Shown piece after piece: positions 1 through 57,694 of a stretch of 57,694 nucleotides of DNA; within the stretch, counting starts at the first letter, position 1; each line of letters begins with the position of its first letter. Source of the DNA: an uncultured archaeon (GTDB taxonomy: Archaea; Aenigmatarchaeota; Aenigmatarchaeia; GW2011-AR5); the NCBI GenBank assembly GCA_964456345.1, contig CAYVZO010000001.1, positions 1-57,694 of the forward strand, given 5' to 3'. The notes beneath the pieces were generated by a model that saw only the letters and a program-made list of their open reading frames with translations, had not been told where the DNA came from and did not search any database. The translations under genes and the position numbers were made by a program.

Positions 1-510
1 ATTCCTACTGTCTCACTTAGATACTTCAATGTATATGGTCCTAGACAATCTTTATCAAACCCTTATGCTGGTATTATTGCTATTTTCATTAATAGAATAA
101 AGAATAACAAACCTCCTATGGTTTTTGAGGATGGAAAACAGACAAGGGATTTTGTTTCTGTGCATGACATAATTGATGCTAATATTCTTGCAATGGAAAA
201 AGATGCAGCAAATTATGAGATATTTAACGTTGGGACTGGAAAGGGAACAAGTGTATTGGAAATTGCTAGAATTCTGACAAGGTTATATGGAAAAGATGTT
301 GAACCTTATGTATCAGGAAAGTTCAGAAAGGGGGATGTAAGGCACTGTATAGCCGATATAAGTAAAATAAAGAGATTCCTAGGGTGGCAACCAAAAATAG
401 ATCTAGTGAATGGGTTAAAAGAAATTATAGAATGGTCTAAATCTATAAATTCGGAGGATATTTTTGATAATGCCATAGATGAACTTACTAAAAAGGGGTT
501 GTTAAAATAG
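1..510 (+). CDS. NAD-dependent epimerase/dehydratase (extended SDR), C-terminal part; 5' end outside the window
   Basis: Frame 1 is open from base 1 (IPTVSLRYFNVYGPRQ...) and continuous with the listed ORF 118..510. YFNVYGPRQ and the C-terminal pattern are typical of UDP-sugar epimerase-like SDRs. Confidence 0.8.
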   Translation: MPTVSLRYFNVYGPRQSLSNPYAGIIAIFINRIKNNKPPMVFEDGKQTRDFVSVHDIIDANILAMEKDAANYEIFNVGTGKGTSVLEIARILTRLYGKDVEPYVSGKFRKGDVRHCIADISKIKRFLGWQPKIDLVNGLKEIIEWSKSINSEDIFDNAIDELTKKGLLK

Positions 511-1614
511 ATTTTTGTATTCAGAAATAAGCTTCTTCACTATTTTCTGTGACTCGAATTCTTTTGATTTCTTATATGCTGCTCTTGACAAAGAGTCTAG
601 TCTTTTTCTATTTGTTTTTTTAATTACGTCGGTTATTTTTTCAGCGTTTTTTGCGTCGATCAAAAATCCTGTTTTACTATCGACTAATTCAGGCAGTCCT
701 CCTACTTTTGTTGCTATAACAGGTGTGGCGTTTGCGTATGCCTCTATAACTACGCGACCGAAAGGTTCTTGCCATAAAGATGGTACAACAAGGATGTCTG
801 CTGCACGGTAATAAAGAGAGAGGTCTTCGTAAGGGACGAATAGGAACAGATTCATGTTTCTTGGCATATTTGACATGAAATCAGGATCATATTCAAGCGA
901 GCCTTTGCCAACTACAAGGAAACTGTAATCAGGTAATTTTTTGGCAAAATCCTTTAGGAGGTGTGCTCCTTTTTTCCGTTCGAGTCCTCCGACAAAAAGT
1001 ATTGCCTTTTCTACACCAAGTCTTTTCTTTGCCTGCTTCTTGGAAAGCTTTGATAATATTTTTTTGTCCACTGGATTGTAGAGCGTCTTTGCCTCTATAC
1101 CCTGTTTTTTGCATTCTTTTGCCATGAAGTTGCTGTTCGTAAGCACAAGGTCGAATTTTTTCAGTTTTTTCTTATATTTATTCTCAAGTAACCTGCTGTC
1201 TCTGACATGGGCCACTTTTTTCGCCTCTGTTCCCACGTCTGCCAAGCCAAGAACAGACTCGAGGTTATGTGCGTGAATTATATCTGGCTTGTTCTTTTCA
1301 AGGTATTTCTCTATCTGTTTCTTGAATACTCTTGCTGAATTATTAACATACAGGAAATGTATGAAATTAAAAACGCTTTTCTTCTGTGCCAGGTTTGACT
1401 TGGTATTAATAGGTGCATGGGAACGGAAAACAAACCTGTGGACATTAACTTTGTTTTCTCTATTCTTTATTTCGTCCCTCCTCGATCCATAATTAGGGGT
1501 TAAGACAGTAACCTTGTGTTTCTTTGCAAGTTCCTCTGCTATTATCTTTGTGCTTATCTCTCCACCACCCCGGACAAATGGTGGATAATACTCTGTTGTG
1601 AAAAGAATGTCCAT
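502..1614 (-). CDS. Glycosyltransferase, GT4 family (GT-B fold)
   Basis: 370 aa. N-terminal YYPPFVRGGGE and C-terminal VVPSLWQEPFGRVVIEAYANATPVIATKVGGLPELV (EX7E region) are typical of GT4 enzymes. Confidence 0.85.
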   Translation of the reverse strand: MDILFTTEYYPPFVRGGGEISTKIIAEELAKKHKVTVLTPNYGSRRDEIKNRENKVNVHRFVFRSHAPINTKSNLAQKKSVFNFIHFLYVNNSARVFKKQIEKYLEKNKPDIIHAHNLESVLGLADVGTEAKKVAHVRDSRLLENKYKKKLKKFDLVLTNSNFMAKECKKQGIEAKTLYNPVDKKILSKLSKKQAKKRLGVEKAILFVGGLERKKGAHLLKDFAKKLPDYSFLVVGKGSLEYDPDFMSNMPRNMNLFLFVPYEDLSLYYRAADILVVPSLWQEPFGRVVIEAYANATPVIATKVGGLPELVDSKTGFLIDAKNAEKITDVIKKTNRKRLDSLSRAAYKKSKEFESQKIVKKLISEYKNLF

Positions 1615-1665
1615 AGATTAGGAAATGGTTAAAAAAGATTTAAACCTTTTAATAATAGAGTTCGT

Positions 1666-2793
1666 ATGAAGATTGCTCTGCTAACAAGCCAGTTCCCTCC
1701 GATAGTCGGCGGTGTTGCAAAGATAACCGAGATGGTAGCAGGTGAGCTTTGCAGACGAGGAAACGAAGTAGAAGTTTATACTGACGTTGGCAAGCATTTC
1801 TTCAAGCACAGGTTTCCAGGAACTAGCCCCACAGAAAAAAGGGGTTTTGTTGTAAAAAGGTACAAATCCCATGATATTTTTCGGGGCTACCATTTTAACA
1901 AAAAGATGGTATGTGACATTATAAAAGAGGATTACGATGTAATACATTCCTATCATTTCGGCTATCTGCCTGCCACGTTTGGTTTAGTAGCCTCGAAGGC
2001 AAGACATATCCCGCATATCTTCACCCCAGAATACCATCCACCTATTTATGGTGTGAGAAGGAAATTGCTTTTCTGGTCTTATCAGTTAACACAAGGGCTT
2101 CCTCTGCTGAGGTTCTCTGACAGGGTTATTGCACTTACCGATTATGAGAAGAGGATGATAATGAAGGTGGGCGCAAAAAAAGATAACATATCAATAATAC
2201 CAAATCCTGTTGATGCAGATTTCTTTAAAAGAGCAAATACCGAAAAAATCAGGAGAAGATACAACCTGAAGAAAAAGGTTGTGCTTTATGCCGGAGGGAG
2301 CAGCAAAACAAAAGGAATGCATATCGTCTTCAAGATGGCTGAAAACCTTGTTAAAAAATGTGACTGTTCTTTCGTTCTCCTCGGCGAGGGTGAACTCCAG
2401 GAAAGCCTCAAAAGGAGGAACAGGAATAAAGACATAATATTCCTTCCATTCGCTGACAGGCAGACTTTAAAGGACTTCTACAGTGTTGCTGACGTGCTTG
2501 CACACCCATCTTATTACGAGGCCTTTGGCATGGTTCTGGCAGAGGCCATGGCCTGCGAGGTTCCCATCGTTTCAACTAAACAGGGGGGTATACCAGAAGT
2601 TGTGGATAATGCAGGCTTTGTTGTGAATTACGGGGATTGGAAAAAGTTCGAGAACCACGTTGAAAAGCTTTTGGAAAGCAGTTCTCTGAGAAAGTCTATT
2701 GGAAAGGCTGCCAGGAAAAGGGTTCTTGAAAAGTTTGATTTAAAACCGGTTGTTAACAGTATAATTGGAGTGTATGAGGGTGTTAGAAAATGA
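1666..2793 (+). CDS. Glycosyltransferase, GT4 family
   Basis: 375 aa. SQFPPIVGGVA at the N-terminus and HPSYYEAFGMVLAEAMACEVPIVSTKQGGIPEVV near the C-terminus. Confidence 0.85.
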   Translation: MKIALLTSQFPPIVGGVAKITEMVAGELCRRGNEVEVYTDVGKHFFKHRFPGTSPTEKRGFVVKRYKSHDIFRGYHFNKKMVCDIIKEDYDVIHSYHFGYLPATFGLVASKARHIPHIFTPEYHPPIYGVRRKLLFWSYQLTQGLPLLRFSDRVIALTDYEKRMIMKVGAKKDNISIIPNPVDADFFKRANTEKIRRRYNLKKKVVLYAGGSSKTKGMHIVFKMAENLVKKCDCSFVLLGEGELQESLKRRNRNKDIIFLPFADRQTLKDFYSVADVLAHPSYYEAFGMVLAEAMACEVPIVSTKQGGIPEVVDNAGFVVNYGDWKKFENHVEKLLESSSLRKSIGKAARKRVLEKFDLKPVVNSIIGVYEGVRK

Positions 2794-3719
2794 ATTCTAT
2801 ATCAGTAGTTATATGCACCAAAGACAGGCCTGACAGTGTAAACCGCCTAGTCAACGCACTAAAAAAACAGAGTTTCAAAGATTTTGAAACTATAGTCGTT
2901 GATACGGGGAACAAAGAAACGGAAAAGGTTTGCAAAGATCAGTCTGTTAAATACATAAAAGAAACCAGGCCAGGCAGGTGCCTTGCTAGGAACATCGGCA
3001 TAGAGAACGCCAAAGGTGATATAATATTCTTTTTTGACGATGACACTGCTCCTGAAGAGAATTACATAAAAAAGATTATGAAGCATTTTGATGATGAATC
3101 TGTCGTAGGGGCAGGAGGCAGAGAGATAACTGTTATTGAAAATGGCAGGGCGAGCATGTCCTTGCTTTCGAAGTTTGAGGCAGTTTTGGTCTATATCCTT
3201 AACCCGTTCATAAAAAACAAGGAGATAGGAATAATAAGGCCAAGCGGCAGGGCAACAGCAAACTTCAACATGGACCCCGGACATACTGTTGACGTCATGT
3301 ACCTCAAGGGGTTTGCGATGGCTTTCAGGAAGAATGCCCTTCTCAGGGCAGGCATGTTCGACGAATGGTACGATAGGGTCGCGCACAGGGAAGAAAACGA
3401 CATATGTGCAAGGATAATCAAAAAAGGTTACAGGATAGTGTACGATCCATCTGCTGTAGTCAAGCATTACCATTCAGAAGCCGGTCGTTCGGACCATTAC
3501 ACAGCAATGTATTGTATGTACAAGCAGCATCAGTACTTCGTGTTCAAGAATGACATGCTGAAAGGGTTCGGATGGATTGAATATCTTTTTGGCGAAGCAC
3601 TGGAATCCATGATGATATTCATTAAACTTTTTATATACAAGGACTGGCGCTTCCTTGGCTTATTCAGGGCCAAGTATGAAGGGATACGCGAAGGTCTCAG
3701 GAGGAAGTGGATGGCATGA
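2790..3719 (+). CDS. Glycosyltransferase, GT2 family
   Basis: 309 aa. ISVVICTKDRPD start and FFFDDD (DXD-type) motif. ATGA overlap with the upstream GT4 gene. Confidence 0.8.
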   Translation: MNSISVVICTKDRPDSVNRLVNALKKQSFKDFETIVVDTGNKETEKVCKDQSVKYIKETRPGRCLARNIGIENAKGDIIFFFDDDTAPEENYIKKIMKHFDDESVVGAGGREITVIENGRASMSLLSKFEAVLVYILNPFIKNKEIGIIRPSGRATANFNMDPGHTVDVMYLKGFAMAFRKNALLRAGMFDEWYDRVAHREENDICARIIKKGYRIVYDPSAVVKHYHSEAGRSDHYTAMYCMYKQHQYFVFKNDMLKGFGWIEYLFGEALESMMIFIKLFIYKDWRFLGLFRAKYEGIREGLRRKWMA

Positions 3720-5089
3720 AAGTGCTTATAATAGGTCTTGATGGAGCTGACCCGGATTTTATAGAAAAGAATAAAAGCCGTCTGAGGAACATCTCCGGCA
3801 TTATTGACAAAGGCATTTCAGGCAAGCTTAGAAGCGTCATACCACCGCTGACGGGTCCTGCATGGACATCTTTCATGACAGGCGTTAACCCCGGAAAGCA
3901 CGGTGTCCATCATTTTATATCAACTGACATAAATTCAGGAGAGGAAAAAATACTGAACTCTGAGATGATAAAAGACAGCAAGAAACTGTGGGATATTCTA
4001 GGTGAAAACCAAAAAAAAGTTACGGTAATAAATGTCCCTGTCACCTACCCTCCTTATCCTGTGAACGGTTATATGGTAACAGGCATGCTCACACCTGACG
4101 AATCGTGTGAGTTCACCTATCCAAAAACACTCAAGAGTGAACTGAAGGATTACAGGATATTTGTTGACTGGATGGATTATTCAAACCTTGAGAAATTTCT
4201 TTCCGACCTCTATGATGTGACGGACAAAAGGGTATCGAACGCGCTTATGCTTATGAACAGGCCCTGGGACTTCTTTATGCTGGTCTTCTCAGGTACGGAT
4301 GTAATACAGCACTTCCTTTTCAAGGAGGAGGACCATGAAAATAAGGGGATTTACGACGAGGCGATATTGAAATACTTCATGTTTATTGACGAAAAAATCG
4401 GTGAGTTAAAGAAAAAGGCAGGAGCTGACGTTGTTTTACTTATGTCAGACCACGGCTTTGGAAAGATACCGAAAAAGGCAGTCAATCTCAACGTATGGCT
4501 TGAGAAGAAGGGTCTGCTGGTATCAAAGAAAAAGACGCTTGACATGAAAGGCGTGTTTTTCGAAATTGCTATGAAGTTCAGAAAACTCAGGAGCATTGCA
4601 CCGAAATCTGTGAAAAGGGTTGCAAAACCGCCTGTTATGGACATCGACTGGCCTAAAACAAAGGCTCATTTTTCCAAGGCCTGGATAAACGTAGGGTACA
4701 TAAAACTCAGCCAGAAAGATGAAGAGCTTAGGAACAGAATAATATCCGAACTAGAAACCATAGAGGACAGCGGTAAACGTGTAATCGACAGCATATACAA
4801 GAAGGGGGACATATATTCAGGCAGACACTTGGACGAGATTCCTGACATCGTCTTTCTTTTTTCTGATGATTATACAGGGTCCCTGAAACCTGTATTCATA
4901 GAGGAAATACCGAAAGACAGGAGACCTGCTGGCCACAGGATTAATGGTTTCTTTGCGATCAGCGGCGAAAAAATAAAGAGAGCCAAAACAGATGCAAGCA
5001 TAATGGATATTGCACCCACTGTACTTGACCTCTTTGGCATAGAAAAGCCCGGGTACATGGACGGTAAAGCACTTGACGTGAGGGGCTAG
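3716..5089 (+). CDS. Alkaline-phosphatase superfamily protein (type I phosphodiesterase/nucleotide pyrophosphatase-like)
   Basis: MKVLIIGLDGADPDF, PPLTGPAWTSFMTG and LMSDHGFG metal-ligand regions. The ATG at 3716 overlaps the TGA of the GT2 gene and is preferred over the GTG at 3707. Confidence 0.7.
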   Translation: MKVLIIGLDGADPDFIEKNKSRLRNISGIIDKGISGKLRSVIPPLTGPAWTSFMTGVNPGKHGVHHFISTDINSGEEKILNSEMIKDSKKLWDILGENQKKVTVINVPVTYPPYPVNGYMVTGMLTPDESCEFTYPKTLKSELKDYRIFVDWMDYSNLEKFLSDLYDVTDKRVSNALMLMNRPWDFFMLVFSGTDVIQHFLFKEEDHENKGIYDEAILKYFMFIDEKIGELKKKAGADVVLLMSDHGFGKIPKKAVNLNVWLEKKGLLVSKKKTLDMKGVFFEIAMKFRKLRSIAPKSVKRVAKPPVMDIDWPKTKAHFSKAWINVGYIKLSQKDEELRNRIISELETIEDSGKRVIDSIYKKGDIYSGRHLDEIPDIVFLFSDDYTGSLKPVFIEEIPKDRRPAGHRINGFFAISGEKIKRAKTDASIMDIAPTVLDLFGIEKPGYMDGKALDVRG

Positions 5090-6105
5090 GAAAAAAGTTT
5101 CTTGTTCTCTGATATCCATTCAAAGGTCTTCTTTATGCCGTCTCTGACACTGGTTTTGGGTTCCCAGGAGAAGTCCTTCTTTGCCTTTTTTATGTCGCAA
5201 TAAAATACCTTCTGGTCAGCAGGCCGCCAGTCAGAAAATTTGTATGTTATTCTTCTGCCTGTCAGCTCCTCCAGTAATGCTATCAATTCCAAGATGGATA
5301 TTGTATTCTCTCTGCCACCGCCTATGTTATAAACTTCGCCTGAAAATTCCTTTATCTTTTTGGTTTGCTTCTCGAAAAGCTCTGCCAAATCATGTATAAA
5401 AAGTATGTCACGTACCTGCTTTCCATCTCCGTAAATCGTAAGCAGCTTGTTGTTTATTGCAGATAGTATGAAGTGGACAACCCAACCCTGGTCAGTCGAG
5501 CCGAATTGTCTCGGGCCGTAAATACAAGACTGTCTGTTAGTTATAGTATTGATACCGTATATGGAAGCATAATCCCTTGTATACTGGTCAGCTGCAAGTT
5601 TTGAAGACCCGTAAGGCGTATGTTCCTTGGCATCAATGGGAAAGCTTTCGTTGACGCCTTCTTCGCCCTCGAAATCGTACCTTTTTTCCTTTTCTTTTAT
5701 AGGTATTTTGTTTACATTGTCTCCGTATACCTTGTTTGTTGAGCAGTAGATTACTGGCAGGTCGTTTTTCCTTGCGGCTTCCAGTACGTTGAACGTGCCC
5801 AAAGCATTTATTTCAAAGTCTTTCCTGGGGTCCTTCACAGATATCGTGACAGCTGTCTGGGCTGCGGTGTGGTATATTATATCACATCCATGGCATGCTT
5901 CTGACAGGAATTTCTCGTCCCTTATGTCGCCGCTGATAATTGTTACGCCTTTCTTGGACTTTAGCCATTCCATGTTCTTTTCAGTGCCTTTCCGGTAAAT
6001 GCTGTCAAAGACCACCACCTCATTCCCGTTGCCTGAGAAATAGTCAGCAAAGTTCGTTCCGATGAAACCGCATCCTCCTGTGATAAAGATTCTGATTCTA
6101 ACCAC
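5086..6105 (-). CDS. NAD-dependent epimerase/dehydratase (sugar-nucleotide epimerase-like)
   Basis: ITGGCGFIGTNF Rossmann motif and YGSSKLAAD (YxxxK). GTG start one nt after the stop of the upstream gene. Confidence 0.85.
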   Translation of the reverse strand: MVRIRIFITGGCGFIGTNFADYFSGNGNEVVVFDSIYRKGTEKNMEWLKSKKGVTIISGDIRDEKFLSEACHGCDIIYHTAAQTAVTISVKDPRKDFEINALGTFNVLEAARKNDLPVIYCSTNKVYGDNVNKIPIKEKEKRYDFEGEEGVNESFPIDAKEHTPYGSSKLAADQYTRDYASIYGINTITNRQSCIYGPRQFGSTDQGWVVHFILSAINNKLLTIYGDGKQVRDILFIHDLAELFEKQTKKIKEFSGEVYNIGGGRENTISILELIALLEELTGRRITYKFSDWRPADQKVFYCDIKKAKKDFSWEPKTSVRDGIKKTFEWISENKKLFS

Positions 6106-6106
6106 C

Positions 6107-7417
6107 CTAAGCAGTCATATTTTCAGGAAAATTAACCCTGAACAGTTTCACTTCGCCTCCCCAGTTTTTGACGAACTCAAAGTGTTCCAGATTAGCTCCG
6201 TTGAATAGGAACATCCTAGTGAACATCGAATTCTCAAGCTCAGGAGGCATGTATATAACGAATTCTTTTCCCGGTGATACCCAGAGAAGCCCCTTGACAT
6301 CTGACTCAGGCTCTACTTTGAAAAGACCTTCATTATTCTGGAAGAAGAATATCTTCTCTATCGTAAGGAATTGCGACCCCTGCTGCAGCACTGCCTGTAT
6401 CTCTTCTTCTGTCTCATACAAAAGGAATGCCTGGTCAGCTCCCATCGGATAGGTATGCACTATGGCATTTTCCAGTATCTTCGGCTGGCTCCTGGAAACT
6501 GTAACATAGAAGTACTTCTGGCCCTTTGGATCGTGGTCAGGATGCCACGTAGCAAAATACGTCCACCACTGGCTCTTGCCTATCAAATCATACGAAGCAA
6601 TATAGTACATCTCGCTGCAGTTTGGTTTCATGTAGTTCTTCAGTATTTCAAGCGCAAGCGTTTCGTTACTTGTAAGCAGAGTCGTACTGATATCCTGGAT
6701 CCTTGCTGTATAAGTTTTGTTGTCCTCTTCGAGGACTATGTGGTTTATCCCGTTGTCGTAGCTTTCTATACTGAGCCCGCTGTTGTCGCCGCCGTCCCTG
6801 ACAAACAGCGCGTTCTGTGAAGCGCCGTCAAACACAACGGCGCGGCGCGCTATGCCTGTTATGAAGTGTCCGGGGTCCCAGTAAGTAGCAACGACTGAGC
6901 ATTCTGCTGTGTTATTCTTTACCCAGTTCAGAGCATCCCACCAGTTGTTGGAAAGTACAGTACCATATGACCTCGGTACGTTCAGAGCCGAAGTAGGCTT
7001 CGACAAGTCAAAATAGAAATAATATGCATGAGTTATTACAAGAAAGGAGAATAGAACTGCAAGCACCGGCTTGGTATCTATGACCTTCCTGTAAAAAAGT
7101 ATTCCCAGGACTATGCCCATGCCTACGAATCCTGTCCACAGGTCCAGAAGCCTGAACAGGAGAAAATTGACTAAGTACAACAAAGGCATGAGGTAGATTA
7201 CAGCCATAAATTCTCTGGTAGCTTCCCTCTTCTGCCTGAGAAAAGCCCATACGACAAAGCCGAAAACTCCGATAACACCGAGTATGAATGCCAGTAATCT
7301 TTTCTGTTCTGTCTTTTTTGCATCAAGGTAAAGCAGCAAACCTGTGATTATGCCGAGTAATGGTATGCATAACTGTACCATTGACAATATAACCGTAATA
7401 AAGATTGCGTTCAGCAT
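6107..7417 (-). CDS. aglB: Oligosaccharyltransferase AglB/STT3, C-terminal half (last TM helices plus WWDYG-type domain)
   Basis: 4-5 N-terminal TM helices, then WWDALNWVKNNT...ATYWDPGHFITG...VFDGASQN, which follows the STT3/AglB pattern around the WWDYG motif. It has its own GGAGG 7 nt upstream of the ATG. Confidence 0.7.
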   Translation of the reverse strand: MLNAIFITVILSMVQLCIPLLGIITGLLLYLDAKKTEQKRLLAFILGVIGVFGFVVWAFLRQKREATREFMAVIYLMPLLYLVNFLLFRLLDLWTGFVGMGIVLGILFYRKVIDTKPVLAVLFSFLVITHAYYFYFDLSKPTSALNVPRSYGTVLSNNWWDALNWVKNNTAECSVVATYWDPGHFITGIARRAVVFDGASQNALFVRDGGDNSGLSIESYDNGINHIVLEEDNKTYTARIQDISTTLLTSNETLALEILKNYMKPNCSEMYYIASYDLIGKSQWWTYFATWHPDHDPKGQKYFYVTVSRSQPKILENAIVHTYPMGADQAFLLYETEEEIQAVLQQGSQFLTIEKIFFFQNNEGLFKVEPESDVKGLLWVSPGKEFVIYMPPELENSMFTRMFLFNGANLEHFEFVKNWGGEVKLFRVNFPENMTA

Positions 7418-7419
7418 TC

Positions 7420-8859
7420 CTAATCCTCCAGTTTCTCGTGCTCAATGAAGTATTTCGAAATTTTTGAAATTATTATCGCGGACCCCAGTATGATAGGCGA
7501 GGCCAGCATTATCGAGAACCTCAGCGCAAATATAGTGGCAATGAAAGGTCCGAGGAACCATATTGAAAGAAAGATGAAAGCATTGAGATGCGCCTTGCTT
7601 CTAACGGACTCGAAAAATATTGCCATGATAACCAGGAGGTAGGTGAACACAGCGCCCATAACATATATGTTGTTCACTCCAATTGATACCACAAAAATCA
7701 GAAGAGGTATCAAAAACCACAGCATCTTCATGGTGAGATTATCTGTAAGCTTTTTCTTGTTTATGGAAGCATATGAAAGATAGAAAATTGCGTACATCAT
7801 GAGAAGCATGGGTGAAATGAAGAACGCCACCAACGAAGCGATGAAGCTGGTAACCACGCTAGGCATGTTCTCAGGTGAGACGCTTTCCCAGTCAACATTA
7901 AATGTGAACGAAAACAGGCTTGTTTCCTGGACAACCCGAATCAGGTTTCCTGGCTCTTGCAACTCCTGCACTGACACATAGACGTTCGGGAAACTTGCGC
8001 CTTCTTCTGACTTTATGCCGTGGAACGTCAAAGGACCAAGATATGTCGAGCCGACATATTTAAGACCAAATATCGGAATGGTCAGTGTAAAAAAGATGAG
8101 CATGATTAAAGCGTAATTTATCACGATGTACTTAGTTTTCCTCCACAGGGCCTTTATGTTCCTGGTCAGAATAAATTCATATGCTATAACAGCTATGAAG
8201 AACCCTGTTATAAGCCATACAACCCACCAGTGACCTGTCCATGTAAACCCCCATGCTGCAAGGGCTACGCCTGTAAGCAACGAGAACGGCAGCATCTTCT
8301 TCAGGTTGTTTTTTGAGCTGAACTTGTGGGAGAACAGGAAAAGTGTTATTACAACAAGCGGTATCAGCAGAATTATGGCATCGCTGTCAGGATCTCCGCC
8401 AAGCGTCCGGCGCATTATTGAAGATTCAAATACTACAAAAAGCGCTGCTATGACCCCTGCTCTCCTGTCATAGAGTATTTTTCCAATAAAGTATATAGGT
8501 ACTGCAGCGAAGGAAGCAAGCAGAGGCGGGAACCAGACAAGAAATTCCCATAAAGGCATGTTGTTCATGAACATCCGGAAAAACATATAGGAATATGCGC
8601 CTGCGTATACGTAGAAATTGTGACCTATAAGCTCTCTGTTGACTCCATAGGGCGCCTCAACAAGCGGGTCGTGCTCAGGTATAGTTCCGTTGTTATTGAC
8701 TATATCATCCATCTGCCTGAAGAACGTATATGAATCTATGTTCCTTAGGTAGGGCCAGTTGTAATCAAGAAGCCTGACGTGTACCCCAAAATATATTATT
8801 ATCAGAATTGAAAAAATTACCCAATATTTTTTCAGTAAGTTAAAAATCGGTTTTTTCAT
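7420..8859 (-). CDS. aglB: Oligosaccharyltransferase AglB/STT3, N-terminal transmembrane half
   Basis: 479 aa polytopic protein. Acidic loop motifs NIDSYTFFRQ and GGDPDSDAI, an SVSE/TIXE-like SVQE in a long loop, and LRFSIMLASP late in the sequence. Recognition is at pattern level only. Confidence 0.65.
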   Translation of the reverse strand: MKKPIFNLLKKYWVIFSILIIIYFGVHVRLLDYNWPYLRNIDSYTFFRQMDDIVNNNGTIPEHDPLVEAPYGVNRELIGHNFYVYAGAYSYMFFRMFMNNMPLWEFLVWFPPLLASFAAVPIYFIGKILYDRRAGVIAALFVVFESSIMRRTLGGDPDSDAIILLIPLVVITLFLFSHKFSSKNNLKKMLPFSLLTGVALAAWGFTWTGHWWVVWLITGFFIAVIAYEFILTRNIKALWRKTKYIVINYALIMLIFFTLTIPIFGLKYVGSTYLGPLTFHGIKSEEGASFPNVYVSVQELQEPGNLIRVVQETSLFSFTFNVDWESVSPENMPSVVTSFIASLVAFFISPMLLMMYAIFYLSYASINKKKLTDNLTMKMLWFLIPLLIFVVSIGVNNIYVMGAVFTYLLVIMAIFFESVRSKAHLNAFIFLSIWFLGPFIATIFALRFSIMLASPIILGSAIIISKISKYFIEHEKLED

Positions 8860-8877
8860 GTTATCAATCCTATAGGA

Positions 8878-10044
8878 TTATTTCTTCTTAAACTCTTCTG
8901 TATCAAGCTTTTCCTGTCCGATTATGATCTGGGATTCATCGCTCAGGAAGAAGGAGTTTTTTAAACCCCACCTTTTTGTAAGTTTCCCTATTAATTTTCT
9001 TCCCATACCTATAGGTCGTCCAAACCCTTTCCTGTTGACCTGCCTTATAAGTGTGCAGTTCTTGCCTATTATAGACTCCATTACACGGCCGTAATATTCT
9101 ATAAGGCTGTTTTCCTGCACCATTGAGCCCGAAAGGAACGTGTTCTTTATCTCGCATCCATCTGCTATAGAAGAGTCCTTGATTTCACACTTCGGTCCTA
9201 TCTTGCAGTTCTTGCCGATGGATACACTGCCTGCAAATTTAACAGGCCCTACTATCGTTGCGTTTTCGCCTATTTCCGCGTTCTCTATGCCGGTTATCTT
9301 TTTACCTATTAATACGCCGGAGTTCCTGGGCTTTATTTTCTTAAGGAAGTGGGTATTCGCTTCTAGAAGGTGCTCGGGTCTTCCGACGTCGAACCTACTC
9401 CCTGTAAGCTCTTTACAGCGGACCTTCCGCCCTGCGTCAAGCATGAGCTGTATTGCATCCGTTATTTCATATTCGCCTTTTTTGTTTGGTTCAGCCTTCT
9501 TTATAAAATCGAATATTTCCGGATGGAATATGTAGAAACCTGTTATGACAAATTCGCTCGGTGGATTCTCCGGCTTTTCTATTACCCTGCGCACGTTCCA
9601 GTCGTCGTGAACAACGACGCCGAATTTGCTCGGGTCCTTTTCTTTCTTGACCGAAAGCTCTGCTGAAGGGCCATTTTTATGGAAGTCCTTTACTGTGTTC
9701 TCTAGGTCTCCGTCGAATATCGTATCGCCGAATAAGACTATGAAAGGGCCCTTTATCAGGCTCTTTGCCTGCATTATTGCATGGGCGATACCTAATTGTT
9801 TTCCCTGCTCCACGTAATGCAGTTTCATGCCATAGTCCTTTGATTCCAGGTAATTTATCAGCTCTTCCTTCTTGTATCCTACTATTAAAACTGTTTCTTC
9901 GACTCCGAGCCTTTTTAGCGTATCTAATGTGTAGTCTATTGCAGGCCTGTTGGCCAGCGGTATCATCGCTTTCGGGCAAGTGAACGTATGCGGACGCAGC
10001 CGCATGCCTATGCCTGCTGCTGGTATTACTGCCTGTCTTATCAT
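8878..10044 (-). CDS. Sugar-1-phosphate nucleotidyltransferase with C-terminal left-handed beta-helix domain (GlmU/ST0452-like)
   Basis: AVIPAAGIGMRLRPHTFTCPKAMIPL nucleotide-binding loop, followed by hexapeptide-repeat-like C-terminal region. Confidence 0.8.
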   Translation of the reverse strand: MIRQAVIPAAGIGMRLRPHTFTCPKAMIPLANRPAIDYTLDTLKRLGVEETVLIVGYKKEELINYLESKDYGMKLHYVEQGKQLGIAHAIMQAKSLIKGPFIVLFGDTIFDGDLENTVKDFHKNGPSAELSVKKEKDPSKFGVVVHDDWNVRRVIEKPENPPSEFVITGFYIFHPEIFDFIKKAEPNKKGEYEITDAIQLMLDAGRKVRCKELTGSRFDVGRPEHLLEANTHFLKKIKPRNSGVLIGKKITGIENAEIGENATIVGPVKFAGSVSIGKNCKIGPKCEIKDSSIADGCEIKNTFLSGSMVQENSLIEYYGRVMESIIGKNCTLIRQVNRKGFGRPIGMGRKLIGKLTKRWGLKNSFFLSDESQIIIGQEKLDTEEFKKK

Positions 10045-11328
10045 TTACCACGCAACCCCTTCAAAGCCCCTGACCTTGTTCCTGCCAAGTACCCTTCTTC
10101 CTTCTAGTATTATCCTGTTTCGCATTTTATCAAAATCCCTGTCTTCCAGCTGCCTGAACTCGTCCCAGTCCGTGAGTATCAGGCATGCATCAGCATTGTC
10201 AAGGCATTCTCCAATGTCTGCGTACGTTATTCCTGGAAACCTTTTCCTCATATTTTCAACCGCGTTTGGGTCGTACGCGCTGATGAACGCGCCTTTGTCT
10301 GTCAGCTCTTTTATTATAACTGCTGCTGGAGAATCCCTTACGTCGTCTGTTCCTGCCTTGAAAGACAGACCCAGTACAGCTATTTTCTTTCCTTTTACAT
10401 TAGTTTTTTTCTCGAGCAGCTCTATGATTTTCAAGGGCTGGCCTTTGTTTGTGTCAAGCATAGCCTTGATTAGCTTTGGTTCGCAACCAAGCTGGTCAGC
10501 TTTCTTTAGCAGCGCTGAAATGTCTTTTCTGAAGCAGGAACCGCCGAAGCCGATTCCTGCTTCCAAAAATAACTTGCCTATCCTCCTGTCGTAGCCGACC
10601 GCCTCTGCGACGTCGTAAACGTCTATTCCAAGCTTTTTGCATATGTTCCCTATTTCATTTATCAGTGATATCTTTGCCGCCAGGAACGTATTGGAAGCGT
10701 ATTTTATCATCTCTGCTGTCTTTATGTTTTTTCTCAAAATGGGCGTTTTTAATTTTTCATGGATTTTTTCAGCGATATCGCCGGATTTCTTGTCAAGCTC
10801 ACCTATGACTATCCTGTCAGGATTCAAGAAATCGTGCAAGGCTTTCCCCTCCCGCAGAAACTCAGGCACCATGCAAACCCCGAATTCGCCTGCTTTTTTG
10901 CCTGAGTGCCGCTCTAACTCAGGTATGACGATGTCATCTGTTGTGCCTGGCACGACAGTTGATTTTACAGCAATGACGTGATAACCATCTTTGTTCCTCA
11001 GCGCTTTGCCGAGTTCTCTGGAAACCTTCTTTACGTAGGTAAGGTCTATGCTTCCATCGTCTTTGGACGGCGTGCCAACTGCTATGAAACTTATTTCTGA
11101 ATTTTTTACTGCATAATCAGTGTCTGTAGTAGCTGTTATCTGCTTTGCCTCTACAGCTGCTTTGAGTCTCGCTTCGAGCCCGTCTTCGTAGATGGTCGGA
11201 ACTCCGTGATTTATTTTGTCTACCTTTTCTTTTTCTACGTCTACGCAGATTACCTTATGGCCCAGAGAGGCAAAGCCTACTGCAGTGCATAAACCGACGT
11301 ATCCTGAACCTATAATCGAGATGTCCAT
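10045..11328 (-). CDS. UDP-glucose/GDP-mannose 6-dehydrogenase family protein
   Basis: ISIIGSGYVGLCTAVGFA NAD-binding N-terminus and GFGGSCFRKD catalytic-Cys motif. 427 aa. Confidence 0.9.
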   Translation of the reverse strand: MDISIIGSGYVGLCTAVGFASLGHKVICVDVEKEKVDKINHGVPTIYEDGLEARLKAAVEAKQITATTDTDYAVKNSEISFIAVGTPSKDDGSIDLTYVKKVSRELGKALRNKDGYHVIAVKSTVVPGTTDDIVIPELERHSGKKAGEFGVCMVPEFLREGKALHDFLNPDRIVIGELDKKSGDIAEKIHEKLKTPILRKNIKTAEMIKYASNTFLAAKISLINEIGNICKKLGIDVYDVAEAVGYDRRIGKLFLEAGIGFGGSCFRKDISALLKKADQLGCEPKLIKAMLDTNKGQPLKIIELLEKKTNVKGKKIAVLGLSFKAGTDDVRDSPAAVIIKELTDKGAFISAYDPNAVENMRKRFPGITYADIGECLDNADACLILTDWDEFRQLEDRDFDKMRNRIILEGRRVLGRNKVRGFEGVAW

Positions 11329-11388
11329 AATTATCCACTAGATATCGTAATCTAAAAAATAATTAAAAGCTTTAAAATGATGTAGTTA

Positions 11389-12345
11389 TTGTTATTCATG
11401 TTGAAAAAATACCGGCTGGTGCTGATAACCATAAGTATTCTGATATTGCTGGCCATTGTATGGTTTGCAAACCCCCAGCTTCTTTTCTCCTACCTACTGA
11501 AAAGCGACATAAGGTTTGTGCTGCTTGGTCTTTTGGCATCAGGGCTTGCGCTTGTCATACGCGTATTGAAATGGTATGTCCTGCTTGATAACGTGAAATT
11601 CACAGAACTCATGCCGGTACAGCTCCTCGGGATAGCGATAAGCAACATGACGCCAGGCAAGGTGGCAGAGCCTGCAAAAGCTGTTCTTCTGAAATTGAGG
11701 ACAAATAAAGATGTGTCCAAGACCCTGCCTTCGGTCATCTGGGAGAGGCTGCTGGATATTATAATACTGGTGTCTTTTGCTCTATTCGGCATACAGCTAT
11801 TCGGCCTGAAGGCAAATTTCTACTCCTTAAGTGTGTTTGCTGTCGGGGCCTTTGTCTTGCTTATAGCCATGCTACTGGTTGTTCTGTTTATCAAAAGAGT
11901 TGGCATATTTGTCTTTAATACCCTGAGAAGGCTACCTTTGCTGAGCAGGGTTTCTGAGGATTTTGTCCATGCATTCTACGAAAAAAAGGTCAGGAAAAGG
12001 CGTCTGGTTATATGCTTCCCGATAACTGTTTTGCCGTGGATTCTCGACGGACTGGTTCTCTATTTTGCAGGGCTGGCTGTGGGTATTGAAATAACTCCGT
12101 TTGTAGCCATAGGTGTCATAACGCTCTCTGTGCTCATAGGCATTGCAAGCTCCCTGCCTGGCGGCCTTGGTTCAGCAGAGGCGGTTTCTATACTCCTCCT
12201 TGGGCTGGTTGGGATATCCAGCGCACCTGCTGCTGCAGTCGTCTTTCTCGCGCGCTTCCTTTCTTTCTGGTTCTCCATATTAATAGGCGGGCTGTCATTC
12301 ATCTATCTGAGCAAGAAAATAGACATGAAAGCATTGAAGTTCTAG
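11389..12345 (+). CDS. Flippase-like / lysylphosphatidylglycerol-synthase TM-region family (UPF0104) membrane protein
   Basis: 318 aa with about 8 TM helices. A VIRVLKWYVLL-type segment after TM2 is typical of the family. Divergent from the glycan operon. Confidence 0.55.
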   Translation: MLFMLKKYRLVLITISILILLAIVWFANPQLLFSYLLKSDIRFVLLGLLASGLALVIRVLKWYVLLDNVKFTELMPVQLLGIAISNMTPGKVAEPAKAVLLKLRTNKDVSKTLPSVIWERLLDIIILVSFALFGIQLFGLKANFYSLSVFAVGAFVLLIAMLLVVLFIKRVGIFVFNTLRRLPLLSRVSEDFVHAFYEKKVRKRRLVICFPITVLPWILDGLVLYFAGLAVGIEITPFVAIGVITLSVLIGIASSLPGGLGSAEAVSILLLGLVGISSAPAAAVVFLARFLSFWFSILIGGLSFIYLSKKIDMKALKF

Positions 12346-12564
12346 CTAAAGAAAAACAAGTTAATTCTATTCGTACCAAGAACGTGATTGATATGTTTAT
12401 TATTACAGCAGACAAGAGTTGAATTATTCTCTTCATAATAAACTCATGCCTTTCGGGTACGGCGTATCTTTCGTTTTCTGGCATAGTAAAAATTTGTATA
12501 TAGGATATGTTCATATATTTCGATATCAAAAAAGAATTAGCCTCTGCTGTCTTTGCACTATTAT

Positions 12565-13614
12565 TCATATTACTGCAGGCACACGTTTCGCTGCGAATCC
12601 TATGAGTTTTCTCTTCGGCATTCTCCAGAACGCATCCGTAAGATGGTCATAGTCAAAATCAGGCACGTCTTTCACGCAGTCGAAAAAGTCGTCTATATCT
12701 TTGTTCGTGAGTTTCCGGTATAGCTTCCTCAGCCACAGCTGTTTCCTTATCTCAAAACCGAAATCCTTTTTCCATGCGTCCTCGTATTTTCCAAGCACTT
12801 GCCTGTCGAACCTCTGCCTAGCAAAGGCATTTCTTATTGTATCTGCAGCGTGCCTTGCTGCTGTCAGCGAGAAGACGATTCCTCCGCCTGTGACAGGCTT
12901 GACCTGGCCGCATGAATCACCAACCAATAAAGCGCGGTTGGAAAAAGACTTTGTATATCCAATCGGTATCTGTGCCGCGTAGATACGCCCACCAGGAAGT
13001 CCCATGCTGTCTTTGAAGTACTGCAGATATTCGCGCGGTCTTATGTTTGTTATAAGGCCGTACTCGTTTTTCGGAACAATCCACGAAAAGAACTCAGGCG
13101 AGTAGTACTTATTGAAATAAACAGATATGTTTTTCTTTATCTTCTTCTTCGTCTTGACGAGCATGCCCAAGAAAAGCTCAGGATCCCTTATACCCAGTTC
13201 CCTGCGCACTAGCGAATTTGCGCCGTCCGCACCGACAACAAGCTGCGCTTCATGGCACCCTTTGTCTGTTGTGACCAATACACCCTCATCAACTATCTCG
13301 ACCTTTTCAGCCTTCTCGTATCGCGGCTTCTTAAGCTTCCTCAAAAAATGTGAAAATTTTTTTCTCTCTAGCAGGTAAGAGAAGTCTTTCTCTACCACAA
13401 TCTTCCTGTTTGCAGAAACAAGCTCCATGCAGCTTATCCTGTCCTTTATGACGCGCCTGTCGTTCACGAATTCCCTGAATTTTTTCGAAACAATTCCGCT
13501 GTCTTTTATTGTTATTTTGCGCTCTTTTTCAAGAAGGATTACGTCAAACTCGGGCAGCAGACTTGCAAGATACGGGCCTGCCACTCCTGCGCCCACGATT
13601 ATTACATCATGCAT
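12565..13614 (-). CDS. Geranylgeranyl reductase family FAD-dependent oxidoreductase
   Basis: DVIIVGAGVAGPYLA dinucleotide-binding motif, VVGADGANSLVRR and LVGDSCGQVKPVTGGGI motifs. Confidence 0.75.
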   Translation of the reverse strand: MHDVIIVGAGVAGPYLASLLPEFDVILLEKERKITIKDSGIVSKKFREFVNDRRVIKDRISCMELVSANRKIVVEKDFSYLLERKKFSHFLRKLKKPRYEKAEKVEIVDEGVLVTTDKGCHEAQLVVGADGANSLVRRELGIRDPELFLGMLVKTKKKIKKNISVYFNKYYSPEFFSWIVPKNEYGLITNIRPREYLQYFKDSMGLPGGRIYAAQIPIGYTKSFSNRALLVGDSCGQVKPVTGGGIVFSLTAARHAADTIRNAFARQRFDRQVLGKYEDAWKKDFGFEIRKQLWLRKLYRKLTNKDIDDFFDCVKDVPDFDYDHLTDAFWRMPKRKLIGFAAKRVPAVI

Positions 13615-13688
13615 TTTTATGCGTATTGCGAAAAACTATTAAAAACTTGGTCGATTTGCACGAATCGTCTACATAATAATTAAAAGTT

Positions 13689-14555
13689 ATGCAAAAGATG
13701 ATTAATATTGAAAATATTTTAGTGATACAAATGATTGAGAAGGGTGGCTTGTGGAAATTCCTCGTCTTTATACCCATTGCTCTGCTTCTCTTCTCTGTTT
13801 TTGTTATTTTTTCGAATATCTTGGAGAGGGGTTTCATAATAGAAAGGGACGTCGAACTTGCAGGCGGAAAGATGATAACAATCGATATCGGCAACCAGGA
13901 ACCTGACTTGGACGCGATAAAGGATGCGATACCTTATGCGTCTGTACATGTTGCATCAGGGCTTACAAACAGCCTGATAGTCGAGATATCATACGAAGAA
14001 GACGAGGAAAAAGTAATAAACGAGTTGCACAAGTATGTGGACGGGGAGTCAAGCATAAGGACAATCGGGCCTGCTATGAGCGAGGTTTTCTGGGAGCAAA
14101 CGCAGATAGCAATAATAGTAGCTTTCGTGTTCATAGCACTGATAATATTCATCCTGTTCAGGAGCCCTGTACCATGCTCGCTCGTCGTGTTCGCTGCTGC
14201 AACAGACATCATCGCAACCGTAGCCATAATGAGCATTGTCGGCATAAAGCTCTCGCTTCCAGTTCTCGCCGCGCTTCTTATGCTGATTGGCTACTCTGTT
14301 GATACGGACATACTACTGACTTCAGAGGTAATGAAACGCCGCGAGAAAGAGCTTCCTGCGCGGATAAGGACTGCGATGAAGACCGGGCTCACCATGACCA
14401 CAACTACTCTTGCTGCTCTTGTGGCGATATATTTTGTCACAGGATCGTTTGTTCTGGAGCAGATCGCTATTGTTTTGATGATTGGCCTTTCAATTGACAT
14501 TCCTTCAACATGGTTCACCAACGCAGGCCTTCTAAGGCTCTGGGTGAAAGAATGA
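13689..14555 (+). CDS. secF: Protein-export membrane protein SecF
   Basis: C-terminal 6-TM SecD/F domain with IGYSVDTDILLTSEV. The exact start among several Met codons is uncertain. Confidence 0.8.
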   Translation: MQKMINIENILVIQMIEKGGLWKFLVFIPIALLLFSVFVIFSNILERGFIIERDVELAGGKMITIDIGNQEPDLDAIKDAIPYASVHVASGLTNSLIVEISYEEDEEKVINELHKYVDGESSIRTIGPAMSEVFWEQTQIAIIVAFVFIALIIFILFRSPVPCSLVVFAAATDIIATVAIMSIVGIKLSLPVLAALLMLIGYSVDTDILLTSEVMKRREKELPARIRTAMKTGLTMTTTTLAALVAIYFVTGSFVLEQIAIVLMIGLSIDIPSTWFTNAGLLRLWVKE

Positions 14556-16141
14556 GATCCATCAATGTACGTATAGCAATATGGCTGTTCTTTGTAGTCG
14601 TATCAGTCCTTCTTATAGGGCCAAACTTTAATCCAGTAGGGCTTGTTGTCGATTCTGCCAGCAACACGACTGCTATCTCAGCAGGCGACATCATCTATGA
14701 AATAGACGGCAAGATAGCGACTGTAGATGACCTGGAAAAAGATTATTACGGAAGCGTTACCCTGGATACAAATAAAGGGAAAAAAATAATGATGGCCAAC
14801 GGCTCTCTGGGCATAAGTGCTGAGCCGGTAAGTATGACCAATCTTATTTTTGGCCTTGATATAAAAGGCGGTACAAGGGCCATTGTAAAGCCGGACTCTA
14901 CGGAAAACAATACAATAGACAGGATAATCTCCACCCTGCAGACGAGGATAAACGTGTACGGGCTTCGCGACTCAAGCTTCAGGCCGTTGATGTACAAAGA
15001 TCAAGGATACATAGAGATAACAATGGCAGGCGGGACACAGAAGGAGCTTAAAGAGCTTCTCGAGCGCCAGGGAAAGTTCGAGGCTCACATCCCTCTGCGC
15101 ATAGAGCTTGCCAACAATACCGGAACGATAAATCTCGACAAGGAATACAAGATGATTGTTAACGAAAAGCTTTCAATACCTTCTGCTGGTATAGAAGCAG
15201 GTGTCGGTGAGGAATTCACACTTGCAGGCATTCCTTTCATAGTGAACAGCCTAGACGAGGTTGTAAACATAACGTCCATTGTTTATACAGGTGATGATAT
15301 CGTCAGCGTCTTTCTTTCAGGGCAGACTGCTAAGGAAGGCGGGTACTATAGATGGGAGTTTCCTGTACAGATATCCATGCACGGAGCTGAGAAGTTTGCG
15401 TGGATAACGCAAAACGTGCCAAGAAGGCTCGAACACCTGGAATCGAAGATATACCTCTACCTGGACAATAACCTTATTGACAGCCTTAATATAGCAGCCG
15501 GACTAAAAGGTAAGGCAGAGACGAACATTCTGGTAACAGGTGGCTCAGACACCCAAGAAGAAGCTATAGAAGAACGGACACGCCTGCAGTCGATACTTCG
15601 TTCAGGTGCACTGCCTGCGGGCATAGAAGTAGTGCAACTGGAGGACATCTCCCCGAACTTGGGCACCGGGTTCGTCAAAAATGCTATTATAGCCGGGCTT
15701 GCTGCTGTACTCGGGGTCTCAATAGTAGTTTTGTTGAGGTACAGGAACCTGCTCATAGTAGGGCCTATGATCATTGTCTCTCTAAGCGAGATTCTCATAA
15801 TACTCGGCGTGTCCGTTCTTATCAAGTGGACAATAGACCTAGCTGCAATAGCAGGCATAATAGCAGCTGTGGGCACTGGCATAGATTCGCAAATCATAAT
15901 ACTTGACCAGACCCTGCGTAAGGAAGCACGTGAGGAGACGCTTCGCGAACGGCTTTCTCGCGCATTCTTCATAATATTCGGCGCAGGAGGCGTTGTCATC
16001 GCAGCCATGCTGCCTTTGATGACGCTAGGCTTTGGCCTGCTGCGGGGCTTTGCTATAACCACCATGATAGGCGTGCTGGCAGGCATACTGATAACAAGGC
16101 CTGCCTTCGGAGAAATCGTAAGGAGAATCGTCAAAGAATAG
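14552..16141 (+). CDS. secD: Protein-export membrane protein SecD
   Basis: N-terminal TM helix, large periplasmic domain (GLDIKGG) and C-terminal TM bundle with AGIIAAVGTGIDSQIII. The ATG at 14552 overlaps the secF TGA. Confidence 0.8.
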   Translation: MRSINVRIAIWLFFVVVSVLLIGPNFNPVGLVVDSASNTTAISAGDIIYEIDGKIATVDDLEKDYYGSVTLDTNKGKKIMMANGSLGISAEPVSMTNLIFGLDIKGGTRAIVKPDSTENNTIDRIISTLQTRINVYGLRDSSFRPLMYKDQGYIEITMAGGTQKELKELLERQGKFEAHIPLRIELANNTGTINLDKEYKMIVNEKLSIPSAGIEAGVGEEFTLAGIPFIVNSLDEVVNITSIVYTGDDIVSVFLSGQTAKEGGYYRWEFPVQISMHGAEKFAWITQNVPRRLEHLESKIYLYLDNNLIDSLNIAAGLKGKAETNILVTGGSDTQEEAIEERTRLQSILRSGALPAGIEVVQLEDISPNLGTGFVKNAIIAGLAAVLGVSIVVLLRYRNLLIVGPMIIVSLSEILIILGVSVLIKWTIDLAAIAGIIAAVGTGIDSQIIILDQTLRKEAREETLRERLSRAFFIIFGAGGVVIAAMLPLMTLGFGLLRGFAITTMIGVLAGILITRPAFGEIVRRIVKE

Positions 16142-16180
16142 GCTTAAGTAAATTTACGTGATTTTTTCTTTGGTGTAGAT

Positions 16181-17656
16181 ATGTCAGGTGTAACTGGTGC
16201 TTACTCTTTGCTGAATCCTAACGTTGTAGTTGACTATACCTTCAAACCACTTTCTTTCATACAGCACAGGGGGGAAATAGGTGCAGGTATTACTGTTGGT
16301 AAAAATGGGGGGTTCTCTCCTCCGCATAAGGAGCTTGGCAACAGGGTTTATATAATTTTCCAGCGCTGTTTAGACCAGCTTAAAATGATTGAACCGAATG
16401 TTGCTGTTGCTCACACCAAGTTTGGGAAAAAGGACCAGCTGCAGCCTAATACGTATGACACTGGCGGAAGGTATAAAACAGCATTTGCAAAAGACGGCAA
16501 TGTAATCGGTATGAGCTCTTACGAAACTGGCGCTTTCTTGCACGATTGCCTAGAAGAGACCCAAGATATCTATCATGCAGCGGAAAAATTTATGAAAGAG
16601 CTGTACGGAAGAGGTGCTTATAGCATTGTCTGGTCCATAGTCGATAAGAAAAACGGTGACATGAAATTAGTCGGCATTCGGGACCCTTTCGGAATCAACC
16701 CTTTCTGCAAAGGCGAAAAAGATGGTGCCTATTTATTATGTTCCGAGACCATTGGCATCAGGTCAGTTGGCGCAAGATGCAGTGGTTTTGTTGAGCCTGG
16801 AGGTGTGGTTGTTTTTTATGAAGATAAAGAATTGCCAACCGAGGTTGTTGTAGAAGCCCCTAGGCATTACCATGATTTTTTCGAATACCTGTATACTGCA
16901 AGCCCGTTTTCAGAGCTGGACGGTGCTGGAAGAAGCAATTTTGAGATAAGGTATGATATAGGCAGGGATCTGGCCTACAAGTTTCCTGTAGATGCTGACA
17001 TTTATGCCGGTTCTCCTGATTCTGGAATTCCGGTTTCCCTTGGCTATATAAGAGGTATAAATGAACAGATCCTGGAAAGCCTGCAGAAGGATGGGAAAAG
17101 AGTAACTATGGATGACTTGAAAGAGTTCCTAATGCCAATAGGAAAGAACCGCGGTGCTGTAAGAACATTCTTTGCTGACCCCAGTGTAAGGGACATGGAA
17201 TCTGAATTGAAATTTGTTTTTAATGAAAGCATAATCACCCCTGGCTTGAGGATAATAAATCCGGATGAGGTGTGTTTTAACGAAGTAGCGGGAAGGAAAG
17301 TTGTTGTCATCGATGACAGCCTTGTCAAAGGCACTGTTTATGACAGCACAATCAGTAAAATAGAATATTGTGGCGGCGTATTTAGTGGGCTTGTCCTTTC
17401 AAGTCCTGCCTTGGTGGCGAATTCCATAAGAGATTTTGATGATACGAAGCAGAGGCTTCTTCACGGTCATTGGGACAAAACAAATGAAGAAAAAATGAGG
17501 ATAGCCAGCGAGAAACTTGGTTATCCGGTTTATTATTCTGAAATACCTGACGTTGTCAGGCAGATAGGGATTGAAGACCTGGATTTAGGAACAGTAAGTG
17601 GATGGTTCCCTCTAAAGAAAGAGTACCTGCCAGACGGGTATAGGTCCCTTTTATAG
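16181..17656 (+). CDS. Amidophosphoribosyltransferase (PurF)-like protein, divergent, lacking the N-terminal Cys nucleophile
   Basis: IQHRGEIGAGI, IRDPFGINPF, CSETIG, FFEYLYTASP, GSPDSGIPVSLGY, VRTFFADP and the PRTase loop VVVIDDSLVKGT parallel PurF motifs. The N-terminus is MSGVTG rather than MCGI. Confidence 0.6.
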   Translation: MSGVTGAYSLLNPNVVVDYTFKPLSFIQHRGEIGAGITVGKNGGFSPPHKELGNRVYIIFQRCLDQLKMIEPNVAVAHTKFGKKDQLQPNTYDTGGRYKTAFAKDGNVIGMSSYETGAFLHDCLEETQDIYHAAEKFMKELYGRGAYSIVWSIVDKKNGDMKLVGIRDPFGINPFCKGEKDGAYLLCSETIGIRSVGARCSGFVEPGGVVVFYEDKELPTEVVVEAPRHYHDFFEYLYTASPFSELDGAGRSNFEIRYDIGRDLAYKFPVDADIYAGSPDSGIPVSLGYIRGINEQILESLQKDGKRVTMDDLKEFLMPIGKNRGAVRTFFADPSVRDMESELKFVFNESIITPGLRIINPDEVCFNEVAGRKVVVIDDSLVKGTVYDSTISKIEYCGGVFSGLVLSSPALVANSIRDFDDTKQRLLHGHWDKTNEEKMRIASEKLGYPVYYSEIPDVVRQIGIEDLDLGTVSGWFPLKKEYLPDGYRSLL

Positions 17657-17657
17657 C

Positions 17658-17891
17658 CTATTTCTTCAGAGAGAATAACCCGTACGTTAAGAATAGTACT
17701 CCTGCTATGGTCTTTATCGAAAGATAGAGCCAGTTTATAACAAGCATTTCTATGGCCAGCATTGGCGTTGTCTCCACGACAACAAGTATGCTTATAACGG
17801 ACTCTATTATGAATATGAGACCGAGAAGCAGAACACCGGACGAGAGTATCCTCTGCGTACTTATCGTACGTTTATACTTTTTCTTTGCCAT
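17658..17891 (-). CDS. Small membrane protein (2 TM), hypothetical
   Basis: 77 aa with two hydrophobic helices. It starts immediately after the stop of the NAC gene. Confidence 0.4.
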   Translation of the reverse strand: MAKKKYKRTISTQRILSSGVLLLGLIFIIESVISILVVVETTPMLAIEMLVINWLYLSIKTIAGVLFLTYGLFSLKK

Positions 17892-18224
17892 TCATTTCCC
17901 CTCAAGTTCCATTATGGCTTTTGCCAGGTCGTTGTCAAGCTCTTCCAACTTTTTGACAACAGTTGTCCTGTCTTTGCCTGTCTTTTCCATGACCATTTTT
18001 ATATCGTCCTCACTTACCTGCGATGATTCGCTTACCTCACCGCTTATCTGGTAAACTTCCTTGCCCATCATGTCTGTTATCATGACCTCTGGCTTGGAGA
18101 TTATTACGTTTTTGTCATGGCATTTTATTATTACTTCCTCTGCTTCGAGCTCACGCACGTTCATGTTGAGCTTCTTCATCATTTCCTGCACTTTCTTCGG
18201 GCTCATCTTACCTGGCAGCATCAT
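17892..18224 (-). CDS. nac: Nascent polypeptide-associated complex protein (archaeal NAC)
   Basis: NAC domain (VRELEAEEVIIKCHDKNVIISKPEVMI...YQISGE) followed by a UBA-like tail (SEDDIKMVMEKTGKDRTTVVKKLEE). Confidence 0.8.
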   Translation of the reverse strand: MMLPGKMSPKKVQEMMKKLNMNVRELEAEEVIIKCHDKNVIISKPEVMITDMMGKEVYQISGEVSESSQVSEDDIKMVMEKTGKDRTTVVKKLEELDNDLAKAIMELEGK

Positions 18225-18266
18225 AAAAACATCTATTCTTATTTATCACGTGCTTATTATTTAAAT

Positions 18267-19457
18267 ATGTTTGAGTTTGCCTTGCTTCTTTTGCTCGGCA
18301 TCCTTGCTGGAGTGGTAATGGGGCTTATACCAGGCATCCACCCGAACCTTATAGTATTGACAGTGCCCTTTCTGCTCGTCCTGGATATAGCGTCGTTATA
18401 CCTCCTGGTTTTCATGGTTGCCATGGCAGTAACCAACAGCATAGTGGATTTCATACCATCTATATTTCTGGGCGCGCCTGATTCAGGCAACGAGCTGTCC
18501 ATACTGCCTGGGCACAGGATGCTTCTTTCTGGTCAGGGCTACCAGGCAGTGAAACTCACTGTTATAGGCGGTGTGGGCTCTGTCATTGTCTGTGTGCTGC
18601 TGCTGCCTTTTTTGGTTTTTATTGTGCCTTTTCTCTTCAGAATCCTTGGTAATTATATCTTCGTCCTGCTGGCAGGAATTGTCCTTGCTATGGTCCTGAG
18701 CGAGCCAGGGAAGAAAAAGATTGTCGCGATAGCCTGTTTTTCCCTTGCAGGCGTGATCGGCCTTCTTGCAGCCAGGCTTCCTATAGACAGTAATCTTGTG
18801 CTTTTTCCTATATTTTCGGGTTTCTTCGGTCTCAGCCTGCTTGTGCTTCAGCTGAAGAACAATGTCGTGGTGCCTAAACAGAAGAAAAGCGAGGGCTTCA
18901 TTTCTTCTCGGCTCATAAACCGCTCGATATTGTCAGGCTCGTTCGGAGGCGTTGTCTCCGGCCTTCTTCCTGGCGTAGGCTCAAGCGAGATTGCGTCTCT
19001 CGTCAGCATGAACAGGAATGACAGGTCTTTCCTAATCTCGATAGGTGCATTGACAACCGCGAATATAATAATTTCCCTTCTTGCTTTGTGGTTAATAGGC
19101 AAAACAAGAGCAGGCGTGGCTGTGGCAATAAACCAGCTTATGGCTATTGGAACGAACGAATTCTTGGTTATAATATTCGCCTCTCTGGCTGCCTGCGGGG
19201 TAGCTGCTGTTGCGACTTTGATACTGGCAAAAGTAATACTCAACAAGATTCAGGGAATAAATTACAGCACTATTAGTTTGTTCGTGATTGTCATGCTGGT
19301 CTCTCTGATTGCCATATTTACCGGATTCTATGGTCTCGTCCTTGCGTTAACGTGCTGCTCCTTGGGTATATTCACGAATCTCGCAGGAGTAAAGCGCGGA
19401 AACCTCATGGGTGTATTAATATTGCCGACAATATTGTTTTACATCGGGTTCTTGTAG
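18267..19457 (+). CDS. TctA-family (DUF112) tripartite tricarboxylate-transporter-like permease
   Basis: Polytopic protein with GLIPGIHPN and GLLPGVGSSE loops characteristic of DUF112. The ATG at 18267 avoids overlap with the NAC gene. Confidence 0.65.
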   Translation: MFEFALLLLLGILAGVVMGLIPGIHPNLIVLTVPFLLVLDIASLYLLVFMVAMAVTNSIVDFIPSIFLGAPDSGNELSILPGHRMLLSGQGYQAVKLTVIGGVGSVIVCVLLLPFLVFIVPFLFRILGNYIFVLLAGIVLAMVLSEPGKKKIVAIACFSLAGVIGLLAARLPIDSNLVLFPIFSGFFGLSLLVLQLKNNVVVPKQKKSEGFISSRLINRSILSGSFGGVVSGLLPGVGSSEIASLVSMNRNDRSFLISIGALTTANIIISLLALWLIGKTRAGVAVAINQLMAIGTNEFLVIIFASLAACGVAAVATLILAKVILNKIQGINYSTISLFVIVMLVSLIAIFTGFYGLVLALTCCSLGIFTNLAGVKRGNLMGVLILPTILFYIGFL

Positions 19458-19523
19458 TTAATAGTTAGATTTAAAAGGTTTGTAGCTGATTTTATGATAT
19501 TTTACACACAAGGAGGTTATTGG

Positions 19524-19700
19524 ATGGCAGAAATGCTGGTAGTAAAAAGCAAGGTTAAGGAATATGCAAAAAAGAAGAAGATGAGCTTTGGCGGAGATGC
19601 TGCTGATGCTCTGAGCAGGGAAGTTGCAGCTTTGGTTGATAAGGCAATAGCCAGGGCCAAGGCAAACAAAAGAGCAACAGTAAAGGGAAGAGATATCTGA
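19524..19700 (+). CDS. Small histone-fold-like (DUF1931-type) protein
   Basis: MAEMLVVKSKVKEYAKK...FGGDAADALSREVAALVDKAIARAKANKRATVKGRDI. AGGAGG lies 7 nt upstream of the ATG at 19524. Confidence 0.55.
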   Translation: MAEMLVVKSKVKEYAKKKKMSFGGDAADALSREVAALVDKAIARAKANKRATVKGRDI

Positions 19701-19791
19701 TAAGCTTTCATAAAGGATTAAGAAAAATTCCCTGCTTTTTCTTTTATTTTTGCTGTAACATTTATACTCCGGTCTAATTCTTAAAGAAACT

Positions 19792-19998
19792 TTACCCAAT
19801 ATACGAGTCATCTGGCAGAACAAGGTCTTCTGGTCTTGTCACGCTGTCGATATCAGGCTCTTCTGGTTCTTCTGTAATTGTTTTTCTTACCCTCCTACCA
19901 ACAGGTCCTAGATATCTGCTCGTAACCTTGTCGCCTTTTCTTATTGACTCGTAATAGTACTTTCTGCCATTGATGGTTTTGATGTGTTTGTTAGGCAT
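19792..19998 (-). CDS. Hypothetical small basic protein with acidic tail
   Basis: 68 aa. INGRKYYYESIRKGDKVTSRYLG, then an acidic, Pro-rich C-terminus. No family assignment possible. Confidence 0.4.
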   Translation of the reverse strand: MPNKHIKTINGRKYYYESIRKGDKVTSRYLGPVGRRVRKTITEEPEEPDIDSVTRPEDLVLPDDSYIG

Positions 19999-20017
19999 GG
20001 AATCACTCTAATTCGTT

Positions 20018-20028
20018 GTGAAGTTCAC
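20018..20028. promoter_or_regulatory. Perfect 11-bp palindrome GTGAAGTTCAC upstream of the small ORF 19792..19998
   Basis: Read directly from the sequence. It has the same GTGAA half-site as the 47-kb iteron array. Confidence 0.35.
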
Positions 20029-20177
20029 TATTTAAGGTTTTTGTCATTCGGGTGGATATTTCGGAAATGTCATGTTCATCCCCATGTTCATAATGCCAAT
20101 TCACACCCCTTCATTTCCACTGCAAATGTATTCATATAACAGCGTTATTGATATGAACAGCTAGAAATAGTCTAGGA

Positions 20178-22868
20178 TTACTTCTTTTTTTTCATTTTTG
20201 TTCCTGATGAACCACTGCAGCTTATCAGAAGTTCACCTCCGCATTCACATACTCCCTGGAGCGGTATCCTCCTGTAGGTCTTGTTGCATTTTTTGCATAT
20301 AAAACCTTCCCAGTCATCAACTACCTGCTCCTTTTTCTGTGGCCTGTATTCTATTTCTATGTCATGCTTCATCTTCCTTTTGTTTCCGTTCATGATGTCA
20401 AATATGCTGGTCTGTCTGCCATTCCCAAGAAGTTCGCTTTTCGTTATTCCTAGTGAAGCCAGGATTCTTTCTATTGGCGGGAATAGCTGGTTATGTATGT
20501 AATAATCAGAATCTATCTGGAGCCCTTTCTTTTTGACGTAATTCGGGTCTTCAGCTCTTTTAGAGAGCATCTGGTTGCCGCGGACTATGACAAAGTCTAT
20601 GCGCTCGCCTACGATGGGTTTGTTTTGGGGCTCCCGCTCTGCGATTTTCTTGGCAAGCTCTATGTGCGGAAGCGTTCCTGCATAGTTTTCAATGCTCTTT
20701 GTTATGCCTTTTGTAATCGTAAGCTTTTCTGCAGGTATCTCGTTGTTCCTCAGCTTTTCCAGCACCTCCCTTACCTTGTTTATGGCCTTTTCGATGTCAC
20801 CCTCTTTCAAAACGATTTCAAGTATCTCTATCATGGTTTCTGATACAAGGGGACACCAGTCCCTTCTCACTGTCTCTATGCCCTTCATTTCTATGCTGTC
20901 TTTCCACTCGTCATCCACTTTCTCGAACTTCCAGCCAGCATAGCGCTTTTTTGTCAGTATCAGGAAGGTGCGGTATATCTTCTCGAATTCAAGCTCGAGC
21001 TTGCCTGGCAATTTTTGTGTCACAAAATCTGATATTTTCTTGCCAAGTTCTTCTGCATCATCTAATTTTGTTATATTGGTCTTTAGAAATATGGAATCAG
21101 TATCACCATAAACAACTGTGACAGGGAAGTTGTCTTCTATGAGTTTTTTCGTCTTCACGATATTATCCCTTCCAAAAGCTGTTATGGTGTTTGCCACATC
21201 TATCATGTATAAGCGGGCTCGTATGTAGCCTGTATAGCCGTAGAATGAGTTGGACATATCCTTTAGCGCAAGCTGCCTGGCATTCAGTATGCGCCTGGCT
21301 TCGCCAGACTCCTTCTTCATCTCCTTCTTTATGCGCCCTCTTGCCACCATAAGCTCCCTTAGTATCCGTGGCATCACGCCTTCCCTTGTTTCCTTGTCAA
21401 CAAACAAGGCACCTGAAGGTGATTTTATAGCTGCTTTTTTTTCACCGTCCAAAAGAAGAGTGTCTGGCGATACGTTATAGGTACGCATTATGCTCGGATA
21501 AAGGCTCTTGAAGTCCAGGACAAGTATGCACCCCTCAGAGTGCAGTCCTTTTATCGGCTCAAGGACTGTAGCGCCCTTCAGCCCTTTTTTCGCCCTTTCC
21601 CTTGCGCGCTTTGACAGGACTGCACTGTTCGGCTTCGACGGCATTACAAAATTGCTTTCCTTGAATTCATGCAGTATTTTTATTTCCACCCTGGAAGACT
21701 GTCCTCCGAATGTATCCTGGAGCAGGAGACCCGAGACCTTAGAAAGCTCGAAGAATTTGTCAAGAAGCCTCACCTTTAGGAGCAGGTCCAGGTTCAGCTG
21801 GGCATCCTTTCTCGAATATTCAATAAATCTTTTCGGGTCTTTTTTCCAAAGCTCAGGCATTTCACCATAGGTGACGTCAAGCTTCTCCTCGTTTAGCAGC
21901 TCTTTGGCTATGTTCTTAAGTGTGTATCTGTGGAATTTAACCCAGGGGTCTCTCTTCAGTATCTGGTAAGGATCGACAACGACACGTCCCTGGACAATAC
22001 AGTCCTGCGTCATGCCGTATGTTCTCGTAAAGACATTTTTCTCACAGCGCCCGAAATTCTGCTGCAGCTTGTGGTGTTTTAGCCTTTCGAGTAGATAGGG
22101 GAAGTCGAAGTTGTTGCAGTTGTAGCCTGTTACGATATCAGGGTCGAAACTGTCTACTATCCTGAGGAATTCCTCAAGCATCTCCTTCTCGCTCGGGAAC
22201 CCCCTTGCATCTTTCCCCCTAAACGGCTTCGCGAGTATGACCAGGCTTTTCATCCCCCTGAATTCAGGCTTGAAAGCAAGGGACACCATTATGATCTGGT
22301 CCTTCTTTGCGTCAAGCGGCTTGTTCACGTCGTGAGGTATGCACTCTATGTCAAAGGAGAGATATTTGAGGTCGAGGTTTTCTTTCCTCTGGATTGCTTT
22401 TAGCTTCCTTACGTGGTAAGAGGGGACTTTCGACGCCTTTGTAAAGGCCTTCTCGCCCTCTGCCTCAACCCAGTCCATGCCATGCAGACCATGATCAACC
22501 ATGAACCTGTACTTGAACAGTATGTCCGCCTCATAAGAATCCTCGATCACGCCGTCAGCCAGCAGCTGGTCCTTTACCTTGGGCACGTTCTGCGGATTCG
22601 TGAGCGTAAGTTTGTAGAGCTTGGCCGGCTTTTCGTTGTACCCGAGCGGTATGAGCTTCTCAACCTCCTCTATTTTTATTATTTCTTTCATGTCTTCCAG
22701 GCTGGACAGCGCGAGTCTGTTTTTCTCGTTAAGCTTTACATAGAAATAGGGCATAAAGTCATCGTAGATGGCGCATACGGATTTGCCGTTCTCTGTCTTC
22801 CCAAACAGCCTAAGAACCGGCTTGCTGCCGTTTAGAAAGTAATCACTATCCAATAACTGAAAGAGCAT
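20178..22868 (-). CDS. polB: Family B DNA polymerase with about 65-aa C-terminal Cys-cluster (zinc-ribbon-like) extension
   Basis: Exo I FDIEC, Exo II NCNNFDFPYL, Exo III YSRKDAQL, motif A DFKSLYPSIM, motif B KDMSNSFYGYTGY, motif C VYGDTDS. C-terminal CKKCNKTYRRIPLQGVCECGG. Confidence 0.95.
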   Translation of the reverse strand: MLFQLLDSDYFLNGSKPVLRLFGKTENGKSVCAIYDDFMPYFYVKLNEKNRLALSSLEDMKEIIKIEEVEKLIPLGYNEKPAKLYKLTLTNPQNVPKVKDQLLADGVIEDSYEADILFKYRFMVDHGLHGMDWVEAEGEKAFTKASKVPSYHVRKLKAIQRKENLDLKYLSFDIECIPHDVNKPLDAKKDQIIMVSLAFKPEFRGMKSLVILAKPFRGKDARGFPSEKEMLEEFLRIVDSFDPDIVTGYNCNNFDFPYLLERLKHHKLQQNFGRCEKNVFTRTYGMTQDCIVQGRVVVDPYQILKRDPWVKFHRYTLKNIAKELLNEEKLDVTYGEMPELWKKDPKRFIEYSRKDAQLNLDLLLKVRLLDKFFELSKVSGLLLQDTFGGQSSRVEIKILHEFKESNFVMPSKPNSAVLSKRARERAKKGLKGATVLEPIKGLHSEGCILVLDFKSLYPSIMRTYNVSPDTLLLDGEKKAAIKSPSGALFVDKETREGVMPRILRELMVARGRIKKEMKKESGEARRILNARQLALKDMSNSFYGYTGYIRARLYMIDVANTITAFGRDNIVKTKKLIEDNFPVTVVYGDTDSIFLKTNITKLDDAEELGKKISDFVTQKLPGKLELEFEKIYRTFLILTKKRYAGWKFEKVDDEWKDSIEMKGIETVRRDWCPLVSETMIEILEIVLKEGDIEKAINKVREVLEKLRNNEIPAEKLTITKGITKSIENYAGTLPHIELAKKIAEREPQNKPIVGERIDFVIVRGNQMLSKRAEDPNYVKKKGLQIDSDYYIHNQLFPPIERILASLGITKSELLGNGRQTSIFDIMNGNKRKMKHDIEIEYRPQKKEQVVDDWEGFICKKCNKTYRRIPLQGVCECGGELLISCSGSSGTKMKKKK

Positions 22869-22915
22869 GCAATAGAATTTCGCGTAAACACTTTTATTGT
22901 TTTAGAGTTCTCGAA

Positions 22916-24034
22916 TTATATTTTCGACCTCATCAAGTCCACCTGGGCAGCCTCGCGGGTTTCTAAATCTATTACGACAGGCCTGAATTTTGCAAGAGGC
23001 GAGCCCGAATTTACGAGTGTGACGGACTTGTAGTTCATTATTTGCGGCTCGTGCGTGTGCCCAAAATGGACTATGTCAGGCACCTCTTCCAGAACAAGAT
23101 GGTCTTCGGCCATGACAGCCCTTGTTTTTCCGAGATGCCTCTTCTTCAGCATGCTGATGTCCATTTCATGTATAACAAGAATTTTTACGCCGTTTACCTC
23201 AACCATGGAAGGATTGCTGAGCGGTATTATTTCCCTGCTGTCAAAATTCATCGGCAGCTGAGGATACTCGTCGCCATCGACGTTGCCAGGTATCACGAAA
23301 ACCTTTCTGCCGTAGCAGTGCTTGGCAACCATATCATCCAAACTTTTTACGTCTGCTGTATCGCCTGCTATAAAAAGATATTTTATGTCCTGGTTTTCGA
23401 ACCAGGTGAAGAATTTCTCTATGTCAGCAGACGGGCTCTCATCCAGGTGAAGGTCCGAGATAAAGCAGACTTTCCCGTGCCCCTTGACAGGAGTCCTCAA
23501 CGGAATGTCCGGGTAGATGATTTCCTTGCCGAAAAGTATTTTACCCCCTGAAACCGCCCTTACAGCAACAACGTCGTCAAGCTCGAGGTCGTTCTTTTCC
23601 TCAAAAAGTATTGGTATTGTAGCTGTCTGGTCTTCAAGGTCGACGGCTACTCCTTTCTCTTTCTCCTTTACGTCCTTGACTATTCCTATAACATAAACCT
23701 CGTTGCGAAAGCTGTCCAGCTTGTTCAGTGAAATGAAATTCTTCTGGAGCCTCTTCATGAGTATATTCTTTGTTTTCTCGTACCTTGACATGTAGAACCG
23801 TACGAAATCGTCTGTAGAGGCCTCCTTGAGCTTCTCTGTAATGTTCTTTATCACTCTTACCTTTTCTGTTTTGGCGTCTCTCTGCACAAAATCCTGCGGA
23901 GTCAGAACGAGCTTTTCCTGCACGGGTTTGAGTTCTTCCTTCTGGTTTTCCAAGAAAGACAGAGCCTCTGGCGTAAGCAGCATGCCCTTGTCCAGATAAC
24001 TCTTAACAATATTCTCCTTTTCCATAAATCTCAC
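22916..24034 (-). CDS. DNA polymerase II (PolD) small subunit DP1-like / B-subunit family protein, short form
   Basis: N-terminal IVKSYLDKGMLLTPEALSFL and an OB segment VYVIGIVKDV...LEDQTATIPILF. Phosphoesterase motifs are ISDLHLD, IAGDTAD, PGNVDG, VIHE and GHTHE. Only 372 aa. Confidence 0.8.
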   Translation of the reverse strand: MRFMEKENIVKSYLDKGMLLTPEALSFLENQKEELKPVQEKLVLTPQDFVQRDAKTEKVRVIKNITEKLKEASTDDFVRFYMSRYEKTKNILMKRLQKNFISLNKLDSFRNEVYVIGIVKDVKEKEKGVAVDLEDQTATIPILFEEKNDLELDDVVAVRAVSGGKILFGKEIIYPDIPLRTPVKGHGKVCFISDLHLDESPSADIEKFFTWFENQDIKYLFIAGDTADVKSLDDMVAKHCYGRKVFVIPGNVDGDEYPQLPMNFDSREIIPLSNPSMVEVNGVKILVIHEMDISMLKKRHLGKTRAVMAEDHLVLEEVPDIVHFGHTHEPQIMNYKSVTLVNSGSPLAKFRPVVIDLETREAAQVDLMRSKI

Positions 24035-24040
24035 AAGAAA

Positions 24041-25255
24041 TCACTCAAAACGCTCGTCAAGGAAGGTCTTGACCTTTTCGAGAACAGAATCGTTTATGGC
24101 GAGCGATATTTCCCGTGTCCTGCCATAACGGCCCTTTGATATCACCTTTGCGTTTATTATACCCAGCATATCAAGCTCGCTTATAAGGTCGCTTACCCTC
24201 CTCTGTGTCAGGCATTTCAGAGCGTTGTCCTGGCATATCCTTTTGTAGGTATTGAAAACATCTCCTGTAAGGAGCCTCCTGTCAACCCATGTGCCTCCGT
24301 TGTTTTCGTGACCATTGCCAAGCCGTATTATGGCGTTCAGGACTGCTTGTGAATGTTTTGGCTGCGTCTTTATGGTTTCAGATACCCTATCCAGGTCGAT
24401 TTTCTCTTCAGCTGCATCAACGTGCCTTTCTTCTATATCCTGGTCGCCAAGGCGTTCGCTTATTTCTCCCGCCACCCTCAACAGGTCCAGGGCGCGCCTT
24501 GCATCACCATGCTCTTGCGCAGCAAGCGCTGCACACTTGTTTATCACATGGTCTTTTATCTCACAATTGAACCCCTGCTTTATCCTCTGAGACAAGATGT
24601 CCCTTAGCTGAACAGCGTCATAAGGCCTGAAAATCGCCTCTTCCTCACTAAGCGAGGACTTTATCCTCTGGTCCAGCGTATCGCGGAACGACAAATCATT
24701 TGTAATGCCTATGATTGTCACTGTGGAGTTCTTTAGGTCGGTATTAATCCGCGTGAGATTGTAAAGGAACTCATCTCCTATTTTCCTGAAAAGGTTGTCT
24801 ATCTCGTCCAGAACGATGATAAGTGCCTGTTTCTTCTCGTCTATAGTATCAAAGAATTTTCTGTAAAGAACATCGGTTGGCAGTCCTGTATCAGGCACGG
24901 TCTCGCCAAGCTCTTTCAGCATCTGTGCCAGCAAACGGTATTCTGTATCCGCCACCTTCTTCATCTTGCAGTTTATGTATATTGATGTTATGTTTCTGTT
25001 CTTTGTTATCTGTTTTAGCTGACTCAACACGAACTTCACTACAACTGTCTTGCCTGTCCCGCATGTACCATATATGAAAAGGTTGTTAACACTATATCCA
25101 CGAAGCGCAGGCGCGAGGACAGCGCTTATCTGTTTTATCTCCTCTTCCCTGTGCAGTATCTTTTCAGGAGTGAAATTAGCAGTAAGTGCGTTTTTGTTCT
25201 TAAAAATAGTGGGTTTTTCTAAATAAGTAGAAAATATATTATCCACAAACCACAC
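24041..25255 (-). CDS. cdc6: Orc1/Cdc6 replication initiator
   Basis: Walker A GTCGTGKT, Walker B IIVLDEID, GDARRALDLLR and a C-terminal winged helix. GTG start. Confidence 0.95.
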   Translation of the reverse strand: MWFVDNIFSTYLEKPTIFKNKNALTANFTPEKILHREEEIKQISAVLAPALRGYSVNNLFIYGTCGTGKTVVVKFVLSQLKQITKNRNITSIYINCKMKKVADTEYRLLAQMLKELGETVPDTGLPTDVLYRKFFDTIDEKKQALIIVLDEIDNLFRKIGDEFLYNLTRINTDLKNSTVTIIGITNDLSFRDTLDQRIKSSLSEEEAIFRPYDAVQLRDILSQRIKQGFNCEIKDHVINKCAALAAQEHGDARRALDLLRVAGEISERLGDQDIEERHVDAAEEKIDLDRVSETIKTQPKHSQAVLNAIIRLGNGHENNGGTWVDRRLLTGDVFNTYKRICQDNALKCLTQRRVSDLISELDMLGIINAKVISKGRYGRTREISLAINDSVLEKVKTFLDERFE

Positions 25256-25465
25256 CCCAAACTAACCTTAATTTCTTTTAGAAAGTATATAAATATATCT
25301 CTATCGGAAACTAAGGTTATTAACCTATATTTTTTGAAAACAAAAACCCCCCTATATTTCTTATAGAGACCTTGTGTTGTTGTTTTTCTTTCTATAACGA
25401 TGTTATAAGAAGCTATGGTTGTTGATTTTGACAAAGTTTTAAATTCTCCATAAGAAAACAGCCCC
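25256..25465. promoter_or_regulatory. orc1/cdc6 upstream region (promoter; classical position for an oriC, but short)
   Basis: 210 bp, AT-rich. It contains TAACCTTA / TAAGGTTA inverted copies and the 13-bp palindrome AGGTTATTAACCT. No ORB-like long repeats seen. Confidence 0.3.
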
Positions 25466-25867
25466 TCAGACCAGGGAAAATTTTATTGTGTAATAGATAA
25501 GCCCGTTTTTGCCATCTTCATGCTGCTGCCTGAAAACAGGAGCAACACGCGAACCTTTTTTTATCTTTTCAGTGTCTCCCACAACAGGGGCTGTGATGTT
25601 AGGCCCTTCATCTAGTTTTATAACAGCCAGGACATAGGGCGCAAGGCGTTCGAAACCAGCAGGCGGGGCGTGAATTTTGGTATAGCTTATGACCTCGCCT
25701 GTGCCTGCTAGCCTGTGTTCGACAAGGTTGCCCCTGCGTCTGCACTCAGGGCAGAAACTTCTTGGTGGAAAAAACACGCTACCGCAGGTTACACAACGAT
25801 TGCCGAAAAGGCTGTATTTACTCTTCTTCAATCGCCAAAATAAAGGCACGCTGGATTTATGAGGCAT
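25466..25867 (-). CDS. DUF35 OB-fold/zinc-ribbon protein (thiolase-HMGCS scaffold)
   Basis: CVTCGSVFFPPRSFCPEC zinc ribbon followed by an OB-fold. Directly downstream of the thiolase gene. Confidence 0.85.
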   Translation of the reverse strand: MPHKSSVPLFWRLKKSKYSLFGNRCVTCGSVFFPPRSFCPECRRRGNLVEHRLAGTGEVISYTKIHAPPAGFERLAPYVLAVIKLDEGPNITAPVVGDTEKIKKGSRVAPVFRQQHEDGKNGLIYYTIKFSLV

Positions 25868-27036
25868 TATTTCAACTCCCTGCTTAGTATGCTTACTACT
25901 GCTGTAGCTCCTGACCCACCAACGTTCAGGGCAAGACCTGTTTTTGCGTTTTTTACTTGGTTTATAGAACTTCCGCGAAGCTGCTTCACTATATCGACAA
26001 TCTGTCTTATCCCTGTTGCGCCGACTGGGTGGCCAATCGCTTTCAGACCACCCGTCGTGTTCGTCGGTATTATACCACCAAGCATAACATTGCCGTCTTC
26101 CACGAACCTGCCGCCCATTCCTGGCTCACAGAAGCCAAGCCCCTCCAGGGAAAGTATCTCATTTATGGTGAAGCAATCATGAACCTCTGCCACGTCTATA
26201 TCTTCTGGCCGCAGGCCAGCTGTTTCATAAGCTTTTTTTGCCGCTATCTTTGTCGCAAGAATCTCTGTTAAGGAGGCCCTGTCGTGTAGTGCAAGCGCAT
26301 CTGATGCCTGCTCTGACGACAACACCCAGACAGGATCCTTGAAACCCTCAGCCATTTTTTCTGATACAAGGACCAAAGACGCAGCACCGTCTGTTATAGG
26401 CGAACAGTCAAGAAGATGCAGCGGCTCAGCTATCATTGACGAAGAAAGCACGTCTTTTATTGTTATTTCTGACCTGTATTGGGCAAGTTCGTTGTTCAGA
26501 GCATTTTTGTGGTTTATTACAGCAACCTTAGCCATCTGCTCCGGCGTTGTGCCGTACTGTTCCATGTGAGCGCGGGCCATGAGTGCGTATAAGCCAGGAA
26601 AAGTCATGCCGATTGCTGCTTCCCATTCCTGGTCGCCTGCGCCTATAAGAGAGGTAGTGACCTCACCGGTCTTCAGGTCCGTCATCTTCTCAGCTCCAGC
26701 AGCCATCACAATGTCGTATTTGCCAGAAGCAATAGCAAGGCAGGCCTGCCTGAACGCTAGTGCGCCTGAAGCACACGCAGCCTCGCACCTGGTTGCAGCT
26801 ATAGGGTTGAGCCCTGCTTGGTCAACAGCCAGCGCTGCCAGGTGTTCCTGTCCCACGAAGCGGCCAGAAGACATGTTTCCTACGTACAGCGACTGAATTT
26901 CAGTACCGTGAAGCTTCGCATCTTCAAGAGCAGTCTTGCCAGCTTCTACTGACAAGTCGCGAAGCGATTTGTTCCAGTGCTCTCCAAATTTCGTCTGCGC
27001 AACACCAACAACAGCAATGCCCATCATTTTTATCAC
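25867..27036 (-). CDS. Acetyl-CoA C-acetyltransferase (archaeal thiolase)
   Basis: Thiolase fold with [13 protein letters not shown] active-site Cys region and C-terminal GHPVGATG / NVGGSGAT. Confidence 0.9.
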
Positions 27037-28070
27037 ATCTTCAGCTTTTTCCTCAACCTGACGTAATTACCGTAATCGACATAGCTTTTTTTCCTTATAT
27101 AGTAATCAGTAGTTGGGGCCAGAGCCCTTCTTTTCACGAGATTATCCGTGACTGTCAACGCAAAGGAGTCAGAGCCAGCACCTGAGCCAAACGACGTCAT
27201 GAGTATGCGCTCACCCGGCTTCGCGATATCGAGAGTTGAGCAAAGCCCTATTAAAGAAGACGCGGAGTACGTGTTTCCAATCTTCTTTACCACAAGACCA
27301 GGCATCACCTTCTCTTTTTCAAACCCGAGTTTTTTTGCTGCTGACAAAGGGAACTTTCCGTTCGGCATGTGGAAAACCGCGTAATCAAAATCTTTAGGCT
27401 CTGCGTTTACCTTCTTCAAAAGGCCCTTTGTCGCTGATATTACATGATGGAAATACGCCGGCTCGCCTGTGAATCTCGCACCGTGCTTCGGATAGGTCTC
27501 GCCCTCGCGCCGCCAGAAATCAGGAGTATCAGTGGTGTAAGAATACATATCATCTATTGTTGCAAGCGGGTCCTCGCCTATTATGAAGGAAGCTGATCCT
27601 GCAGCAGCTGTATATTCAAGAGCGTCGCCAGGCATGCCCTGCGCTGTGTCAGAGCCTATGGCAAGTCCGCTTTTTACCATGCCTGATTTTACAAGGCCCA
27701 TGCAGCACTGGATAGCTGCTGTACCTGCCTTGCACGCGAATTCGAAATCAGCAACAAGCACCTCAGGCACGATTCCAAGCGCTTCTGCCACGACTGTTCC
27801 GGAAGGCTTTACAGCGTAGGGATGACTCTCTGAGCCTATGAAAAGGGCACCCACATCTTTCGGGTCCATGCCAGCACGCAAAAACGCATTTTTTGCGGAT
27901 TCAACGCTCATCGTTATCGTGTCCTCATCCATGTCAGGCACGGTTTTCTCCTCAACCATCAGGGAATTCTTTATGTTCTCCGCATCCTGCCCCCATATGC
28001 GTGCAATCTCCTCCACCTTTATCCTGTAAGCAGGCAGGTAGGCTCCGTAACCAACTATACCGTGACTCAT
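27033..28070 (-). CDS. Hydroxymethylglutaryl-CoA synthase
   Basis: 345 aa. [13 protein letters not shown] start, [14 protein letters not shown] catalytic Cys region and FHMPNGKFP. First gene of the HMGCS-thiolase-DUF35 operon. Confidence 0.9.
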
Positions 28071-28136
28071 ATAACCACGAAGATTACCAGAAACATTTTT
28101 AAATAGATACCACTCAGAAAGTTTTTAAACCAAGAT

Positions 28137-28310
28137 TCAGCCAAGATAACCCAGGTCTTTTAGCCTTTTCTTGATGTCCTTTTCGTCCTGCCTTAGGATG
28201 AATGTGACGTAATCAGAAACCGAGCCGAACCCCGTACCTTCGATATCCTTCCTTATCTTCTCGAAAAGAGGCTTCGGTATCGTTATTGTCGTGTGTTTTC
28301 TCCCTTTCAT
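28137..28310 (-). CDS. Ribbon-helix-helix (CopG/Arc-type) DNA-binding protein, 57 aa (below the ORF-track cutoff)
   Basis: Manual translation: MKGRKHTTITIPKPLFEKIRKDIEGTGFGSVSDYVTFILRQDEKDIKKRLKDLGYLG. It shows the beta-strand/helix/helix pattern of RHH proteins and is divergent from 28363..29061. Confidence 0.65.
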   Translation of the reverse strand: MKGRKHTTITIPKPLFEKIRKDIEGTGFGSVSDYVTFILRQDEKDIKKRLKDLGYLG

Positions 28311-28362
28311 AATAGTTAATGCAACTGCATTTTATTTAAGTTTTTGCACCAATACTGAGACC

Positions 28363-29061
28363 ATGATAATAATCCTCGGGTTTGACGCTCTCGAGAAGTC
28401 GCTGGTGGAGAAGTACAAATGCGTCGAACTCATGCAGGAGAGCTATGGCAACACGGATATAACGGACTTCAACGCCGAGCGGACAGTCGTTCTGTGGGCA
28501 TCGTTTCTTACAGGCAAAAACATGGAGGACAAAATACCGCTCAAGGGACAATGGCAGTTCACCCTTCCGATGAAAGATACGCTGTTCTCCGGATTCAAAA
28601 CGCCATTCGCCATAGATGTCCCTGCATTTACGTTGCGGCAGGACGACCACGAAAAGGAGAGAAGATACCTGGCTGGCTATTTCAAGGACGAAAACACGGT
28701 CGAGGAGTTCGACGAGGTTGTGTGGAGCATCCACGAAGAAACAAAGAGAGAATTTCTCAGCAGGCTCGAGGAAAATTACGACATACTCATGGCCTATTTC
28801 AACCTGGCTGATACTGTTGGGCACCTGAGCTTCGGAATCGATGAAAAAATGAGGAAAGTGTACGAAGAACTCAACAGCATAGCAAGAACAGCCAGGAAAA
28901 AAGGCGCCACAATTTTTATCGTGTCTGACCATGGCATGAAACAGGTGGGCCGCTTCGGCGACCATACCTCCCATGGCTTCTGGTCTTTTAACCGTGATAT
29001 GAAACTGGATAAACCGAAAATAACAGACTTCAGGAAAACAATAGAGCAGCTTAGGCAATAA
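28363..29061 (+). CDS. Small alkaline-phosphatase-superfamily metalloenzyme
   Basis: [27 protein letters not shown] and IVSDHGM match the metal and nucleophile regions of the AP/NPP superfamily. The ATG at 28363 is preferred. Confidence 0.6.
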
Positions 29062-30295
29062 TATCAAGTATTATGCCTGCTCCTATTATGTTTCTGTTCT
29101 TCATGAGTATGAATCTTCCAAGAGGCGGAATCTCAGAGAAGCTGTCCATTGCAAATTCTTCATCAGCCAGGAAACCGACTATGCCTGCCTCGTTCTGCAT
29201 TATTTTTTTCGCATCCTTCTCGATGACTTCGCCGTTCTCGGAGTTTATTCTTTGCGATATCTCTTTTAGCCTGCATCTGCGGTCAGCTGTCCCGCATCTT
29301 ATGACAAGTTCATCTTCTATGTCGATGAAATCATTTTCCGTTATCAGGACCACTTGGGCAGAGAACCCTTTTCCTACGAAGGGCTTTTTGTCTGGATAGC
29401 AGCATACCTCGCCCCGCCCTACTGCTGTATTTTTTCCGTTACCAACCACGAAACCTATGCTCTCACCTGGCCCTGCTTTCTCAAGTTCCTTTTCGAGGAC
29501 AAGTATTTTTTTGACATCAGTCTTTATTCCAGACGGGAGGAAAAGAACCTCTCTCTTTTCAAGGATGCCTGACTCGACCATACCCACCAATATTTTTTCG
29601 TCATCAATCTCATATACGTCCTGTATAGGCAGGCGGAAGGCCTTCTCAGAAGCTGGCTCTTTTGGTGTTACCTTGTTTTCTATAGCCTCTACTAACGCAG
29701 GGCCATTGTACCATTGCATGCGGCTTTTTGCTTTCAGGACATTGTCGCCCTGCTTGGCAGATATAGGGACAAATACAAGCTCGCTTGGCGAGTAACCAAG
29801 ACCGGCCAGGAATTCTTTCAGCCCAGAAACAATACCATCAAAAATATTTTTGTCATAGCCAATTGTATCCATCTTGTTTACCGCCACGAAAACCTGTTTT
29901 ATTCCTAGAAGATTCACCAGGAACATATGCCTCTTCGTCTGCTCCTGTATGCCCTCGCCTTCTTTGGCAGAACAGACGAGTATGGCTGCATCTGCTTGGG
30001 AAGCACCGGTAATCATATTCTTCAGGAATTCCTTATGCCCAGGGCAATCTATTATAGTGTAGCTGTACTTCTCGCTTTCGAAAGGCGTCTGTATAGTGTC
30101 TATCGTTAGTCCGCCCTTCCGCTCCTCTTCCAGGTTGTCCATGAAGTGTGCAAAGTCAAGACCGCCTGATTCTGCCTTCACTTCCTCCATTCTGCCAGGA
30201 TTTATCGCGCCGCTGTCGTAGAGCAGCCTGCCTATTAACGTGGATTTTCCATGGTCCACGTGGCCGACAATGACAAGACTTATTTTCGGCTTCAT
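29051..30295 (-). CDS. cysN: Sulfate adenylyltransferase subunit 1-like GTPase (CysN, EF-1alpha-like subtype)
   Basis: G1 [21 protein letters not shown] and C-terminal [17 protein letters not shown]. Located downstream of cysD. The start at [11 protein letters not shown] is preferred over 30412. Confidence 0.75.
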
Positions 30296-30308
30296 ACCAA
30301 CCTTTTCT

Positions 30309-30563
30309 TCACCGTCTTTCGAATACACTAAAACTTCGGAAACACCCAGCTTGCCTAACCTTTTTCTTATTAAGTAAAGGGGTATCAAAGAAGTCTTTTC
30401 TTTCCTCTTCATTCAGTTCGTTAATGCTTTGTACATGCCTCCTTGGTATCAATATATGGCCTTTCGTAACGTACGTAAGAGAGAGCACAGCCATTGTCCT
30501 ACCTGTTTCGTAAACCATCAGTTTTTTCATATCAGCGCAAAAAGGGCATTCCATAAAAATCAC
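30309..30563 (-). pseudogene. HIT-family (histidine triad) N-terminal fragment lacking the HxHxH motif
   Basis: ECPFCADM...[23 protein letters not shown] matches the first half of HIT proteins. No histidine triad follows in any frame. The reading frame appears to switch into the 5' extension of the cysN ORF. Confidence 0.45.
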
Positions 30564-31366
30564 ATATAACCCAGAGCCCGAAGCTTCTGCATCATGTAGG
30601 CCTTTTCCTTGTCCTGGCAGCGGCCTGAGCGCTCTGAGACCTTCGTGGTCCTGAGCTCTTCAACTATCTTGTCGATTGTGTCTGCATCCGAATCTACAGG
30701 TTTTGTACAGGGAACGCATCCAAGGCTTCTATAGCGCTTACCAGGATGCTTGAAGTTTGCAAAATATAATGGGTTTACAGGGATATCCTCCCTTTTTACG
30801 AATTCCCATATGTTCAGCTCGCTCCAGTGGAGAATCGGATGGACGCGTATATGCATGGCGTTTTCCGCCCTCCTGAATATGTTCCACATCTCAGGCGGCT
30901 GGTTCTTGTAATCCCACTGGAACTGCTCGTTCCTCGGCGAGAAGTAACGCTCCTTCGCGCGTATGCCGTGCTCATCCCTTCTTATTGCCAGGAAGAGGGC
31001 GTCGAACTTGTACTTCTCTAAGCATTTCTGGAGAGCTTCCGTCTTCAGCCTTGTGCAGCACTCCAGACGACCTTTCTCAGGGCATACGCCTTCTTTCTTT
31101 GCTTCCTCGTTCGTCGCTATTATAAGTTTCATCCCCCATTCCTTCACCAGCCTGTCCCGGAATTCGTACATCTCTGGGAATTTATAGCCTGTATCTATAT
31201 GTATGACCGGGAAAGGGATTTTTCCGAAGAATGCCTTCTTGAAAAGCCACAGAAGCGCAGTTGAATCCTTCCCAACGGACCACAGGGAAGCAGGATTCTT
31301 GTATTGAGCATATGCCTCCCTTATTATGTATATGCTTCTGTTGATAAGGTCGTCGAGATTATCCAT
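30560..31366 (-). CDS. cysD: Sulfate adenylyltransferase subunit 2 (CysD; PAPS-reductase/ATP-PPase fold)
   Basis: SVGKDSTALLWL PP-loop, HIDTGYKFPEMYEFRD, and a C-terminal ...KLRALGYM tail typical of CysD. Confidence 0.9.
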   Translation of the reverse strand: MDNLDDLINRSIYIIREAYAQYKNPASLWSVGKDSTALLWLFKKAFFGKIPFPVIHIDTGYKFPEMYEFRDRLVKEWGMKLIIATNEEAKKEGVCPEKGRLECCTRLKTEALQKCLEKYKFDALFLAIRRDEHGIRAKERYFSPRNEQFQWDYKNQPPEMWNIFRRAENAMHIRVHPILHWSELNIWEFVKREDIPVNPLYFANFKHPGKRYRSLGCVPCTKPVDSDADTIDKIVEELRTTKVSERSGRCQDKEKAYMMQKLRALGYM

Positions 31367-31375
31367 GATACCACA

Positions 31376-32152
31376 TCACCAAATGAATATATTTGCAATA
31401 ATCCATATACCGGAAACTATTGAAAGCACGCCTACTATTTTGCGCACAAGCGCACAGTCCATTTTTGTACATATGAAAGGCCCTATCAAGCCGCCGAAAA
31501 AAGCACCTGTGCATAGAATAGTTGTGAAGAGCATGTCAGGCATCCCGCTCAGAAGGAAATAAAAGAGAAACCCGAGAAGGCATATCGGCACCTCTGCATA
31601 GGTTGTAGTAGCAACACTCACCCTGCCGCCAAGTCCTCCTATAATCTTTCCTGTGCTTGTCACAGGACCGAATCCTCCGCCTGATAGTGCCTTGTTGAAT
31701 GCGGACAGCGCCCCTATAAAGTACATTTTCCACCAGCGGAACTTATAGCTGTATTTTGCAATACACAGAAATCCCATCGCTATAACAAGCATTCCGATGT
31801 AGGTTTTTACCCATAGAGCTGGGATTGATAATGCTATAAAGGCACCCAGGGTTACAGCAGCGATACCTGGGGCAACAACAGCAAGTACTATTTTCGTATG
31901 CTTTGTGAGGCCCCAAAAGTCAGCATTCTTCTTTTTATGATGAAATATAGTGCCGCTTATACTTCCGATTGCCTGTGATATCAGTATAGCAGGAACTACG
32001 ACAAGAGGGCTGAATCCCATTATGATAAACATAGGCGACAGCAGAGTACCGTACATCATACCCAGGGAGCTGTCTATAATTTCCATAACCATCGCCATTA
32101 AAAACATTATTACGATCATTTCTATTCCAAACATGCAAACAGCCCAAAGCAA
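31376..32152 (-). CDS. TauE/SafE-family (DUF81) anion exporter-like membrane protein
   Basis: 258 aa with about 8 TM helices and Gly-rich loops (ALSGGGFGPV). Lies between the DUF2061 gene and cysD. Confidence 0.65.
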   Translation of the reverse strand: MLWAVCMFGIEMIVIMFLMAMVMEIIDSSLGMMYGTLLSPMFIIMGFSPLVVVPAILISQAIGSISGTIFHHKKKNADFWGLTKHTKIVLAVVAPGIAAVTLGAFIALSIPALWVKTYIGMLVIAMGFLCIAKYSYKFRWWKMYFIGALSAFNKALSGGGFGPVTSTGKIIGGLGGRVSVATTTYAEVPICLLGFLFYFLLSGMPDMLFTTILCTGAFFGGLIGPFICTKMDCALVRKIVGVLSIVSGIWIIANIFIW

Positions 32153-32210
32153 CCAAGATATATTTTAATTAAAATACATTAAGAAATATTTAAAGGTTTC
32201 GACCCAGTTG

Positions 32211-32501
32211 TTATTCAACGTATCCGAGTTCCTTCAGCCTTTTGAAGAGTTTTTCTTTTTGCGCTTCGTTAAGGTCTTCAAAATCCGAAGCCTTTATTTT
32301 TTTCTTACCGAAACTTACATGTTCCCATACCCTTTCGTGGAAATAATAAGAAAATAGCTTTGCCACGCTGTCCACGCCGGCTATAGCAGCTGAAACGAAG
32401 AAGTTCCCTGTAAACACGTAACTTACGATACCGGTTATAATAAATGCAACAGTCCTCCATGTTACGGTCTTCGTTATCGAACGTATCCTCCTGTCAGGCA
32501 T
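32211..32501 (-). CDS. DUF2061-type small membrane protein with CysD-like C-terminal tail
   Basis: RSITKTVTWRTVAFIITG... two-TM core, then a soluble tail ending KLFKRLKELGYVE. Confidence 0.6.
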   Translation of the reverse strand: MPDRRIRSITKTVTWRTVAFIITGIVSYVFTGNFFVSAAIAGVDSVAKLFSYYFHERVWEHVSFGKKKIKASDFEDLNEAQKEKLFKRLKELGYVE

Positions 32502-32595
32502 GGTATATAATTAATCAAAAAACGATTAAATAAGCATTTCAATAACTTGGTAATCGCATAAATACATTTTTATTCTCCTTCTGCTAATTATATTC

Positions 32596-33396
32596 ATGGT
32601 TCTCGAGTCGATGCTGGAGCCGATGAGCGCCGAGAAGAGGCCCCTGAACGTTTTAATCATAGCCTTCCTTTATACTATAATCGCGATAGTGGCAGCGAAC
32701 CAGTTGTTCCCTGCACAGTCTTCCATCCTGGCAGTCGCGCTAGTCACGATGCTTTTTGTCCCGCTTTTCCAGAAGATTTTCATCCTTGAGGAGAAGAGGG
32801 ACCTTGTAAAAGGAGAGAACATATTCGTACGGCACCGCGAGGTTATCACAGTCTTCTCCGCTTTCTTTTTGGGCTCGATACTGGCAGTGAGCTTCGTCTT
32901 CATATTCTTCAACAGCCAGTTCGGCAACGTCTTTTTCCTGCAAAAGGACTGGTTCATAAGGCAGGGAATGATAGCCACAGGCAATGTAGTAGGGTTCTCG
33001 GACTTCTTCTTCAACAATACCCAGGTAATGGTGCTTATATTCATACTTTCCATGCTGTTCGGCGCAGGAGCTGTGTTCATACTTTCCTGGAACGCGTCAG
33101 TCATCGGTGTTTATACAGGGCTGATAGTTAATTCCTTCATGGTAAAGGGCCTGCCTGCAATGAACGCTTACGTATTCGGCGTGCCTGTCGCGTTAGCCTC
33201 GATAGCGTTGCATGGCATGCATGAGATACTTGCCTATTTCTTTGCAGGAATCGCAGGCGGTATCCTGTCGGTTGGCCTCTTGAGGGAGAGGATAGGAAGC
33301 AGGAACTTCAGGATGATATTTATAGACTCGCTGAAATTCCTTGTCATAGCCGAAGTGTTCATAGCAGCCGCTGCCTGGCTAGAAGTAGTTTTCTAG
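32596..33396 (+). CDS. SpoIIM-like (DUF95) membrane protein
   Basis: Polytopic protein. HGMHEILAYFFAGIAGG matches the conserved HG..E motif region of the family. Confidence 0.6.
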   Translation: MVLESMLEPMSAEKRPLNVLIIAFLYTIIAIVAANQLFPAQSSILAVALVTMLFVPLFQKIFILEEKRDLVKGENIFVRHREVITVFSAFFLGSILAVSFVFIFFNSQFGNVFFLQKDWFIRQGMIATGNVVGFSDFFFNNTQVMVLIFILSMLFGAGAVFILSWNASVIGVYTGLIVNSFMVKGLPAMNAYVFGVPVALASIALHGMHEILAYFFAGIAGGILSVGLLRERIGSRNFRMIFIDSLKFLVIAEVFIAAAAWLEVVF

Positions 33397-34658
33397 TTGC
33401 CCTCTAAAATATCTTTTGCTCTTGCAACTGTAATGTTCTTTTCTTTTATCATCTGTTCAGCGATTTTTTCCACCAAATCGCCCTTTGCACCTGCGATAAC
33501 CGCGATATTGTTTGCATGCAGCTCCATATGCCCTCTCTGGATGCCCTCTTTTGAGATTGCCCGGACAGCTGCGAAGTTGTTTGCAAGACCGACGCATGCC
33601 ATTATCTCTGCAAGCTCTCCTGCGCTTGAAACTCCCAGTATCTTTAGCCCTATCCTTGCAACTGGATGGGTCTTTGTGGCACCGCCAACTATGCCGACTG
33701 CCAACGGAATTTCTATGCTCCCGACCAGGTTGCCTTTTCCATCTTTTTCGTATTTTGTCAAAGGCTGGTATTTGCTGCTGCTGCCTGCTTTGTAAGAAGC
33801 ATAAGCATGTGCACCTGCTTCCAAAGCGCGCCAGTCATTGCCTGTGGCAATAGCAACAGCATCAATGCCGTTCATTATCCCTTTGTTGTGGGTTGCTGCC
33901 CTGAAAGGGTCGTTCTTTGCCAGGTGATAAATATCAAGCATGCCCTCGATGACGTCTTCTCCAAGGTCTTTTTTCTTCCACACCGCCCGTGCCCTCACCA
34001 GCCGCTTTTCCGCAAGGTTTGATATTATCCTTAGTCTAGACCTCCCTCCTGTAAGCTCTTCCAAGAATGGGGCAAGATACTCTACCATCGTGTTTATCGC
34101 ATTTGCTCCCATGGCGTCTTTTACGTCAACTATGATGTGGACAATAAGCATCTTCCCGCGCTCGCTTTCGATTATACGTGCTTCCACGTCCTTGACCCCG
34201 CCGCCGAATTTTATGAGCATGGAGTCACGGCTGTTCGCCCTTTTGGTTATCTCCTCCTTGTTAGCCAGGATTGTGTTTTTCGCCTCTTCCACGTCTTTGA
34301 TATTCACAAGCTGTATCTGGCCTATCATAAGGGAAGCTTCGCTCTCAGCAGTGAACCCCTCAGGAAGCGCAAGCTTTGCAGCATGCGATGCAGCAGCAAT
34401 GACAGAAGGCTCCTCGATAGCCATGGGGACAAGGACCTCTTTTTTATTTATCTTGAAGTTGGTTGCTATACCGAAAGGAATTTCCGTGGTGCCAATAACG
34501 TTCTCAACCATTATGTCAGCAAGCTCGAGGCTTATGGCGGATTTCCTCAGAACATCGCATTCCATATCATTGAGGCCGGCAATTTCCTTGATAATCTTAA
34601 GCCGTTCCTCAGGCTCCAGTTTCTTGAGGCTGTGTAATCTGGAACTTTTAGCACTCAT
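33393..34658 (-). CDS. HMG-CoA reductase, class II
   Basis: VENVIGTTEIPFGIATNFKINKKEVLVPMAIEEPSVIAAASHAAK closely follows the class II (Pseudomonas mevalonii-type) signature. 421 aa with no membrane anchor. Confidence 0.9.
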   Translation of the reverse strand: MSAKSSRLHSLKKLEPEERLKIIKEIAGLNDMECDVLRKSAISLELADIMVENVIGTTEIPFGIATNFKINKKEVLVPMAIEEPSVIAAASHAAKLALPEGFTAESEASLMIGQIQLVNIKDVEEAKNTILANKEEITKRANSRDSMLIKFGGGVKDVEARIIESERGKMLIVHIIVDVKDAMGANAINTMVEYLAPFLEELTGGRSRLRIISNLAEKRLVRARAVWKKKDLGEDVIEGMLDIYHLAKNDPFRAATHNKGIMNGIDAVAIATGNDWRALEAGAHAYASYKAGSSSKYQPLTKYEKDGKGNLVGSIEIPLAVGIVGGATKTHPVARIGLKILGVSSAGELAEIMACVGLANNFAAVRAISKEGIQRGHMELHANNIAVIAGAKGDLVEKIAEQMIKEKNITVARAKDILEGN

Positions 34659-34813
34659 AACAACATAGAATTGATATTATCGTATTTAAGGTTAATCCCG
34701 AGGTAAAAATAACAAGCAAAAAAATCAGTAAAAAACTACAACTTATTTCTTTTTAGGTCCGCGTGAACCGCAACCCACAAAATTACCTCGAATATTTTAA
34801 TTACTCCACATAC

Positions 34814-35188
34814 TTATATATCCTCTATGCTTATCCCGTGCTCCTGGGCAAACTTCTTGCCTATATTGCCCTTGTTGCTCATCACGTCAGGAAGCTTAAG
34901 GAAAATCCAGCCTTTTCTGCTGAGCTTCCACGCGATATAAGGCACTGCTCCTGCTTTTTCTTCCCACTGTTTCAATTCGTCCAGCTGCTCTTTATCCATC
35001 GTGAAAGCATCCCTACGGGACTTGCATTCTATTACAACAAGCCTCCTGTTTTTGGCAGCCACTATGTCAGGCGAGGCCAGGCATATGCGCCCTGAACGCG
35101 GGGTCCGTATAACCATGAATCCAAGCTGTGAAAGAAGATGAACGAGCTCGCGCTCAGCTCTGTAGCCCTTGGAGTATTTCTTAATCAT
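34814..35188 (-). CDS. hjc: Holliday junction resolvase Hjc
   Basis: GYRAERELVHLL...PDIVAAKNRRLVVIECKS nuclease core. 124 aa. Confidence 0.85.
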   Translation of the reverse strand: MIKKYSKGYRAERELVHLLSQLGFMVIRTPRSGRICLASPDIVAAKNRRLVVIECKSRRDAFTMDKEQLDELKQWEEKAGAVPYIAWKLSRKGWIFLKLPDVMSNKGNIGKKFAQEHGISIEDI

Positions 35189-35226
35189 GAAATCTTTTTA
35201 ATATGGCAGACTATTAATAATTAGGT

Positions 35227-35763
35227 GTGAGCATGAGATTCAAAGTTCTGGTAAGCGAGGTAATGAACAGGAGAGTAAGGACAGTTAAATTGAACGATAC
35301 TATAAAGAAAGCAGCCGGGATAATGAAGAAGTCCGGCATCGGTTCTGTCCTAGTGGTAGAAGGCAGGAAAGTCAAGGGAATAATAACAGACAGGGATATA
35401 GTATTCAAGTTCGTCGCACTTGGCAGGGGTAAACTCGCAAAGGATATTATGACGAGAAAAATCGTTACGCTCTCTCCGAAAAAGACCATAGAGGATGCAG
35501 CTCTCCTCATGGCCAAGAAAAGGATAGAGAAGCTGCCGGTCATCGAGAATGGCTGTGTTATAGGCATTATTACGAGCACGGACATACTCAGGATAGAGCC
35601 CGCACTTTTTAACATACTGCTCGAGAAAATGAAGATAGGCGGACCTTCCAAATTCATTCAGGAGGCGGATTTCGGCGAATGCGAGGTGTGCGGCAACTAC
35701 TCTGACGACATAAAAGAGTTAGACGGACGATATATGTGCAAGCAGTGCCGGGAGACGGTATAA
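35227..35763 (+). CDS. CBS-domain pair protein with C-terminal zinc ribbon
   Basis: Two CBS repeats (VMNRRVRTV...GIGSVLVV; IMTRKIVTL...IEKLPVI) followed by CEVCGNYS...CKQC. Confidence 0.8.
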   Translation: MSMRFKVLVSEVMNRRVRTVKLNDTIKKAAGIMKKSGIGSVLVVEGRKVKGIITDRDIVFKFVALGRGKLAKDIMTRKIVTLSPKKTIEDAALLMAKKRIEKLPVIENGCVIGIITSTDILRIEPALFNILLEKMKIGGPSKFIQEADFGECEVCGNYSDDIKELDGRYMCKQCRETV

Positions 35764-36204
35764 ATGGGAAGGGTGGAAAAAACCTCTTTTTCGAAGAAAT
35801 TCATCATAAGGACAAAAGACCCGGTTTCATTGGCAGCAAGTTTGTTTGAAACAGTATCATCGTACGGAAACGTGGAAAGGAATAAGAACATCTACGAGAC
35901 AGACGGGCCCAGGAAAAGGCTTAACATGGAATTCGAGCTGCTCGAGAAAATAGACAACAAGTCAAGCGTACGGCTTGTTTTCTCCCTCCTTGGCGAGTGG
36001 AATGGCTATGGTTTTCTTGAGATAGGGATGAAGAGCGTATCGACAACGGAAAGGGAGCCTGGCGGTGTATTCACTGAAACGTTCTCTGAATTCTATATGA
36101 ATGAGCTTTTGCCAAGGAGCCTTGGAACCGCAGAAAAGAAGATAGAAGGCATAGCCGAAGACATAGAGAAGAAGCTCAGGAAAGAGCACCCTGATGAATT
36201 TTAA
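35764..36204 (+). CDS. Hypothetical protein; in frame with the downstream HD-domain segment across one TAA
   Basis: 146 aa with no recognisable motif. It ends ...KKLRKEHPDEF, then TAA at 36202..36204. Confidence 0.45.
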   Translation: MGRVEKTSFSKKFIIRTKDPVSLAASLFETVSSYGNVERNKNIYETDGPRKRLNMEFELLEKIDNKSSVRLVFSLLGEWNGYGFLEIGMKSVSTTEREPGGVFTETFSEFYMNELLPRSLGTAEKKIEGIAEDIEKKLRKEHPDEF

Positions 36205-36681
36205 TCCTTTGTCACTTATTCTATCCTACTTTCTGAAAAACTGGGCGCAGACAAGGAAGTCGTCGAACTTGCTGCCTGGCTGCACGACATAACAGTTAGA
36301 AAAGACGATGAAAACCACCATGAAAGCGGGCAAAAAGAGGCAGAAGAAATCTTAAAGAGGTTTGGGTATCCCGAGGATGTGATAGATAAAGTAAAGGACT
36401 CTATCGAATCGCATAGGGCATCCAAGGACATAGAACCGAAAAGCCTGGAGGCGGAGATAATACGCAATGCAGACGCCATGTCGCATTTGGATATTCTGCC
36501 TGTACTTTTCAAATATAGGTCAGAGAAAGAAAAGGACTTCGCCAAAGTCTTCCAGTGGGTATACGACAAGGTTGAACAGGACTGGAACAAGAAAATAACA
36601 CTAAAGGAGGCCAGGTTTATGGCGAAGGAAAAATACGACGCGATAAAGACGATTCTCGGTGCCATGAAGAAATATTTGTGA
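36205..36681 (+). CDS. HD-domain phosphohydrolase segment without its own canonical start codon
   Basis: Manual translation from 36205 gives SFVTYSILLSEKLGADKEVVELAAWLHDIT...SIESHRAS...IIRNADAMSHL, with HD motifs. The first start in frame is the GTG at 36379, downstream of the HD dyad. Confidence 0.5.
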   Translation, partial: SFVTYSILLSEKLGADKEVVELAAWLHDITVRKDDENHHESGQKEAEEILKRFGYPEDVIDKVKDSIESHRASKDIEPKSLEAEIIRNADAMSHLDILPVLFKYRSEKEKDFAKVFQWVYDKVEQDWNKKITLKEARFMAKEKYDAIKTILGAMKKYL

Positions 36682-36896
36682 TCATTCCTGCTGAATTCTA
36701 ACCTACTAAACGGGTATTTTACCGCTTCTGGAAAGGCTTAAGTATGTTTCTGTGGTTAACTATAAGCAATATTTATCTGGTAGAAATAGGAATGAATGAT
36801 AATCATCGAGTGATTTCATGTTCATAAAATCGGCTGTTTATACAATGTACGATTAGACCTGTTTCTGCTAGTTTAACAAAAAGGAGTGTGATTATT

Positions 36897-38078
36897 ATGG
36901 CCAAGTTGGCCCAGAATTTCGCAAAGTACCTTATTTACGCAAAACTAGATGCAAAAGGCGTGGTCGAGAGACCTGACGTAATCGGAGCTATTTTCGGCCA
37001 GACAGAAGGCCTGCTCGGCAATGATTTGGACCTGAGGGAGCTCCAGAGGACAGGAAGAATAGGCAGGATAGAAGTGAACGTTAAGACGAACAGGGGAAAA
37101 GCTACCGCAGAAATAACAATACCTTCAAGCCTGGACGCGTCTGAAACATCGCTCATCGCTTCTTCTTTGGAAACCATAGACAAAGTAGGGCCGTGCGATG
37201 CAAAAATCTCTATAGAAAAGGTCGATGATGTAAGGTCGGTAAAAAGGCGTTACGTTGTTGACAGGGCAAAGGAGATATTGAAGAACATGGTGGAGATAGG
37301 CATACCTGATTCGCAGAAGCTTTCCGAGTCGATAAAAGAGGCAGTCAGGTCATGGGAGGTCTCTTCTTATTTCGGACTGAGCTGCGGCCCGAATATAATG
37401 GACACGGACGAGATAATAGTTGTCGAGGGCAGAGCGGACGTCATAAACATGCTGAAGAACGGCATCAGGAACGTAATAGCCATAGAAGGTAGCCGGATAC
37501 CCGAGGCTATAATAAAACTTTCCAAGGAAAAGGTTGTTACAGCATTCATGGACGGTGACCGCGGCGGTGACCTGGACCTGAAGAAACTGGTTGAAGTGGC
37601 TGACATAGACTTCGTAGCCAGGGCAGAGAGCGGAAAAGAGGTTGAGGAGCTCACGAAGAAACAGATATTCAAGGCCCTGAGGGAAAAAATACCTGTTGAC
37701 CAGGTTACAGACAAGACTGCTATGTCGGAAAAGGAGGCAGAGTCTACATCCGTTATCAGCCGTGAATTCGATGAGAAAAACCTGAAGCTCGTGAAGTCCC
37801 TACTTGAGGACCTCGTGGGAACGAAGGCTGCCTATCTTTTGGACAGCAACCTCCAGATACTGAGCAAGGTCCCGCTAAGCGAATTGGGCGACGTCATAAA
37901 CAACTTCAGCAACGTATATATGCTGATATTCGACGGTAAAGTGAACCAGTACATTACAGATCTTGCACTGCAGAGGAAGATATATTACATAGTAGGCATG
38001 GATATGAAAGAACCTGTAAAGACAGGGTCTGTAAAGGTGCTTACCATGGAAAACCTAACCAAAAGAAATGAACAGTAG
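36897..38078 (+). CDS. dnaG: Archaeal DnaG-type primase (Toprim)
   Basis: YLIYAKLDAKGVVERPDVIGAIFGQTEGLLG N-terminus, with Toprim motifs IIVVEGRADV and FMDGDRGGD. AAGGAG lies upstream of the ATG at 36897. Confidence 0.9.
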   Translation: MAKLAQNFAKYLIYAKLDAKGVVERPDVIGAIFGQTEGLLGNDLDLRELQRTGRIGRIEVNVKTNRGKATAEITIPSSLDASETSLIASSLETIDKVGPCDAKISIEKVDDVRSVKRRYVVDRAKEILKNMVEIGIPDSQKLSESIKEAVRSWEVSSYFGLSCGPNIMDTDEIIVVEGRADVINMLKNGIRNVIAIEGSRIPEAIIKLSKEKVVTAFMDGDRGGDLDLKKLVEVADIDFVARAESGKEVEELTKKQIFKALREKIPVDQVTDKTAMSEKEAESTSVISREFDEKNLKLVKSLLEDLVGTKAAYLLDSNLQILSKVPLSELGDVINNFSNVYMLIFDGKVNQYITDLALQRKIYYIVGMDMKEPVKTGSVKVLTMENLTKRNEQ

Positions 38079-38305
38079 AAAACCAAAAACAATTTAAACA
38101 GAGGATTGAACATAATAAAAGTGAGATAGGATGATGCAGAATTGGTATTATTCTAATTCTAATTTAGTTAGGCCATCCTATCTGTTCCACAAGCTTACAG
38201 CAATCGTATGCTGATACGGGATGACTCTTTTCTAAGATGACCATATCATAATCCCAAAGCAATTGTTTTTGTTTCTTAATATATAATAACAAGAGGTGAT
38301 AAAGA

Positions 38306-38446
38306 ATGGAAATGCCAAAGTGTTGCGGAAAGGAAATGAGAATAAACATAGAAACAGACAGATTTACAGAGGTACAATGCCCTGTCTGCGGAGACGTTAT
38401 ATTCATCAAGAGAGGATCTTCTTTACCTCAGATGATTGATGACTAG
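38306..38446 (+). CDS. Small zinc-ribbon protein, 46 aa (below the ORF-track cutoff)
   Basis: Manual translation: MEMPKCCGKEMRINIETDRFTEVQCPVCGDVIFIKRGSSLPQMIDD. GAGGTGA lies 7 nt upstream of the ATG. Confidence 0.4.
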   Translation: MEMPKCCGKEMRINIETDRFTEVQCPVCGDVIFIKRGSSLPQMIDD

Positions 38447-39411
38447 AAGCCAGTAAGGTTCACAGCCTTGTTACTTTTCAGAAGGTAGGTATTCTCCAGC
38501 CTCACCCCATTTTTTCTGTATAGGCCAGGCTCTATGGTAAAAGTCATGCAAGGCTTGAGAATGTCTTTGCTGTTTTTCGACAAAGAAGGCTTTTCGTGTA
38601 CAGCTAACCCTACGCCGTGACCAAGGCTGTGTGTAAAGAACTTCTCGTCTTTGCCAAGGGCCTTTCTTGCAAATTTTTCCAGGGACCCTGCCTCTATGCC
38701 AGGGTGTATCCTTTTTTCAACAGATTCAACAAACTCTTTCATTTTTCCTTCTAGAGGGTGGTTGAACGTCCTTGTCACGTCTGAATAATAACCCCTGTAC
38801 GTGCAGCAAATATCCACCAGAACAGGCTCTTTATTACATAACTTCTTGTTTGATGCAGCGTGATGAGGGCTGGCTGTGTTCTTGCCGAAAGCTACTATTG
38901 CCTCTGCTTTCGAGTTGTTTTCCCTGGCCAGCATTTCTATCTGTCCCAAGAGCTCGCATTCCTTTACGCCTCTCCTCAGGTCTATTTGACTGAATATTTT
39001 TTTATTAATCCTGCAGGACCTCTTTATGCAGCCTATTTCGTAGTTCGTTTTGATGGACCTTGCGTCTTCCAGAATTTTTGAGATGTCCTTCACCCTGACT
39101 CTGCTTTTCAGCTTTTCGTAAAAAGAAGCGTTAATATACCTCTTGTTTACCCCGACAACGCCTTTGGTCAGTTTTAACACTTCATTGAGAAAATCTTTTG
39201 TGCCTAATTTCTTGACTTTGAACCAAGATTTCTTTGCAGAAAGAAAATCGAAATCTGACGAAAGCATCATCGGGTTTGAAAAATCATAAACAAATATTCC
39301 GGCATTGCTGTTTGTCAGATATAGCAGATTGGGGTCGTTTTCGAATATTATTATTGAGTCTACCCATTTTTTAATATGGTTTATTTTTCTGAGCCTTATT
39401 TGGCGTTCCAT
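38443..39411 (-). CDS. M24-family Xaa-Pro peptidase / aminopeptidase P-like
   Basis: HSLGHGVGLAVHEKP and FTIEPGLY metal-ligand motifs. The start at MERQIRL (39411) is preferred. Confidence 0.8.
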   Translation of the reverse strand: MERQIRLRKINHIKKWVDSIIIFENDPNLLYLTNSNAGIFVYDFSNPMMLSSDFDFLSAKKSWFKVKKLGTKDFLNEVLKLTKGVVGVNKRYINASFYEKLKSRVRVKDISKILEDARSIKTNYEIGCIKRSCRINKKIFSQIDLRRGVKECELLGQIEMLARENNSKAEAIVAFGKNTASPHHAASNKKLCNKEPVLVDICCTYRGYYSDVTRTFNHPLEGKMKEFVESVEKRIHPGIEAGSLEKFARKALGKDEKFFTHSLGHGVGLAVHEKPSLSKNSKDILKPCMTFTIEPGLYRKNGVRLENTYLLKSNKAVNLTGF

Positions 39412-39585
39412 ATAGAAAATATTCACCACAGGCTTATAAATTACTAGAAACGACAAAACATCATCGCAACTGATTGCTCAGTTATCTAATTTATTTCTTC
39501 TTTTTCTTCTTCTTTTTCTTTGCCATTTTAATTCACCAATTATATTTTATAATAAGTTATATTTAAAGTTTTTGAAAAGATTTTC

Positions 39586-40740
39586 CTAATCAAAACAATA
39601 TTTTCCTTTCTCTATCAATGTTTTTTCTTTTCTTTTCGTAGCTACGGAAAGGTTTATTCCCTTGTTGCTTATGAAGTCCCAGTGCAGGCATGAATGACTT
39701 CTTCCGCACGGGAAGCGATAGTTCTCTCCTACAGCCACATGTATAGTGCCGCCTATTTTCTCGTCAGTCAGCAGATAGCCTATTATCTTGTTTATTACAG
39801 GGTTCATGCCTATGCCAAGTTCAGCAACATTTATTGTTCTCACAGTCTTGTATAATTTTTTGTCAACTCTTATGCAGTTCTTCAGTGTTGTCTTGAGTGC
39901 TTTCTCGTTCTTTTCGGCAGTAGTTTTTTGCATATTCAGCCTGCCTTTCTCGAAAACCATTCTTATATCCTCTATCATCTTACCCGAGAAAACATCCGTT
40001 CGTTTCGGGCATACAAGCACACCATGCCCGTAAGTTTCTACCGGCGCCAGAAACGTCTCGCCGCAAGGCAGGTTATTGTGCAGGTCGTCGTTCTTTATAT
40101 CAGAATTGCTTATGAAACCGTCATCCACAAGCGGCCTCCTTCCTTTTATTCTTAGCCACAAATCACTGCCAAATTCGTCGTATATGTGCGCGTACTCGGC
40201 GTTAGCTAAGTTTTTCTCAAGAAACACCGCCTTCTTCATCAGGTCCTTATAACTTATCAGCATGCCTGAGAAAATGAATTTCTCCAGCAAAGGATACGGA
40301 ATGCATAGCTTTGAAGCCATCTCTTTAGTGGGATAGCCGACAGCACAAGTTTTTATTTTCCTCTTTTCTATGATTTTTTCTATAGGTTTGCTGGATTCCT
40401 GGGCAGCTGCTATCTTCTTTGGCGGGAATTTCTCAGCTACTCTAGGATCTTTCAGGCGTTCTATACCAACATAATTGTTTAGGCTTTTCATTATGCTTAT
40501 AGAAAGTTTTGATGTCTTTCTGAGATATCCTACCGGGATTTCTGTATAGATTCTTTTCGCAAGATTATCAGAACCCATGGTTGCCATTACTTCATTTCCC
40601 TGCTTCATGGCCATTATAGACATTTCCTCTATCAGATCCTGCTCGTGCGAGCCGCCCTTGAACAAGACGGCTTCGCCTTTCTTCATGTTCATCCCCCAGA
40701 CAATACGCCTGGCAATTTTTTTCCTTAATGCCGAGTTCAT
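39586..40740 (-). CDS. M29-family (AmpS/aminopeptidase T-like) aminopeptidase
   Basis: 384 aa. GGTIHVAVGENY and the overall pattern resemble thermophilic metalloaminopeptidases. Confidence 0.6.
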   Translation of the reverse strand: MNSALRKKIARRIVWGMNMKKGEAVLFKGGSHEQDLIEEMSIMAMKQGNEVMATMGSDNLAKRIYTEIPVGYLRKTSKLSISIMKSLNNYVGIERLKDPRVAEKFPPKKIAAAQESSKPIEKIIEKRKIKTCAVGYPTKEMASKLCIPYPLLEKFIFSGMLISYKDLMKKAVFLEKNLANAEYAHIYDEFGSDLWLRIKGRRPLVDDGFISNSDIKNDDLHNNLPCGETFLAPVETYGHGVLVCPKRTDVFSGKMIEDIRMVFEKGRLNMQKTTAEKNEKALKTTLKNCIRVDKKLYKTVRTINVAELGIGMNPVINKIIGYLLTDEKIGGTIHVAVGENYRFPCGRSHSCLHWDFISNKGINLSVATKRKEKTLIEKGKYCFD

Positions 40741-40791
40741 AGAATCACATTGGTTACACTAATATTTTAATCCTTCTGTTCATATAAGCTT

Positions 40792-41706
40792 ATGGTCGAC
40801 AAGAGAATTCTCAATACTCTCCGGTTGTGCCTTAAGATAAAAAAGAGCGACAAGGTCCTTATAGTTACCGACAGGTTCAAGATCGGACTTGCAAAAAAAT
40901 TTGAAGCCGCCGCGAAGGAGCTCAGCAAGAGCGTCACTGTATTAAAGACAATACCCAGTGGCCAGCATGGCAGGGAGCCTGACAAGAAGACTGCAGCAGA
41001 GATGCAGAAGCACGACGTCCTTATTTGCATAACAAGATGGTCGTTAACCCACACGAACGCGAGGAAAAATGCCACGAGAAGGGGTGCGAGAATTGCGACA
41101 TTGCCGAATTTCACGGCAGATATGCTTCCTTCCCTTGGCGTTGATTACATCAGAATGGAGAGAATAAACAACAGGATAGAGAAAATAATGAGGAATGGAG
41201 AAAGGGTGGAGATAACGACGCCTTATGGAACAGACCTAAAATTCTCGATAAAAGACAGGAAGGTCATATATTCAGAAAAGCGCGGAAAAGATGTATTCAA
41301 CATCCCGCTTGGCGAGGTTGCAGTGGCGCCGAGAAAAGCAAATGGCGTGCTTGTATTCAATGCCCACGAGGACATAATAAGGAAACCCACGAAAATAATA
41401 ATAAAAAACAACAAGGCTCTTTCTTTCGATAAGACGAGAGAGGGGAGAATAATCAAAAAGATAATATCAATTCCTAGGGGGCGAGTCGTTGCTGAATTCG
41501 GTATAGGCACCAACAACAAGGCAAGGCATGTGTGGAACACCCTTCAGGATGAGAAGGTTATGGGAACGTGCCACATAGCATTCGGAAGCAACATAACATT
41601 CGGTGGCAGAAACAAGAGCAACGTCCACGTGGACTTAATGCTTTTCAGGCCAACCATAAAGATAGACAACAGAATAATAATGGATAAGGGAAAGCCAAGG
41701 TGGTAA
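40792..41706 (+). CDS. M29-like aminopeptidase, short paralogue
   Basis: 304 aa. SDKVLIVTD, GEVAVAP and GTCHIAFGSN parallel the neighbouring M29 gene, from which it is transcribed divergently. Confidence 0.5.
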   Translation: MVDKRILNTLRLCLKIKKSDKVLIVTDRFKIGLAKKFEAAAKELSKSVTVLKTIPSGQHGREPDKKTAAEMQKHDVLICITRWSLTHTNARKNATRRGARIATLPNFTADMLPSLGVDYIRMERINNRIEKIMRNGERVEITTPYGTDLKFSIKDRKVIYSEKRGKDVFNIPLGEVAVAPRKANGVLVFNAHEDIIRKPTKIIIKNNKALSFDKTREGRIIKKIISIPRGRVVAEFGIGTNNKARHVWNTLQDEKVMGTCHIAFGSNITFGGRNKSNVHVDLMLFRPTIKIDNRIIMDKGKPRW

Positions 41707-41707
41707 T

Positions 41708-43039
41708 TTGAACAAGCATATCTTCCGTTCGTATGATATCAGGGGAGTTTACAAAAAGGATATCGACGAAAACCTAATGAGGAAAATAGGAAATGCATTC
41801 GCTCAGTCAGTTGAAGGAGAGGTTCTCGTTGCGAATGACATGAGGCTGAGCAGCGAGAGCCTGGCCAGGGCGTTCATCTCAGGAGTTAACGATGCAGGAA
41901 AGAACGTCTTCAGTCTCGGCCTTGTTCCGATGGCAGTTGCAATGTTCCACGCCTGGAAAAACAATTTAGAGCTTGCCTATATAACTGCTTCTCATCTGCC
42001 CAAGGAGTGGAACGGAGTAAAATTCTTCCACAAAGACGGCATCGGCTTTATTGACAGGGAGAATTATAAAATAAGGGATACGGTTATAGATGAAAAATTT
42101 GTCAAGAATGAAAAAGGAAAGACACTTGAACTTAATTCCAAAGAGGTTATGGAGAATTACAAGAATTATCTGCTCTCAAAGCTGAGGGCAGAAAAGCCAT
42201 TAAGAATCATCGTAGACTGCGGCAACGGCACCACCGGACTTGTTGCAAAGGACTTGTTTGAAAAAGCAGGATTTTCCGTATCAGTTATTTTCGAAAAGCC
42301 GGACGGGAACATGCCCAACAGAGGTGGCGATCCCCATGAAGACGGATTGGAAGAGCTAAAGAAAAAAGTAGGGGATGCCGACCTGGGAGTCGCGTTCGAC
42401 GGGGACGGCGATCGTGTAGTTTTGATGGATGAGAAAGGGAACAAGCTTTCTTCGGAAGAGACTGCTTACATCATTATGGAAGAACTCGGAAAAGAGGAAG
42501 GACCGATAGTAGCAACTGTCGAATGCACACATCTGATAGACGACATAGCAATGCGATTTAACAAGGACGTGATACGCACGCCAGTTGGGCATACTTTTCT
42601 AGTCGAGGCTGTGCACAAGCACAAGGCGTGTTTTGGAACGGAGAACAGCGGTCACGCTATAATACCTTCCATAACTCCTTTCGACGATGCGATACCAATA
42701 AGCATTTATGCCGCCATCGTGGTTGCAAAAAGCGGGAAAAGACTGTCAGAACACCTGAGCGAAATGCCTCACTACCCTTTCACCGCAAAAGCATTCGTAT
42801 GCAGCGACGACAAGAAATTCGAAATAATCAATAAACTGGAAAAAAGGTTCTCGGAAGAATACGACAAAGTTAACACAACAGACGGCGTTCGCATTGACTT
42901 CGAAAACAGCTGGGTTCTTATTCGTGCATCAAACACCGAGCCGAAAATAAAACTAAGCCTGCAGGCAATGGACAACGAAAAGCTGAAAGAAATGAAGAAG
43001 AAGTTCTCAAAAATTCTGGAAGACGCGATAAAACAATAA
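41708..43039 (+). CDS. Phosphoglucomutase/phosphomannomutase family protein
   Basis: IFRSYDIRG, phosphoserine loop ITASHLP, Mg loop FDGDGDR and GTENSGH. TTG start one nt after the upstream stop. Confidence 0.9.
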   Translation: MNKHIFRSYDIRGVYKKDIDENLMRKIGNAFAQSVEGEVLVANDMRLSSESLARAFISGVNDAGKNVFSLGLVPMAVAMFHAWKNNLELAYITASHLPKEWNGVKFFHKDGIGFIDRENYKIRDTVIDEKFVKNEKGKTLELNSKEVMENYKNYLLSKLRAEKPLRIIVDCGNGTTGLVAKDLFEKAGFSVSVIFEKPDGNMPNRGGDPHEDGLEELKKKVGDADLGVAFDGDGDRVVLMDEKGNKLSSEETAYIIMEELGKEEGPIVATVECTHLIDDIAMRFNKDVIRTPVGHTFLVEAVHKHKACFGTENSGHAIIPSITPFDDAIPISIYAAIVVAKSGKRLSEHLSEMPHYPFTAKAFVCSDDKKFEIINKLEKRFSEEYDKVNTTDGVRIDFENSWVLIRASNTEPKIKLSLQAMDNEKLKEMKKKFSKILEDAIKQ

Positions 43040-43339
43040 CTCATCCTAAGAAGCATAATTTATAAGCCTTTCGTCAAAAGAAGAAGCGATAATCATACCC
43101 AAAAATAACAAAAGCCACGATTTAGCAAAACCCCAGCAGAAGGAATCCATAAGAATGAACACTGCCTTTATGGGGTCGAAAGAAGGCTAAGGCATTGGAA
43201 ATATACAAAGAAAATGCATGTAAGGTTTTGGTTACTGGCGGATATTCAGGAATCCTTTTTGATGAAAATAACGAGCTTTCCTTAAGGCATAAGGAGTTTT
43301 TGGATGAATTTTGGAGGCGTGAAGGCGATGCCGTCCTCT

Positions 43340-44104
43340 TTACGCACCCGAGTAAAAACCCTGTTTCTTCTCCATGAATTTGCGTGTTTCTTCTAATGCT
43401 TCTTTATTTCCTATGTCGAACCAGTAATCACTGAAGACATAACCGAATACGTCCTGTTTCTTATGCAGCCATTCTAAGAAAAAGCCGGGCGCATCCTTCT
43501 TTTTGCTTTGTTTCAGATATTCCGAGAAAAGCTTGAGCGTGTCTTTCGGAAAGATATAACAACCAGTGCTCGCTAGGGTGGATTTAGGCTGTTCCGGCTT
43601 TTCGTCGAATTCGATGATTTTATTTTTGTCATCTATTTCGACGATGCCGTACCCCTTGGCCTTTTCCACGTCTTTTACATCAAAAACAGCGACTACAGGC
43701 GCTTTCTTCTGCCTGAAGAACTCTATGAAATCCCTGACCTCAAAAGAGAATATATTATCCCCTGCTAATATTATGCAATCTTCATCTATTTTCGCGAGGT
43801 TTATAGCAAAGTCTATGCCTGCTATTGAACCCAGCTTCTCCTCCTCGCTATGTGCGCCTTCGATAACGAATTTCAGCTTTTCGAATCCGTATTTTTGGAC
43901 CCATTCCTTGAAAACCGGCTCGAATTTGGCGTTTGTCGATATTATTATCTCATTAATTTCTCCCATCTTCTCAAGCTTTTCTACTATATAGTTCATTATG
44001 GGCTTGCCGCCGACTTCCAGAAGCGGCTTGGCCTTTTCAAGTGTCAGGGGCCACAAGCGCTTGGCAAAGCCCCCGCATAAAACAACTGCCTTTATAACAA
44101 ACAC
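43340..44104 (-). CDS. Sugar-phosphate nucleotidyltransferase (NTP_transferase family)
   Basis: AVVLCGGFAKRLWPLTLEKAKPLLEVGGKPI signature. GTG start. Confidence 0.8.
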   Translation of the reverse strand: MFVIKAVVLCGGFAKRLWPLTLEKAKPLLEVGGKPIMNYIVEKLEKMGEINEIIISTNAKFEPVFKEWVQKYGFEKLKFVIEGAHSEEEKLGSIAGIDFAINLAKIDEDCIILAGDNIFSFEVRDFIEFFRQKKAPVVAVFDVKDVEKAKGYGIVEIDDKNKIIEFDEKPEQPKSTLASTGCYIFPKDTLKLFSEYLKQSKKKDAPGFFLEWLHKKQDVFGYVFSDYWFDIGNKEALEETRKFMEKKQGFYSGA

Positions 44105-44469
44105 CTCTCTATAACATCTGCAATTATTTCCAGTTCGCCTTTGTAATTCTCAACCTTGCCCTTAGCTGTAACTTTGTCGTTTCTAGTTAAATTATAAACT
44201 GCAGGATAGTTTCTTGCTGTAGTGGCGAACATAACCACCTTTATATTAGAATTATTGTCATCAAGTGTTATAAAAACATGACCATCTTTCGTACTCATTG
44301 ATGATATTATGCCTGACACAATCACTTCCCTACCGACTTTGGATGAAGTAATATTCCCTATGCTAAGATTTTCCGGCTGTATAACTAGATTAGTGATGAA
44401 CAGGCATACTATACCAACTACAGCAACAAGAAAAGATATCTTCATCAGACTCTTGTCGGATATCATCAT
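44092..44469 (-). CDS. Membrane-anchored OB-fold protein
   Basis: N-terminal TM helix, then an OB-like VIVSGIISSMSTKDGHVFITLDD...KVTAKGKVENYKGELEI. Confidence 0.5.
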   Translation of the reverse strand: MMISDKSLMKISFLVAVVGIVCLFITNLVIQPENLSIGNITSSKVGREVIVSGIISSMSTKDGHVFITLDDNNSNIKVVMFATTARNYPAVYNLTRNDKVTAKGKVENYKGELEIIADVIERCLL

Positions 44470-44999
44470 CTACCCAGCTCAAAAACTTTAATGCCCTCGT
44501 ATACAGGGCCTTTCGGCGTTAACGTGCTCTTCTTCAGCGTTATTTTATCAACAGGCATGGTGCCAAAGCTTTCGTTTTCGTATTTCTTGACAATTTTTGC
44601 AATAATATCTTTTCCTCGAGGAGAACGAACACGAGTTATTGTTAAATGCGGAGTTACTTTTTCTGGCTTACCAGGGAGCAAACGTGACACGTTTTTATGC
44701 AGGCTAATGAAATCATCTGACAAAACACCAATCCAGATAACGCGTATATAGGATAGGCTCGGAAAAGCGCCCATCCCACTTAACTGGATGTTGAATGGTT
44801 TGGTATTTTTTGTTAAGCCGGCTATACTTTGTGCTATGTCTTTAATTGAATTTTCGTTTATTTCTCCAAGGAATTTTAGCGTGAAATGTAGGTTCTTTTT
44901 TTCTACCAGTTTTGTATCGAAAGAGGCAAACTCCTGCTGAATTCCTGCTATCTTTTTCTTTAGCTCTTCCGGCACATCTACAGCTATAAAGCAGCGCAT
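44466..44999 (-). CDS. RNA 2',3'-cyclic phosphodiesterase / 2'-5' RNA ligase (2H family, LigT-like)
   Basis: Two H-x-T-x motifs, HFTLKFLG and HLTITRV. 177 aa. Confidence 0.8.
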   Translation of the reverse strand: MRCFIAVDVPEELKKKIAGIQQEFASFDTKLVEKKNLHFTLKFLGEINENSIKDIAQSIAGLTKNTKPFNIQLSGMGAFPSLSYIRVIWIGVLSDDFISLHKNVSRLLPGKPEKVTPHLTITRVRSPRGKDIIAKIVKKYENESFGTMPVDKITLKKSTLTPKGPVYEGIKVFELGR

Positions 45000-45070
45000 A
45001 AGTATAACTTTTCAATTCCTTTTAAAAGTTTTCCGCTATCCAATTAACGGTATTTTATAACGGTGAATTT

Positions 45071-46576
45071 ATGGTATATACTGCACAGGATCTTAGAGAT
45101 TTTTCCAATAGAGAACTCGGAGATGTGAACTATTTAGTAGCGTCAAAGAGGCAGCCAAGGAGGCATTATAGATCAGAGAGTGGCGAAATAAAAATACAAG
45201 AGACGTCAGGAGGACTTACAAGAGCTCTCGAGCCTCCTGTCAGATATTCCAATGGTGTTTGGGTAGCTTCTGCAGACACAGAGGCCGATTTCGAGGTAGT
45301 GCAAGCTGACAACAGCGTAATGGTCCCTTCAAGAGACCCGAAATACAAGCTTCTGAGATTATGGCTAAGAGGAAGGGGCGATTTCCCAAACAGGTATCTA
45401 TGGTTCAATTTCCATAACGTCCCAGGGATAACCCCCAGGTTTAATGCTAGAATGTTTACTGATTATCTATTTGACAACCGTCAGTACAGTATCAGCATAG
45501 ATCACGAAGCTCTCAGAGCAGAGAAAGCTGGCAAGAGAACCTTGGCAGATATCCAAGACTATCACCTTCTGCTTGTTGGTCAGGATCTCGAGTGGCTGAA
45601 TCCTGACGTATTCAAGATGCTTTTTATTCATACCCCGTGGCCTACGGCTGATGAATACTGTGAAATGCCCGAGCCTGCAAGATATAAGATAGCCAAAGAT
45701 ATGCTCGCTTTCGATATTCTTGGGTTTCAGACGGAAAAAGATTCGGAGAATTTTATGAATACCATAGAAAAAACCGTCAAATGTGCAAGAACCAAGGACG
45801 ATGGCCGTATCACTGTTAACGGACATTTAGCATTGGTTCGCAGCTATCCTATAGGTATAGATTATGATGAAATAAAGGCCCGGGTTGCAGACAGAGAGAG
45901 AATGGAAAAAGAAACAAGAAGAATCAAGAAAAGACTTGGCATAAAGGAAAACCAGAAAGTCTTTATAAGGTGGGACAGGGCAGACCCCTCAAAAAACATA
46001 CCCAACTCAATCAGGGCTTATGAAAGCTTCCTCGATAGCAACCCCCAGCATATTGGAAATGTTTGCTATTTGGTCATAGCTGAGGAAAGCAGGCAGCACC
46101 TTAAAGTTTATCGCGATTACAACAGAGAGATACGTGACACAGTTGAGAAGGTGAACCAGAAATACGGCTCTGAACTTTACAAACCTGTTATCTTAACAGG
46201 TGGCATACCGCATGATAAATTGCATCCTTACTGGTATATGTTTGACATTCATATAGCCAATTCCTGGAGAGACGGACAACATCTTGGAGTCAAAGAAGGT
46301 GTAGCAGCAAACAAAGGAAATGGCGTTTCGATAATAGGAAACGAAGTAGGTGCTGCTAAGCAAGGCTATTGTAATGGAAAAGGAGCCCTTATTACTGACC
46401 CTAGAAGTGGAGATGCAATTCAGGAGCTGGCAGATTTAATGAAAAAAGCAATAGAAATGCCAGAAGCGGAAAAAGAAGCCAGAATGGCTAATATGAAGAA
46501 GGTTTTCGAGGCAGATAATATTTTCAAATGGGAAGCAGAAAGGCTTGAAGATGCGTTAAACCTTATGAAAAGATAA
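45071..46576 (+). CDS. GT20-family glycosyltransferase (trehalose-6-phosphate synthase-like)
   Basis: SGGLTRAL, LWFNFHNVPG, IQDYHLLLV, HTPWP, DILGFQTEKDSENF, SYPIGIDYDE, RWDRADPSKN and RDGQHLGVKEGVA follow the OtsA motif order. Confidence 0.7.
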   Translation: MVYTAQDLRDFSNRELGDVNYLVASKRQPRRHYRSESGEIKIQETSGGLTRALEPPVRYSNGVWVASADTEADFEVVQADNSVMVPSRDPKYKLLRLWLRGRGDFPNRYLWFNFHNVPGITPRFNARMFTDYLFDNRQYSISIDHEALRAEKAGKRTLADIQDYHLLLVGQDLEWLNPDVFKMLFIHTPWPTADEYCEMPEPARYKIAKDMLAFDILGFQTEKDSENFMNTIEKTVKCARTKDDGRITVNGHLALVRSYPIGIDYDEIKARVADRERMEKETRRIKKRLGIKENQKVFIRWDRADPSKNIPNSIRAYESFLDSNPQHIGNVCYLVIAEESRQHLKVYRDYNREIRDTVEKVNQKYGSELYKPVILTGGIPHDKLHPYWYMFDIHIANSWRDGQHLGVKEGVAANKGNGVSIIGNEVGAAKQGYCNGKGALITDPRSGDAIQELADLMKKAIEMPEAEKEARMANMKKVFEADNIFKWEAERLEDALNLMKR

Positions 46577-46694
46577 CTTGTGAGTTCTGTTTCAAGAATT
46601 TTCGTGTCACACCTAATTCTTCAAAATTTTGCTTTTGTGGGCAAAAACAAACAATAGAAATCTTTTTATGTACAACTGTCCATTTTATTTGCGT

Positions 46695-46997
46695 ATGGGA
46701 AGAAAAAGAGGCTTTGATGAAAAGAAGATAGTATCTATTATTGGTTTATTGGCGAGTAATCCTGACGGATTGTGGCTAAGGCGGATAGCAGTAGAGCTGA
46801 ATTTATCGCCTACTACAGTTTCTAAATATATAGACGGAATCTTAAAGCCACTAGTAGAAGACGTTTCTCTGGGCGGCTCTGGCAAGCCGCTTCTCCGCGT
46901 CATACGGCTAAGGCCTTTTGTTCTTGAGAGGCTTGCTGAAGGCAAGAAAATAAAGCAGATAATGAAGATGCTTGATATTATGAACAAAATAGGCTGA
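46695..46997 (+). CDS. Small winged-helix DNA-binding protein
   Basis: IVSIIGLLASNPDGLWLRRIAVELNLSPTTVSKYIDGIL is an HTH/wHTH pattern. The ATG at 46695 is preferred. Located immediately left of the iteron region. Confidence 0.5.
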   Translation: MGRKRGFDEKKIVSIIGLLASNPDGLWLRRIAVELNLSPTTVSKYIDGILKPLVEDVSLGGSGKPLLRVIRLRPFVLERLAEGKKIKQIMKMLDIMNKIG

Positions 46998-47127
46998 TTT
47001 CCCGGATTATTATACAAATACTTTTGTTATATAGATTTTTTTGTGCCTTATAAAGGGCAAATATGGATTTTAAGGAGCTAAAAGTTATATTTTATTCTTA
47101 AATTTTTAAGATTTAGGCTCTCTAAAC

Positions 47128-47589
47128 CTCACAGAATACTCATATTTGCTCACAAACAGTATAGGTATATATGAAGGTTGCGTGAATATCTCGTGAACAT
47201 ATCGTGATATTCACGTGAACATAGTGGTTTTACGTGAATATTTCGTGAATACCTGTGAATATATGTGAACTTGAAATGAATATATCGTGAACATCAGTTT
47301 TAAGCCTCACAAAAACAATAAAAATAGCACTGAAAACTCACATATTGGCCTTTATTCCATGTTTTAGCCGTAATAACCTTCACAAAACCTTCACTTTACC
47401 CTTCACAAAACCTTCACAAAACCTTCACCATGTTCACAGTGAAAGAAATATCTAAATTTGGCATTCACGTGAAGTTCATAAACATTCATGTGAATATATC
47501 GTGAATATCACGTGAAGTTGTTAAATAAGCGTGAACATCATCGTGAACATGCTAAAATAGCTCGTGAAGGTACGTGAAATTGGAGTGAA
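47128..47589. repeat. Iteron array: about 26 copies of a GTGAA/TTCAC core (consensus about CGTGAAYAT) with 10-12 bp phasing, in three blocks
   Basis: Counted by eye: 18 GTGAA and 8 TTCAC on the + strand, plus near-copies. Blocks at 47182-47291 (direct), 47377-47437 (inverted orientation) and 47464-47589 (direct). Confidence 0.9.
47377..47429. repeat. Tandem 11-bp repeat CCTTCAC(A/T)AAA, about 5 units, followed by the dyad TTCACAGTGAA
   Basis: ccttcacaaaaccttcactttacccttcacaaaaccttcacaaaaccttcacc read directly. The dyad lies at 47433..47443. Confidence 0.9.
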
Positions 47590-47624
47590 TATCTAGGCAT
47601 AGTTTTTTAAACCGAGGCATATAT

Positions 47625-48899
47625 ATGAATAAAATGGAAGAGGAGAGAAAAGAAAAGCAAGATAGCCAAGACCAGCAAACAACTGCGGCAAACGAGCCTG
47701 CAGAGGCAAAACAAGAAGAGAAGAAACTAGGGGATTTAGGCACCCCCAAAGAGCAAAAAGATAGCCAAGAAGCAATGCCCGAAAAGAGCATCCTAGAGAC
47801 GCCTCAAACACTAACAAAAGAAATCTCTGAGAAAATGCCCGAGAAGTCGAACAGGACCAAGGAATGGATGAATGAGATTGGATGGTCAAGAAGCCCTTTC
47901 ACCTTTTCCATAGTACCTGAGTTATTTGTCGGCTATATTGAACAGGTAAACAGCATTGTCACCCTGCTTGAGGAAAAACATAAAGTAATACTTTTGGTCG
48001 GGCCAACCGGGTCCGGGAAAACGACGCTCTTGAAATGGGTTTCAGGCAACCTTCCTGAAGAATTCGACTATATTTTTATAGGAAAACCCCCTGAAAGAGC
48101 AGAAGAATTCGTTGATATATTCAATGAAAAGTTCAGAGTTCCCTGGTACAAGAGGCTGTTTACCTCTAACATAAAAAACATACACCAGATACCTGAAAAA
48201 CTTAACAAGAAACTTAAAAAGCACCTGGTTATAATGTTTGACGAAGCACACGAATCCTCGATAGATGTTCTTGAATGGCTAAGGGTATTCAGCGACCAGG
48301 TAAATAATATGTCTGTCCTCATAGCAGGACTGCCAAGTTTTGATGAAAAATTGTCTGAGCTTGAGACACTCAGAAAAAGGATTGTGACAAAAACAGAGCT
48401 TATATCCCTGACAAAAGAAGAAACTACAGAACTCATAAGGAAAAGAATAGCAAGCGTAGGCGGGAAAGATCTGAGGCCGTTTAATGCTGATATCATATCG
48501 GAGATATACGAAAAAACAGGAGGCTTTCCTCGCGAGGTCATTCGTATATGCAATGACCTTGTGAATAAGGCAGTCAAAGCGTATAAATTCGACGTAACCC
48601 GTGACATGCTTATAGGTGAGAAGGCTGAGGAAAAGAAAGTTTCCTTGGACATTCTGGACAGGATGACGCCGCTTCAGAAAGAAATAATGCAGCTGCTTTC
48701 GAAGGGCGCTTACACACCAGGGGAGGTTGCGAACTCGCTCGATCTGAGCAAATACAAAAGCAGGCAGCATGCGGTGCGTTCGATAAACAATATTATGAAG
48801 AGGCTCATGGCCGAAGGCTTTTTGGAGAGAAGTAAGCGTGACAAGGCTTATATCTACTCACTGGTGCCGCAGCTGAAGACAATCCTGATAAAATCATAG
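47625..48899 (+). CDS. AAA+ ATPase with C-terminal winged helix (Orc1/Cdc6-like architecture; ExeA/TniB-like ATPase core)
   Basis: Walker A GPTGSGKT, Walker B VIMFDEAH, GGFPREVIRICN, and C-terminal LQKEIMQLLSKGAYTPGEVANSL...RLMAEGFLER. The first ~85 aa are a low-complexity K/E/Q-rich region. Confidence 0.75.
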   Translation: MNKMEEERKEKQDSQDQQTTAANEPAEAKQEEKKLGDLGTPKEQKDSQEAMPEKSILETPQTLTKEISEKMPEKSNRTKEWMNEIGWSRSPFTFSIVPELFVGYIEQVNSIVTLLEEKHKVILLVGPTGSGKTTLLKWVSGNLPEEFDYIFIGKPPERAEEFVDIFNEKFRVPWYKRLFTSNIKNIHQIPEKLNKKLKKHLVIMFDEAHESSIDVLEWLRVFSDQVNNMSVLIAGLPSFDEKLSELETLRKRIVTKTELISLTKEETTELIRKRIASVGGKDLRPFNADIISEIYEKTGGFPREVIRICNDLVNKAVKAYKFDVTRDMLIGEKAEEKKVSLDILDRMTPLQKEIMQLLSKGAYTPGEVANSLDLSKYKSRQHAVRSINNIMKRLMAEGFLERSKRDKAYIYSLVPQLKTILIKS

Positions 48900-49020
48900 T
48901 CTTCTATATCTAACATAAGAAACTGAGAGTCATAGGTATTCCACGAATTTGTTATGCCTGTCAGCCTCTGTAAACCTATTTAAATTTTTGTCAGATAATA
49001 AATACAGGTAAGGTGGTTGA

Positions 49021-49278
49021 ATGATAAAGAACAGAGGGAAGGATCTGGTTGGAAGGGTAATAGTTTCTGAGGAAACCGGACGCAAGTTTGGCGTGGTCGG
49101 TGATATAAATTTCGTTTCCGAAAGCGGAGAATTACTAAGCCTGGTTTTGGTCGAGCCGACAAAACACAGTAATGACCTTAACCTAGAGAGGGACGAAAAT
49201 AACAAGATCTTGATTCCATTTTCTTCCGTGAAAAGCGTCGGAGATTTCGTTATAATCTCCGAGAAAGAGATAATTTGA
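49021..49278 (+). CDS. PRC-barrel domain protein
   Basis: LVGRVIVSEETGRKFGVVGDINFVSESGELLSLVL...ILIPFSSVKSVGDFVII fits the PRC-barrel pattern. 85 aa. Confidence 0.7.
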   Translation: MIKNRGKDLVGRVIVSEETGRKFGVVGDINFVSESGELLSLVLVEPTKHSNDLNLERDENNKILIPFSSVKSVGDFVIISEKEII

Positions 49279-49427
49279 GGACTTCTGATGGAACAGCTAT
49301 ACAAGACTAATCTTGAAAGGATTATAACTATTATGGACTCTATAGAGCACGCTGCCGAGAGCGAGAAAGACGAGCGGTTTCTGAGAAGGCTTTTCGTTTC
49401 GCTTGCGTAAAAATGAAAAGCAAGGTT

Positions 49428-50372
49428 CTAGTCTTCTATTCCCTTTTCAGTCACTGTGAAGATCGCTTCGCCTTCAGGCCTTGATGGTGAGTCGATCAGT
49501 CTGGCTATACGCTTGTTCTGTTTGCTTTTTCGCAGATAGAGGCGGAACGTGGATGCGTGGCCTAGGACATGACCGCCTATGGCTGTAGTTGGGTCGCCGA
49601 ACAAAATATCAGGACGAGCCATCACCTGGTTCGTCACGTAGATAGCAATATTGTTCGTATCAGCCATTCTTTGAAGGGCGTGTAAATGCCTGTTCAATTT
49701 TTGCTGCCTTGGTGCAAGCTCCCCCCGGCCGCTGTAATCTGAGCGGAAATGCGACATAAGGGAGTCTACGATCAATAATTTTACGTTCTGGTTCTTTACA
49801 ACGTCCTTTGCCTTGTCTACCAGCACGACCTGGTGATCGCTGTTGAAGACCTTTGCAACATATATGTTCTTCAGGACTTTCTTGGGGTCCAGGCCGCGGG
49901 TCTCTGCGATCTGCTTTATCCTTTCAGGACGGAAGGTCGATTCAGTATCCAGGAATATGCACTTGCCGTTTAAACCGCCTTTGTCTTTCGGGAGTTGGAC
50001 ATTTACAGCAAGCTGGAACGCAATCTGGGACTTGCCTGAGCCGAAGGCACCGTAACCCTCTGTTATTGCCTGTGTTTCCACTCCGCTGCCCAACAGGTCG
50101 TCAAGTGCTTGGGAACCGGTTGTAATCTTGCCTACACTTCCCCTTCTTTCCATCACTTCTTCAGCAGTCTTGAAACCCATGTCAAGCTTGCTTCTCGCAG
50201 CTTCGATTATTTTTTCCGCAGTTGCCTCGCCGATTTCGCAGGCAGAAGATATCTCGCCTGCAGATGCTGCTGCTATTGAAAGCAAATCCTCATAACCTGT
50301 CTCGCGCAGTTTTTGGGCGCCCTTCGGCCCAACTCCTGGGAGATCTTCTATAGTCAATCCTTTATCAACCAT
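49428..50372 (-). CDS. radA: DNA repair and recombination protein RadA
   Basis: N-terminal HhH ([12 protein letters not shown]), Walker [10 protein letters not shown] and Walker B LLIVDS. 314 aa. Confidence 0.95.
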
Positions 50373-50375
50373 GCT

Positions 50376-51335
50376 CTAACCTCCTGCCAAAATTTCTACC
50401 TCTTTCTTTACGTCGACATCCTCTATGTTGTTCACTATGAATTCCAGCCGGTCGAAATACGCGTTCCTTCTTGCCTGCCCCTGGAAGATGAACTCCTTGC
50501 CAAGGTCTATTCTGCCAAGCAGCGTTTTTTCGTTATCGAAGATTTTCTTTGCTTCGTCTTTTTTCATTCCGAGAACTTTTTCTGCATTTTCCCTGAAAAA
50601 CACAGCGCGCATATTCCCTGTTCCGTCGTCAATTATGCCGCTTATTACCATGCCGAAGTCAATCTCAGCTTCCGGATGGTCTTCACACTTGAAGTTGGTT
50701 TCCTCACGCACGCGTGCCCCGCATTTCGAGCACACCTCGTAGAAAGGATTCGTGTCAAACACATGAAGCAGCGAAGCACGCACCTCCCTGCTCTGGCCTT
50801 CCTTTATATTCGCGATGTCAGACCGCTCGTATTTCCTGGTTTCCACCATATCACCAATCTCTATTACCTCATCGCTTTTCTGTATAACACCGTATTTTCC
50901 CAACCGGATTTCAAGCCCGCCCAGTTTGTTTTCCCTTACGTAGCCACGAACGTTCACAACATCGCCTTTTTCAAATCCCTTTATTTTATCTATTTCATCG
51001 TTCCATAAAGAAAGACGGATAGAGCCGGTGTTGTCAGCTATGAACATATTGAGCACGCGGCCGCTTGCCTTTTCCGTGGAGAATTCCCGCACCTCTGATA
51101 TTTTAACTATCTTGCCAACGATGTCCACGTTCTGCATACCAGGCATTACGTTTTCTATGTTCAGCCTTGCCTGTTTCAAAAGGCTGATGCCAAGCTCCTT
51201 GGCAACTATATACGCTGCGCCTTCTTCTGATATGAGACCTGAAAGCTCCACCTGCTTGTCTGCTACCCTTTTCCTTATATTGCTTTCTGACAGACCAGAA
51301 TCAGCTGCTATTTTGCCGATAAGTTCCTCAATCAT
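50376..51335 (-). CDS. Replication protein A-like ssDNA-binding protein (OB folds plus zinc finger)
   Basis: N-terminal SGLISEEGAAYIVAKELGI, OB folds and CSKCGARVREETNFKCEDH. The start at MIEELIGK is preferred. Confidence 0.75.
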   Translation of the reverse strand: MIEELIGKIAADSGLSESNIRKRVADKQVELSGLISEEGAAYIVAKELGISLLKQARLNIENVMPGMQNVDIVGKIVKISEVREFSTEKASGRVLNMFIADNTGSIRLSLWNDEIDKIKGFEKGDVVNVRGYVRENKLGGLEIRLGKYGVIQKSDEVIEIGDMVETRKYERSDIANIKEGQSREVRASLLHVFDTNPFYEVCSKCGARVREETNFKCEDHPEAEIDFGMVISGIIDDGTGNMRAVFFRENAEKVLGMKKDEAKKIFDNEKTLLGRIDLGKEFIFQGQARRNAYFDRLEFIVNNIEDVDVKKEVEILAGG

Positions 51336-51392
51336 GCGACACACCCTGAATAAACAGGCATTAGTATATAGAACCCAATACATTTAAAGATT

Positions 51393-51602
51393 CTATTCGT
51401 CTAGAATCTTTCTTGCAAGCTTTATGTCGCGTTTCATGATGGTCCTGCGGTTTCCATGTTTTGACAGTTTTTCAGCTTCTAAGGCGATGAGCTTGGTTTT
51501 TTCTTCCATTATTTTCCCAAGTTCAGATGCGGCCTTGTCAGAAACACGCTTAGCGCCCACGCTTTTGAACAATCGCCTTATCGGCTGCAGGGTCAAAACC
51601 AT
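51393..51602 (-). CDS. Archaeal histone (HMf family)
   Basis: 69 aa. LQPIRRLFKSVGAKRVSDKAASELGKIMEEKTKLIALEAEKLSKHGNRRTIMKRDIKLA aligns by eye with HMfB. It is the internal Met of the longer listed ORF. Confidence 0.9.
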   Translation of the reverse strand: MVLTLQPIRRLFKSVGAKRVSDKAASELGKIMEEKTKLIALEAEKLSKHGNRRTIMKRDIKLARKILDE

Positions 51603-51675
51603 AATAATATTTTGTTCGAAAATATTTAAACCAGAATATATATAATATATCATATAGGGTGCTGAGGCAGGTGTC

Positions 51676-51966
51676 ATGACAGTAAAAACAGAGCTTGAAG
51701 AGCTTTTTCTGAGGAAGAAACCCGTGAAGCTACTCCTTAACATAAAGATGAAGAACAGTACGTACATATCTACACTGGCCAAGGACACGGACTGTACGTA
51801 TTCGCATACTGTAAAGCTTCTGGATTTCTTTAATAACCTGGGTCTCGTGGATTTCGAGAAGGCAGGACGAATAAAATACGTGAGACTGACGCAGGATGGC
51901 GAAAGCCTGGCAAACGATTTTGAATCCGTCCTGAGGAAGTTTAGCAAACTTAAACCAAGGAAGTGA
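51676..51966 (+). CDS. Winged-helix transcriptional regulator (ArsR/TrmB-like)
   Basis: [43 protein letters not shown] is an HTH-plus-wing pattern. Divergent from the histone gene. Confidence 0.6.
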
Positions 51967-51970
51967 TGTT

Positions 51971-52315
51971 ATGAGGAAGAAAGCTCAATTCGATGGTTGC
52001 TCATCATGTGATTGCTCGTCTATCACAGGTCAGGCTGTTGCAGTCGGCGCATCTGCTGTCATCAGGGGCGAGAGGTATCAAAGTACCAGCAGGTCGTGGC
52101 TCGTGAGGAAGATAGACTTCTATCAGCAGATAATCGACCCGAGAATTAAGGCAAAAAAGCACGTAAAAAGAATATGCAAATATCATCCGACATGCTCAGA
52201 GTATTCAAAGCAGGCAATAAAGAAACATGGTACTGCAAAAGGTCTCGTGCTTGCAGTATGGCGACTTCTCCGTTGCAATCCATTCAGCAAAGGCGGCTAT
52301 GACCCTGTGAAATAG
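51971..52315 (+). CDS. yidD: YidD-family (DUF37) membrane protein insertion efficiency factor homologue with Cys-rich N-terminal extension
   Basis: [10 protein letters not shown]...[19 protein letters not shown]...[15 protein letters not shown] matches the YidD signature, preceded by about 45 extra residues (GCSSCDCSS). Confidence 0.75.
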
Positions 52316-52532
52316 ACTCTGCCATAATTCTGAAGAAAACTAAGCTATTTTTGAACTATATTTTCAAAAAAATGCCTTACTCCTAGTTTTGTTAATAATT
52401 ACTGTCAAATACCACAAACAATAAAAATTCCTAGGACAAAAGGAGTTAATACATGGGCAAGGTTTTGTGCCGAAGATATGAAAAACAGGGGATTTTATAG
52501 TTTCGCTCCAACTAAAACATGAAGGTGTTTTT

Positions 52533-52730
52533 TTGCTTGAAATAAGAGAAAAGCCTCTAACAAAGGAAAAATTATCAATAACTTATGAACGTGCTGTTTG
52601 GGAAGCTATGATAATAGTAGGCAATGGAGAACCAAGATTACCTTATTGCCCTGAGTTTATTGATATGAATGACCCAGAAACTGTAACAATCTACCCTCTA
52701 GGTAGGGGTTATTCCATAGGAGTGAGGTGA
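52533..52730 (+). CDS. Hypothetical small protein
   Basis: 65 aa, TTG start preceded by GAAGGTG. No motif recognised. Confidence 0.3.
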   Translation: MLEIREKPLTKEKLSITYERAVWEAMIIVGNGEPRLPYCPEFIDMNDPETVTIYPLGRGYSIGVR

Positions 52731-52734
52731 AAAA

Positions 52735-53277
52735 ATGCCAAAAAAGAAGCTTTCAGACATGGTTTTTCAGAGGATTGGGCCGCCTGACAACAAGCTAAAC
52801 ATAGGTGTAGAGGATCTTTCTAACGTTCTGGTTAGAAGACTAGGACTCAAGCGAAAGGAGAGCAAGGCGCAGCATGACAAGCTGTTGATGGAATTCCTGA
52901 AGTTCAGGAAGGATAACATACCGCTTTCCATAGAAAAGATATCGCAGATTCTTGCTGTTTCGCAGTCGCAGACCTATGAGGAATTGAGGAAATGGAGAAC
53001 ACTGGGCCTTGTCGAATTCGTCAAAATGCCGTCTGGGAATGACTTTATAAAGGGCTATATGATAACAGCACCAACTGTCAACAGGCTGATAGACCGTGTT
53101 GAATCGTCTGCAAAGGGCTTCATGCGTAAAACTCGTCGCATAGCCAAGGATTTTGATGATCTTCTTATGTTAGAGGTTGCGCGCTCCAACAGGCCGGAAA
53201 AAACAGAAGAGCTAGAACCTGAGGAACCAGAGGTCGAGCCAGAAAATAAAGAGCAGGAGCAACCCAGTCAGACATGA
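52735..53277 (+). CDS. Hypothetical protein with central wHTH-like segment and acidic tail
   Basis: GAGGTGA upstream of the ATG. LSIEKISQILAVSQSQTYEELRKWRTLGLVEFVK is HTH-like. The C-terminus is E/P-rich. Confidence 0.5.
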   Translation: MPKKKLSDMVFQRIGPPDNKLNIGVEDLSNVLVRRLGLKRKESKAQHDKLLMEFLKFRKDNIPLSIEKISQILAVSQSQTYEELRKWRTLGLVEFVKMPSGNDFIKGYMITAPTVNRLIDRVESSAKGFMRKTRRIAKDFDDLLMLEVARSNRPEKTEELEPEEPEVEPENKEQEQPSQT

Positions 53278-53438
53278 GCACAATTAATTTTCTTATGTTA
53301 GGGATGGGAAGCCCAACTATCGATACAAAATATATTTTATATAATATTTATACTATAGAACATATTATTAAAGATTTTTTACTAAATATATTTTATAGTG
53401 TATAAGTAAACCCCACTCGAATGTGAGAGTTAAAGCGA

Positions 53439-53459
53439 GACACTATATTATATAGAGTC
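53439..53459. promoter_or_regulatory. Near-perfect 21-bp palindrome GACACTATATTATATAGAGTC, 17 bp upstream of the radical SAM gene
   Basis: Read directly. There is one mismatched arm position (4/18) around an unpaired centre base. The palindrome overlaps a TATA-like element. Confidence 0.4.
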
Positions 53460-53475
53460 TGGGAGAAAGAAAATT

Positions 53476-54363
53476 ATGAATAGAGTTCTGAGGCGTTACG
53501 AGAAAATACTGAAAGGCGGGGAAAAAACAAGGTTCTTGACTAATAAACAACTCAAGGATAAGGTAAAGAAAGCCTATTCTCTATTGAAAAAATGCGAATT
53601 ATGCGAGAGGAAATGCCTTGTAAACAGGAACAAAGAGATGGGCGAATGCAAGGTAGGCAATTCACCAGTGATATCATCTGCTTTCCCTCATTTCGGCGAA
53701 GAGCCTTTCTTCGTGCCGTCTTTTACCATATTCTTCATGGGATGCAATCTGCACTGCCAGTACTGCCAGAATTTTACGATATCACAATGGTGCGAGACAG
53801 GGAAGGAGATAACAACAGATGAGCTTGCCGATCTGATAAAGGGCGCAAAGGAATGCAAGAACGTTAATTTTGTTGGCGGCGATCCTACGCCGCACATCCC
53901 GTTTATCCTGGATGCGCTGGAAAAGGTAAGCAGGGAGGATTTCAACATCCCCATAATATGGAATTCCAATTTCTATATGTCCACAAAAGCCATGGACCTG
54001 TTGAAGGGCACGATTGATGTCTATCTCAGCGATTTCAAGTACGGAAACGATGGATGCGCTTCCAGGCTGTCGAAAGTGAATAATTATTTCGGCGTAGTCT
54101 CAAGGAACCACAGGTCTGCTTTTTACGATTCCGAGCTCGTCATCCGCCATTTGCTTCTGCCAAACCACTTCGAGTGCTGCACAAAACCGATATTGAATTT
54201 CATAGCTGAAAATTTCGGCGACAAAGTGATCGTGAATATAATGGACCAGTACAGGCCGACCTCCCTAGCAAACAAGTACCCTGAAATCAATTGCTGCCTT
54301 ACAGACGAGCACGAAAAGGCTGTAACTTACGCAAACAGGCTGGGCCTTAACTTCATACATTAG
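53476..54363 (+). CDS. Radical SAM protein, PflX-like (activase-type)
   Basis: CELCERKCLVNRNKEMGEC, then HFGEEP and the CX3CX2C cluster CNLHCQYCQN. Confidence 0.8.
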   Translation: MNRVLRRYEKILKGGEKTRFLTNKQLKDKVKKAYSLLKKCELCERKCLVNRNKEMGECKVGNSPVISSAFPHFGEEPFFVPSFTIFFMGCNLHCQYCQNFTISQWCETGKEITTDELADLIKGAKECKNVNFVGGDPTPHIPFILDALEKVSREDFNIPIIWNSNFYMSTKAMDLLKGTIDVYLSDFKYGNDGCASRLSKVNNYFGVVSRNHRSAFYDSELVIRHLLLPNHFECCTKPILNFIAENFGDKVIVNIMDQYRPTSLANKYPEINCCLTDEHEKAVTYANRLGLNFIH

Positions 54364-54392
54364 TTAAAAATCTTCACTATGATGGTATTATT

Positions 54393-54767
54393 ATGAATAT
54401 GAGAAAAATTTACCTGTTGGGCAATCCCCTCGTTGATGCGGACAGCCTGCCGCTGAAGATAGCCAAGAGTCTGCAGAAGGAATTCCCTGCCATAGAGTTT
54501 GCAGAGTTCGACCCGACAGAAGACCTCCCGGAAGAAATGATAGCAATAGACACCGTAATCGGCATAGACAAAGTAAAGGTAATCGATAACATAGATGACG
54601 TAATCAACGGCAAAATTTATTCTTTGCACGACTTCGACATAGGCTTCAACCTCAAGCTCATGAAAAAGCTGGGAAGGATGAAGAACGTAAAGATAATAGG
54701 GATACCAGCTGGCCTCACCGAAGACGAGGCAGTAAGTAAAGTGAGCGAGAAGATAAGAAGCCTCTAG
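54393..54767 (+). CDS. Hydrogenase maturation endopeptidase (HycI/HoxM-like)
   Basis: IYLLGNPLVDADSLPLKIA N-terminus and LHDFD region are typical of Ni-dependent C-terminal processing proteases. Convergent with the large-subunit gene. Confidence 0.7.
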   Translation: MNMRKIYLLGNPLVDADSLPLKIAKSLQKEFPAIEFAEFDPTEDLPEEMIAIDTVIGIDKVKVIDNIDDVINGKIYSLHDFDIGFNLKLMKKLGRMKNVKIIGIPAGLTEDEAVSKVSEKIRSL

Positions 54768-56056
54768 AGCCATCTCACGCGCAAAAAATGTGTTGCGCAG
54801 CTCATGCAGGGATCGTACGCCCGGATAAGCTTCTCAATCTCGTATTCTATTTCCTCCCTACGCATATCTTTTATTCTGTCCTCAACGAGCTTTGCTATGT
54901 CATTTTCTATGTTTATCTGGTTCTGTGATGTGGGCACAACAACAGTGGCATTCTTTATTTTGTTATTTGCTATTACGAACTTGTTGTACAGGGTTCCCCG
55001 CGGTGCTTCTATAACGCCGACTCCTGTTCCTTTGTTGGATGGAGCCTTCTGCAGCTCTTCCTTGACGAAATCACTACTTTCCAATATTTCTATAGAATGG
55101 TCTATGCTATGGAGTATTTCTATCGCCTGGGCAAGGTTGTTGTGGAACACGTTGTTCGAAGGAAAAGCCTTCAGGTATTTTGCAGCGCTCTTTTTCGTTT
55201 CCTTATGGAGAGCAGACTTGTTCAGGTTGACCCTCGAGATAGCGCCTACTAGGTAGTCTTCCCCCTCGAATTCGAAGCTGCGCGACTGTGAATAAGGAAT
55301 CACGATATTTACCAGATGGTCCATATAATCTTTTTCTTTCACGCAGAGGTTGTTGCTGCTTCTTATTTCACCTTCGAGGAAGCTGAAGTCTTTTGTCACA
55401 AGAGCCACGTGATCGGTATCTCTGTCGAATCTCTCATGCCATCTATGGAAAATATCTACGAGGTCTATGACAGAAGGCCGTACCCTTCTCAGCTCCTCTA
55501 TCGTGTTTTTTACAGCAGTTTTGTCAGGCGTCTTGAGGAAACCGCCTATTGTTGGGAAAGGCGCGTGCACCGCCTTCCCTGCTACGAGAGTTGACAGCAA
55601 GTTGCCTGCACGCTTCACGTCGAACGCATCGTGGAGTAGCTTGTGTTCTTTCTCGTTTTTCTCGTCAAAATCAAGTATAGAATCCTTGCCAATCAGGTCT
55701 GGAAGGCTGAAGAAATACAAATGCAGCGCGTGGTCGCGAATCATTAATCCGTACATTGTAAGTTTCTTCATCATCAGTGCCTGCTCGCTGGGAACTATTC
55801 CAAGTGCCTTCTCAATCGCTTCTATCGAACATATCAGGTGGGCGTTACTGCACGTTCCGCATATGCGCGCCATGAGCTGGGGTGCTGCAGAAACGGACTG
55901 GTTCCTGACTGCCTGCTCGTAAAATCTCTGGCTGTCTGTAATCTTGAATCGTACGTCTTCTGCTTTTCCGTCTCTTACCTTGACATCCAGGTCAGCGTGA
56001 CCTTCCATCTTGCTCAGATTCTTCATAGTTATGTCGAAGCTATGCATCTTTGGCAA
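54764..56056 (-). CDS. [NiFe]-hydrogenase large subunit (group 3-like, about 430 aa)
   Basis: N-terminal RICGTCSNAH and C-terminal DPCMSCATH, followed by a 7-aa tail (FLRVRWL) that would be removed by the protease. Confidence 0.9.
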   Translation of the reverse strand: MPKMHSFDITMKNLSKMEGHADLDVKVRDGKAEDVRFKITDSQRFYEQAVRNQSVSAAPQLMARICGTCSNAHLICSIEAIEKALGIVPSEQALMMKKLTMYGLMIRDHALHLYFFSLPDLIGKDSILDFDEKNEKEHKLLHDAFDVKRAGNLLSTLVAGKAVHAPFPTIGGFLKTPDKTAVKNTIEELRRVRPSVIDLVDIFHRWHERFDRDTDHVALVTKDFSFLEGEIRSSNNLCVKEKDYMDHLVNIVIPYSQSRSFEFEGEDYLVGAISRVNLNKSALHKETKKSAAKYLKAFPSNNVFHNNLAQAIEILHSIDHSIEILESSDFVKEELQKAPSNKGTGVGVIEAPRGTLYNKFVIANNKIKNATVVVPTSQNQINIENDIAKLVEDRIKDMRREEIEYEIEKLIRAYDPCMSCATHFLRVRWL

Positions 56057-56537
56057 ACTCCTTTATGCACTTGTCCATGATATTCAGAAAAATCCCCTCG
56101 TTCATCGGGCATCCCGGAACCTTTTCATCCACCTTTACTATTTCTCCCACTGCAGCTACTTTATCCCTGTAGTCGTAAGAATCCAGCGCGCTGGATATTT
56201 CTTTCCTTATCTTTGCGTTGAAATTGTTCCTCTGGCCTGATGGAAGACCGGTCACTGCGCACGAACCGACTGCTACAAGTTTTTGGCAGTTTTTTCTGAT
56301 TTTCTTCAGCTTGAGTTCTGAGCTTTTCGTGGATATGGCCCCCTCGACAAATGCGACGTCCAGGTCATTCATATCGTTGTTCTTTTTCAAAATTCTGGCA
56401 TACCGTATGTCTATCAGGTTCTTCCATTTGTCGTAGTGGTCGTTAAGGAGCTCAGTGAAAACTATGGAACTATCTTCACAGCAGCTGAAGGAGAACCATC
56501 CCATTCGCATTTTTCTCTTCATTTTTACCCAACTCAT
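56040..56537 (-). CDS. [NiFe]-hydrogenase small subunit, minimal NuoB-like form (proximal cluster only)
   Basis: SCCEDS, GSCA and PGCP motifs form the NuoB-type four-Cys pattern. At 165 aa there is no room for medial or distal cluster domains. Confidence 0.8.
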   Translation of the reverse strand: MSWVKMKRKMRMGWFSFSCCEDSSIVFTELLNDHYDKWKNLIDIRYARILKKNNDMNDLDVAFVEGAISTKSSELKLKKIRKNCQKLVAVGSCAVTGLPSGQRNNFNAKIRKEISSALDSYDYRDKVAAVGEIVKVDEKVPGCPMNEGIFLNIMDKCIKEFAKDA

Positions 56538-57433
56538 ATAGCTCTTTGTTCACTTTTAATCCCGGCAATCATATAAGCGCCGACCAGGATTACAGCAGAA
56601 CCTGCAAGTTGTATTAGCGGTGCAGGCTCACCAAGAAACGTTACACCCAGAATAAGGGATACAACAGGCGCTAGTAGTAATAGCACCGAAGCCTTGGATA
56701 CATTAATGAAACGCAGGGCCCAGTAGTAGCACAGTACGTAAGTGAATAATATCACTGTGGATATTCCTATATTGACAATCTGCCCGGCTGTCAGTGACAA
56801 CAAGATGCCTAATTTCCCTGTTATGAGGACAACACCGAACAGTATCATCCCGCCGAAGAACATTCTTGCGAACGAGACTATGAAATTCGTCTCGCCTTTT
56901 AGCATAGCTTTTCTTGCTATAACATTTTCAGCAGCCCAGAGTATTGTCGCACCTATAATCATCAGGTCACCTAATTGCGGATTCATCCAGAGTTCTGCAG
57001 GGTTTATGGTCGCAGAATATATTGCTATTGTACCCAAAAACATCAATGCCATAGCGAATAGATATTTTTTCGTAATCTTCTCTTTCAGTAATATGAATGC
57101 AAGAACAGCAACATACAACGGAAGCGTCTTGTGTAGGAAAGCTGCGTGACCAGACGTCGTGAGTTTCAACCCTGAGAAAAAAAGCAGGAATGCGAAAGAG
57201 CCGCCTACCACTGCGATAGCTGCAAGGTACTTCCAGGAAACAGTAAATTTCTTATGTCCTTTATTCATAACCAATGACAATGCCAAGAATATGCTGCCTA
57301 TGATAACCGCACGGACTGCAGTGAACACAACAGGATCGGTGCTCACAACGAATATCTTGTTCGCGGGAATGGCAATACCGCTGACTATTGCAGTTAATAA
57401 AGCTAGTATTGTGCCTGCTAGTTCTTTATTCAT
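56534..57433 (-). CDS. EamA/DMT-superfamily transporter
   Basis: 299 aa with about 10 TM helices in two similar halves. ATGA overlaps with both neighbours. Confidence 0.75.
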   Translation of the reverse strand: MNKELAGTILALLTAIVSGIAIPANKIFVVSTDPVVFTAVRAVIIGSIFLALSLVMNKGHKKFTVSWKYLAAIAVVGGSFAFLLFFSGLKLTTSGHAAFLHKTLPLYVAVLAFILLKEKITKKYLFAMALMFLGTIAIYSATINPAELWMNPQLGDLMIIGATILWAAENVIARKAMLKGETNFIVSFARMFFGGMILFGVVLITGKLGILLSLTAGQIVNIGISTVILFTYVLCYYWALRFINVSKASVLLLLAPVVSLILGVTFLGEPAPLIQLAGSAVILVGAYMIAGIKSEQRAI

Positions 57434-57687
57434 TTAATCACTTCAACTATAAAGTCCCAATGCGTCACTACTTTATCATTTTTATGCACGTCTACAAAAT
57501 CTGTCTTATAATTTCTCTTTCCAGCTGAATTTATAACTGTTGCTTCGCCAGCTTGAACAGATAAGACCGTACCAATACGCGTTTGGCATGCTTCTGGATC
57601 AAAGTCTCCCATTTCTTCGTATCTTTTCTCAATCACTTCGTCATGCCTTTTGAGAAAATATTCCCTAACAACATCTTCGTCTATCAT
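57430..57687 (-). CDS. Hypothetical protein with weak HypC/HupF-like C-terminal pattern
   Basis: CQTRIGTVLSVQAGEATVINSAGKRN...VHKNDKVVTHWDFIVEVI loosely parallels HypC (MCxxxPG...GDyVLvHvGfAi). The Cys is internal, at about residue 34. Confidence 0.3.
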   Translation of the reverse strand: MIDEDVVREYFLKRHDEVIEKRYEEMGDFDPEACQTRIGTVLSVQAGEATVINSAGKRNYKTDFVDVHKNDKVVTHWDFIVEVIK

Positions 57688-57694
57688 GTCCTTG

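Follow-up and report, generated by a model that had tools for sequence, protein, structure and literature searches.

The joining of a family-B DNA polymerase (PolB) to a zinc module of DP2 type is already known in Archaea: the architecture was described in 2020 (PMC7544198) and its interaction was tested in 2025 (PMC12680538). The former paper (Kazlauskas, Krupovic, Guglielmini, Forterre, Venclovas 2020, NAR 48:10142) presents the B6-aenigma1 group as PolBs with one DP2-like Zn motif from a lineage in which DP2 is absent and DP1 is inactivated. The latter (Nat Ecol Evol 2025) also gives DP2 as absent from the Aenigmatarchaeota lineage and uses the name Aenigmatarchaeota PolB with degenerate DP2CTD, the degenerate domain (CTD) being shorter and having a different predicted structure. 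According to the same paper, Aenigmatarchaeota DP1 and PolB-DP2CTD interact in yeast two-hybrid assays and in AF3 models, and DP1 binds CTD-bearing PolB and not CTD-less PolBs in yeast two-hybrid assays. Two further yeast two-hybrid results reported there are the interaction of a DP2 CTD with PriL in Heimdallarchaeia and that of PolB3-DP2CTD with DP1 in Baldrarchaeia; the Baldrarchaeia protein is the former 'B6-aenigma2', reassigned from Aenigmatarchaeota MAGs, in which it was regarded as contamination.

In PolD, the KxRRxP loop of the DP2 Zn-III module (R1131, R1132) occupies the acidic groove of the DP1 OB and phosphodiesterase (PDE) domains, a 20-aa Zn-III peptide has nanomolar affinity for DP1, and Zn-III and the nearby basic residues R1122, K1125, K1129 and K1145 line the nascent duplex (PMC6355029). 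The predicted layout of the protein studied here follows the logic of the eukaryotic polymerases alpha, delta, epsilon and zeta, in which the catalytic PolB holds, by means of a C-terminal Cys-rich module, a B subunit that derives from DP1 and is catalytically dead. The eukaryotic CTDs are made up of a helical bundle with one Cys motif at each end, CysA and CysB; CysB is an Fe-S site in Pol delta and Pol zeta.

We analysed a PolB gene in a 57.7-kb stretch of DNA (hereafter, the window). The encoded protein very probably belongs to B6-aenigma1, with which it has in common the phylum, an active and Pol delta-related PolB core, a single C-terminal C4 motif nearest to DP2 Zn-III, and a co-occurring inactivated DP1. 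Nothing substantive differs, and since the significance of the group was recognised in the 2020 and 2025 literature, the window adds only another orthologue. A search of the paper supplements and a cluster look-up gave no tie between the window PolB and the B6-aenigma1 exemplars OIN85950, GCA_002789635 and KHO47493. Three features described below go unmentioned in the consulted parts of PMC7544198 and PMC12680538: a PIP-like box in an internal position, a cdc6 - DP1-like - PolB order of genes that is near-universal, and a loss of the DP1 active site that is graded across the phylum.

The polymerase and its C-terminal extension

The PolB gene (20178..22868, minus strand) is an ORF of 896 aa, the longest found in the window. 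Its translation has intact exonuclease motifs FDIE, NxxxFD (NNFD) and YxxxD (YSRKD) and intact polymerase motifs DxxSLYPS, KxxxNSxYG (NSFYG) and YGDTDS. Pfam DNA_pol_B_exo1 matches aa 110-320 (E=2.3e-34) and DNA_pol_B matches aa 387-805 (E=7e-115); the complete family-B core with exonuclease and polymerase domains that characterises B6-aenigma1 is thus present. The AF2 model of the full-length protein has a mean pLDDT of 89.3. In a Foldseek search with this protein, human and yeast Pol delta were on top, followed by Thermococcales PolB, the structure closest to the core being Pol delta 9ekb_A (E=2.5e-69). Sequence scores are nearly equal for Pol delta 6s1m_A (E=2.6e-110) and Thermococcales 1wns_A (E=6.6e-115). 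These sequence and structure scores for Pol delta would be consistent with a position of the protein in the B6 clade of the PolB tree, next to its Pol delta-like sister clade. The nearest database sequence is 68-69% identical, and all named taxa among the best 120 relatives are Aenigmarchaeota/Aenigmatarchaeota or MAG archaeon GW2011_AR5. The best 80 GTDB loci are, by title, mostly Aenigmatarchaeota MAGs; three are labelled Nanoarchaeota or Nanobdellati, and the remainder are untyped archaeon or uncultured-archaeon MAGs.

The Pfam core ends at aa 805, and the Thermococcales PolBs (773-775 aa) stop no more than about 10 residues away from the equivalent of aa 826-837. Hence approximately 60-70 residues of the window PolB are extra, which bears out the added C-terminal module proposed in an earlier reading of this DNA from its sequence only. 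The last 65 codons and the stop correspond to positions 20178-20375 of the minus strand. The reading of the reverse complement was checked by hand: positions 20391-20420 encode GRQTSIFDIM, and 20295-20297 and 20286-20288 are the codons of Cys858 and Cys861, respectively.

GRQTSIFDIM (aa 817-826; 20391..20420, minus strand) is a PIP-like box; its counterpart in the alignment with 9N/Thermococcales PolB is QVGLGAWL at the C-terminus. G817 and Q819 are present in all of 73 aligned orthologues and D824 in 67 of them. Judging from the pattern Q-x-x-[LI]-x-x-[aromatic/aliphatic]2, the box may bind PCNA. In archaeal PolB it usually forms the C-terminal end; in the window PolB it is internal.

The box is followed by a basic linker of about 26 residues (aa 827-852; 20313..20390, minus strand) with pLDDT of 55-78 in both AF2 models. 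The linker varies in length among orthologues, with indels at aa 842-845, and holds a semi-conserved KRxxKHxIxxxY stretch. Next comes a C4 zinc ribbon (aa 853-890; 20199..20312, minus strand), a homologue of DP2 Zn-III and the presumed docking site of the DP1-like protein. It contains ICKKCNKTYRRIPLQGVCECGGELLISCSG, with the Cys spacing CxxC-x12-CxC, and follows the pattern WEgF-C858-KK-C861-nKtYRRiPLqGv-C874-e-C876-GGeLLis..GS.G; no second Cys motif was found in the tail. The last 45 PolB residues are modelled by AF2 as an all-beta module with pLDDT above 90, so that the zinc-ribbon-like character ascribed to the tail from sequence holds in the predicted structure. Neither AF2 model has a tail helix past the short one at the PIP-like box (aa 822-826; H31-35 of the tail model). 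The protein ends with the six residues KMKKKK, encoded together with the stop codon by 20178..20198 (minus strand) and not conserved by per-column counts. The metal of the C858/C861/C874/C876 site is most likely a single Zn2+.

Relationship of the ribbon to PolD DP2

The NCBIfam DP2 models TIGR00354 (E=1.6e-5) and PRK04023 (E=2.9e-5) match only aa 856-891 of the window protein; the remainder is PolB, and the protein as a whole was rejected as a PolD DP2. In a comparison of the tail profile with PDB, the best matches were the Zn-III modules of DP2 (6knb_B, E=1.3e-6; 6hms_B/6t8h_B, E=1.7e-5), the alignment including eeFvCkkCkksYRRmPLqGvCeCGGellisy. A Foldseek search with the tail placed three PolD DP2 chains on top (8ppt_B, 9f29_B and 9f2a_B; probability 1.0), superposed at an rmsd of 1.7-2.1 A with 43-45% identity over 33-35 residues. 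With a match of only 35 residues, the Foldseek E-value (0.04) is weak. The predicted tail is ordered as a ribbon, with the linker at low confidence, and the structure prediction for the tail alone, suggested by the sequence-only reading, led to DP2. The ribbon is the Zn-III module of DP2, equivalent to CysB.

With the PolD DP2 Zn-III of P. abyssi (6T8H/8PPT) and T. kodakarensis (6KNB) the tail shares a C4 ribbon of the form F-C-x-K-C...[YF]RRxPLxGxC-x(1-2)-CGG, and it keeps the RRxPL loop that docks in the DP1 groove in PolD. The host of the module is a double-psi beta-barrel in DP2 and a family-B polymerase in the window; the flanking helices alpha1' and alpha3' and the clamp-1 bundle of DP2 are lacking in the window tail; and the partner, in contrast to the DP1 of PolD, is shortened and devoid of the catalytic His. 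In the ribbon itself, the last Cys pair is CxC in most Aenigmatarchaeota tails and CxxC in DP2 Zn-III.

The sequence-only reading had likened the tail both to the PolD DP2 module that docks DP1 and to the eukaryotic CTDs. The former likeness stands; the latter does not extend to the full two-motif domain with its helical bundle. A eukaryote-type CTD, with two Cys4 motifs flanking a two- or three-helix bundle, was rejected since the tail has one motif and no helices, and the match of its profile to the Pol epsilon CTD 5vbn_B is not significant (E=0.74). Only the CysB/Zn-III equivalent is present. Baldrarchaeia PolB3-DP2CTD (PMC12680538) likewise joins a PolB to a CTD of DP2 origin, and its lineage has kept DP1 and lacks DP2. 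Its CTD, however, is full-length, eukaryote-like and has two metal-binding motifs, against a single motif without a helical bundle in the window tail.

The DP1-like neighbour and the gene cluster

Directly upstream of PolB lies the gene of a short DP1-like protein (22916..24034, minus strand; 372 aa from a GTG), identified by NCBIfam and PDB matches; the true start is probably an ATG three codons inside. Its parts are the N-terminal region of DP1, an OB fold and a phosphodiesterase domain that is reduced. The NCBIfam model of the PolD small subunit, NF003118, matches with E=1.6e-44, under its equivalog cut-off (DP1 equivalog models score 152.7 against a cut-off of 445), and DP1 of P. abyssi and T. 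kodakarensis in PDB match with E=4e-15 for the single sequence and 3e-25 for the profile. The suggestion, made from sequence, that the adjacent gene is DP1-like was therefore confirmed by the NCBIfam and PDB matches, and its adjacency is conserved. A canonical DP1, with five calcineurin/Mre11-type motifs including GNH(D/E) and a length of about 480-720 aa, was rejected in view of the 372 aa, the GNVD motif and the sub-cut-off scores.

Motif III reads GNVD, with Val in place of the His of the DP1 GNHD; the His is retained in none of 62 DP1-like orthologues. Its P. abyssi equivalent is H451, as seen from 6HMF, the entry of the exo-dead H451A variant, which has GNAD here. As in B6-aenigma1, the polymerase is thus accompanied by a DP1 homologue with an inactivated phosphodiesterase site. 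The other four phosphodiesterase motifs are intact in the window protein, and the metal ligands DLH, GDxxD, GN, H and GHTH are all present in its sub-clade, where only the proton-donor His is missing. In distant Aenigmatarchaeota DP1-like proteins the entire active site is lost, the catalytic positions being variable or deleted. Non-catalytic positions conserved at 85-100% in 63 sequences include S102, G117, E134, D135, T137, P175-D176-x-P178, R299, P319-D320 and N334-Y335-K336. We presume that the protein is a non-catalytic second subunit. There is a small chance that the window DP1-like protein binds metals and keeps a weak or repurposed phosphoesterase activity, as an intermediate between the active DP1 proofreader and the dead B subunit of the eukaryotic type.

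The first gene of the cluster is an orc1/cdc6 replication initiator (24041..25255, minus strand; TIGR02928, E=4.3e-121; Pfam Cdc6_C and Cdc6_lid), which gives the order cdc6 - DP1-like - PolB, and this synteny is conserved across Aenigmatarchaeota. A DP1-like gene lies within 8 kb of PolB in 64 of 80 distinct best GTDB loci, directly upstream on the same strand in 44 and elsewhere within 8 kb in 20; only one amply flanked locus lacks it. In 60 of the 64 loci cdc6 adjoins the DP1-like gene. PolB (896 aa) and the DP1-like protein (372 aa) form a compact, intein-free, operon-encoded pair. In the stretch upstream of cdc6 (25256-25460), searched for a replication origin, the repeats are weak and imperfect, and GC skew gave no signal at this scale. 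No RNA family of Rfam matched the window.

Conservation of the tail and its predicted role

Of the best 120 relatives in the database, which are 52-69% identical, CxxC..CxC occurs in 115 and CxxC..CxxC, at the same place, in three; the two sequences that lack the motif are truncated. In a scan of GTDB species genomes with a nine-sequence tail alignment, the ribbon Cys motif was present in all of the 80 best distinct loci. C858, C861, C874 and C876 are invariant in the 73 aligned orthologues and P869 is found in 72, so that both the orthologue search and the C-terminal alignment proposed with the sequence-only reading came out in its favour. Its full motif, CKKC-x12-CEC-x7-C with a poly-Lys end, survives only in part. 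The CxxC-x12-CxC portion holds; the fifth Cys, C884, is found in seven of 73 orthologues, with Tyr usual there, hence the metal site is C4. The extreme C-terminus is variable and mostly basic, and poly-Lys is not conserved. We accordingly rejected any role for C884 or for the terminal poly-Lys.

Comparison of the alignment columns suggests that selection acts on the non-Cys docking residues of the ribbon (R866, R867, P869, L870 and K863), and we predict that the ribbon most likely docks the adjacent DP1-like subunit. An alternative is that the ribbon mainly contacts DNA or recruits the PriL primase, RPA or PCNA, the adjacency of the DP1-like gene reflecting a shared replication operon only. 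The duplex-lining position of PolD Zn-III and its basic residues (PMC6355029) speaks for such a role, and so do the retention of K860 (58/73) and K863 (59/73) near the first Cys pair and the Heimdallarchaeia interaction with PriL (PMC12680538). However, the best-kept non-Cys residues belong to the RRxPL loop (R866 in 53, R867 in 63 and L870 in 68 of 73), the DP1-docking element of PolD; and in the yeast two-hybrid data of that paper it is only the CTD-bearing PolB that DP1 binds. Moreover, the tail and the DP1-like protein co-occur phylum-wide, even where all enzymatic motifs of the latter are lost, which makes little sense unless the DP1-like protein is kept as a partner. We consider this explanation unlikely as a replacement for docking; DNA-binding or factor-recruiting roles are compatible with docking and are not alternatives to it.

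Much less probable still, the tail could be what remains of an old recombination between PolB and DP2, decaying and surviving only as a small zinc knuckle with a structural function and no partner. The tail is far shorter than the DP2 or Baldrarchaeia CTD, has no helical bundle and is termed 'degenerate' in PMC12680538; its linker and extreme C-terminus vary in sequence and length. On the other hand, the invariant Cys residues and P869 are joined by the near-invariant G872, G877, G878 and G886, in orthologues that are only 52-69% identical, and none of the 80 best GTDB species loci has lost the tail. Such conservation is too high for survival without selection. Finally, in-frame fusion of a separate small zinc-ribbon gene by an assembly or gene-calling error has no points in its favour and is effectively refuted by the continuous ORF in 118 of the 120 best relatives from independent assemblies (NCBI, JGI, ENA, Logan), the tail shared by 80/80 GTDB loci and the same ORF layout on three complete chromosomes.

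The data very probably reflect a two-subunit PolB/DP1-like polymerase with DP2-derived zinc-ribbon docking, which would replace PolD in Aenigmatarchaeota. The gene would encode a PolB that serves replication in an Aenigmatarchaeota (DPANN) archaeon. The layout is a complete, proofreading-competent core, then the putative PIP-like box, a basic and flexible linker, and one C4 ribbon, which descends from DP2 Zn-III and most likely holds a single Zn2+ via C858, C861, C874 and C876. By the geometry of PolD, the conserved K..YRRxPL loop would be presented to the DP1-like protein at the acidic groove formed by its OB and phosphodiesterase domains, tethering that protein to the polymerase. As the helical bundle of the PolD and eukaryotic interfaces has no counterpart in the tail, the binding would depend on the ribbon by itself; docking may not be its sole role, given that Zn-III also contacts DNA in PolD (PMC6355029). 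The DP1-like protein is probably a scaffold similar to the eukaryotic B subunit, because its proton-donor His is lost and the entire site is lost in distant relatives; proofreading would probably be performed by the exonuclease domain of PolB itself. In a lineage without DP2, PolD would have been replaced by a polymerase of two subunits that resembles Pol delta or Pol alpha.

Such an enzyme would be the clearest archaeal analogue of the eukaryotic replicative polymerase build, in which a PolB is joined to a dead DP1-derived B subunit, here via a zinc module inherited from PolD. It would mean that the DP2-to-PolB swap postulated for eukaryogenesis is possible, and has occurred, inside Archaea. 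The small PolB/DP1-like pair would suit biochemical and structural work on minimal docking by a zinc ribbon only.

The PolB gene and its C-terminal extension

The family B DNA polymerase (PolB) gene occupies positions 20178–22868 on the minus strand and encodes a protein of 896 aa; the flagged segment 20178–20375 is its 3′ end. The C-terminal sequence ...GNGRQTSIFDIM NGNKRKMKHDIEIEYRPQKKEQVVDDWEGF ICKKCNKTYRRIPLQGVCECGGELLISCSGSSGTKMKKKK* was confirmed on the reverse complement. The protein contains the Pfam domains DNA_pol_B_exo1 (aa 110–320) and DNA_pol_B (aa 387–805, E=7e-115), and the full set of exonuclease and polymerase signature motifs is legible in the translation. By sequence search, eukaryotic Pol delta and Thermococcales PolB are equally close to the core; the best structural match is Pol delta (9ekb_A, E=2.5e-69, TM 0.81). 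The Thermococcales PolBs with solved structures (773–775 aa) end within about 10 residues of the position matching aa 826–837, hence the window PolB is about 60–70 residues longer, in agreement with the 65 or so extra residues claimed by the sequence-only reading. Many orthologous PolB genes carry one or more inteins in the polymerase domain (Pfam Intein_splicing, LAGLIDADG_3) and for this reason encode 1300–1800 aa; examples are the sequences P0018, P0021, P0027–P0029, P0034, P0042 and others, and the loci L001, L009, L018, L020, L024 and L077. The window PolB has no intein.

Sequence, profile and AlphaFold2 results combined divide the C-terminal region into a PIP-like box, a linker, a ribbon and a basic end. 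The PIP-like box GRQTSIFDIM (20391–20420, minus strand; aa 817–826), with invariant G817 and Q819, aligns with the Thermococcales motif QVGLGAWL. The latter is located at the extreme C-terminus, whereas the box of the window PolB is internal and is followed by a flexible basic linker (aa 827–852), a DP2-type Zn-III ribbon (aa 853–890) and a short variable basic end after aa 890. In the AlphaFold2 model of the last 105 residues, built with the tail alignment, the final 45 residues form an all-beta ribbon with pLDDT >90, and the preceding linker scores 58–65; the full-length model (mean pLDDT 89.3) has the same pattern of confident ribbon and low-scoring linker.

The best 120 database relatives of PolB are 52–69% identical to it, and all taxon-named ones originate from Aenigmarchaeota/Aenigmatarchaeota MAGs. 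The CxxC..CxC motif is found in 115 of them and a CxxC..CxxC variant at the same place in three; the other two are truncated. With each GTDB species represented by a single genome, a scan yielded 251 tail-encoding loci, and the C4 motif is present in all of the best 80, which are all distinct. In the alignment of 73 full-length PolB sequences C858, C861, C874 and C876 are invariant, and P869 (72/73), L870, G872, G877, G878 and G886 nearly so; K863, R866 and R867 are found in 59, 53 and 63 sequences, respectively. Thus, four cysteines of the CKKC-x12-CEC-x7-C cluster described by the sequence-only reading stand, and the fifth, C884, falls: this position is Cys in just 7/73 sequences and Tyr as a rule. 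The poly-Lys end, included in the same description, is not conserved.

Similarity of the ribbon to the DP2 Zn-III module

The NCBIfam models of DP2, the PolD large subunit, match aa 856–891 of PolB through the C-terminal region of DP2, with positions 1014–1050 of 1096 in TIGR00354 aligned to the tail (E=1.6e-5). When a profile of 43 tails was compared with all PDB sequences, DP2 of T. kodakarensis ranked first (6knb_B, E=1.3e-6), and P. abyssi DP2 (6hms_B/6t8h_B) scored E=1.7e-5; the region matched was the Zn-III finger each time. The top three Foldseek hits of the tail model in PDB are likewise PolD DP2 chains (8ppt_B, 9f29_B, 9f2a_B), with rmsd 1.7–2.1 Å and 43–45% identity over 33–35 residues at probability 1.0; since the matched stretch is short, the E-value is only about 0.04. 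The extension noted by the sequence-only reading is confirmed, apart from the fifth Cys and the poly-Lys end, and its interpretation, a Cys-rich C-terminal module akin to those that dock a B-subunit or DP1, is supported.

The PolB is not itself a DP2, as the DP2 models match only aa 856–891. A eukaryotic-type two-motif C-terminal domain (CTD) was also rejected: no helical bundle of the DP2 or eukaryotic CTD type is predicted in the extension by the AlphaFold2 models, and the Pol epsilon CTD reaches only E=0.74 with the tail profile.

The DP1-like protein and its genomic context

The adjacent DP1-like gene pointed out by the sequence-only reading is a 372-aa ORF at 22916–24034 on the minus strand, 47 nt upstream of PolB. 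Its product is, judging by sequence similarity, a homologue of DP1, the PolD small subunit. The NCBIfam small-subunit models reach E=1.6e-44, and similarity to the solved DP1 of P. abyssi and T. kodakarensis extends over the OB-fold and phosphodiesterase domains (E=4e-15 with a single sequence, 3e-25 with a profile). It is not a canonical DP1, since the model scores are far below the equivalog cut-offs and a motif His is absent: in the profile alignment GNVD of the window protein corresponds to GNHD in T. kodakarensis DP1 and to GNAD in PDB 6HMF, the exonuclease-dead P. abyssi H451A variant, H451 being the catalytic proton donor (PMC6355029). The equivalent His is retained in none of 62 Aenigmatarchaeota orthologues.

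Comparison of the phosphodiesterase motif region (aa 194–328) across loci L001–L085 revealed stepwise decay of the motifs in Aenigmatarchaeota. The window protein, in which four motifs (DLH, GDxxD, H, GHTH) are intact and only the proton-donor His is missing, is at the least-decayed end. In the near clade these four-motif positions are kept in only 17–26 of 30 sequences, with individual ligands lost. In the far clade (n=33) all five motifs are gone and the protein has shrunk to 290–340 aa; despite this loss the PolB zinc ribbon is intact. The non-catalytic positions show the opposite trend: S102, G117, E134, D135, T137, P175-D176-x-P178, R299, P319-D320 and N334-Y335-K336 are 85–100% conserved in all 63 DP1-like proteins. 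This pattern is as expected for a subunit maintained for structure or interaction, not catalysis.

The orc1/cdc6 gene (24041–25255) lies directly upstream of the DP1-like gene, and the order cdc6 – DP1-like – PolB recurs in three orthologous contigs. Among the best 80 of the 251 GTDB loci, 64 contain a DP1-like gene, directly upstream of PolB on the same strand in 44 cases and elsewhere within 8 kb in 20; cdc6 adjoins it in 60 loci. In 15 loci the contigs are too short to judge. L082 (CAZVWU010000002.1) is the sole locus without a DP1-like gene although its tail-bearing PolB is amply flanked at both ends; neither this gene nor cdc6 is found within 8 kb of that PolB.

Beyond the replication cluster itself, the window (about 14500–28100) and distant orthologous contigs (loci L001, L003, L005) share the surrounding genes: on the upstream side of cdc6 these are HMG-CoA synthase, thiolase and a DUF35-type OB protein, and on the downstream side of PolB an ORF of 67–68 aa, a membrane protein of the TctA family, NAC and SecD/SecF. 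Two 68-aa ORFs just downstream of PolB in the window (19792–19998, minus; 19494–19700, plus) have no Pfam match; in L001 and L003, 67-aa genes occupy comparable positions. Upstream of orc1/cdc6 lies an AT-rich intergenic stretch of about 200 bp (25256–25460) containing imperfect inverted and direct repeats, e.g. 25263–25282 with 25300–25319 (20 nt, 80% complementary). This stretch could represent an origin/ORB region or simply a promoter; no signal emerges from GC skew at 4-kb resolution.

Proposed role and relation to known polymerases

In PolD, the Zn-III loop KxRRxP (R1131, R1132) enters an acidic groove where the OB and PDE domains of DP1 meet, and a Zn-III peptide of 20 residues is by itself sufficient for nanomolar binding to DP1 (PMC6355029). 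The RRxPL loop is retained in the window PolB tail. The best-supported model is that the four Cys of the ribbon would hold one zinc and the ribbon would tether the DP1-like protein, serving as a scaffold, to a PolB performing its own proofreading, making a two-subunit enzyme resembling Pol delta. We suggest that the internal PIP-like box would allow the same C-terminal region to engage PCNA.

In Kazlauskas et al. 2020 (PMC7544198), PolB group B6 is defined, most Aenigmarchaeota are described as lacking DP2 and having an inactivated DP1, and the B6 PolB of Aenigmarchaeota is proposed to have replaced DP2. A 2025 Nat Ecol Evol study (PMC12680538) states that among archaeal lineages only Aenigmatarchaeota and Baldrarchaeia keep DP1 without DP2, terms the shorter Aenigmatarchaeota CTD 'degenerate', reassigns B6-aenigma2 to Baldrarchaeia contamination, and reports, from AlphaFold3 and yeast two-hybrid, that in both lineages DP1 binds PolB-DP2CTD and not CTD-less PolBs. 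The window PolB has every feature of B6-aenigma1 that could be tested. PolB with a DP2-type tail is therefore already published, and the window provides one more orthologue; the near-universal order cdc6 – DP1-like – PolB, the internal position of the PIP-like box and the stepwise loss of the DP1 active site may not be explicit in the literature consulted. Though already known, the biology of such a polymerase bears on the origin of eukaryotic replicases.

Follow-up and report, generated by a model that had tools for sequence, protein, structure and literature searches.

Which polymerase replicates the genome of an archaeon whose origin-proximal gene cluster holds a family B DNA polymerase (PolB) where the catalytic subunit of PolD, DP2, would be expected? 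This question is raised by a stretch of 57,694 nt (the complete contig CAYVZO010000001.1 of assembly GCA_964456345.1, hereafter the window) from an uncultured archaeon of the Aenigmatarchaeota lineage GW2011-AR5. In Pyrococcus, cdc6, DP1 and DP2 are found together at oriC (PMC2643942), and the premise from which the preliminary description started is thus documented. The minus strand of the window carries, in transcription order, orc1/cdc6 (25255..24041), a gene for a DP1-like protein (24034..22916) and PolB (22868..20178), with gaps of 6 nt between the first two and 47 nt between the last two; the co-directional trio and both gaps first described were confirmed for every element. We propose that this is an origin-proximal oriC-orc1/cdc6-DP1-PolB cluster of the type named B6-aenigma1 or PolB-DP2CTD, in which the PolB/DP1-like pair very probably replaces PolD as the replicase. 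The features of the locus are as follows.

25256..25465, no strand assigned: putative replication origin, intergenic, upstream of orc1, with three ORB-like boxes
25298-25310 (+), 25357-25369 (-) and 25445-25457 (+): ORB-like boxes TCTCYATMRGAAA, three exact copies within 160 nt
24041..25255, minus strand: orc1/cdc6 replication initiator, 404 aa (NF001625, TIGR02928, Pfam)
22916..24034, minus strand: DP1-like B-subunit, 372 aa from a GTG start (NF003118, PDB, AF2, Foldseek)
23273..23290, minus strand: DP1-like motif III, PGNVDG, residues 249-254, with Val252 instead of the catalytic His
20178..22868, minus strand: family B DNA polymerase, 896 aa, with a C-terminal extension (Pfam, PDB)
20391..20414, minus strand: PIP-box-like motif of PolB, QTSIFDIM, residues 819-826, between thumb domain and zinc finger (read from the sequence)
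20235..20303, minus strand: C-terminal zinc finger of PolB, FICKKCNKTYRRIPLQGVCECGG, residues 856-878 (homology to DP2 Zn-III)
19792..19998, minus strand: conserved short gene for a 68-aa protein, co-directional with PolB, 179 nt beyond its end (homologs, alignment, AF2)

The cluster is located at a predicted replication origin

The first gene encodes a member of the Orc1/Cdc6 family (NF001625, 489 bits; TIGR02928, 404 bits against a cut-off of 181), an AAA+ protein with Walker A (GTCGTGKT, residues 63-70) and Walker B (VLDEID, residues 148-153) motifs, a lid domain (Cdc6_lid, E 1.7e-20) and a C-terminal winged helix (Cdc6_C, E 4.6e-25). Of the three ORB-like boxes upstream of it, the middle one is followed by a G-string, and the full ORB extends over 25347-25367 on the minus strand. 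Allowing at most one mismatch, the box occurs six times in the window compared to 0.87 expected, for a pattern drawn up only once the boxes were known. In 13 related loci an ORB core with G-string (canonical TCCAnnGGAAA-N-GGGG) likewise precedes orc1, at a distance of 100-400 nt. The cluster lies directly at this predicted origin.

The trio order is kept in nearly all related loci of sufficient length. Transcription of orc1, DP1-like and PolB from one strand, in that order, is seen in loci L001, L002, L004, L010, L014, L017, L020 and L021-L026, and the short contigs are all compatible with it. The recurrence of the adjacency in related genomes demonstrates that it is not peculiar to this assembly. 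There are two exceptions: the L011/L012 lineage has an inverted PolB, located ~2.7 kb downstream, and an unrelated AAA_14/DUF4143 gene sits between DP1 and PolB in L026. The inversion and the insertion together indicate that strict operon organisation is not obligatory. Housekeeping genes recur around the cluster in the relatives, with HMG-CoA synthase, thiolase and DUF35 upstream and TctA and NAC downstream. The nearest homologs of DP1-like and PolB, at 50-68% identity, are named Candidatus Aenigmarchaeota or Aenigmatarchaeota; among the closest sequences on record PolB is at most ~68% and DP1 at most ~61% identical.

PolB combines intact catalytic motifs with a DP2-type zinc finger

PolB matches Pfam DNA_pol_B (385 bits) and DNA_pol_B_exo1 (119 bits). 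The exonuclease motifs are intact (Exo I FDIE, 172-175; Exo II, 250-258; Exo III, 351-356), as are the polymerase motifs (A, DFKSLYPS, 452-459; B, 536-544; C, YGDTDS, 587-592; KKRY, 640-643), and in this respect the protein conforms to the B6-aenigma1/PolB-DP2CTD group. Wherever the best 120 PolB homologs are named, they are Aenigmarchaeota-type proteins.

The Cys cluster noted earlier at the C-terminus is a Cys4 motif, C858-x2-C861-x12-C874-x-C876; another 20 residues follow the last Cys. Of the 120 relatives examined, 118 are full-length, and every one of these has the motif. NCBIfam models of DP2 detect the tail (TIGR00354, E 1.6e-5; PRK04023, E 2.9e-5), and the single tail sequence matches chain 6knb_B with E 0.0017. 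A profile built from 32 tails matches residues 1128-1158 of T. kodakarensis DP2 (6knb_B) with E 8.6e-8 and residues 1120-1150 of P. abyssi DP2 with E 6.2e-7, while the next matches are unrelated zinc fingers with E of at least 0.005, none falling below 0.004. No eukaryotic C-terminal domain (CTD) in the PDB was detected by the profile. By sequence, the tail of PolB shows homology to one particular element of the DP2 CTD, Zn-III. This single Zn-III-like Cys4 within a C-terminal extension is a further hallmark of the B6-aenigma1/PolB-DP2CTD group.

In PolD, DP2 docks on DP1 through Zn-III, and a large share of the interface with DP1 is made by the helical part of the DP2 CTD. The PolB tail retains the zinc finger only, the helical part that follows Zn-III in DP2 being absent, and the binding mode of PolB and DP1 may therefore differ from that of PolD. 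The PIP-box-like motif upstream of the finger recurs in PolB relatives with the pattern G-[RH]-Q-x-[ST]-[LI]-x-x-[IVA]-M, and might bind PCNA.

The DP1-like subunit has lost the proofreading histidine

NCBIfam model NF003118 (DNA polymerase II small subunit) matches DP1-like residues 4-228 with E 1.6e-44; the public gene call places the start at Met4, giving 369 aa. A DP1 N-terminal helical domain is followed by an OB fold (~110-173) and a reduced calcineurin-like phosphoesterase (PDE) domain (~185-365), the order found in the DP1/polymerase B-subunit family. At 372 aa compared to 481-650 for the DP1 models, the protein is indeed short, as had been remarked. The best Pfam match is Metallophos_2 (E 1.3e-17, residues 188-348), with DNA_pol_E_B at E 3.7e-4. 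DP1 chains in the PDB are matched with E ~4e-15 over two stretches that include the C-terminal half of the PDE domain, and the PDE segment aligns with the DP1-specific LKxRHL...EEVPDxVxxGHxH. An AF2 model (pLDDT 89.1) has P. abyssi DP1 as its top Foldseek match (E 4.8e-27, TMq 0.72), followed by the B-subunits of Pol delta, alpha and epsilon (E ~1e-17).

The nuclease motif had been called degenerate, and this was found to hold for motif III, which reads GNVD instead of GNHD. We take the Val252 position to be equivalent to His451 of P. abyssi DP1 and His85 of Mre11, an assignment made by motif and without explicit alignment to P. abyssi DP1. H451 is essential for the nuclease activity of P. abyssi DP1 (PMC4996933). 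A His at this position occurs in none of 119 aligned DP1-like sequences (the window copy and 118 relatives), such that the five intact PDE motifs of an active proofreading DP1, including the GNH[DE] His, are not found together in DP1-like. The Asn of GNH is kept in 43 of the 119 and the remaining ligands in 78-102; across the family, substitutions accumulate freely at the metal ligands, whereas non-catalytic positions do not vary. With the His gone family-wide and the other ligands under relaxed constraint, the DP1-like subunit is, on this pattern of conservation, no longer a nuclease. The window copy itself keeps motifs I (DLH), II (GD), IV (H289) and V (GHTH), and with four of five metal-binding motifs remaining it may have residual metal binding or weak activity.

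A PolB/DP1-like pair probably in place of PolD

The intact PolB, the DP2-type finger and the dead DP1-like protein lead us to the view that the pair replaces PolD as the replicase. In the proposed mechanism, PolB would provide both polymerase and 3'-5' proofreading activity, as suggested by the complete set of catalytic motifs. The Cys4 finger, whose specific homology points to an origin from DP2 Zn-III, would dock on the DP1-like subunit as the DP2 CTD does on DP1, and likewise as the CTDs of eukaryotic catalytic subunits dock on their B-subunits. DP1-like, its nuclease role presumably lost, would serve as an architectural subunit. In Thermococcus, the DP1 N-terminal domain tethers PolD to GINS/CMG; this domain is kept in DP1-like and would be in line with such an architectural role. 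PolB and DP1-like would thus work as a minimal catalytic-subunit/B-subunit module of the Pol delta/alpha type, in place of PolD.

This model has precedent. Kazlauskas et al. (2020) described the PolB group B6-aenigma1 and an inactivated DP1, and noted that most Aenigmarchaeota have no DP2 (PMC7544198). A Nat Ecol Evol survey of 2025 found Aenigmatarchaeota to be without DP2 with DP1 retained, and binding of Aenigmatarchaeota DP1 to PolB-DP2CTD was demonstrated by yeast two-hybrid and supported by AlphaFold3 models (PMC12680538). The window agrees with the earlier statement that no DP2 is present, as far as the ~50 ORFs scanned against Pfam are concerned: none has a DP2 domain, none encodes a second PolB, and the longest ORF is PolB itself.

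The alternative that best survives is that a canonical PolD persists, with DP1-like serving a DP2 encoded elsewhere and PolB acting as an accessory or repair enzyme whose Cys tail has another role. The analysis covers a single contig of the genome, which leaves room for such a gene, and cdc6-DP1 linkage without a nearby DP2 is common in Euryarchaeota (PMC2643942). Furthermore, DP2 is absent from most, not all, sequenced Aenigmarchaeota, and the DP2 alignment of Kazlauskas et al. includes one Aenigmarchaeota sequence (PMC7544198). However, with the His missing from every DP1-like sequence such a PolD would be without proofreading, and the PolB tail corresponds specifically to the finger by which DP2 docks on DP1. 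Set against the 2025 survey and the measured DP1-PolB-DP2CTD binding (PMC12680538) as well, we consider a persisting PolD improbable.

Still less probable is that PolB, perhaps together with its partner, is part of an integrated virus or other mobile element and not of the chromosomal replisome, and lies next to DP1 incidentally. A mobile genetic element has been suggested by Kazlauskas et al. as the ultimate source of B6 PolBs (PMC7544198), inteins occur in some relatives, and the L026 insertion could be read in the same way. Against this, the housekeeping context and the ORB boxes at orc1 recur across relatives whose DP1 is just 36-60% identical, no integrase or capsid genes were found nearby, and among 50,697 phage records the best matches to PolB reach just 22-26% identity, with no phage match for DP1-like. 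PolB may have an ancient mobile-element origin, which would leave its present function unchanged. Equally doubtful is an active YfcE/Metallophos_2-type phosphoesterase or nuclease acting independently of the polymerase, as the Pfam ranking and the retained DxH, GD, GN, H and GHxH of the window copy might suggest, given the DP1-specific N-terminal domain, OB fold and PDE segment, a whole-protein fold whose matches to free phosphoesterases are 10-20 orders of magnitude poorer than those to DP1 and B-subunits, and ligands that drift while non-catalytic positions do not.

Comparison to known polymerase systems

The PolB/DP1-like pair of the window shows no essential difference from the Aenigmatarchaeota pair described as B6-aenigma1 PolB with DP1 (PMC7544198) and as PolB-DP2CTD/DP1 (PMC12680538), and is another member of it. 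The lineage is alike, a short, inactivated DP1 and no nearby DP2 are common to both, and the proposed function is the same, PolB replacing the DP2 core and binding DP1 via the retained finger. In Baldrarchaeia (Asgard), PolB3-DP2CTD with DP1 represents the same PolB-DP2 CTD fusion in a lineage without DP2 and with DP1; Baldrarchaeia keep the full DP2-type CTD, whereas that of Aenigmatarchaeota is termed 'degenerate' (PMC12680538), and the finger-only tail is consistent with this term.

Compared to archaeal PolD (P. abyssi and T. kodakarensis; PDB 6HMS and 6KNB), homology of the small subunit is evident from sequence and fold alike, and the Zn-III finger of the large subunit is homologous to the PolB tail. 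The catalytic subunit is instead a family B polymerase rather than the two-barrel DP2, its tail is without the helical part of the DP2 CTD and the PDE domain of DP1 is reduced. With the equivalent of H451 gone, proofreading is assigned to PolB rather than DP1.

The combination had been likened to the eukaryotic arrangement, and this stands in part. As in Pol delta, alpha and epsilon, with their B-subunits p50/Pol31, p70/Pol12 and p59/Dpb2, a family B catalytic subunit with a Cys-rich tail is found beside a dead, DP1-derived OB+PDE partner, and the PolB core is about as close to the human Pol delta catalytic subunit (373 bits, residues 13-812) as to Thermococcales PolB (~388 bits). Eukaryotic catalytic-subunit CTDs contain both a CysA and a CysB metal module as well as a helical linker. 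The likeness does not extend to these: PolB has a single CysB/Zn-III-like Cys4 module, with neither CysA nor a helical CTD, and no further subunits are known for the pair.

A small gene downstream of PolB

In the protein encoded by the small gene downstream of PolB, residues 4-32 form a beta-sheet module of three strands. The protein also has a basic patch and a variable acidic linker, and its C-terminal Tyr-Ile-Gly is invariant. It has 59 homologs, on Aenigmarchaeota-type contigs wherever these are named, and the gene lies directly downstream of PolB in L002, L004, L017, L021, L022 and L024. The AF2 model gave no significant fold match. The small gene is at most a candidate member of the PolB-DP1 system.

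Since the oriC-orc1-DP1-PolB order matches the origin-proximal oriC-cdc6-DP1-DP2 order of Thermococcales, it might be the fossil of an event in which PolB displaced the body of DP2 in situ while the 3' Zn-III codons were kept. Separately, the downstream protein, 57-80 aa in length, might be a third component of the polymerase. We offer both ideas tentatively, as rather unlikely.

Discussion

The reading of the locus as a PolB-DP1 cluster is supported but already known; the implied novelty of an archaeal PolB/B-subunit holoenzyme does not stand, its description in 2020 (PMC7544198) and the interaction evidence of 2025 (PMC12680538) having preceded. The oriC-orc1-DP1-PolB order is not mentioned in the main text of either paper or in the supplement text of the 2020 study, and the small gene is not mentioned in the searchable text of either paper; as far as these portions extend, the conserved order and the small gene may add to the record. 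The window thus contributes another member of a known system rather than a discovery, with modest additions: the location at a predicted origin, a gene order kept across the phylum, the absence of the proofreading His from all examined members, a finger-only tail and a small gene that often follows PolB.

Among archaea just two systems, this one included, pair a dead DP1 with a family B polymerase that has taken over the DP1-docking finger of PolD. This is the architecture of the eukaryotic replicative polymerases, and the pair bears on their origin.

Organisation of the orc1/cdc6, DP1-like and PolB genes

Family scans (Pfam and NCBIfam) identify three genes that run in one direction over positions 20178-25255, separated by 6 nt (orc1/DP1-like) and 47 nt (DP1-like/PolB), and the arrangement given in the preliminary description is therefore confirmed in every detail:

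25255..24041, minus strand: orc1/cdc6, 404 aa (NF001625 489 bits, TIGR02928 404 bits, Pfam Cdc6_lid and Cdc6_C)
24034..22916, minus strand: DP1-like gene, encoding a short derivative of the PolD small subunit, 372 aa (NF003118 E 1.6e-44, Metallophos_2 E 1.3e-17)
22868..20178, minus strand: family B DNA polymerase (PolB), 896 aa (DNA_pol_B 385 bits, DNA_pol_B_exo1 119 bits)

At 57,694 nt, the window equals the longest contig on record for the DP1-like protein and thus represents an entire contig. PolB is the longest ORF of the window. Pfam scans of approximately 50 ORFs in the window detected neither a domain of DP2, the large catalytic subunit of PolD, nor a second PolB, in line with the earlier statement that the window is devoid of DP2. 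The remaining ORFs include glycosylation, mevalonate-pathway, transport, RadA, RPA and histone genes. Further DNA-transaction genes are grouped at 49428-51947 on the minus strand:

49428-50372, minus strand: RadA
50376-51383, minus strand: RPA-like OB-fold protein
51393-51947, minus strand: 184-aa protein with a long N-terminal extension and a histone fold limited to the last 65 residues

Elsewhere, 47625-48899 (plus strand) encodes a 424-aa AAA_22/ATPase_2 STAND-like ATPase that may have a winged helix at its C-terminus and is not a clear Orc1/Cdc6, and 36888-38078 (plus strand) encodes a Toprim_4 protein of 396 aa that may be a DnaG-like primase.

PolB carries a C-terminal finger related to DP2

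The exonuclease motifs (FDIE, NxxxFD and YxxxD) and polymerase motifs (DxxSLYPS, KxxxNSxYG, YGDTDS and KKRY) of PolB are all intact. Thermococcales PolB (about 388 bits) and human Pol delta (373 bits) match the PolB core equally well, with the latter match forming one stretch over residues 13-812. Past the thumb domain, a PIP-like motif QTSIFDIM (819-826) and a charged linker are followed by FICKKCNKTYRRIPLQGVCECGG (856-878), which aligns with residues 1128-1160 of T. kodakarensis DP2. NCBIfam DP2 models match this tail finger at E 1.6e-5, and a profile built from 32 tails retrieves Zn-III, a zinc finger in the C-terminal domain of DP2, at E 8.6e-8 and 6.2e-7, with unrelated zinc fingers coming next at E >= 0.005.

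The best 120 PolB relatives share 52-68% identity, and those that are named belong to Aenigmarchaeota/Aenigmatarchaeota. All 118 full-length proteins among them contain the Cys motif, as CxxC-x10-14-CxC in 115 and CxxC...CxxC in 3. Only 20 residues separate the last Cys of PolB from the end of the protein, compared with about 120-165 residues in DP2. PolB retains the finger alone of the DP2 C-terminal domain. Approximately one in eight of the closest relatives (P0141, P0144, P0150, P0151, P0165 and others) is 1300-1390 aa long and contains intein domains PF14890 and PF14528; the window PolB is intein-free.

The DP1-like protein is a DP1 derivative with a degenerate nuclease site

NF003118, the NCBIfam PolD small-subunit model, covers residues 4-228 of the DP1-like protein (E 1.6e-44). 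The C-terminal half belongs to the calcineurin-type phosphoesterases and is matched by Metallophos_2 at E 1.3e-17 and by DNA_pol_E_B at only 3.7e-4. A total of 426 relatives of about 350-375 aa are detectable, and all named ones are 'Candidatus Aenigmarchaeota/Aenigmatarchaeota archaeon'; the single match in GTDB genomes is an Aenigmatarchaeota MAG. An AlphaFold2 model based on 28 family members was found to be confident (pLDDT 89.1, pTM 0.81), with Pyrococcus abyssi DP1 as the top structural match (E 4.8e-27, TMq 0.72). Human and yeast B-subunits of Pol delta, alpha, epsilon and zeta are matched at E about 1e-17, and free phosphoesterases only at E > 1e-7. Sequence alignment to solved DP1 chains extends over the N-terminal/OB part as well as the DP1-specific end of the phosphoesterase (PDE) domain.

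The metal site was compared in an alignment of the window copy and 118 relatives of full length. The His of PDE motif III (GNH[DE]) is missing in all 119 sequences, with Val252 at this place in the window copy, and the motif III Asn is present in 43. The remaining ligands (DxH, GD, H and GHxH) are each kept in 78-102 of the 119. Invariance across the family is confined to non-catalytic residues, for example W211, K298, R299, D320, N334, K336 and R360. The motif III His corresponds to H451 in P. abyssi DP1 and to H85 in Mre11, and is described as a residue that nuclease activity requires (PMC4996933); the equivalence of Val252 and H451 is assigned by motif position. The missing His, drifting ligands and non-catalytic invariants argue that this is a DP1 derivative which no longer proofreads and has been conserved for another reason. 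The degenerate nuclease motif reported in the preliminary description thus extends to the whole family.

A DP2 gene could be encoded elsewhere, given that a single contig of the genome was examined. This is unlikely because the proofreading residues are lost family-wide in the DP1-like protein and a published survey describes the phylum as being without DP2. The notion that the DP1-like protein is an independent phosphoesterase is contradicted by its DP1-specific domains and by ligands that drift across the family.

Gene order is conserved among relatives

A metagenome scan and exact look-ups of the relatives' loci place orc1, the DP1-like gene and PolB in this order on one strand in every related locus with enough flank (L001, L002, L004, L010, L014, L017, L020 and L021-L026), with DP1 identities to the window copy ranging from 36% to 60%. 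Short contigs are all consistent with the same order, which is hence not peculiar to this assembly. Variation is seen in L011/L012, where PolB is inverted and about 2.7 kb downstream of DP1, in L010, which has a 1.6-kb gap, and in L026, where an AAA_14/DUF4143 gene (6142-7599) lies between DP1 and PolB.

The wider context is also kept: HMG-CoA synthase, thiolase and DUF35 genes lie upstream, and TctA and NAC genes downstream. This conserved housekeeping context contradicts a mobile-element origin of the present locus. Such an origin also finds no support in a phage collection, where the closest PolB shows 22-26% identity and the DP1-like protein is unmatched; nor does that collection support a recent acquisition of PolB or DP1 from a virus.

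A putative origin upstream of orc1

The 210-nt gap upstream of orc1 (25256-25465) is likely a replication origin. It contains three ORB-like boxes TCTCYATMRGAAA:

25298-25310, plus strand: ORB-like box
25357-25369, minus strand: ORB-like box, followed by TATAGGGGGG, a G-string
25445-25457, plus strand: ORB-like box

Allowing up to one mismatch, TCTCYATMRGAAA occurs 6 times in the window against 0.87 expected, for a pattern that was defined after the boxes had been seen. In 13 relatives, canonical ORBs, TCCACAGGAAA-N-GGGG (TCCAnnGGAAA-N-GGGG), occur 100-400 nt upstream of orc1. The cluster is therefore predicted to be origin-proximal, as had been assumed, paralleling the oriC-cdc6-DP1(-DP2) linkage documented in Thermococcales and other Euryarchaeota (PMC2643942). 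Another complete ORB-like element, TGCAGTGGAAATGAAGGGG, is found at 20106-20124 (minus strand), 54 nt beyond the stop codon of PolB. No counterpart was found at the same position in the relatives' loci, and this box may reflect chance or be lineage-specific.

Small genes downstream of PolB

A short gene follows PolB on the same strand:

19792-19998, minus strand: 68-aa gene, 179 nt downstream of PolB

The protein has 59 homologs in Aenigmarchaeota, some tagged DUF6788, and its gene is usually placed directly downstream of PolB. An invariant N-terminal module, HIKxINGRKYYYxSIRxGxKVTSxYxGP, is predicted to form a three-stranded sheet. After it come a basic patch and a variable acidic linker, and the protein ends in an invariant Tyr-Ile-Gly. 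The model of the protein gave no significant fold match (best E 1.5). We rejected the 68-aa protein as an analogue or homolog of the Sulfolobus PolB1 subunits PBP1 and PBP2, as it has neither Cys motif nor winged helix (PMC5418573). A 58-aa ORF (MAEMLVVKSKVKEYAKKK...) at 19524-19700 (plus strand) has a weak histone-fold match only (CENP-X, E 0.16), and is conserved, in either orientation, close to the cluster of L004, L014, L021 and L025.

Proposed mechanism and relation to the published system

PolB, predicted to be an active polymerase, has its own proofreading domain and a DP2-derived Zn finger at its C-terminus; its partner would be a DP1-fold protein without the catalytic His. The two genes are tightly and conservedly linked with orc1 and the predicted origin. 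By analogy with PolD, in which Zn-III sits between the PDE and OB domains (6HMS), and with eukaryotic holoenzymes, the finger would dock in the PDE/OB region of the DP1-like protein; the DP1 N-terminal domain may tie the polymerase to GINS/CMG, and QTSIFDIM may bind PCNA. From the literature, this model draws on the lack of DP2 in the phylum and the physical interaction of PolB-DP2CTD with DP1 (PMC12680538).

The interpretation put forward in the preliminary description, with PolB in the place expected for DP2 and a possible PolB/B-subunit holoenzyme, is supported. The inference has been published before, the system is already known and its central prediction was tested in earlier work. Kazlauskas et al. 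(2020) defined PolB group B6 with a subgroup B6-aenigma1, reported that most sequenced Aenigmarchaeota lack DP2 and that an Aenigma-specific DP1 group is inactive, and proposed that this PolB replaced DP2 and that a lineage of this kind might be the source of eukaryotic B-subunits (PMC7544198). A 2025 study reports from AlphaFold3 and yeast two-hybrid analysis that DP1 binds PolB-DP2CTD in Aenigmatarchaeota and Baldrarchaeia, and does not interact with canonical PolBs; the Aenigmatarchaeota CTD was termed 'degenerate', and two-finger 'B6-aenigma2' sequences were concluded to be Baldrarchaeia contamination (PMC12680538). The window matches B6-aenigma1 in its single finger, the absence of a helical CTD, the dead DP1 and the Aenigmatarchaeota setting. 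The main texts of both papers and the text of the 2020 supplement, figures aside, make no statement on the orc1-DP1-PolB order. What novelty remains is in the conserved gene order next to the predicted origin and in the small gene downstream of PolB.

Follow-up and report, generated by a model that had tools for sequence, protein, structure and literature searches.

The window, a stretch of 57,694 nucleotides analysed as a whole, belongs to the genome assembly GCA_964456345.1, which comprises 730 kb in 92 contigs and is ~90% complete. On its minus strand, at positions 22916–24034, lies an open reading frame for a protein of 372 aa that starts with GTG; an alternative ATG three codons in (24025) would yield the 369-aa product of the public gene calls (P0001). 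The gene is termed here DP1-like (B-subunit-like) on the basis of the open reading frame list, the NCBIfam DP1 models, the Pfam Metallophos_2 and DNA_pol_E_B matches, and a fold match to P. abyssi DP1 and the eukaryotic B-subunits. Immediately upstream, across a 6-nt gap, is the gene of an Orc1/Cdc6 replication initiator (24041–25255, minus strand; NF001625, E 8e-147). On the other side, after a gap of 47 nt, lies a family-B DNA polymerase of 896 aa (PolB; 20178–22868, minus strand; Pfam DNA_pol_B, E 7e-115), the presumed catalytic partner of the DP1-like protein. The nearest named relatives of the DP1-like protein belong to Candidatus Aenigmatarchaeota/Aenigmarchaeota (59–61% identity), and 426 homologues, with a length of about 355–375 aa, are known.

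The order HMGCS, thiolase, DUF35, cdc6, DP1-like and PolB (884–902 aa) was also found on three distant contigs of 248–391 kb, on one of which the DP1-like gene has motif III deleted. The gene order of the cdc6–DP1-like–polB neighbourhood is unusually stable for such small, fast-evolving genomes. Directly upstream of cdc6, in the window (25466–28070) and at loci L004, L006 and L007, is the mevalonate-pathway trio HMG-CoA synthase, thiolase and DUF35. A TctA-family gene lies downstream of the cluster in three distant Aenigmatarchaeota contigs, and the candidate frame in the window is 18117–19457. In the 210-bp gap upstream of orc1/cdc6 (25256–25465), a search for origin-type repeats revealed no clear ORB-type array, only short dyads and imperfect repeats. 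One dyad there has 20-nt arms at 25263–25282 and 25300–25319 that are 80% complementary.

PolB is the single match in its own genome, and hence the only B-family polymerase there. Its Exo I, II and III and polymerase motifs are intact, and the segments FDIEC, NxxFD, YxxxD and YGDTDS are invariant. The protein ends in a zinc knuckle, CKKCNKTYRRIPLQGVCECGGE (20232–20297, minus strand), which appears to derive from DP2 Zn-III and is the presumed docking element for the DP1-like protein. The knuckle (CKKC...CEC, PolB residues 858–876) matches positions 1014–1050 of the DP2 model TIGR00354 (E 1.6e-5 to 2.9e-6) and is conserved in relatives. The PolB tail also holds an RRxP stretch that resembles the KxRRxP loop of DP2. 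In PolD, R1131/R1132 belong to a Zn-III loop (KxRRxP) that occupies the acidic OB/PDE groove of DP1 (PMC6355029). Both the gene adjacency and the RRxP loop fit with binding of the DP1-like protein to the PolB C-terminal domain. Between the polymerase domain and the zinc knuckle, a conserved GxGRQxS block contains QTSIFDIM (PolB residues 819–826; 20391–20414, minus strand), which looks like a degenerate PCNA-binding (PIP-type) motif. It sits where ordinary archaeal PolB proteins end.

The DP1-like protein consists of N-terminal helices, an OB fold and a phosphodiesterase (PDE) domain, in that order. The N-terminal helical domain (residues 1–56; 23867–24034, minus strand) is the counterpart of DP1N, with the NF003118 alignment starting at residue 4 and modelled helices at residues 6–15, 22–29 and 47–55. 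Its 'KGxLLTPxAL' core is kept across all lineages of the phylum, even those without PDE motifs. A linker helix, the OB fold and a YPDIPLR connector follow (residues 57–180; 23495–23866, minus strand), aligned to the OB region of P. abyssi DP1 and with modelled strands within residues 112–173. Residues E134, D135, D154, P175, D176, P178 and R180 of this region are invariant. The trimmed calcineurin-like PDE domain occupies residues 186–372 (22919–23479, minus strand; Pfam PF12850, E 1.3e-17).

The NCBIfam DP1 model NF003118 matched the N-terminal and OB half of the protein (residues 4–228, E 1.6e-44), with a score of 152.7 bits that is far under the equivalog cut-off of 445 bits. Pfam PF04042 (DNA_pol_E_B) scored 20.4 bits, under its gathering cut-off of 29.1 bits. 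Metallophos_2 (PF12850), the best Pfam match, and Metallophos cover residues 188–348, and TIGR00040 (yfcE) gave 48.1 bits, so that its cut-off of 56.25 bits was not reached. An AlphaFold2 model was built on 63 homologues (pLDDT 93.4, pTM 0.84) and compared with the PDB using Foldseek. P. abyssi DP1 ranked first (E 3e-27, TM about 0.7). Human and yeast B-subunits, those of Pol delta, alpha, epsilon and zeta, came next (E 1e-17 to 1e-14), and YfcE/Vps29/Mre11-type enzymes appeared further down, at only E 1e-7 to 1e-5. The 63-sequence family profile also matched DP1 in the PDB (E 4e-28). Because of the NCBIfam DP1 matches and the PDB matches of the AlphaFold2 model, we conclude that sequence profile and fold mark the protein as a true but divergent homologue of DP1 and the B-subunits, and as a member of this superfamily that the curated cut-offs miss. 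The DP1 N-terminal helices, OB fold and calcineurin-like domain named in the preliminary description of this DNA are borne out by NF003118, Metallophos_2/Metallophos and the AlphaFold2 fold.

The protein could instead have no tie to replication and be a phosphoesterase of the YfcE/MJ0936 type that stands alone, or a DP1 that took on the PDE domain of such an enzyme in place of its own. Such a reading is extremely improbable. The relatives are publicly annotated as 'metallophosphoesterase family protein' and Metallophos_2 is the best Pfam match, but the N-terminal and OB regions match DP1, and the PDE domain alone aligns over its full length with that of canonical DP1 from f9, the one DP2-bearing family of the phylum (28–31% identity, E 1e-16 to 1e-19). 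The alignment includes the DP1-specific blocks LKKRHL, VPDI and NYK. Foldseek places DP1 and the B-subunits 10–20 orders of magnitude before YfcE-like proteins, and synteny with cdc6 and polB is fixed. The full-length alignment and the DP1-specific blocks rule out a swapped-in YfcE-like domain, and the trimmed PDE is a reduced DP1 domain.

The motifs listed in the preliminary description (DxH, GDxxD and GHxH kept, PGNVDG and HE) were all located in the translation. Motif I (D194-L-H196, DxH; 23447–23455, minus strand) and motif V (G325-H326-T-H328, GHxH; 23051–23062, minus strand) keep their metal ligands, and motif II is G224-D225-T-A-D228 (GDxxD; 23351–23365, minus strand). Motif IV is H289-E290 (23165–23170, minus strand), HE in place of HG, with the His ligand kept and the Gly changed to Glu. 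Motif III reads P249-G-N251-V252-D-G254 (PGNVDG; 23273–23290, minus strand), with V252 (23279–23281) in place of the proton-donor His, H451 of P. abyssi. The 63-homologue profile aligned the family 'PGxxD' with 'PGNHD' of P. abyssi (5IHE) and with 'PGNAD' of the H451A variant (6HMF). When the 63-sequence profile was compared with the PDB for the residue aligned with the catalytic His, V252 was found in the H451 column. His occurred at this column in 0 of the 63 aligned homologues, which have M, V, A, I, T, K, R or a gap. In P. abyssi DP1, H451 acts as proton donor, and the PolD commonly used as a proofreading-deficient standard carries H451A, which leaves the fold and both metals unchanged (PMC6355029; PMC10721889). 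The earlier proposal of a DP1/B-subunit homologue with a substituted catalytic His is thus supported by the profile, the fold and the alignment of V252 with H451.

That proposal would have failed had a neighbouring His occupied the catalytic site, and this is not the case: no His was found within 10 residues of V252 in the DP1-like protein. H323 is the one further His that is conserved. Since canonical, active DP1 from family f9 of this phylum has it too ('FHSGHLH'), it is ancestral, not compensatory, and was rejected as a stand-in. The complete DP1 catalytic set, which includes the motif III GNH(D/E) His, is lacking. The preliminary description had further taken loss of the motif III His as the mark of eukaryotic B-subunits. 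The DP1-like protein has indeed lost this residue, but in eukaryotic B-subunits all hydrolase active-site residues are gone, not the motif III His alone (Raia 2019, PMC6355029). The DP1-like protein is therefore an intermediate and does not represent the eukaryotic state.

The protein had also been called unusually short. This is real: its 372 aa compare with 450–490 aa for canonical DP1 in the phylum and 619 aa for P. abyssi DP1, and the NCBIfam DP1 profiles are 481–650 positions long. Deletions were mapped against the canonical DP1 of family f9 (450–490 aa, five motifs including GNHD). The DP1-like protein is without part of the N-terminal linker, and its PDE domain lacks 20 aa directly after D228 (GDxxD), 23 aa after H289 and 13 aa after K349 ('NSGSPLAK'). 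These deletions correspond, in this order, to DP1 loop-helix-loop 1 (L-H-L1), the E502 region and loop-helix-loop 2 (L-H-L2). In P. abyssi, L-H-L1 (residues 403–423, with Y412, P413 and Y415) and L-H-L2 (residues 577–597, with F586, F589 and V593) form the 'exo channel' that guides the single-stranded primer end to the metal site, and E502 contacts the terminal base (PMC10721889). The exo-channel loops that mark a DP1 proofreading subunit are absent from the DP1-like protein. Its shortness results mainly from deletions that take out these loops. Since the PDE deletions fall on the exo-channel loops, shortness and GNVD are two faces of one event, the loss of the proofreading apparatus. Neither the short length nor GNVD is due to chance or sequencing error, because 426 homologues have a similar length and no His is found in the V252 column among the 63 aligned sequences.

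The DP1-like protein is probably no longer a 3′-5′ proofreading exonuclease, because the proton-donor His is Val and the primer-threading loops are deleted. The missing His alone is not proof of inactivity, as YfcE is active with GNCD.

The context that explains the shortness and GNVD is the lack of DP2 in the genome together with a neighbouring PolB that carries a DP2-type zinc tail. In the source genome the DP2 core model PF03833 had no match and TIGR00354 matched only the last 36 residues of PolB; the DP2 catalytic subunit that would accompany a proofreading subunit is not found there. The evidence for this absence is strong, but not absolute, because the 92 contigs amount to a genome that is ~90% complete. 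The survey was extended to 151 genomes of the phylum, 138 of which carry the DP1-like gene. Full-length DP2 was confined to one family (7 genomes); one further genome has a partial copy, which lies on a short contig. Elsewhere in the phylum, the 'DP2' match was only the Zn-III segment that ends a PolB frame of ~900 aa, and this match lies about 3 kb from the DP1-like gene wherever coordinates were compared.

These results bear on whether the protein might be an ordinary small subunit of PolD, with a DP2 partner that an incomplete assembly failed to capture. A genome that is 90% complete and in 92 contigs leaves room for such an omission, but neither PF03833 nor the TIGR00354 core matched in the source genome, and 20 of the 20 other sampled genomes of the order are without DP2 and keep the DP1-like gene beside PolB. 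Moreover, the DP1 of the one DP2-bearing family differs (450–490 aa, GNHD, loops present). With DP2 absent across the sampled order, we hold this reading to be very unlikely indeed.

Across the phylum, representative DP1 and DP1-like proteins form a decay series. Those of family f9 have 450–490 aa and every motif, with DP2 present; those of family f14 have about 390 aa and GEID. In the order of the window, they have about 360–375 aa, GN[MVAI]D and the metal ligands, and in other families 290–340 aa are left with no PDE motif. The N-terminal domain, the OB fold and the blocks YPDIPL, LKKRHL, VPDI and NYKG persist throughout.

Three further observations were made in the survey. In family f16, the A1 profile found nothing DP1-like at E≤1e-5 in 7 of the 7 sampled genomes (G021, G063, G070, G076, G090, G092 and G108), and at least G021 still has a PolB frame with a Zn-III-like end; the DP1-like subunit was either lost in this family or diverged past detection. 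The f14 genome G091 carries a partial DP2 on contig C64 (11–1852) with an adjacent DP1 match (2501–3058), as well as a DP1-like gene on C11 (17916–18707). Either the two systems truly coexist in this genome, or sequence of a relative that has PolD has contaminated it. In the f9 DP2 frames G005:C12:30105–34889 (1605 aa) and G139:C34:12–4400 (1466 aa), the model match is split (~3–858 and 832–1096) by ~1.4 kb of in-frame sequence that looks like an intein.

Selection on the metal site was analyzed on a tree of 63 close homologues, from which the ligand columns had been left out. The six His/Asp ligands were lost at least 5 independent times on this tree, and they are lost wholly in other families. 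These losses notwithstanding, the N-terminal domain, OB fold and PDE shell have remained conserved. With at least 5 ligand losses, catalysis is therefore not what keeps the DP1-like gene. In the 27-sequence subclade of the window, all six ligands are invariant, compared with only 38 of the 187 PDE columns (P about 5e-5 by chance), and different hydrophobic residues (M, V, A or I) occupy column 252. The pattern points to selection on metal binding and to a metal site that is still under selection in this subclade.

The dinuclear metal site is probably kept for fold stability. Because the six ligands are invariant, some metal-dependent role may persist in the subclade. The DP1-like protein may also have a residual or altered activity there, by analogy with a YfcE subclass that has GNCD natively and still hydrolyses model diesters (bis-pNPP), although it does not cut DNA (PMC4320098). 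The protein could still be an enzyme, a metal-dependent phosphodiesterase or nuclease that has changed in mechanism and substrate, for instance through a site left open, as in Mre11 or YfcE, by the missing exo-channel loops; it would act within the PolB holoenzyme, and not on mismatched primer ends. N251 is present along with the six ligands, Metallophos_2 and TIGR00040 both give the PDE domain good scores, and Mre11 has both loops shortened, which lets dsDNA bind (PMC10721889). Against this, the ligands were lost in sister lineages with the same gene order and other families have lost every motif, and catalysis is therefore not the function they share. No conserved alternative acid stands at position 252, where the hydrophobic residue differs between sequences, and H451A kills DP1 activity. 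We consider a retained enzymatic function unlikely. A specific form of it is more doubtful still. Here the subunit of this subclade would be a repurposed metalloenzyme with a selected dinuclear centre; without the proton-donor His and the loops that confine DP1 to single-stranded 3′ ends, it would work on another substrate as part of the PolB holoenzyme, for example in the processing of flaps, RNA primers or ends. If true, the subunit would stand functionally between a DP1 that is active and eukaryotic B-subunits that are wholly dead.

Our preferred reading, which we hold with good confidence, is that the DP1-like protein is a proofreading-less accessory (B-type) subunit of the only replicative polymerase of the cell, and docks the PolB zinc knuckle after loss of DP2. 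The lineage would have lost the PolD catalytic subunit DP2, leaving as a remnant the C-terminal Zn-III knuckle fused to the end of a proofreading-competent PolB. The knuckle would dock in the OB/PDE groove of the DP1-like protein, as DP2 does on DP1, and as Pol alpha, delta and epsilon do on eukaryotic B-subunits through their C-terminal domains. Proofreading would be supplied by the DnaQ-type exonuclease domain of PolB itself. The conserved N-terminal domain would link the polymerase to other parts of the replisome, perhaps the CMG helicase by analogy with DP1N-Gins51C. In Thermococcus, DP1N binds Gins51C and PolB does not bind GINS (PMC9023282). A Pfam GINS (PF05916, Sld5) search of the source genome gave no match, with a model that misses most archaeal GINS and whose control matched only in Sulfolobus.

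Eukaryotic replicative polymerases are chimeras of a family-B core, the zinc tail of the PolD large subunit and a dead PolD proofreading subunit. The Aenigmatarchaeota put together the same combination independently, and for this reason they offer a natural model for how such a chimera arises, the motive for the 2020 publication on the case and for the return to it in 2025. The window adds no new kind of thing; it is a clean example of the tight cdc6–DP1-like–polB cluster, where DP2 is lacking and PolB is the only one. It also belongs to a graded decay within one phylum, from active DP1 with DP2, through loss of the His and the exo-channel loops with the metals kept (as in the DP1-like gene of the window), to loss of all motifs. 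Such a series could guide the choice of proteins for biochemistry on what a B-subunit does after proofreading stops. The DP1-like gene is ordinary for its phylum, and its remaining interest is the selected metal site of its subclade.

The DP1-like protein shares with the DP1 of canonical PolD (P. abyssi; PDB 5IHE, 6HMF and 8PPT) the domain order, the fold (TM about 0.7), the metal-ligand motifs I, II, IV and V, the Asn of motif III and the blocks YPDIPL, LKxRHL, VPD and NYK/VYR. It differs in being ~100–250 aa shorter, in the change of H451 to Val, in the deletion of L-H-L1, the E502 region and L-H-L2, and in having PolB rather than DP2 as partner. The single-domain YfcE/MJ0936 minimal metallophosphoesterases (PF12850, TIGR00040) have a PDE of similar size (about 185 aa) and a motif III GNxD without His (GNCD in YfcE), whereas the DP1-like protein has three domains, with the PDE fused to DP1N and OB and carrying DP1-specific blocks.

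Eukaryotic B-subunits (POLD2/p50, POLA2/p70 and POLE2/p59) likewise form an OB plus inactive PDE scaffold on the zinc-containing C-terminal domain of a family-B catalytic subunit. In contrast, the DP1-like protein keeps the metal site and is only 12–17% identical to them in sequence, and the eukaryotic C-terminal domain has two metal modules and a helical bundle where the PolB of the window has one short knuckle. Baldrarchaeia, with PolB3-DP2CTD and DP1, have also lost DP2, kept DP1 and fused PolB to a DP2-derived C-terminal domain; they are Asgard archaea with a longer, more eukaryote-like domain, whereas that of Aenigmatarchaeota is called degenerate and is shorter (PMC12680538).

The closest known system is that of the Aenigmarchaeota. 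Kazlauskas et al. (2020, NAR, PMC7544198) describe a B6-aenigma1 PolB with one DP2-like zinc motif, the absence of DP2 from most Aenigmarchaeota and a group of inactivated DP1, 'Aenigma_GB_GCA_002789635-like'; they also propose that inactivation of DP1 is affordable because PolB proofreads. A 2025 study reported by yeast two-hybrid that Aenigmatarchaeota DP1 binds PolB-DP2CTD, with Aenigmatarchaeota proteins other than the pair in the window, and that the two-zinc 'B6-aenigma2' sequences are Asgard contamination (PMC12680538). The locus of the window has the same features: a genome of the same phylum without DP2, a DP1 homologue with a defective PDE motif (GNVD for GNHD), and a neighbouring PolB with a single C-terminal Cys4 that is nearest to DP2 Zn-III. 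In the available portions of the published text on the Aenigmatarchaeota system, we found no statement of a subclade that keeps the ligands while lacking the His and the loops. The DP1-like/PolB pair is the system of Kazlauskas et al. (2020), with a B6-aenigma1 PolB, an inactivated DP1 and no DP2, and is already known in kind; nothing essential differs, and the copy in the window belongs to a subclade that has every metal ligand without the proton-donor His and the exo-channel loops.

Follow-up and report, generated by a model that had tools for sequence, protein, structure and literature searches.

The locus and its parts

The largest intergenic gap on a greedy ORF map of the window (the window being the whole stretch of archaeal DNA analysed, 57,694 nucleotides) is the 627 bp at 46998-47624, which separates the gene for a small winged-helix protein from that for an AAA+ ATPase and holds a dense array of boxes with the core GTGAA. 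The parts of the locus, and a separate site elsewhere in the window that bears on its interpretation, are:

25256..25465 (no strand): ORB-type origin candidate upstream of canonical orc1/cdc6 (24041-25255, minus strand), separate from the array
46695..46997 (plus): small winged-helix protein, 100 aa, directly upstream of the array, with weak HTH matches in Pfam
46998..47127 (no strand): AT-rich box-free stretch, 75% AT, its least stable part at 47060-47120 (80-85% AT)
47128..47154 (plus): distal pair of CTCACA(A/G)A boxes, at 47128 and 47149, 21 bp apart
47171..47291 (plus): left block, 12 positions in phase, 10.55 bp apart on average
47306..47342 (plus): proximal CTCACA pair with 31-bp spacing (47306 and 47337), placed between left block and middle block
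47343..47378 (no strand): box-free spacer, 37 bp, 65% AT, between the forward left half and the reverse middle block
47379..47437 (minus): middle block, six reverse boxes of CCTTCACAAAA type, spaced 11, 12, 11, 11 and 9 bp
47439..47589 (plus): right block, 10 forward boxes and dyads, abutting the promoter of the ATPase gene
47602..47611 (plus): TATA-like element, TTTTTTAAAC, putatively of the ATPase gene
47625..48899 (plus): AAA+ ATPase with C-terminal winged helix, ORC1/Cdc6-like in predicted fold (Pfam, AF2, Foldseek)

Box number and helical phase

Between 47128 and 47589 there are 18 copies of GTGAA on the plus strand (starting at 47182, 47193, 47215, 47234, 47245, 47255, 47265, 47287, 47439, 47469, 47490, 47501, 47512, 47531, 47543, 47564, 47574 and 47585) and 8 of TTCAC (47210, 47379, 47390, 47402, 47413, 47424, 47433 and 47464), where about one would be expected, together with near-copies: GTGAT at 47204, ATGAA at 47276, and CTCACA at 47128, 47149, 47306 and 47337. 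Every one of these coordinates had been given in the first-pass annotation and was reproduced, as was its placing of the array in the largest gap and 35 bp before an AAA+/winged-helix gene (the final box ends 35 bp 5′ of the ATG at 47625). Its figure of about one copy by chance agrees with a mean of 1.08 GTGAA/TTCAC per 462-bp stretch over the whole window, in which the highest count elsewhere is 6, versus the 26 of the array, and no other place in the 57.7 kb has four or more cores per 100 bp. The 9-mer CGTGAAYAT occurs nine times in the window, eight of them inside the gap, and a regulon search of the window gave no further box clusters, including at other promoters; single CGTGAA and TTCACG hexamers outside the gap number 14 and 10, about the chance level.

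In all, the array comprises about 30 boxes in about 460 bp, in three blocks, the consensus being 9 bp long (C-GTGAA-n-w-T, with a 5-bp core) and repeated every 10.5 bp or so, so that all the boxes of a block would lie on the same side of the helix. The helical phasing claimed at first reading holds: distances between boxes of the same orientation have a best period of 10.3 bp with a resultant R of 0.80, versus 0.23±0.06 for random placement, and none of 500 random sets reached the observed value.

Conservation among relatives

Relatives were obtained by exact-protein look-ups (a protein-alignment scan of genome contigs was dominated by the P-loop pattern and yielded L001 as its single true relative, beside nine AAA+ genes of bacteria). 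The same three-block array is present at the equivalent place in 9/9 Aenigmarchaeota (DPANN) genomes. In seven, of 34-51% GC, the gap has 26-43 boxes per kb versus 1.5-3.1 per kb outside it, and the array is also found in two further genomes, L020 and L022. Phasing is shared by all nine (period 10.3-10.5 bp, R 0.69-0.83 versus null values of 0.21-0.25), and box positions are kept to within 1-2 bp of the same distance from the start codon, though the proteins are only about 50% identical. Footprinting in a three-genome alignment (the window, L011 and L013) gives 123/130 core columns invariant (95%) versus 127/304 spacer columns (42%; Fisher p=3e-28). The array is real and under selection.

The order LigT, (winged-helix protein), array, ATPase, PRC, RadA, RPA, histone is kept, within a conserved replication-gene island that comprises orc1/cdc6, a PolD-small-subunit-like gene, PolB, RadA, RPA and histone; the distance from the locus to orc1/cdc6 is 6-57 kb across genomes. 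Three loci without the large array also lack the small winged-helix gene (L001, L023 and L145), and two of the ATPase homologues, in L023 and L145, have no array of any kind. The distant relative L145 has one CGTGAA box, directly 3′ of a TATA-like element, and in another, L001, the adjoining LigT coding sequence has 14 cores, versus 7.0±1.5 on synonymous shuffling and 0-2 in other LigT genes. A Nanopusillus homologue of 35% identity has a different recognition helix, no array and no small winged-helix gene. The ATPase family was not found on viral contigs. Literature searches gave no description of the array or of the ATPase family in Aenigmarchaeota or DPANN.

Architecture part by part

The box-free stretch upstream has a counterpart of about 70-130 bp and 68-76% AT in most relatives, and may be an unwinding region or a mere terminator plus spacer. 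The distal CTCACA pair recurs with its 21-bp spacing at the matching relative place in L011, L013, L017, L018 and L020, and in the three-genome alignment 20/20 CTCAC columns are invariant. The left block has nine exact forward GTGAA, the other positions being ATGAA (47171 and 47276), GTGAT (47204) and a degenerate GTGGT (47226), and a single inverted TTCAC at 47210 makes a dyad, TTCACGTGAA; its positions are orthologous in the alignment with L011 and L013. The proximal pair lies at -328/-297 from the start codon in the window, at -329/-298 in L020, -340/-308 in L018, -285/-254 in L017 and -276/-245 in L015.

The box-free spacer is kept at 26-48 bp in 6/9 genomes, those whose largest box-free stretch falls there, and is a candidate for a melting site or for the site of another factor. 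The blocks on its two sides are opposed in polarity, and the 87-bp interval between them is made up of the conserved CTCACA boxes and the 37-bp spacer, at 65% AT; plain AT-rich DNA was not found between the blocks, the interval carrying conserved boxes, and the duplex stability of the gap is below average, yet not among the window's least stable 60-mers. The positions of the middle block (-255, -244, -232, -221, -210 and -201) are kept within 1-2 bp in L016, L018 and L022, and are shifted by about 10 bp in L020.

In the right block there are dyads at 47464-47473 (again TTCACGTGAA) and at 47508-47516 (TCACGTGAA), and boxes at -49/-50, -60/-61, -70 and -91/-92 and a dyad at -170/-165 recur in most relatives. 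The element at 47602..47611, kept as ATTTCTTAAAC when aligned with L011 and L013, would from its sequence be the promoter element of the ATPase gene, and a CGTGAA box stands between the TATA-like element and the start codon in L011, L013, L015, L022 and the distant, array-less L145.

The two flanking proteins

The ATPase gene probably starts at the ATG at 47634 rather than that at 47625, as M4 aligns with M1 of 25/25 orthologues. The protein matches only AAA_22 and ATPase_2 in Pfam, and neither the Cdc6_C (WHD_Cdc6) nor the Cdc6_lid profile. Its AF2 model (pLDDT 81, with residues 1-72 disordered) gives a different picture of its affinities: PDB ranks 1-16 in Foldseek are all ORC1, Cdc6 or archaeal Orc1/Orc2 (E 4e-13 to 8e-10), in alignments of 360-445 columns that take in the AAA+ base, the lid and the C-terminal winged helix. 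The modelled fold is thus closest to ORC1/Cdc6, and at the sequence level the protein is not a Cdc6; hhalign against the canonical Orc1/Cdc6 gives a probability of 9% with the single sequence and 4% with the profile, and a sequence search of the PDB gave matches at the P-loop level only, so that of these comparisons the one of folds alone is informative. Invariant in 26 sequences are Walker A GPTGSGKT, Walker B DEAHE, GGFPRE, whose counterpart in the alignment with the canonical protein is HGDARR, the sensor-2 motif of Cdc6, and the helix KSRQHAVRS, the recognition helix of the winged helix, which is invariant wherever the array is present. A mark of the Orc1/Cdc6 family is the initiator-specific motif, an additional DNA-contacting helix that lies between strands 2 and 3. 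Helices 161-169 and 186-196 of the model, with a short turn, between strands 147-152 and 200-205, would be compatible with one. Elsewhere, the BFVD fold search gave clamp-loader and other AAA+ matches, none specific; PHROGs gave weak MuB-like and clamp-loader matches, with no Rep family there or in Pfam; and the PADLOC defence models gave nothing meaningful beyond weak P-loop-level matches (best 8.7e-6, 23 bits). The family is currently annotated as ‘ExeA / type II secretion ATPase’, a label that is a misnomer.

The small protein has 49 homologues, all apparently of this lineage, with identities of 46-86%. Its AF2 model (pLDDT 87) is a MarR/ArsR/IclR-like winged helix with two C-terminal helices, and its matches are generic, MarR/ArsR-like ones (best E 2.5e-3), with no specific likeness to centromere-binding proteins. 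Its gene lies upstream of the array in 9/9 array-bearing genomes.

A conventional origin candidate in the same window

The canonical Orc1/Cdc6 encoded at 24041-25255 has unambiguous Cdc6_lid and Cdc6_C matches (1.7e-20 and 4.6e-25), and at 25256..25465 an inverted pair of ORB-like boxes flanks an AT-rich core, with G-strings present; TCTCTATAAGAAATATAGGGGGG is read on the minus strand, and the boxes TCTCTATCGGAAACTAAGG and TCTCCATAAGAAAAC lie on the plus. Textbook ORBs stand at the equivalent place in L019 and L021, so that in three genomes the orc1 gene has well-formed ORBs and G-strings directly upstream. The distance from this candidate to the array is 22 kb in the window; in two relatives it is 30 and 57 kb. 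The GTGAA array is consequently a second, different site, and were it an origin it would be a second one with its own dedicated protein. This classical candidate does not feature in the first-pass annotation.

The boxes of the array had been described as unlike ORB and mini-ORB, and this stands: the mini-ORB pattern TTCCASTGGAA, with up to two mismatches, has nine matches in the window versus 16.5 expected, and none in the gap. Skew does not discriminate. The best gene-wise GC3-skew change-point is near the gap, at 46.6 kb and not at 25.3 kb, and is not significant (permutation P=0.16); in the relatives' short loci (13-21 kb) GC3 skew gave no signal, and raw cumulative GC skew over the window tracks gene orientation. 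Scans of the window for Rfam families and tRNA genes were negative.

Interpretation

Being conserved box for box across Aenigmarchaeota, the array is almost certainly a large protein-assembly site. Of the two alternatives in the original proposal, a nucleoprotein assembly site or a replication origin, the former is strongly upheld by an array that is conserved, footprinted and phased in 9/9 genomes and adjoins a gene for a protein of ORC1/Cdc6-like fold, and the latter is neither demonstrated nor refuted. The reading that we prefer, with a probability of about 0.45, is that the array is a cooperative platform, presented on one face of the helix, for the adjacent Orc-fold ATPase, that the ATPase regulates its own gene from it, and that the complex probably takes part in initiating replication or in controlling that step. 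The locus may represent a new type, serving replication or replication control.

Mechanistically, the divergent AAA+/winged-helix ATPase would bind the GTGAA boxes, and the head-to-tail order of the direct repeats, one per turn, would be matched by an AAA+ oligomer that is itself head to tail, every protomer setting its winged helix on a box of its own. The opposed blocks (about 12 forward, 6 reverse, and about 10 forward with dyads) would then seat two or three opposed oligomers around the short box-free spacer, at fixed block distances from the promoter, and the four CTCACA boxes and the small winged-helix protein would probably help to nucleate or bound the assembly. Autoregulation is to be expected because the complex would abut the TATA element and several relatives have a box just downstream of it; a part in replication initiation is suggested by the location within the conserved replication-gene island, whether the locus is a second replicator served by its own initiator or a site from which initiation at the nearby ORB origin is controlled. 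The array with its selection, phasing and fixed architecture, the fold of the ATPase and the co-occurrence of the two are observations; the binder, the oligomerization, the autoregulation and the tie to replication are inferred. Besides the mismatch with Cdc6 profiles, the unexceptional stability of the gap and the non-significant skew, three considerations temper this reading. A second origin would be functionally odd with a canonical ORB origin and its own Orc1/Cdc6 22-57 kb away; the small winged-helix protein, which matches the ATPase in conservation and accompanies the large array, could be the main binder; and the core job of the ATPase does not depend on an array, given the homologues in L023 and L145 that do without one.

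Doubtful, and yet the first of the competing explanations to be weighed, is that the array has no replication role, being an oversized autoregulatory operator or a chromosome-organizing, centromere-like site of the kind of parC/ParR and tubC/TubR. Either version is suited by an array that is anchored to the promoter and whose boxes keep fixed distances from the start codon, and the box between TATA element and start codon in five genomes, one of them without the array, suits an operator, but some 30 sites in three polarity blocks far exceed what the repression of one promoter needs. For a centromere, a small winged-helix protein, clustered phased 11-bp repeats and an NTPase do make up the layout of type II/III partition; against it, a motor of ParM, TubZ or ParA type is lacking, the NTPase being an AAA+ protein with its own DNA-binding domain, and the small protein has only the general character of a MarR/ArsR-like winged helix. 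The presence of a canonical origin candidate nearby also favours some non-replication role, as does the existence of non-initiator regulators in the Orc1/Cdc6 family (Orc1-2 in Sulfolobales; PMC6061795, PMC9738581), though for a regulator the lack of clusters at other promoters in the 57.7 kb, with outside hexamers at about chance, is hard to accommodate.

A bolder extension of the preferred reading, which we think unlikely, is that the Orc-fold ATPase has converged on the solution of bacterial DnaA, polymerizing head to tail on about 30 phased 9-bp boxes in opposed arrays, and fires or licenses a dedicated chromosomal origin; in Aenigmarchaeota such an origin would coexist with the ORB/Orc1 origin tens of kb away or functionally replace it.

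Less credit still is due to the proposal that the main box binder is the 100-aa winged-helix protein, with the ATPase a mere neighbour or a remodeller. Its gene accompanies the array in all nine genomes and is missing from L001, L023 and L145, the family is small and lineage-restricted, and the winged-helix model is confident. Symmetric dimers of MarR/ArsR type, however, favour inverted repeats about one turn apart and the boxes here are mostly direct; two genomes without the small gene still have CGTGAA boxes, L145 beside the ATPase gene and L001 in LigT; and the recognition helix of the ATPase keeps step with the array, being invariant in its presence and different in its absence.

That the array is the true chromosomal origin of the canonical Orc1/Cdc6 of 24041-25255, its GTGAA boxes being degenerate mini-ORB half-sites, is improbable. 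The TTCACGTGAA dyads loosely resemble the mini-ORB TTCC...GGAA dyad, and short mini-ORB clusters are known in Methanothermobacter and Pyrococcus origins (both PMC1904270); the position of the best skew change-point, though non-significant, is also in its favour. Nevertheless, the canonical gene has its own ORBs and G-strings directly upstream in three genomes, the mini-ORB pattern is below expectation and lacking in the gap, and the array tracks the divergent ATPase gene and not orc1, whose distance varies over 22-57 kb.

Lastly, chance low complexity, a slippage tandem repeat or an RNA element without DNA-level function is effectively refuted by the core-spacer contrast, the phasing and the nine-genome architecture: Tandem Repeats Finder does report period-11 arrays (47181-47291, and the middle block with 4.8 copies and 81% matches), and 11-bp tandem repeats containing CGTGAA can arise, as on phage contig L049, but slippage repeats would show the reverse of invariant cores with diverging spacers, the architecture, with boxes in both orientations, is fixed in nine genomes, there is no Rfam match, and a 10.4-bp phase points to recognition of double-stranded DNA. 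A CRISPR-like repeat is rejected on the same diverging spacers, fixed cores and two orientations. L049 itself, the sole dense case in a viral-contig scan for two phased boxes that otherwise gave mostly single chance matches, is a phage tandem repeat unrelated to the array.

Significance

Archaeal origins are thought to be recognized by monomeric Orc1/Cdc6 on a few long ORB boxes, and recognition by a filament, spread over many short phased boxes, is seen as the mode of bacterial DnaA. The present locus pairs an ATPase of Orc-like predicted fold with a DnaA-style array, conserved with base-pair precision across a whole DPANN lineage and lying beside a normal ORB origin. Whichever function it serves, be it second origin, control of initiation or chromosome organization, it offers a defined 460-bp DNA substrate and two small recombinant proteins with which the assembly of an Orc-like AAA+ protein on DNA can be tested, such systems being otherwise hard to come by for uncultured DPANN archaea.

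Comparison with known systems

Two classes can be set aside. Iteron plasmid origins have iterons of 17-22 bp, about two helical turns, and a Rep-family initiator with a winged helix, whereas here the period is 10.5 bp, there is no Rep family, and the context is not a mobile one, chromosomal synteny being kept and the family not found on viral contigs; nor is there a case for anti-phage defence (best PADLOC match 8.7e-6).

Partition centromeres come closer. In R1 parC/ParR and pBtoxis tubC/TubR, at least two clusters of 11-12 bp repeats lie around a promoter and the array doubles as an operator. As here, the repeat clusters neighbour the genes of an NTPase and of a small protein that binds DNA. 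Type II/III systems, though, combine a cytomotive NTPase with a centromere-binding adaptor, and the present locus has no actin-, tubulin- or ParA-type motor, its NTPase has its own winged helix, and it is chromosomal and conserved across a whole lineage.

Orc1-2 of Sulfolobales, a non-initiator Orc1/Cdc6 paralogue that regulates the DNA-damage response (PMC6061795, PMC9738581), is a parallel for the use of an Orc-fold AAA+/winged-helix protein beyond origin firing, the ATPase gene here being linked to radA and rpa. It differs in being a recognizable Cdc6 member whose action, by way of a short motif, extends to many promoters, whereas the sites here are in one giant array with no other clusters in 57.7 kb.

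With archaeal replicator-initiator pairs the locus shares opposed repeated boxes directly upstream of an AAA+/winged-helix gene for a protein of ORC1/Cdc6-like predicted fold, and a setting in a replication-gene island; Walker A, Walker B and the sensor-2 arginine of the Orc1/Cdc6 family are present in the ATPase, as in its model is the three-domain fold, and the Cdc6_lid and Cdc6_C profiles are what it lacks. Sulfolobus oriC3/WhiP provides a precedent for non-ORB boxes with an initiator that is not a canonical Cdc6 (PMC4010727), though the pair here is vertically inherited in conserved synteny and not derived from a mobile element. Further differences are the roughly 30 boxes of 9 bp phased at 10.5 bp, versus the few ORBs of 13-36 bp in known origins; the lack in the array of the TTCC..GGAA dyad that, often with a G-string, marks ORB and mini-ORB, of any G-string, and of a clear plain AT-rich unwinding element between inverted boxes; the failure of the adjacent protein to match Cdc6 sequence profiles; and the canonical ORB origin candidate 22-57 kb away.

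The geometry has a counterpart in bacteria. At DnaA-oriC (PMC6070618, and Rozgaja et al. 2011 therein), 9-bp boxes 2 bp apart form opposed arrays that seat a head-to-tail AAA+ oligomer. The likeness, in geometry only, is in the 9-bp box plus 2 bp, one per turn, in opposed arrays; in addition, the boxes stand in front of the AAA+ protein's own gene, the protein having a C-terminal DNA-binding domain, which allows for autoregulation. The ATPase differs in having no Bac_DnaA domain and a winged helix in place of the domain IV HTH, the box differs from the TTATCCACA type, and the host is an archaeon with Orc1/Cdc6 encoded in the same window, so that the resemblance to DnaA-oriC is in layout only and would be convergent.

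Architecture and conservation of the GTGAA/TTCAC array

The gap between a gene for a small winged-helix (wHTH) protein and one for an AAA+ ATPase holds, at window positions 47128-47589, boxes with the core GTGAA or TTCAC, which the first-pass annotation had taken for an iteron array and a candidate replication origin or other nucleoprotein assembly site. The elements concerned are as follows.

24041-25255, minus strand: canonical orc1/cdc6 gene, with both Cdc6 domains
46695-46997: small wHTH gene (100-aa winged-helix protein), upstream of the array
46998-47127: AT-rich stretch without boxes (75% AT), gene-distal end of the gap
47128 and 47149: CTCACA box pair, 21 bp apart, between AT-rich stretch and left block
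47171-47291: left block, 12 phased positions with nine exact forward boxes, mean spacing 10.55 bp
47306 and 47337: second CTCACA box pair, 31 bp apart, after the left block
37 bp: spacer without boxes, between second CTCACA pair and middle block
47379-47437: middle block, six reverse boxes of the type CCTTCACAAAA
47439-47589: right block, ten forward boxes with TTCACGTGAA dyads
47602-47611: TATA-like element, between right block and ATPase start codon
47625-48899: ATPase gene, downstream of the array, with AAA_22 and ATPase_2 matches and a C-terminal winged helix

The counts and coordinates previously claimed for the cores proved exact (18 GTGAA and 8 TTCAC within 47128-47589), the near-copies are present, and the 627-bp gap (46998-47624), described as the largest non-coding one, exceeds all other gaps between genes in a greedy ORF map. 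About one core had been expected by chance in the length of the array, in agreement with a mean of 1.08 per 462 bp elsewhere in the window; outside the array the maximum in any 462-bp stretch of the 57.7 kb is 6, a density of at least four cores per 100 bp recurs nowhere else in the window, and eight of its nine copies of CGTGAAYAT lie inside the gap. The asserted helical phasing is genuine: distances between boxes of the same orientation peak at 10.3 bp with a resultant of 0.80, a value reached by 0 of 500 sets of randomly placed boxes (0.23 ± 0.06). Chance, much the least likely alternative, is all but refuted by this phasing together with the conservation of cores and layout described next.

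The comparison drew on loci from nine genomes that have the array and encode ATPases with 47-69% identity to that of the window. All nine have the order LigT, small wHTH, a gap of 420-725 bp, ATPase and PRC, with RadA, RPA and the histone gene farther downstream; in the window, too, a PRC-barrel gene, radA, rpa and a histone gene lie beyond the ATPase gene. Core density is 26-43 per kb in the gap versus 1.5-3.1 per kb outside in the seven genomes where it was measured (genomic GC 34 to 51%), the same array is present in the remaining two, and every one of the nine has a period of 10.3-10.5 bp. When the window is aligned with its two closest relatives, 123/130 core columns are invariant versus 127/304 spacer columns (Fisher p=3e-28), as are 20/20 CTCAC columns. 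Among distant genomes the distances of boxes to the start codon hold within 1-2 bp, examples being -49/-60/-70/-91, a dyad at -170/-165 and the reverse block from -201 to -255, and both CTCACA pairs recur with spacings of 21 and 31 bp. These comparisons mark the array as a DNA element of exact layout that purifying selection maintains; origin as a slippage repeat was rejected, the cores being invariant, the spacers variable and the box positions fixed. With one of two near-identical loci omitted, pooling over array-bearing genomes extends the box beyond the pentamer to C-GTGAA-n-(A/T)-T; 56-67% of copies have the C at -1 and 73-79% the T at +8. Each box thus measures 9 bp, and neighbors are separated by about 2 bp.

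Several local departures are also of note. Only in the window genome are LigT and the small wHTH gene separated by a trehalose-6-phosphate-synthase-like gene (GT20, 45071-46576); in relatives the two adjoin directly, except in locus L020, where a PhoU/PHO4 pair intervenes. At 10001-10240 of L016, seven cores (10180-10236) fall within the 5' end of an annotated 514-aa ORF (P0057) with an N-terminal extension found in no other orthologue; translation probably begins downstream of the annotated start, and the array extends into annotated coding sequence. L022 has a second, smaller cluster of about nine boxes (3990-4170), 1.9 kb upstream of its main array, in another intergenic gap adjoining a LigT-like gene. 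An IMG/VR contig (L049, 7460-7775) was discarded, its long 11-bp tandem repeat, AAAATTTCGTGAA / AAAATTTCGGAAA, belonging to an unrelated phage and matching merely through CGTGAA. The window's histone gene was mechanically called as a 184-aa ORF (51393-51947, minus strand) with a histone fold limited to residues 120-178; orthologues have 69-86 aa, and the true gene is probably one of about 70 aa, preceded by a long upstream region.

An Orc-fold ATPase as proposed reader of the boxes

Homologues of the ATPase are Aenigmarchaeota (DPANN) proteins, mostly without a name or labelled 'ExeA / T2SS ATPase', and at E<=1e-30 the family reaches beyond Aenigmarchaeota, with 114 clusters at 50% identity. 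Public labels include 'type II secretory pathway ATPase ExeA', 'general secretion pathway protein A' and 'Flp pilus assembly ATPase TadA'; given fold and genomic context, such secretion or pilus names are very likely wrong. M4 (ATG 47634) aligns with the first methionine of 25/25 orthologues and is probably the true start rather than 47625.

A domain search gave no Cdc6_lid or Cdc6_C match in the ATPase, and at the sequence level its similarity to the canonical Orc1/Cdc6 falls short of significance (hhalign probability 9% and 4%), with Walker A, Walker B and GGFPRE/HGDARR nevertheless in register. The AF2 model (pLDDT 81, N-terminal 72 residues disordered) has as its 16 best PDB matches exclusively ORC1, Cdc6 and archaeal Orc1/Orc2 (E 4e-13 to 8e-10), with alignments to such structures covering all three domains; RuvB, NLR, MuB and TnsC rank lower. 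Across 26 sequences, Walker A, Walker B, several arginines and a winged-helix stretch, Y-KSRQHAVRS-xNN, do not vary. As modelled, the ATPase is thus an Orc-fold protein outside the Cdc6 family.

Several points favor the ATPase as reader of the boxes. Direct repeats, one per turn, would better fit a head-to-tail AAA+ oligomer than a symmetric dimer of the MarR/ArsR type, which the small wHTH protein resembles in predicted structure. A Nanopusillus homologue (35% identity) differs in its recognition helix, and its locus has neither array nor small wHTH gene, with 2 cores in 11 kb. Finally, the distant relatives L001 and L145 keep boxes without the small gene. L001 (CP070662.1) has no intergenic array; the LigT coding sequence upstream of its ATPase homologue (9376-9933) contains 14 cores versus 7.0 ± 1.5 expected after synonymous shuffling (P=0.0005), with 0-2 in each of eight other LigT orthologues, and binding sites may be embedded there in coding sequence. 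The small wHTH protein may be the main binder instead, a reading that these loci disfavor, or may read the CTCACA boxes or aid assembly.

Relation to an ORB-type site

The canonical orc1/cdc6 gene adjoins a PolD-small-subunit-like gene and PolB. Immediately upstream of it, a 210-bp gap (25256-25465) is a classical ORB-type origin candidate: it has ORB-like boxes with a G-string, an inverted pair around an AT-rich core, and some of the window's least stable 60-mers. Relatives have textbook ORBs, e.g. TCTCCACAGGAAATGTTGGGGTG, at the corresponding place (L019 3700-3930, L021 3670-3950). On this evidence the GTGAA array is the second of two sites in a conserved replication-gene island. Use of the array by canonical Orc1/Cdc6 is unlikely, given the ORB-type boxes at that protein's own gene. 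Array and ORB site face each other, 22 kb apart in the window and about 29 and 57 kb apart in two other genomes; in L145, orc1 is followed by the ATPase gene after about 6 kb. Among GC3-skew change-points the best lies at 46.6 kb and has the expected sign, but it is not significant (permutation P=0.16), and there is no support for one at 25.3 kb. Of the genes between the sites, 16/25 are on the minus strand, a weak fit to forks that would proceed from the array.

Proposed role and comparison with DnaA

In the proposed mechanism, the ATPase would assemble cooperatively and ATP-dependently as three blocks of opposed orientation along a single face of the helix. CTCACA boxes and the small wHTH protein would nucleate or bound this assembly, whose function would lie in initiating replication or in controlling that step. 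It would also repress the ATPase promoter, a proposal made because a box lies between TATA element and ATPase start codon in L011, L013, L015, L022 and L145. In the first four it is a single CGTGAA at about -19 from the start codon; in L145, where the large array is absent, a single CGTGAA lies directly 3' of the TATA-like element (5960-5980). Its retention even there suggests an ancestral autorepression site. That feature would also suit the best-surviving alternative, a non-replicative operator or centromere-like complex, with the surrounding replication genes pointing the other way.

In the literature searched, neither the array nor a role for the ATPase family is described, and the locus is best regarded as a replicator/initiator-like pair. 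Array geometry is like that of the low-affinity DnaA arrays of E. coli oriC, which are oppositely oriented and consist of 9-mers with 2 bp between (PMC6070618), whereas the window ATPase has the archaeal/eukaryotic initiator fold; a protein with an Orc fold may here have converged on the DnaA way of recognizing an origin.
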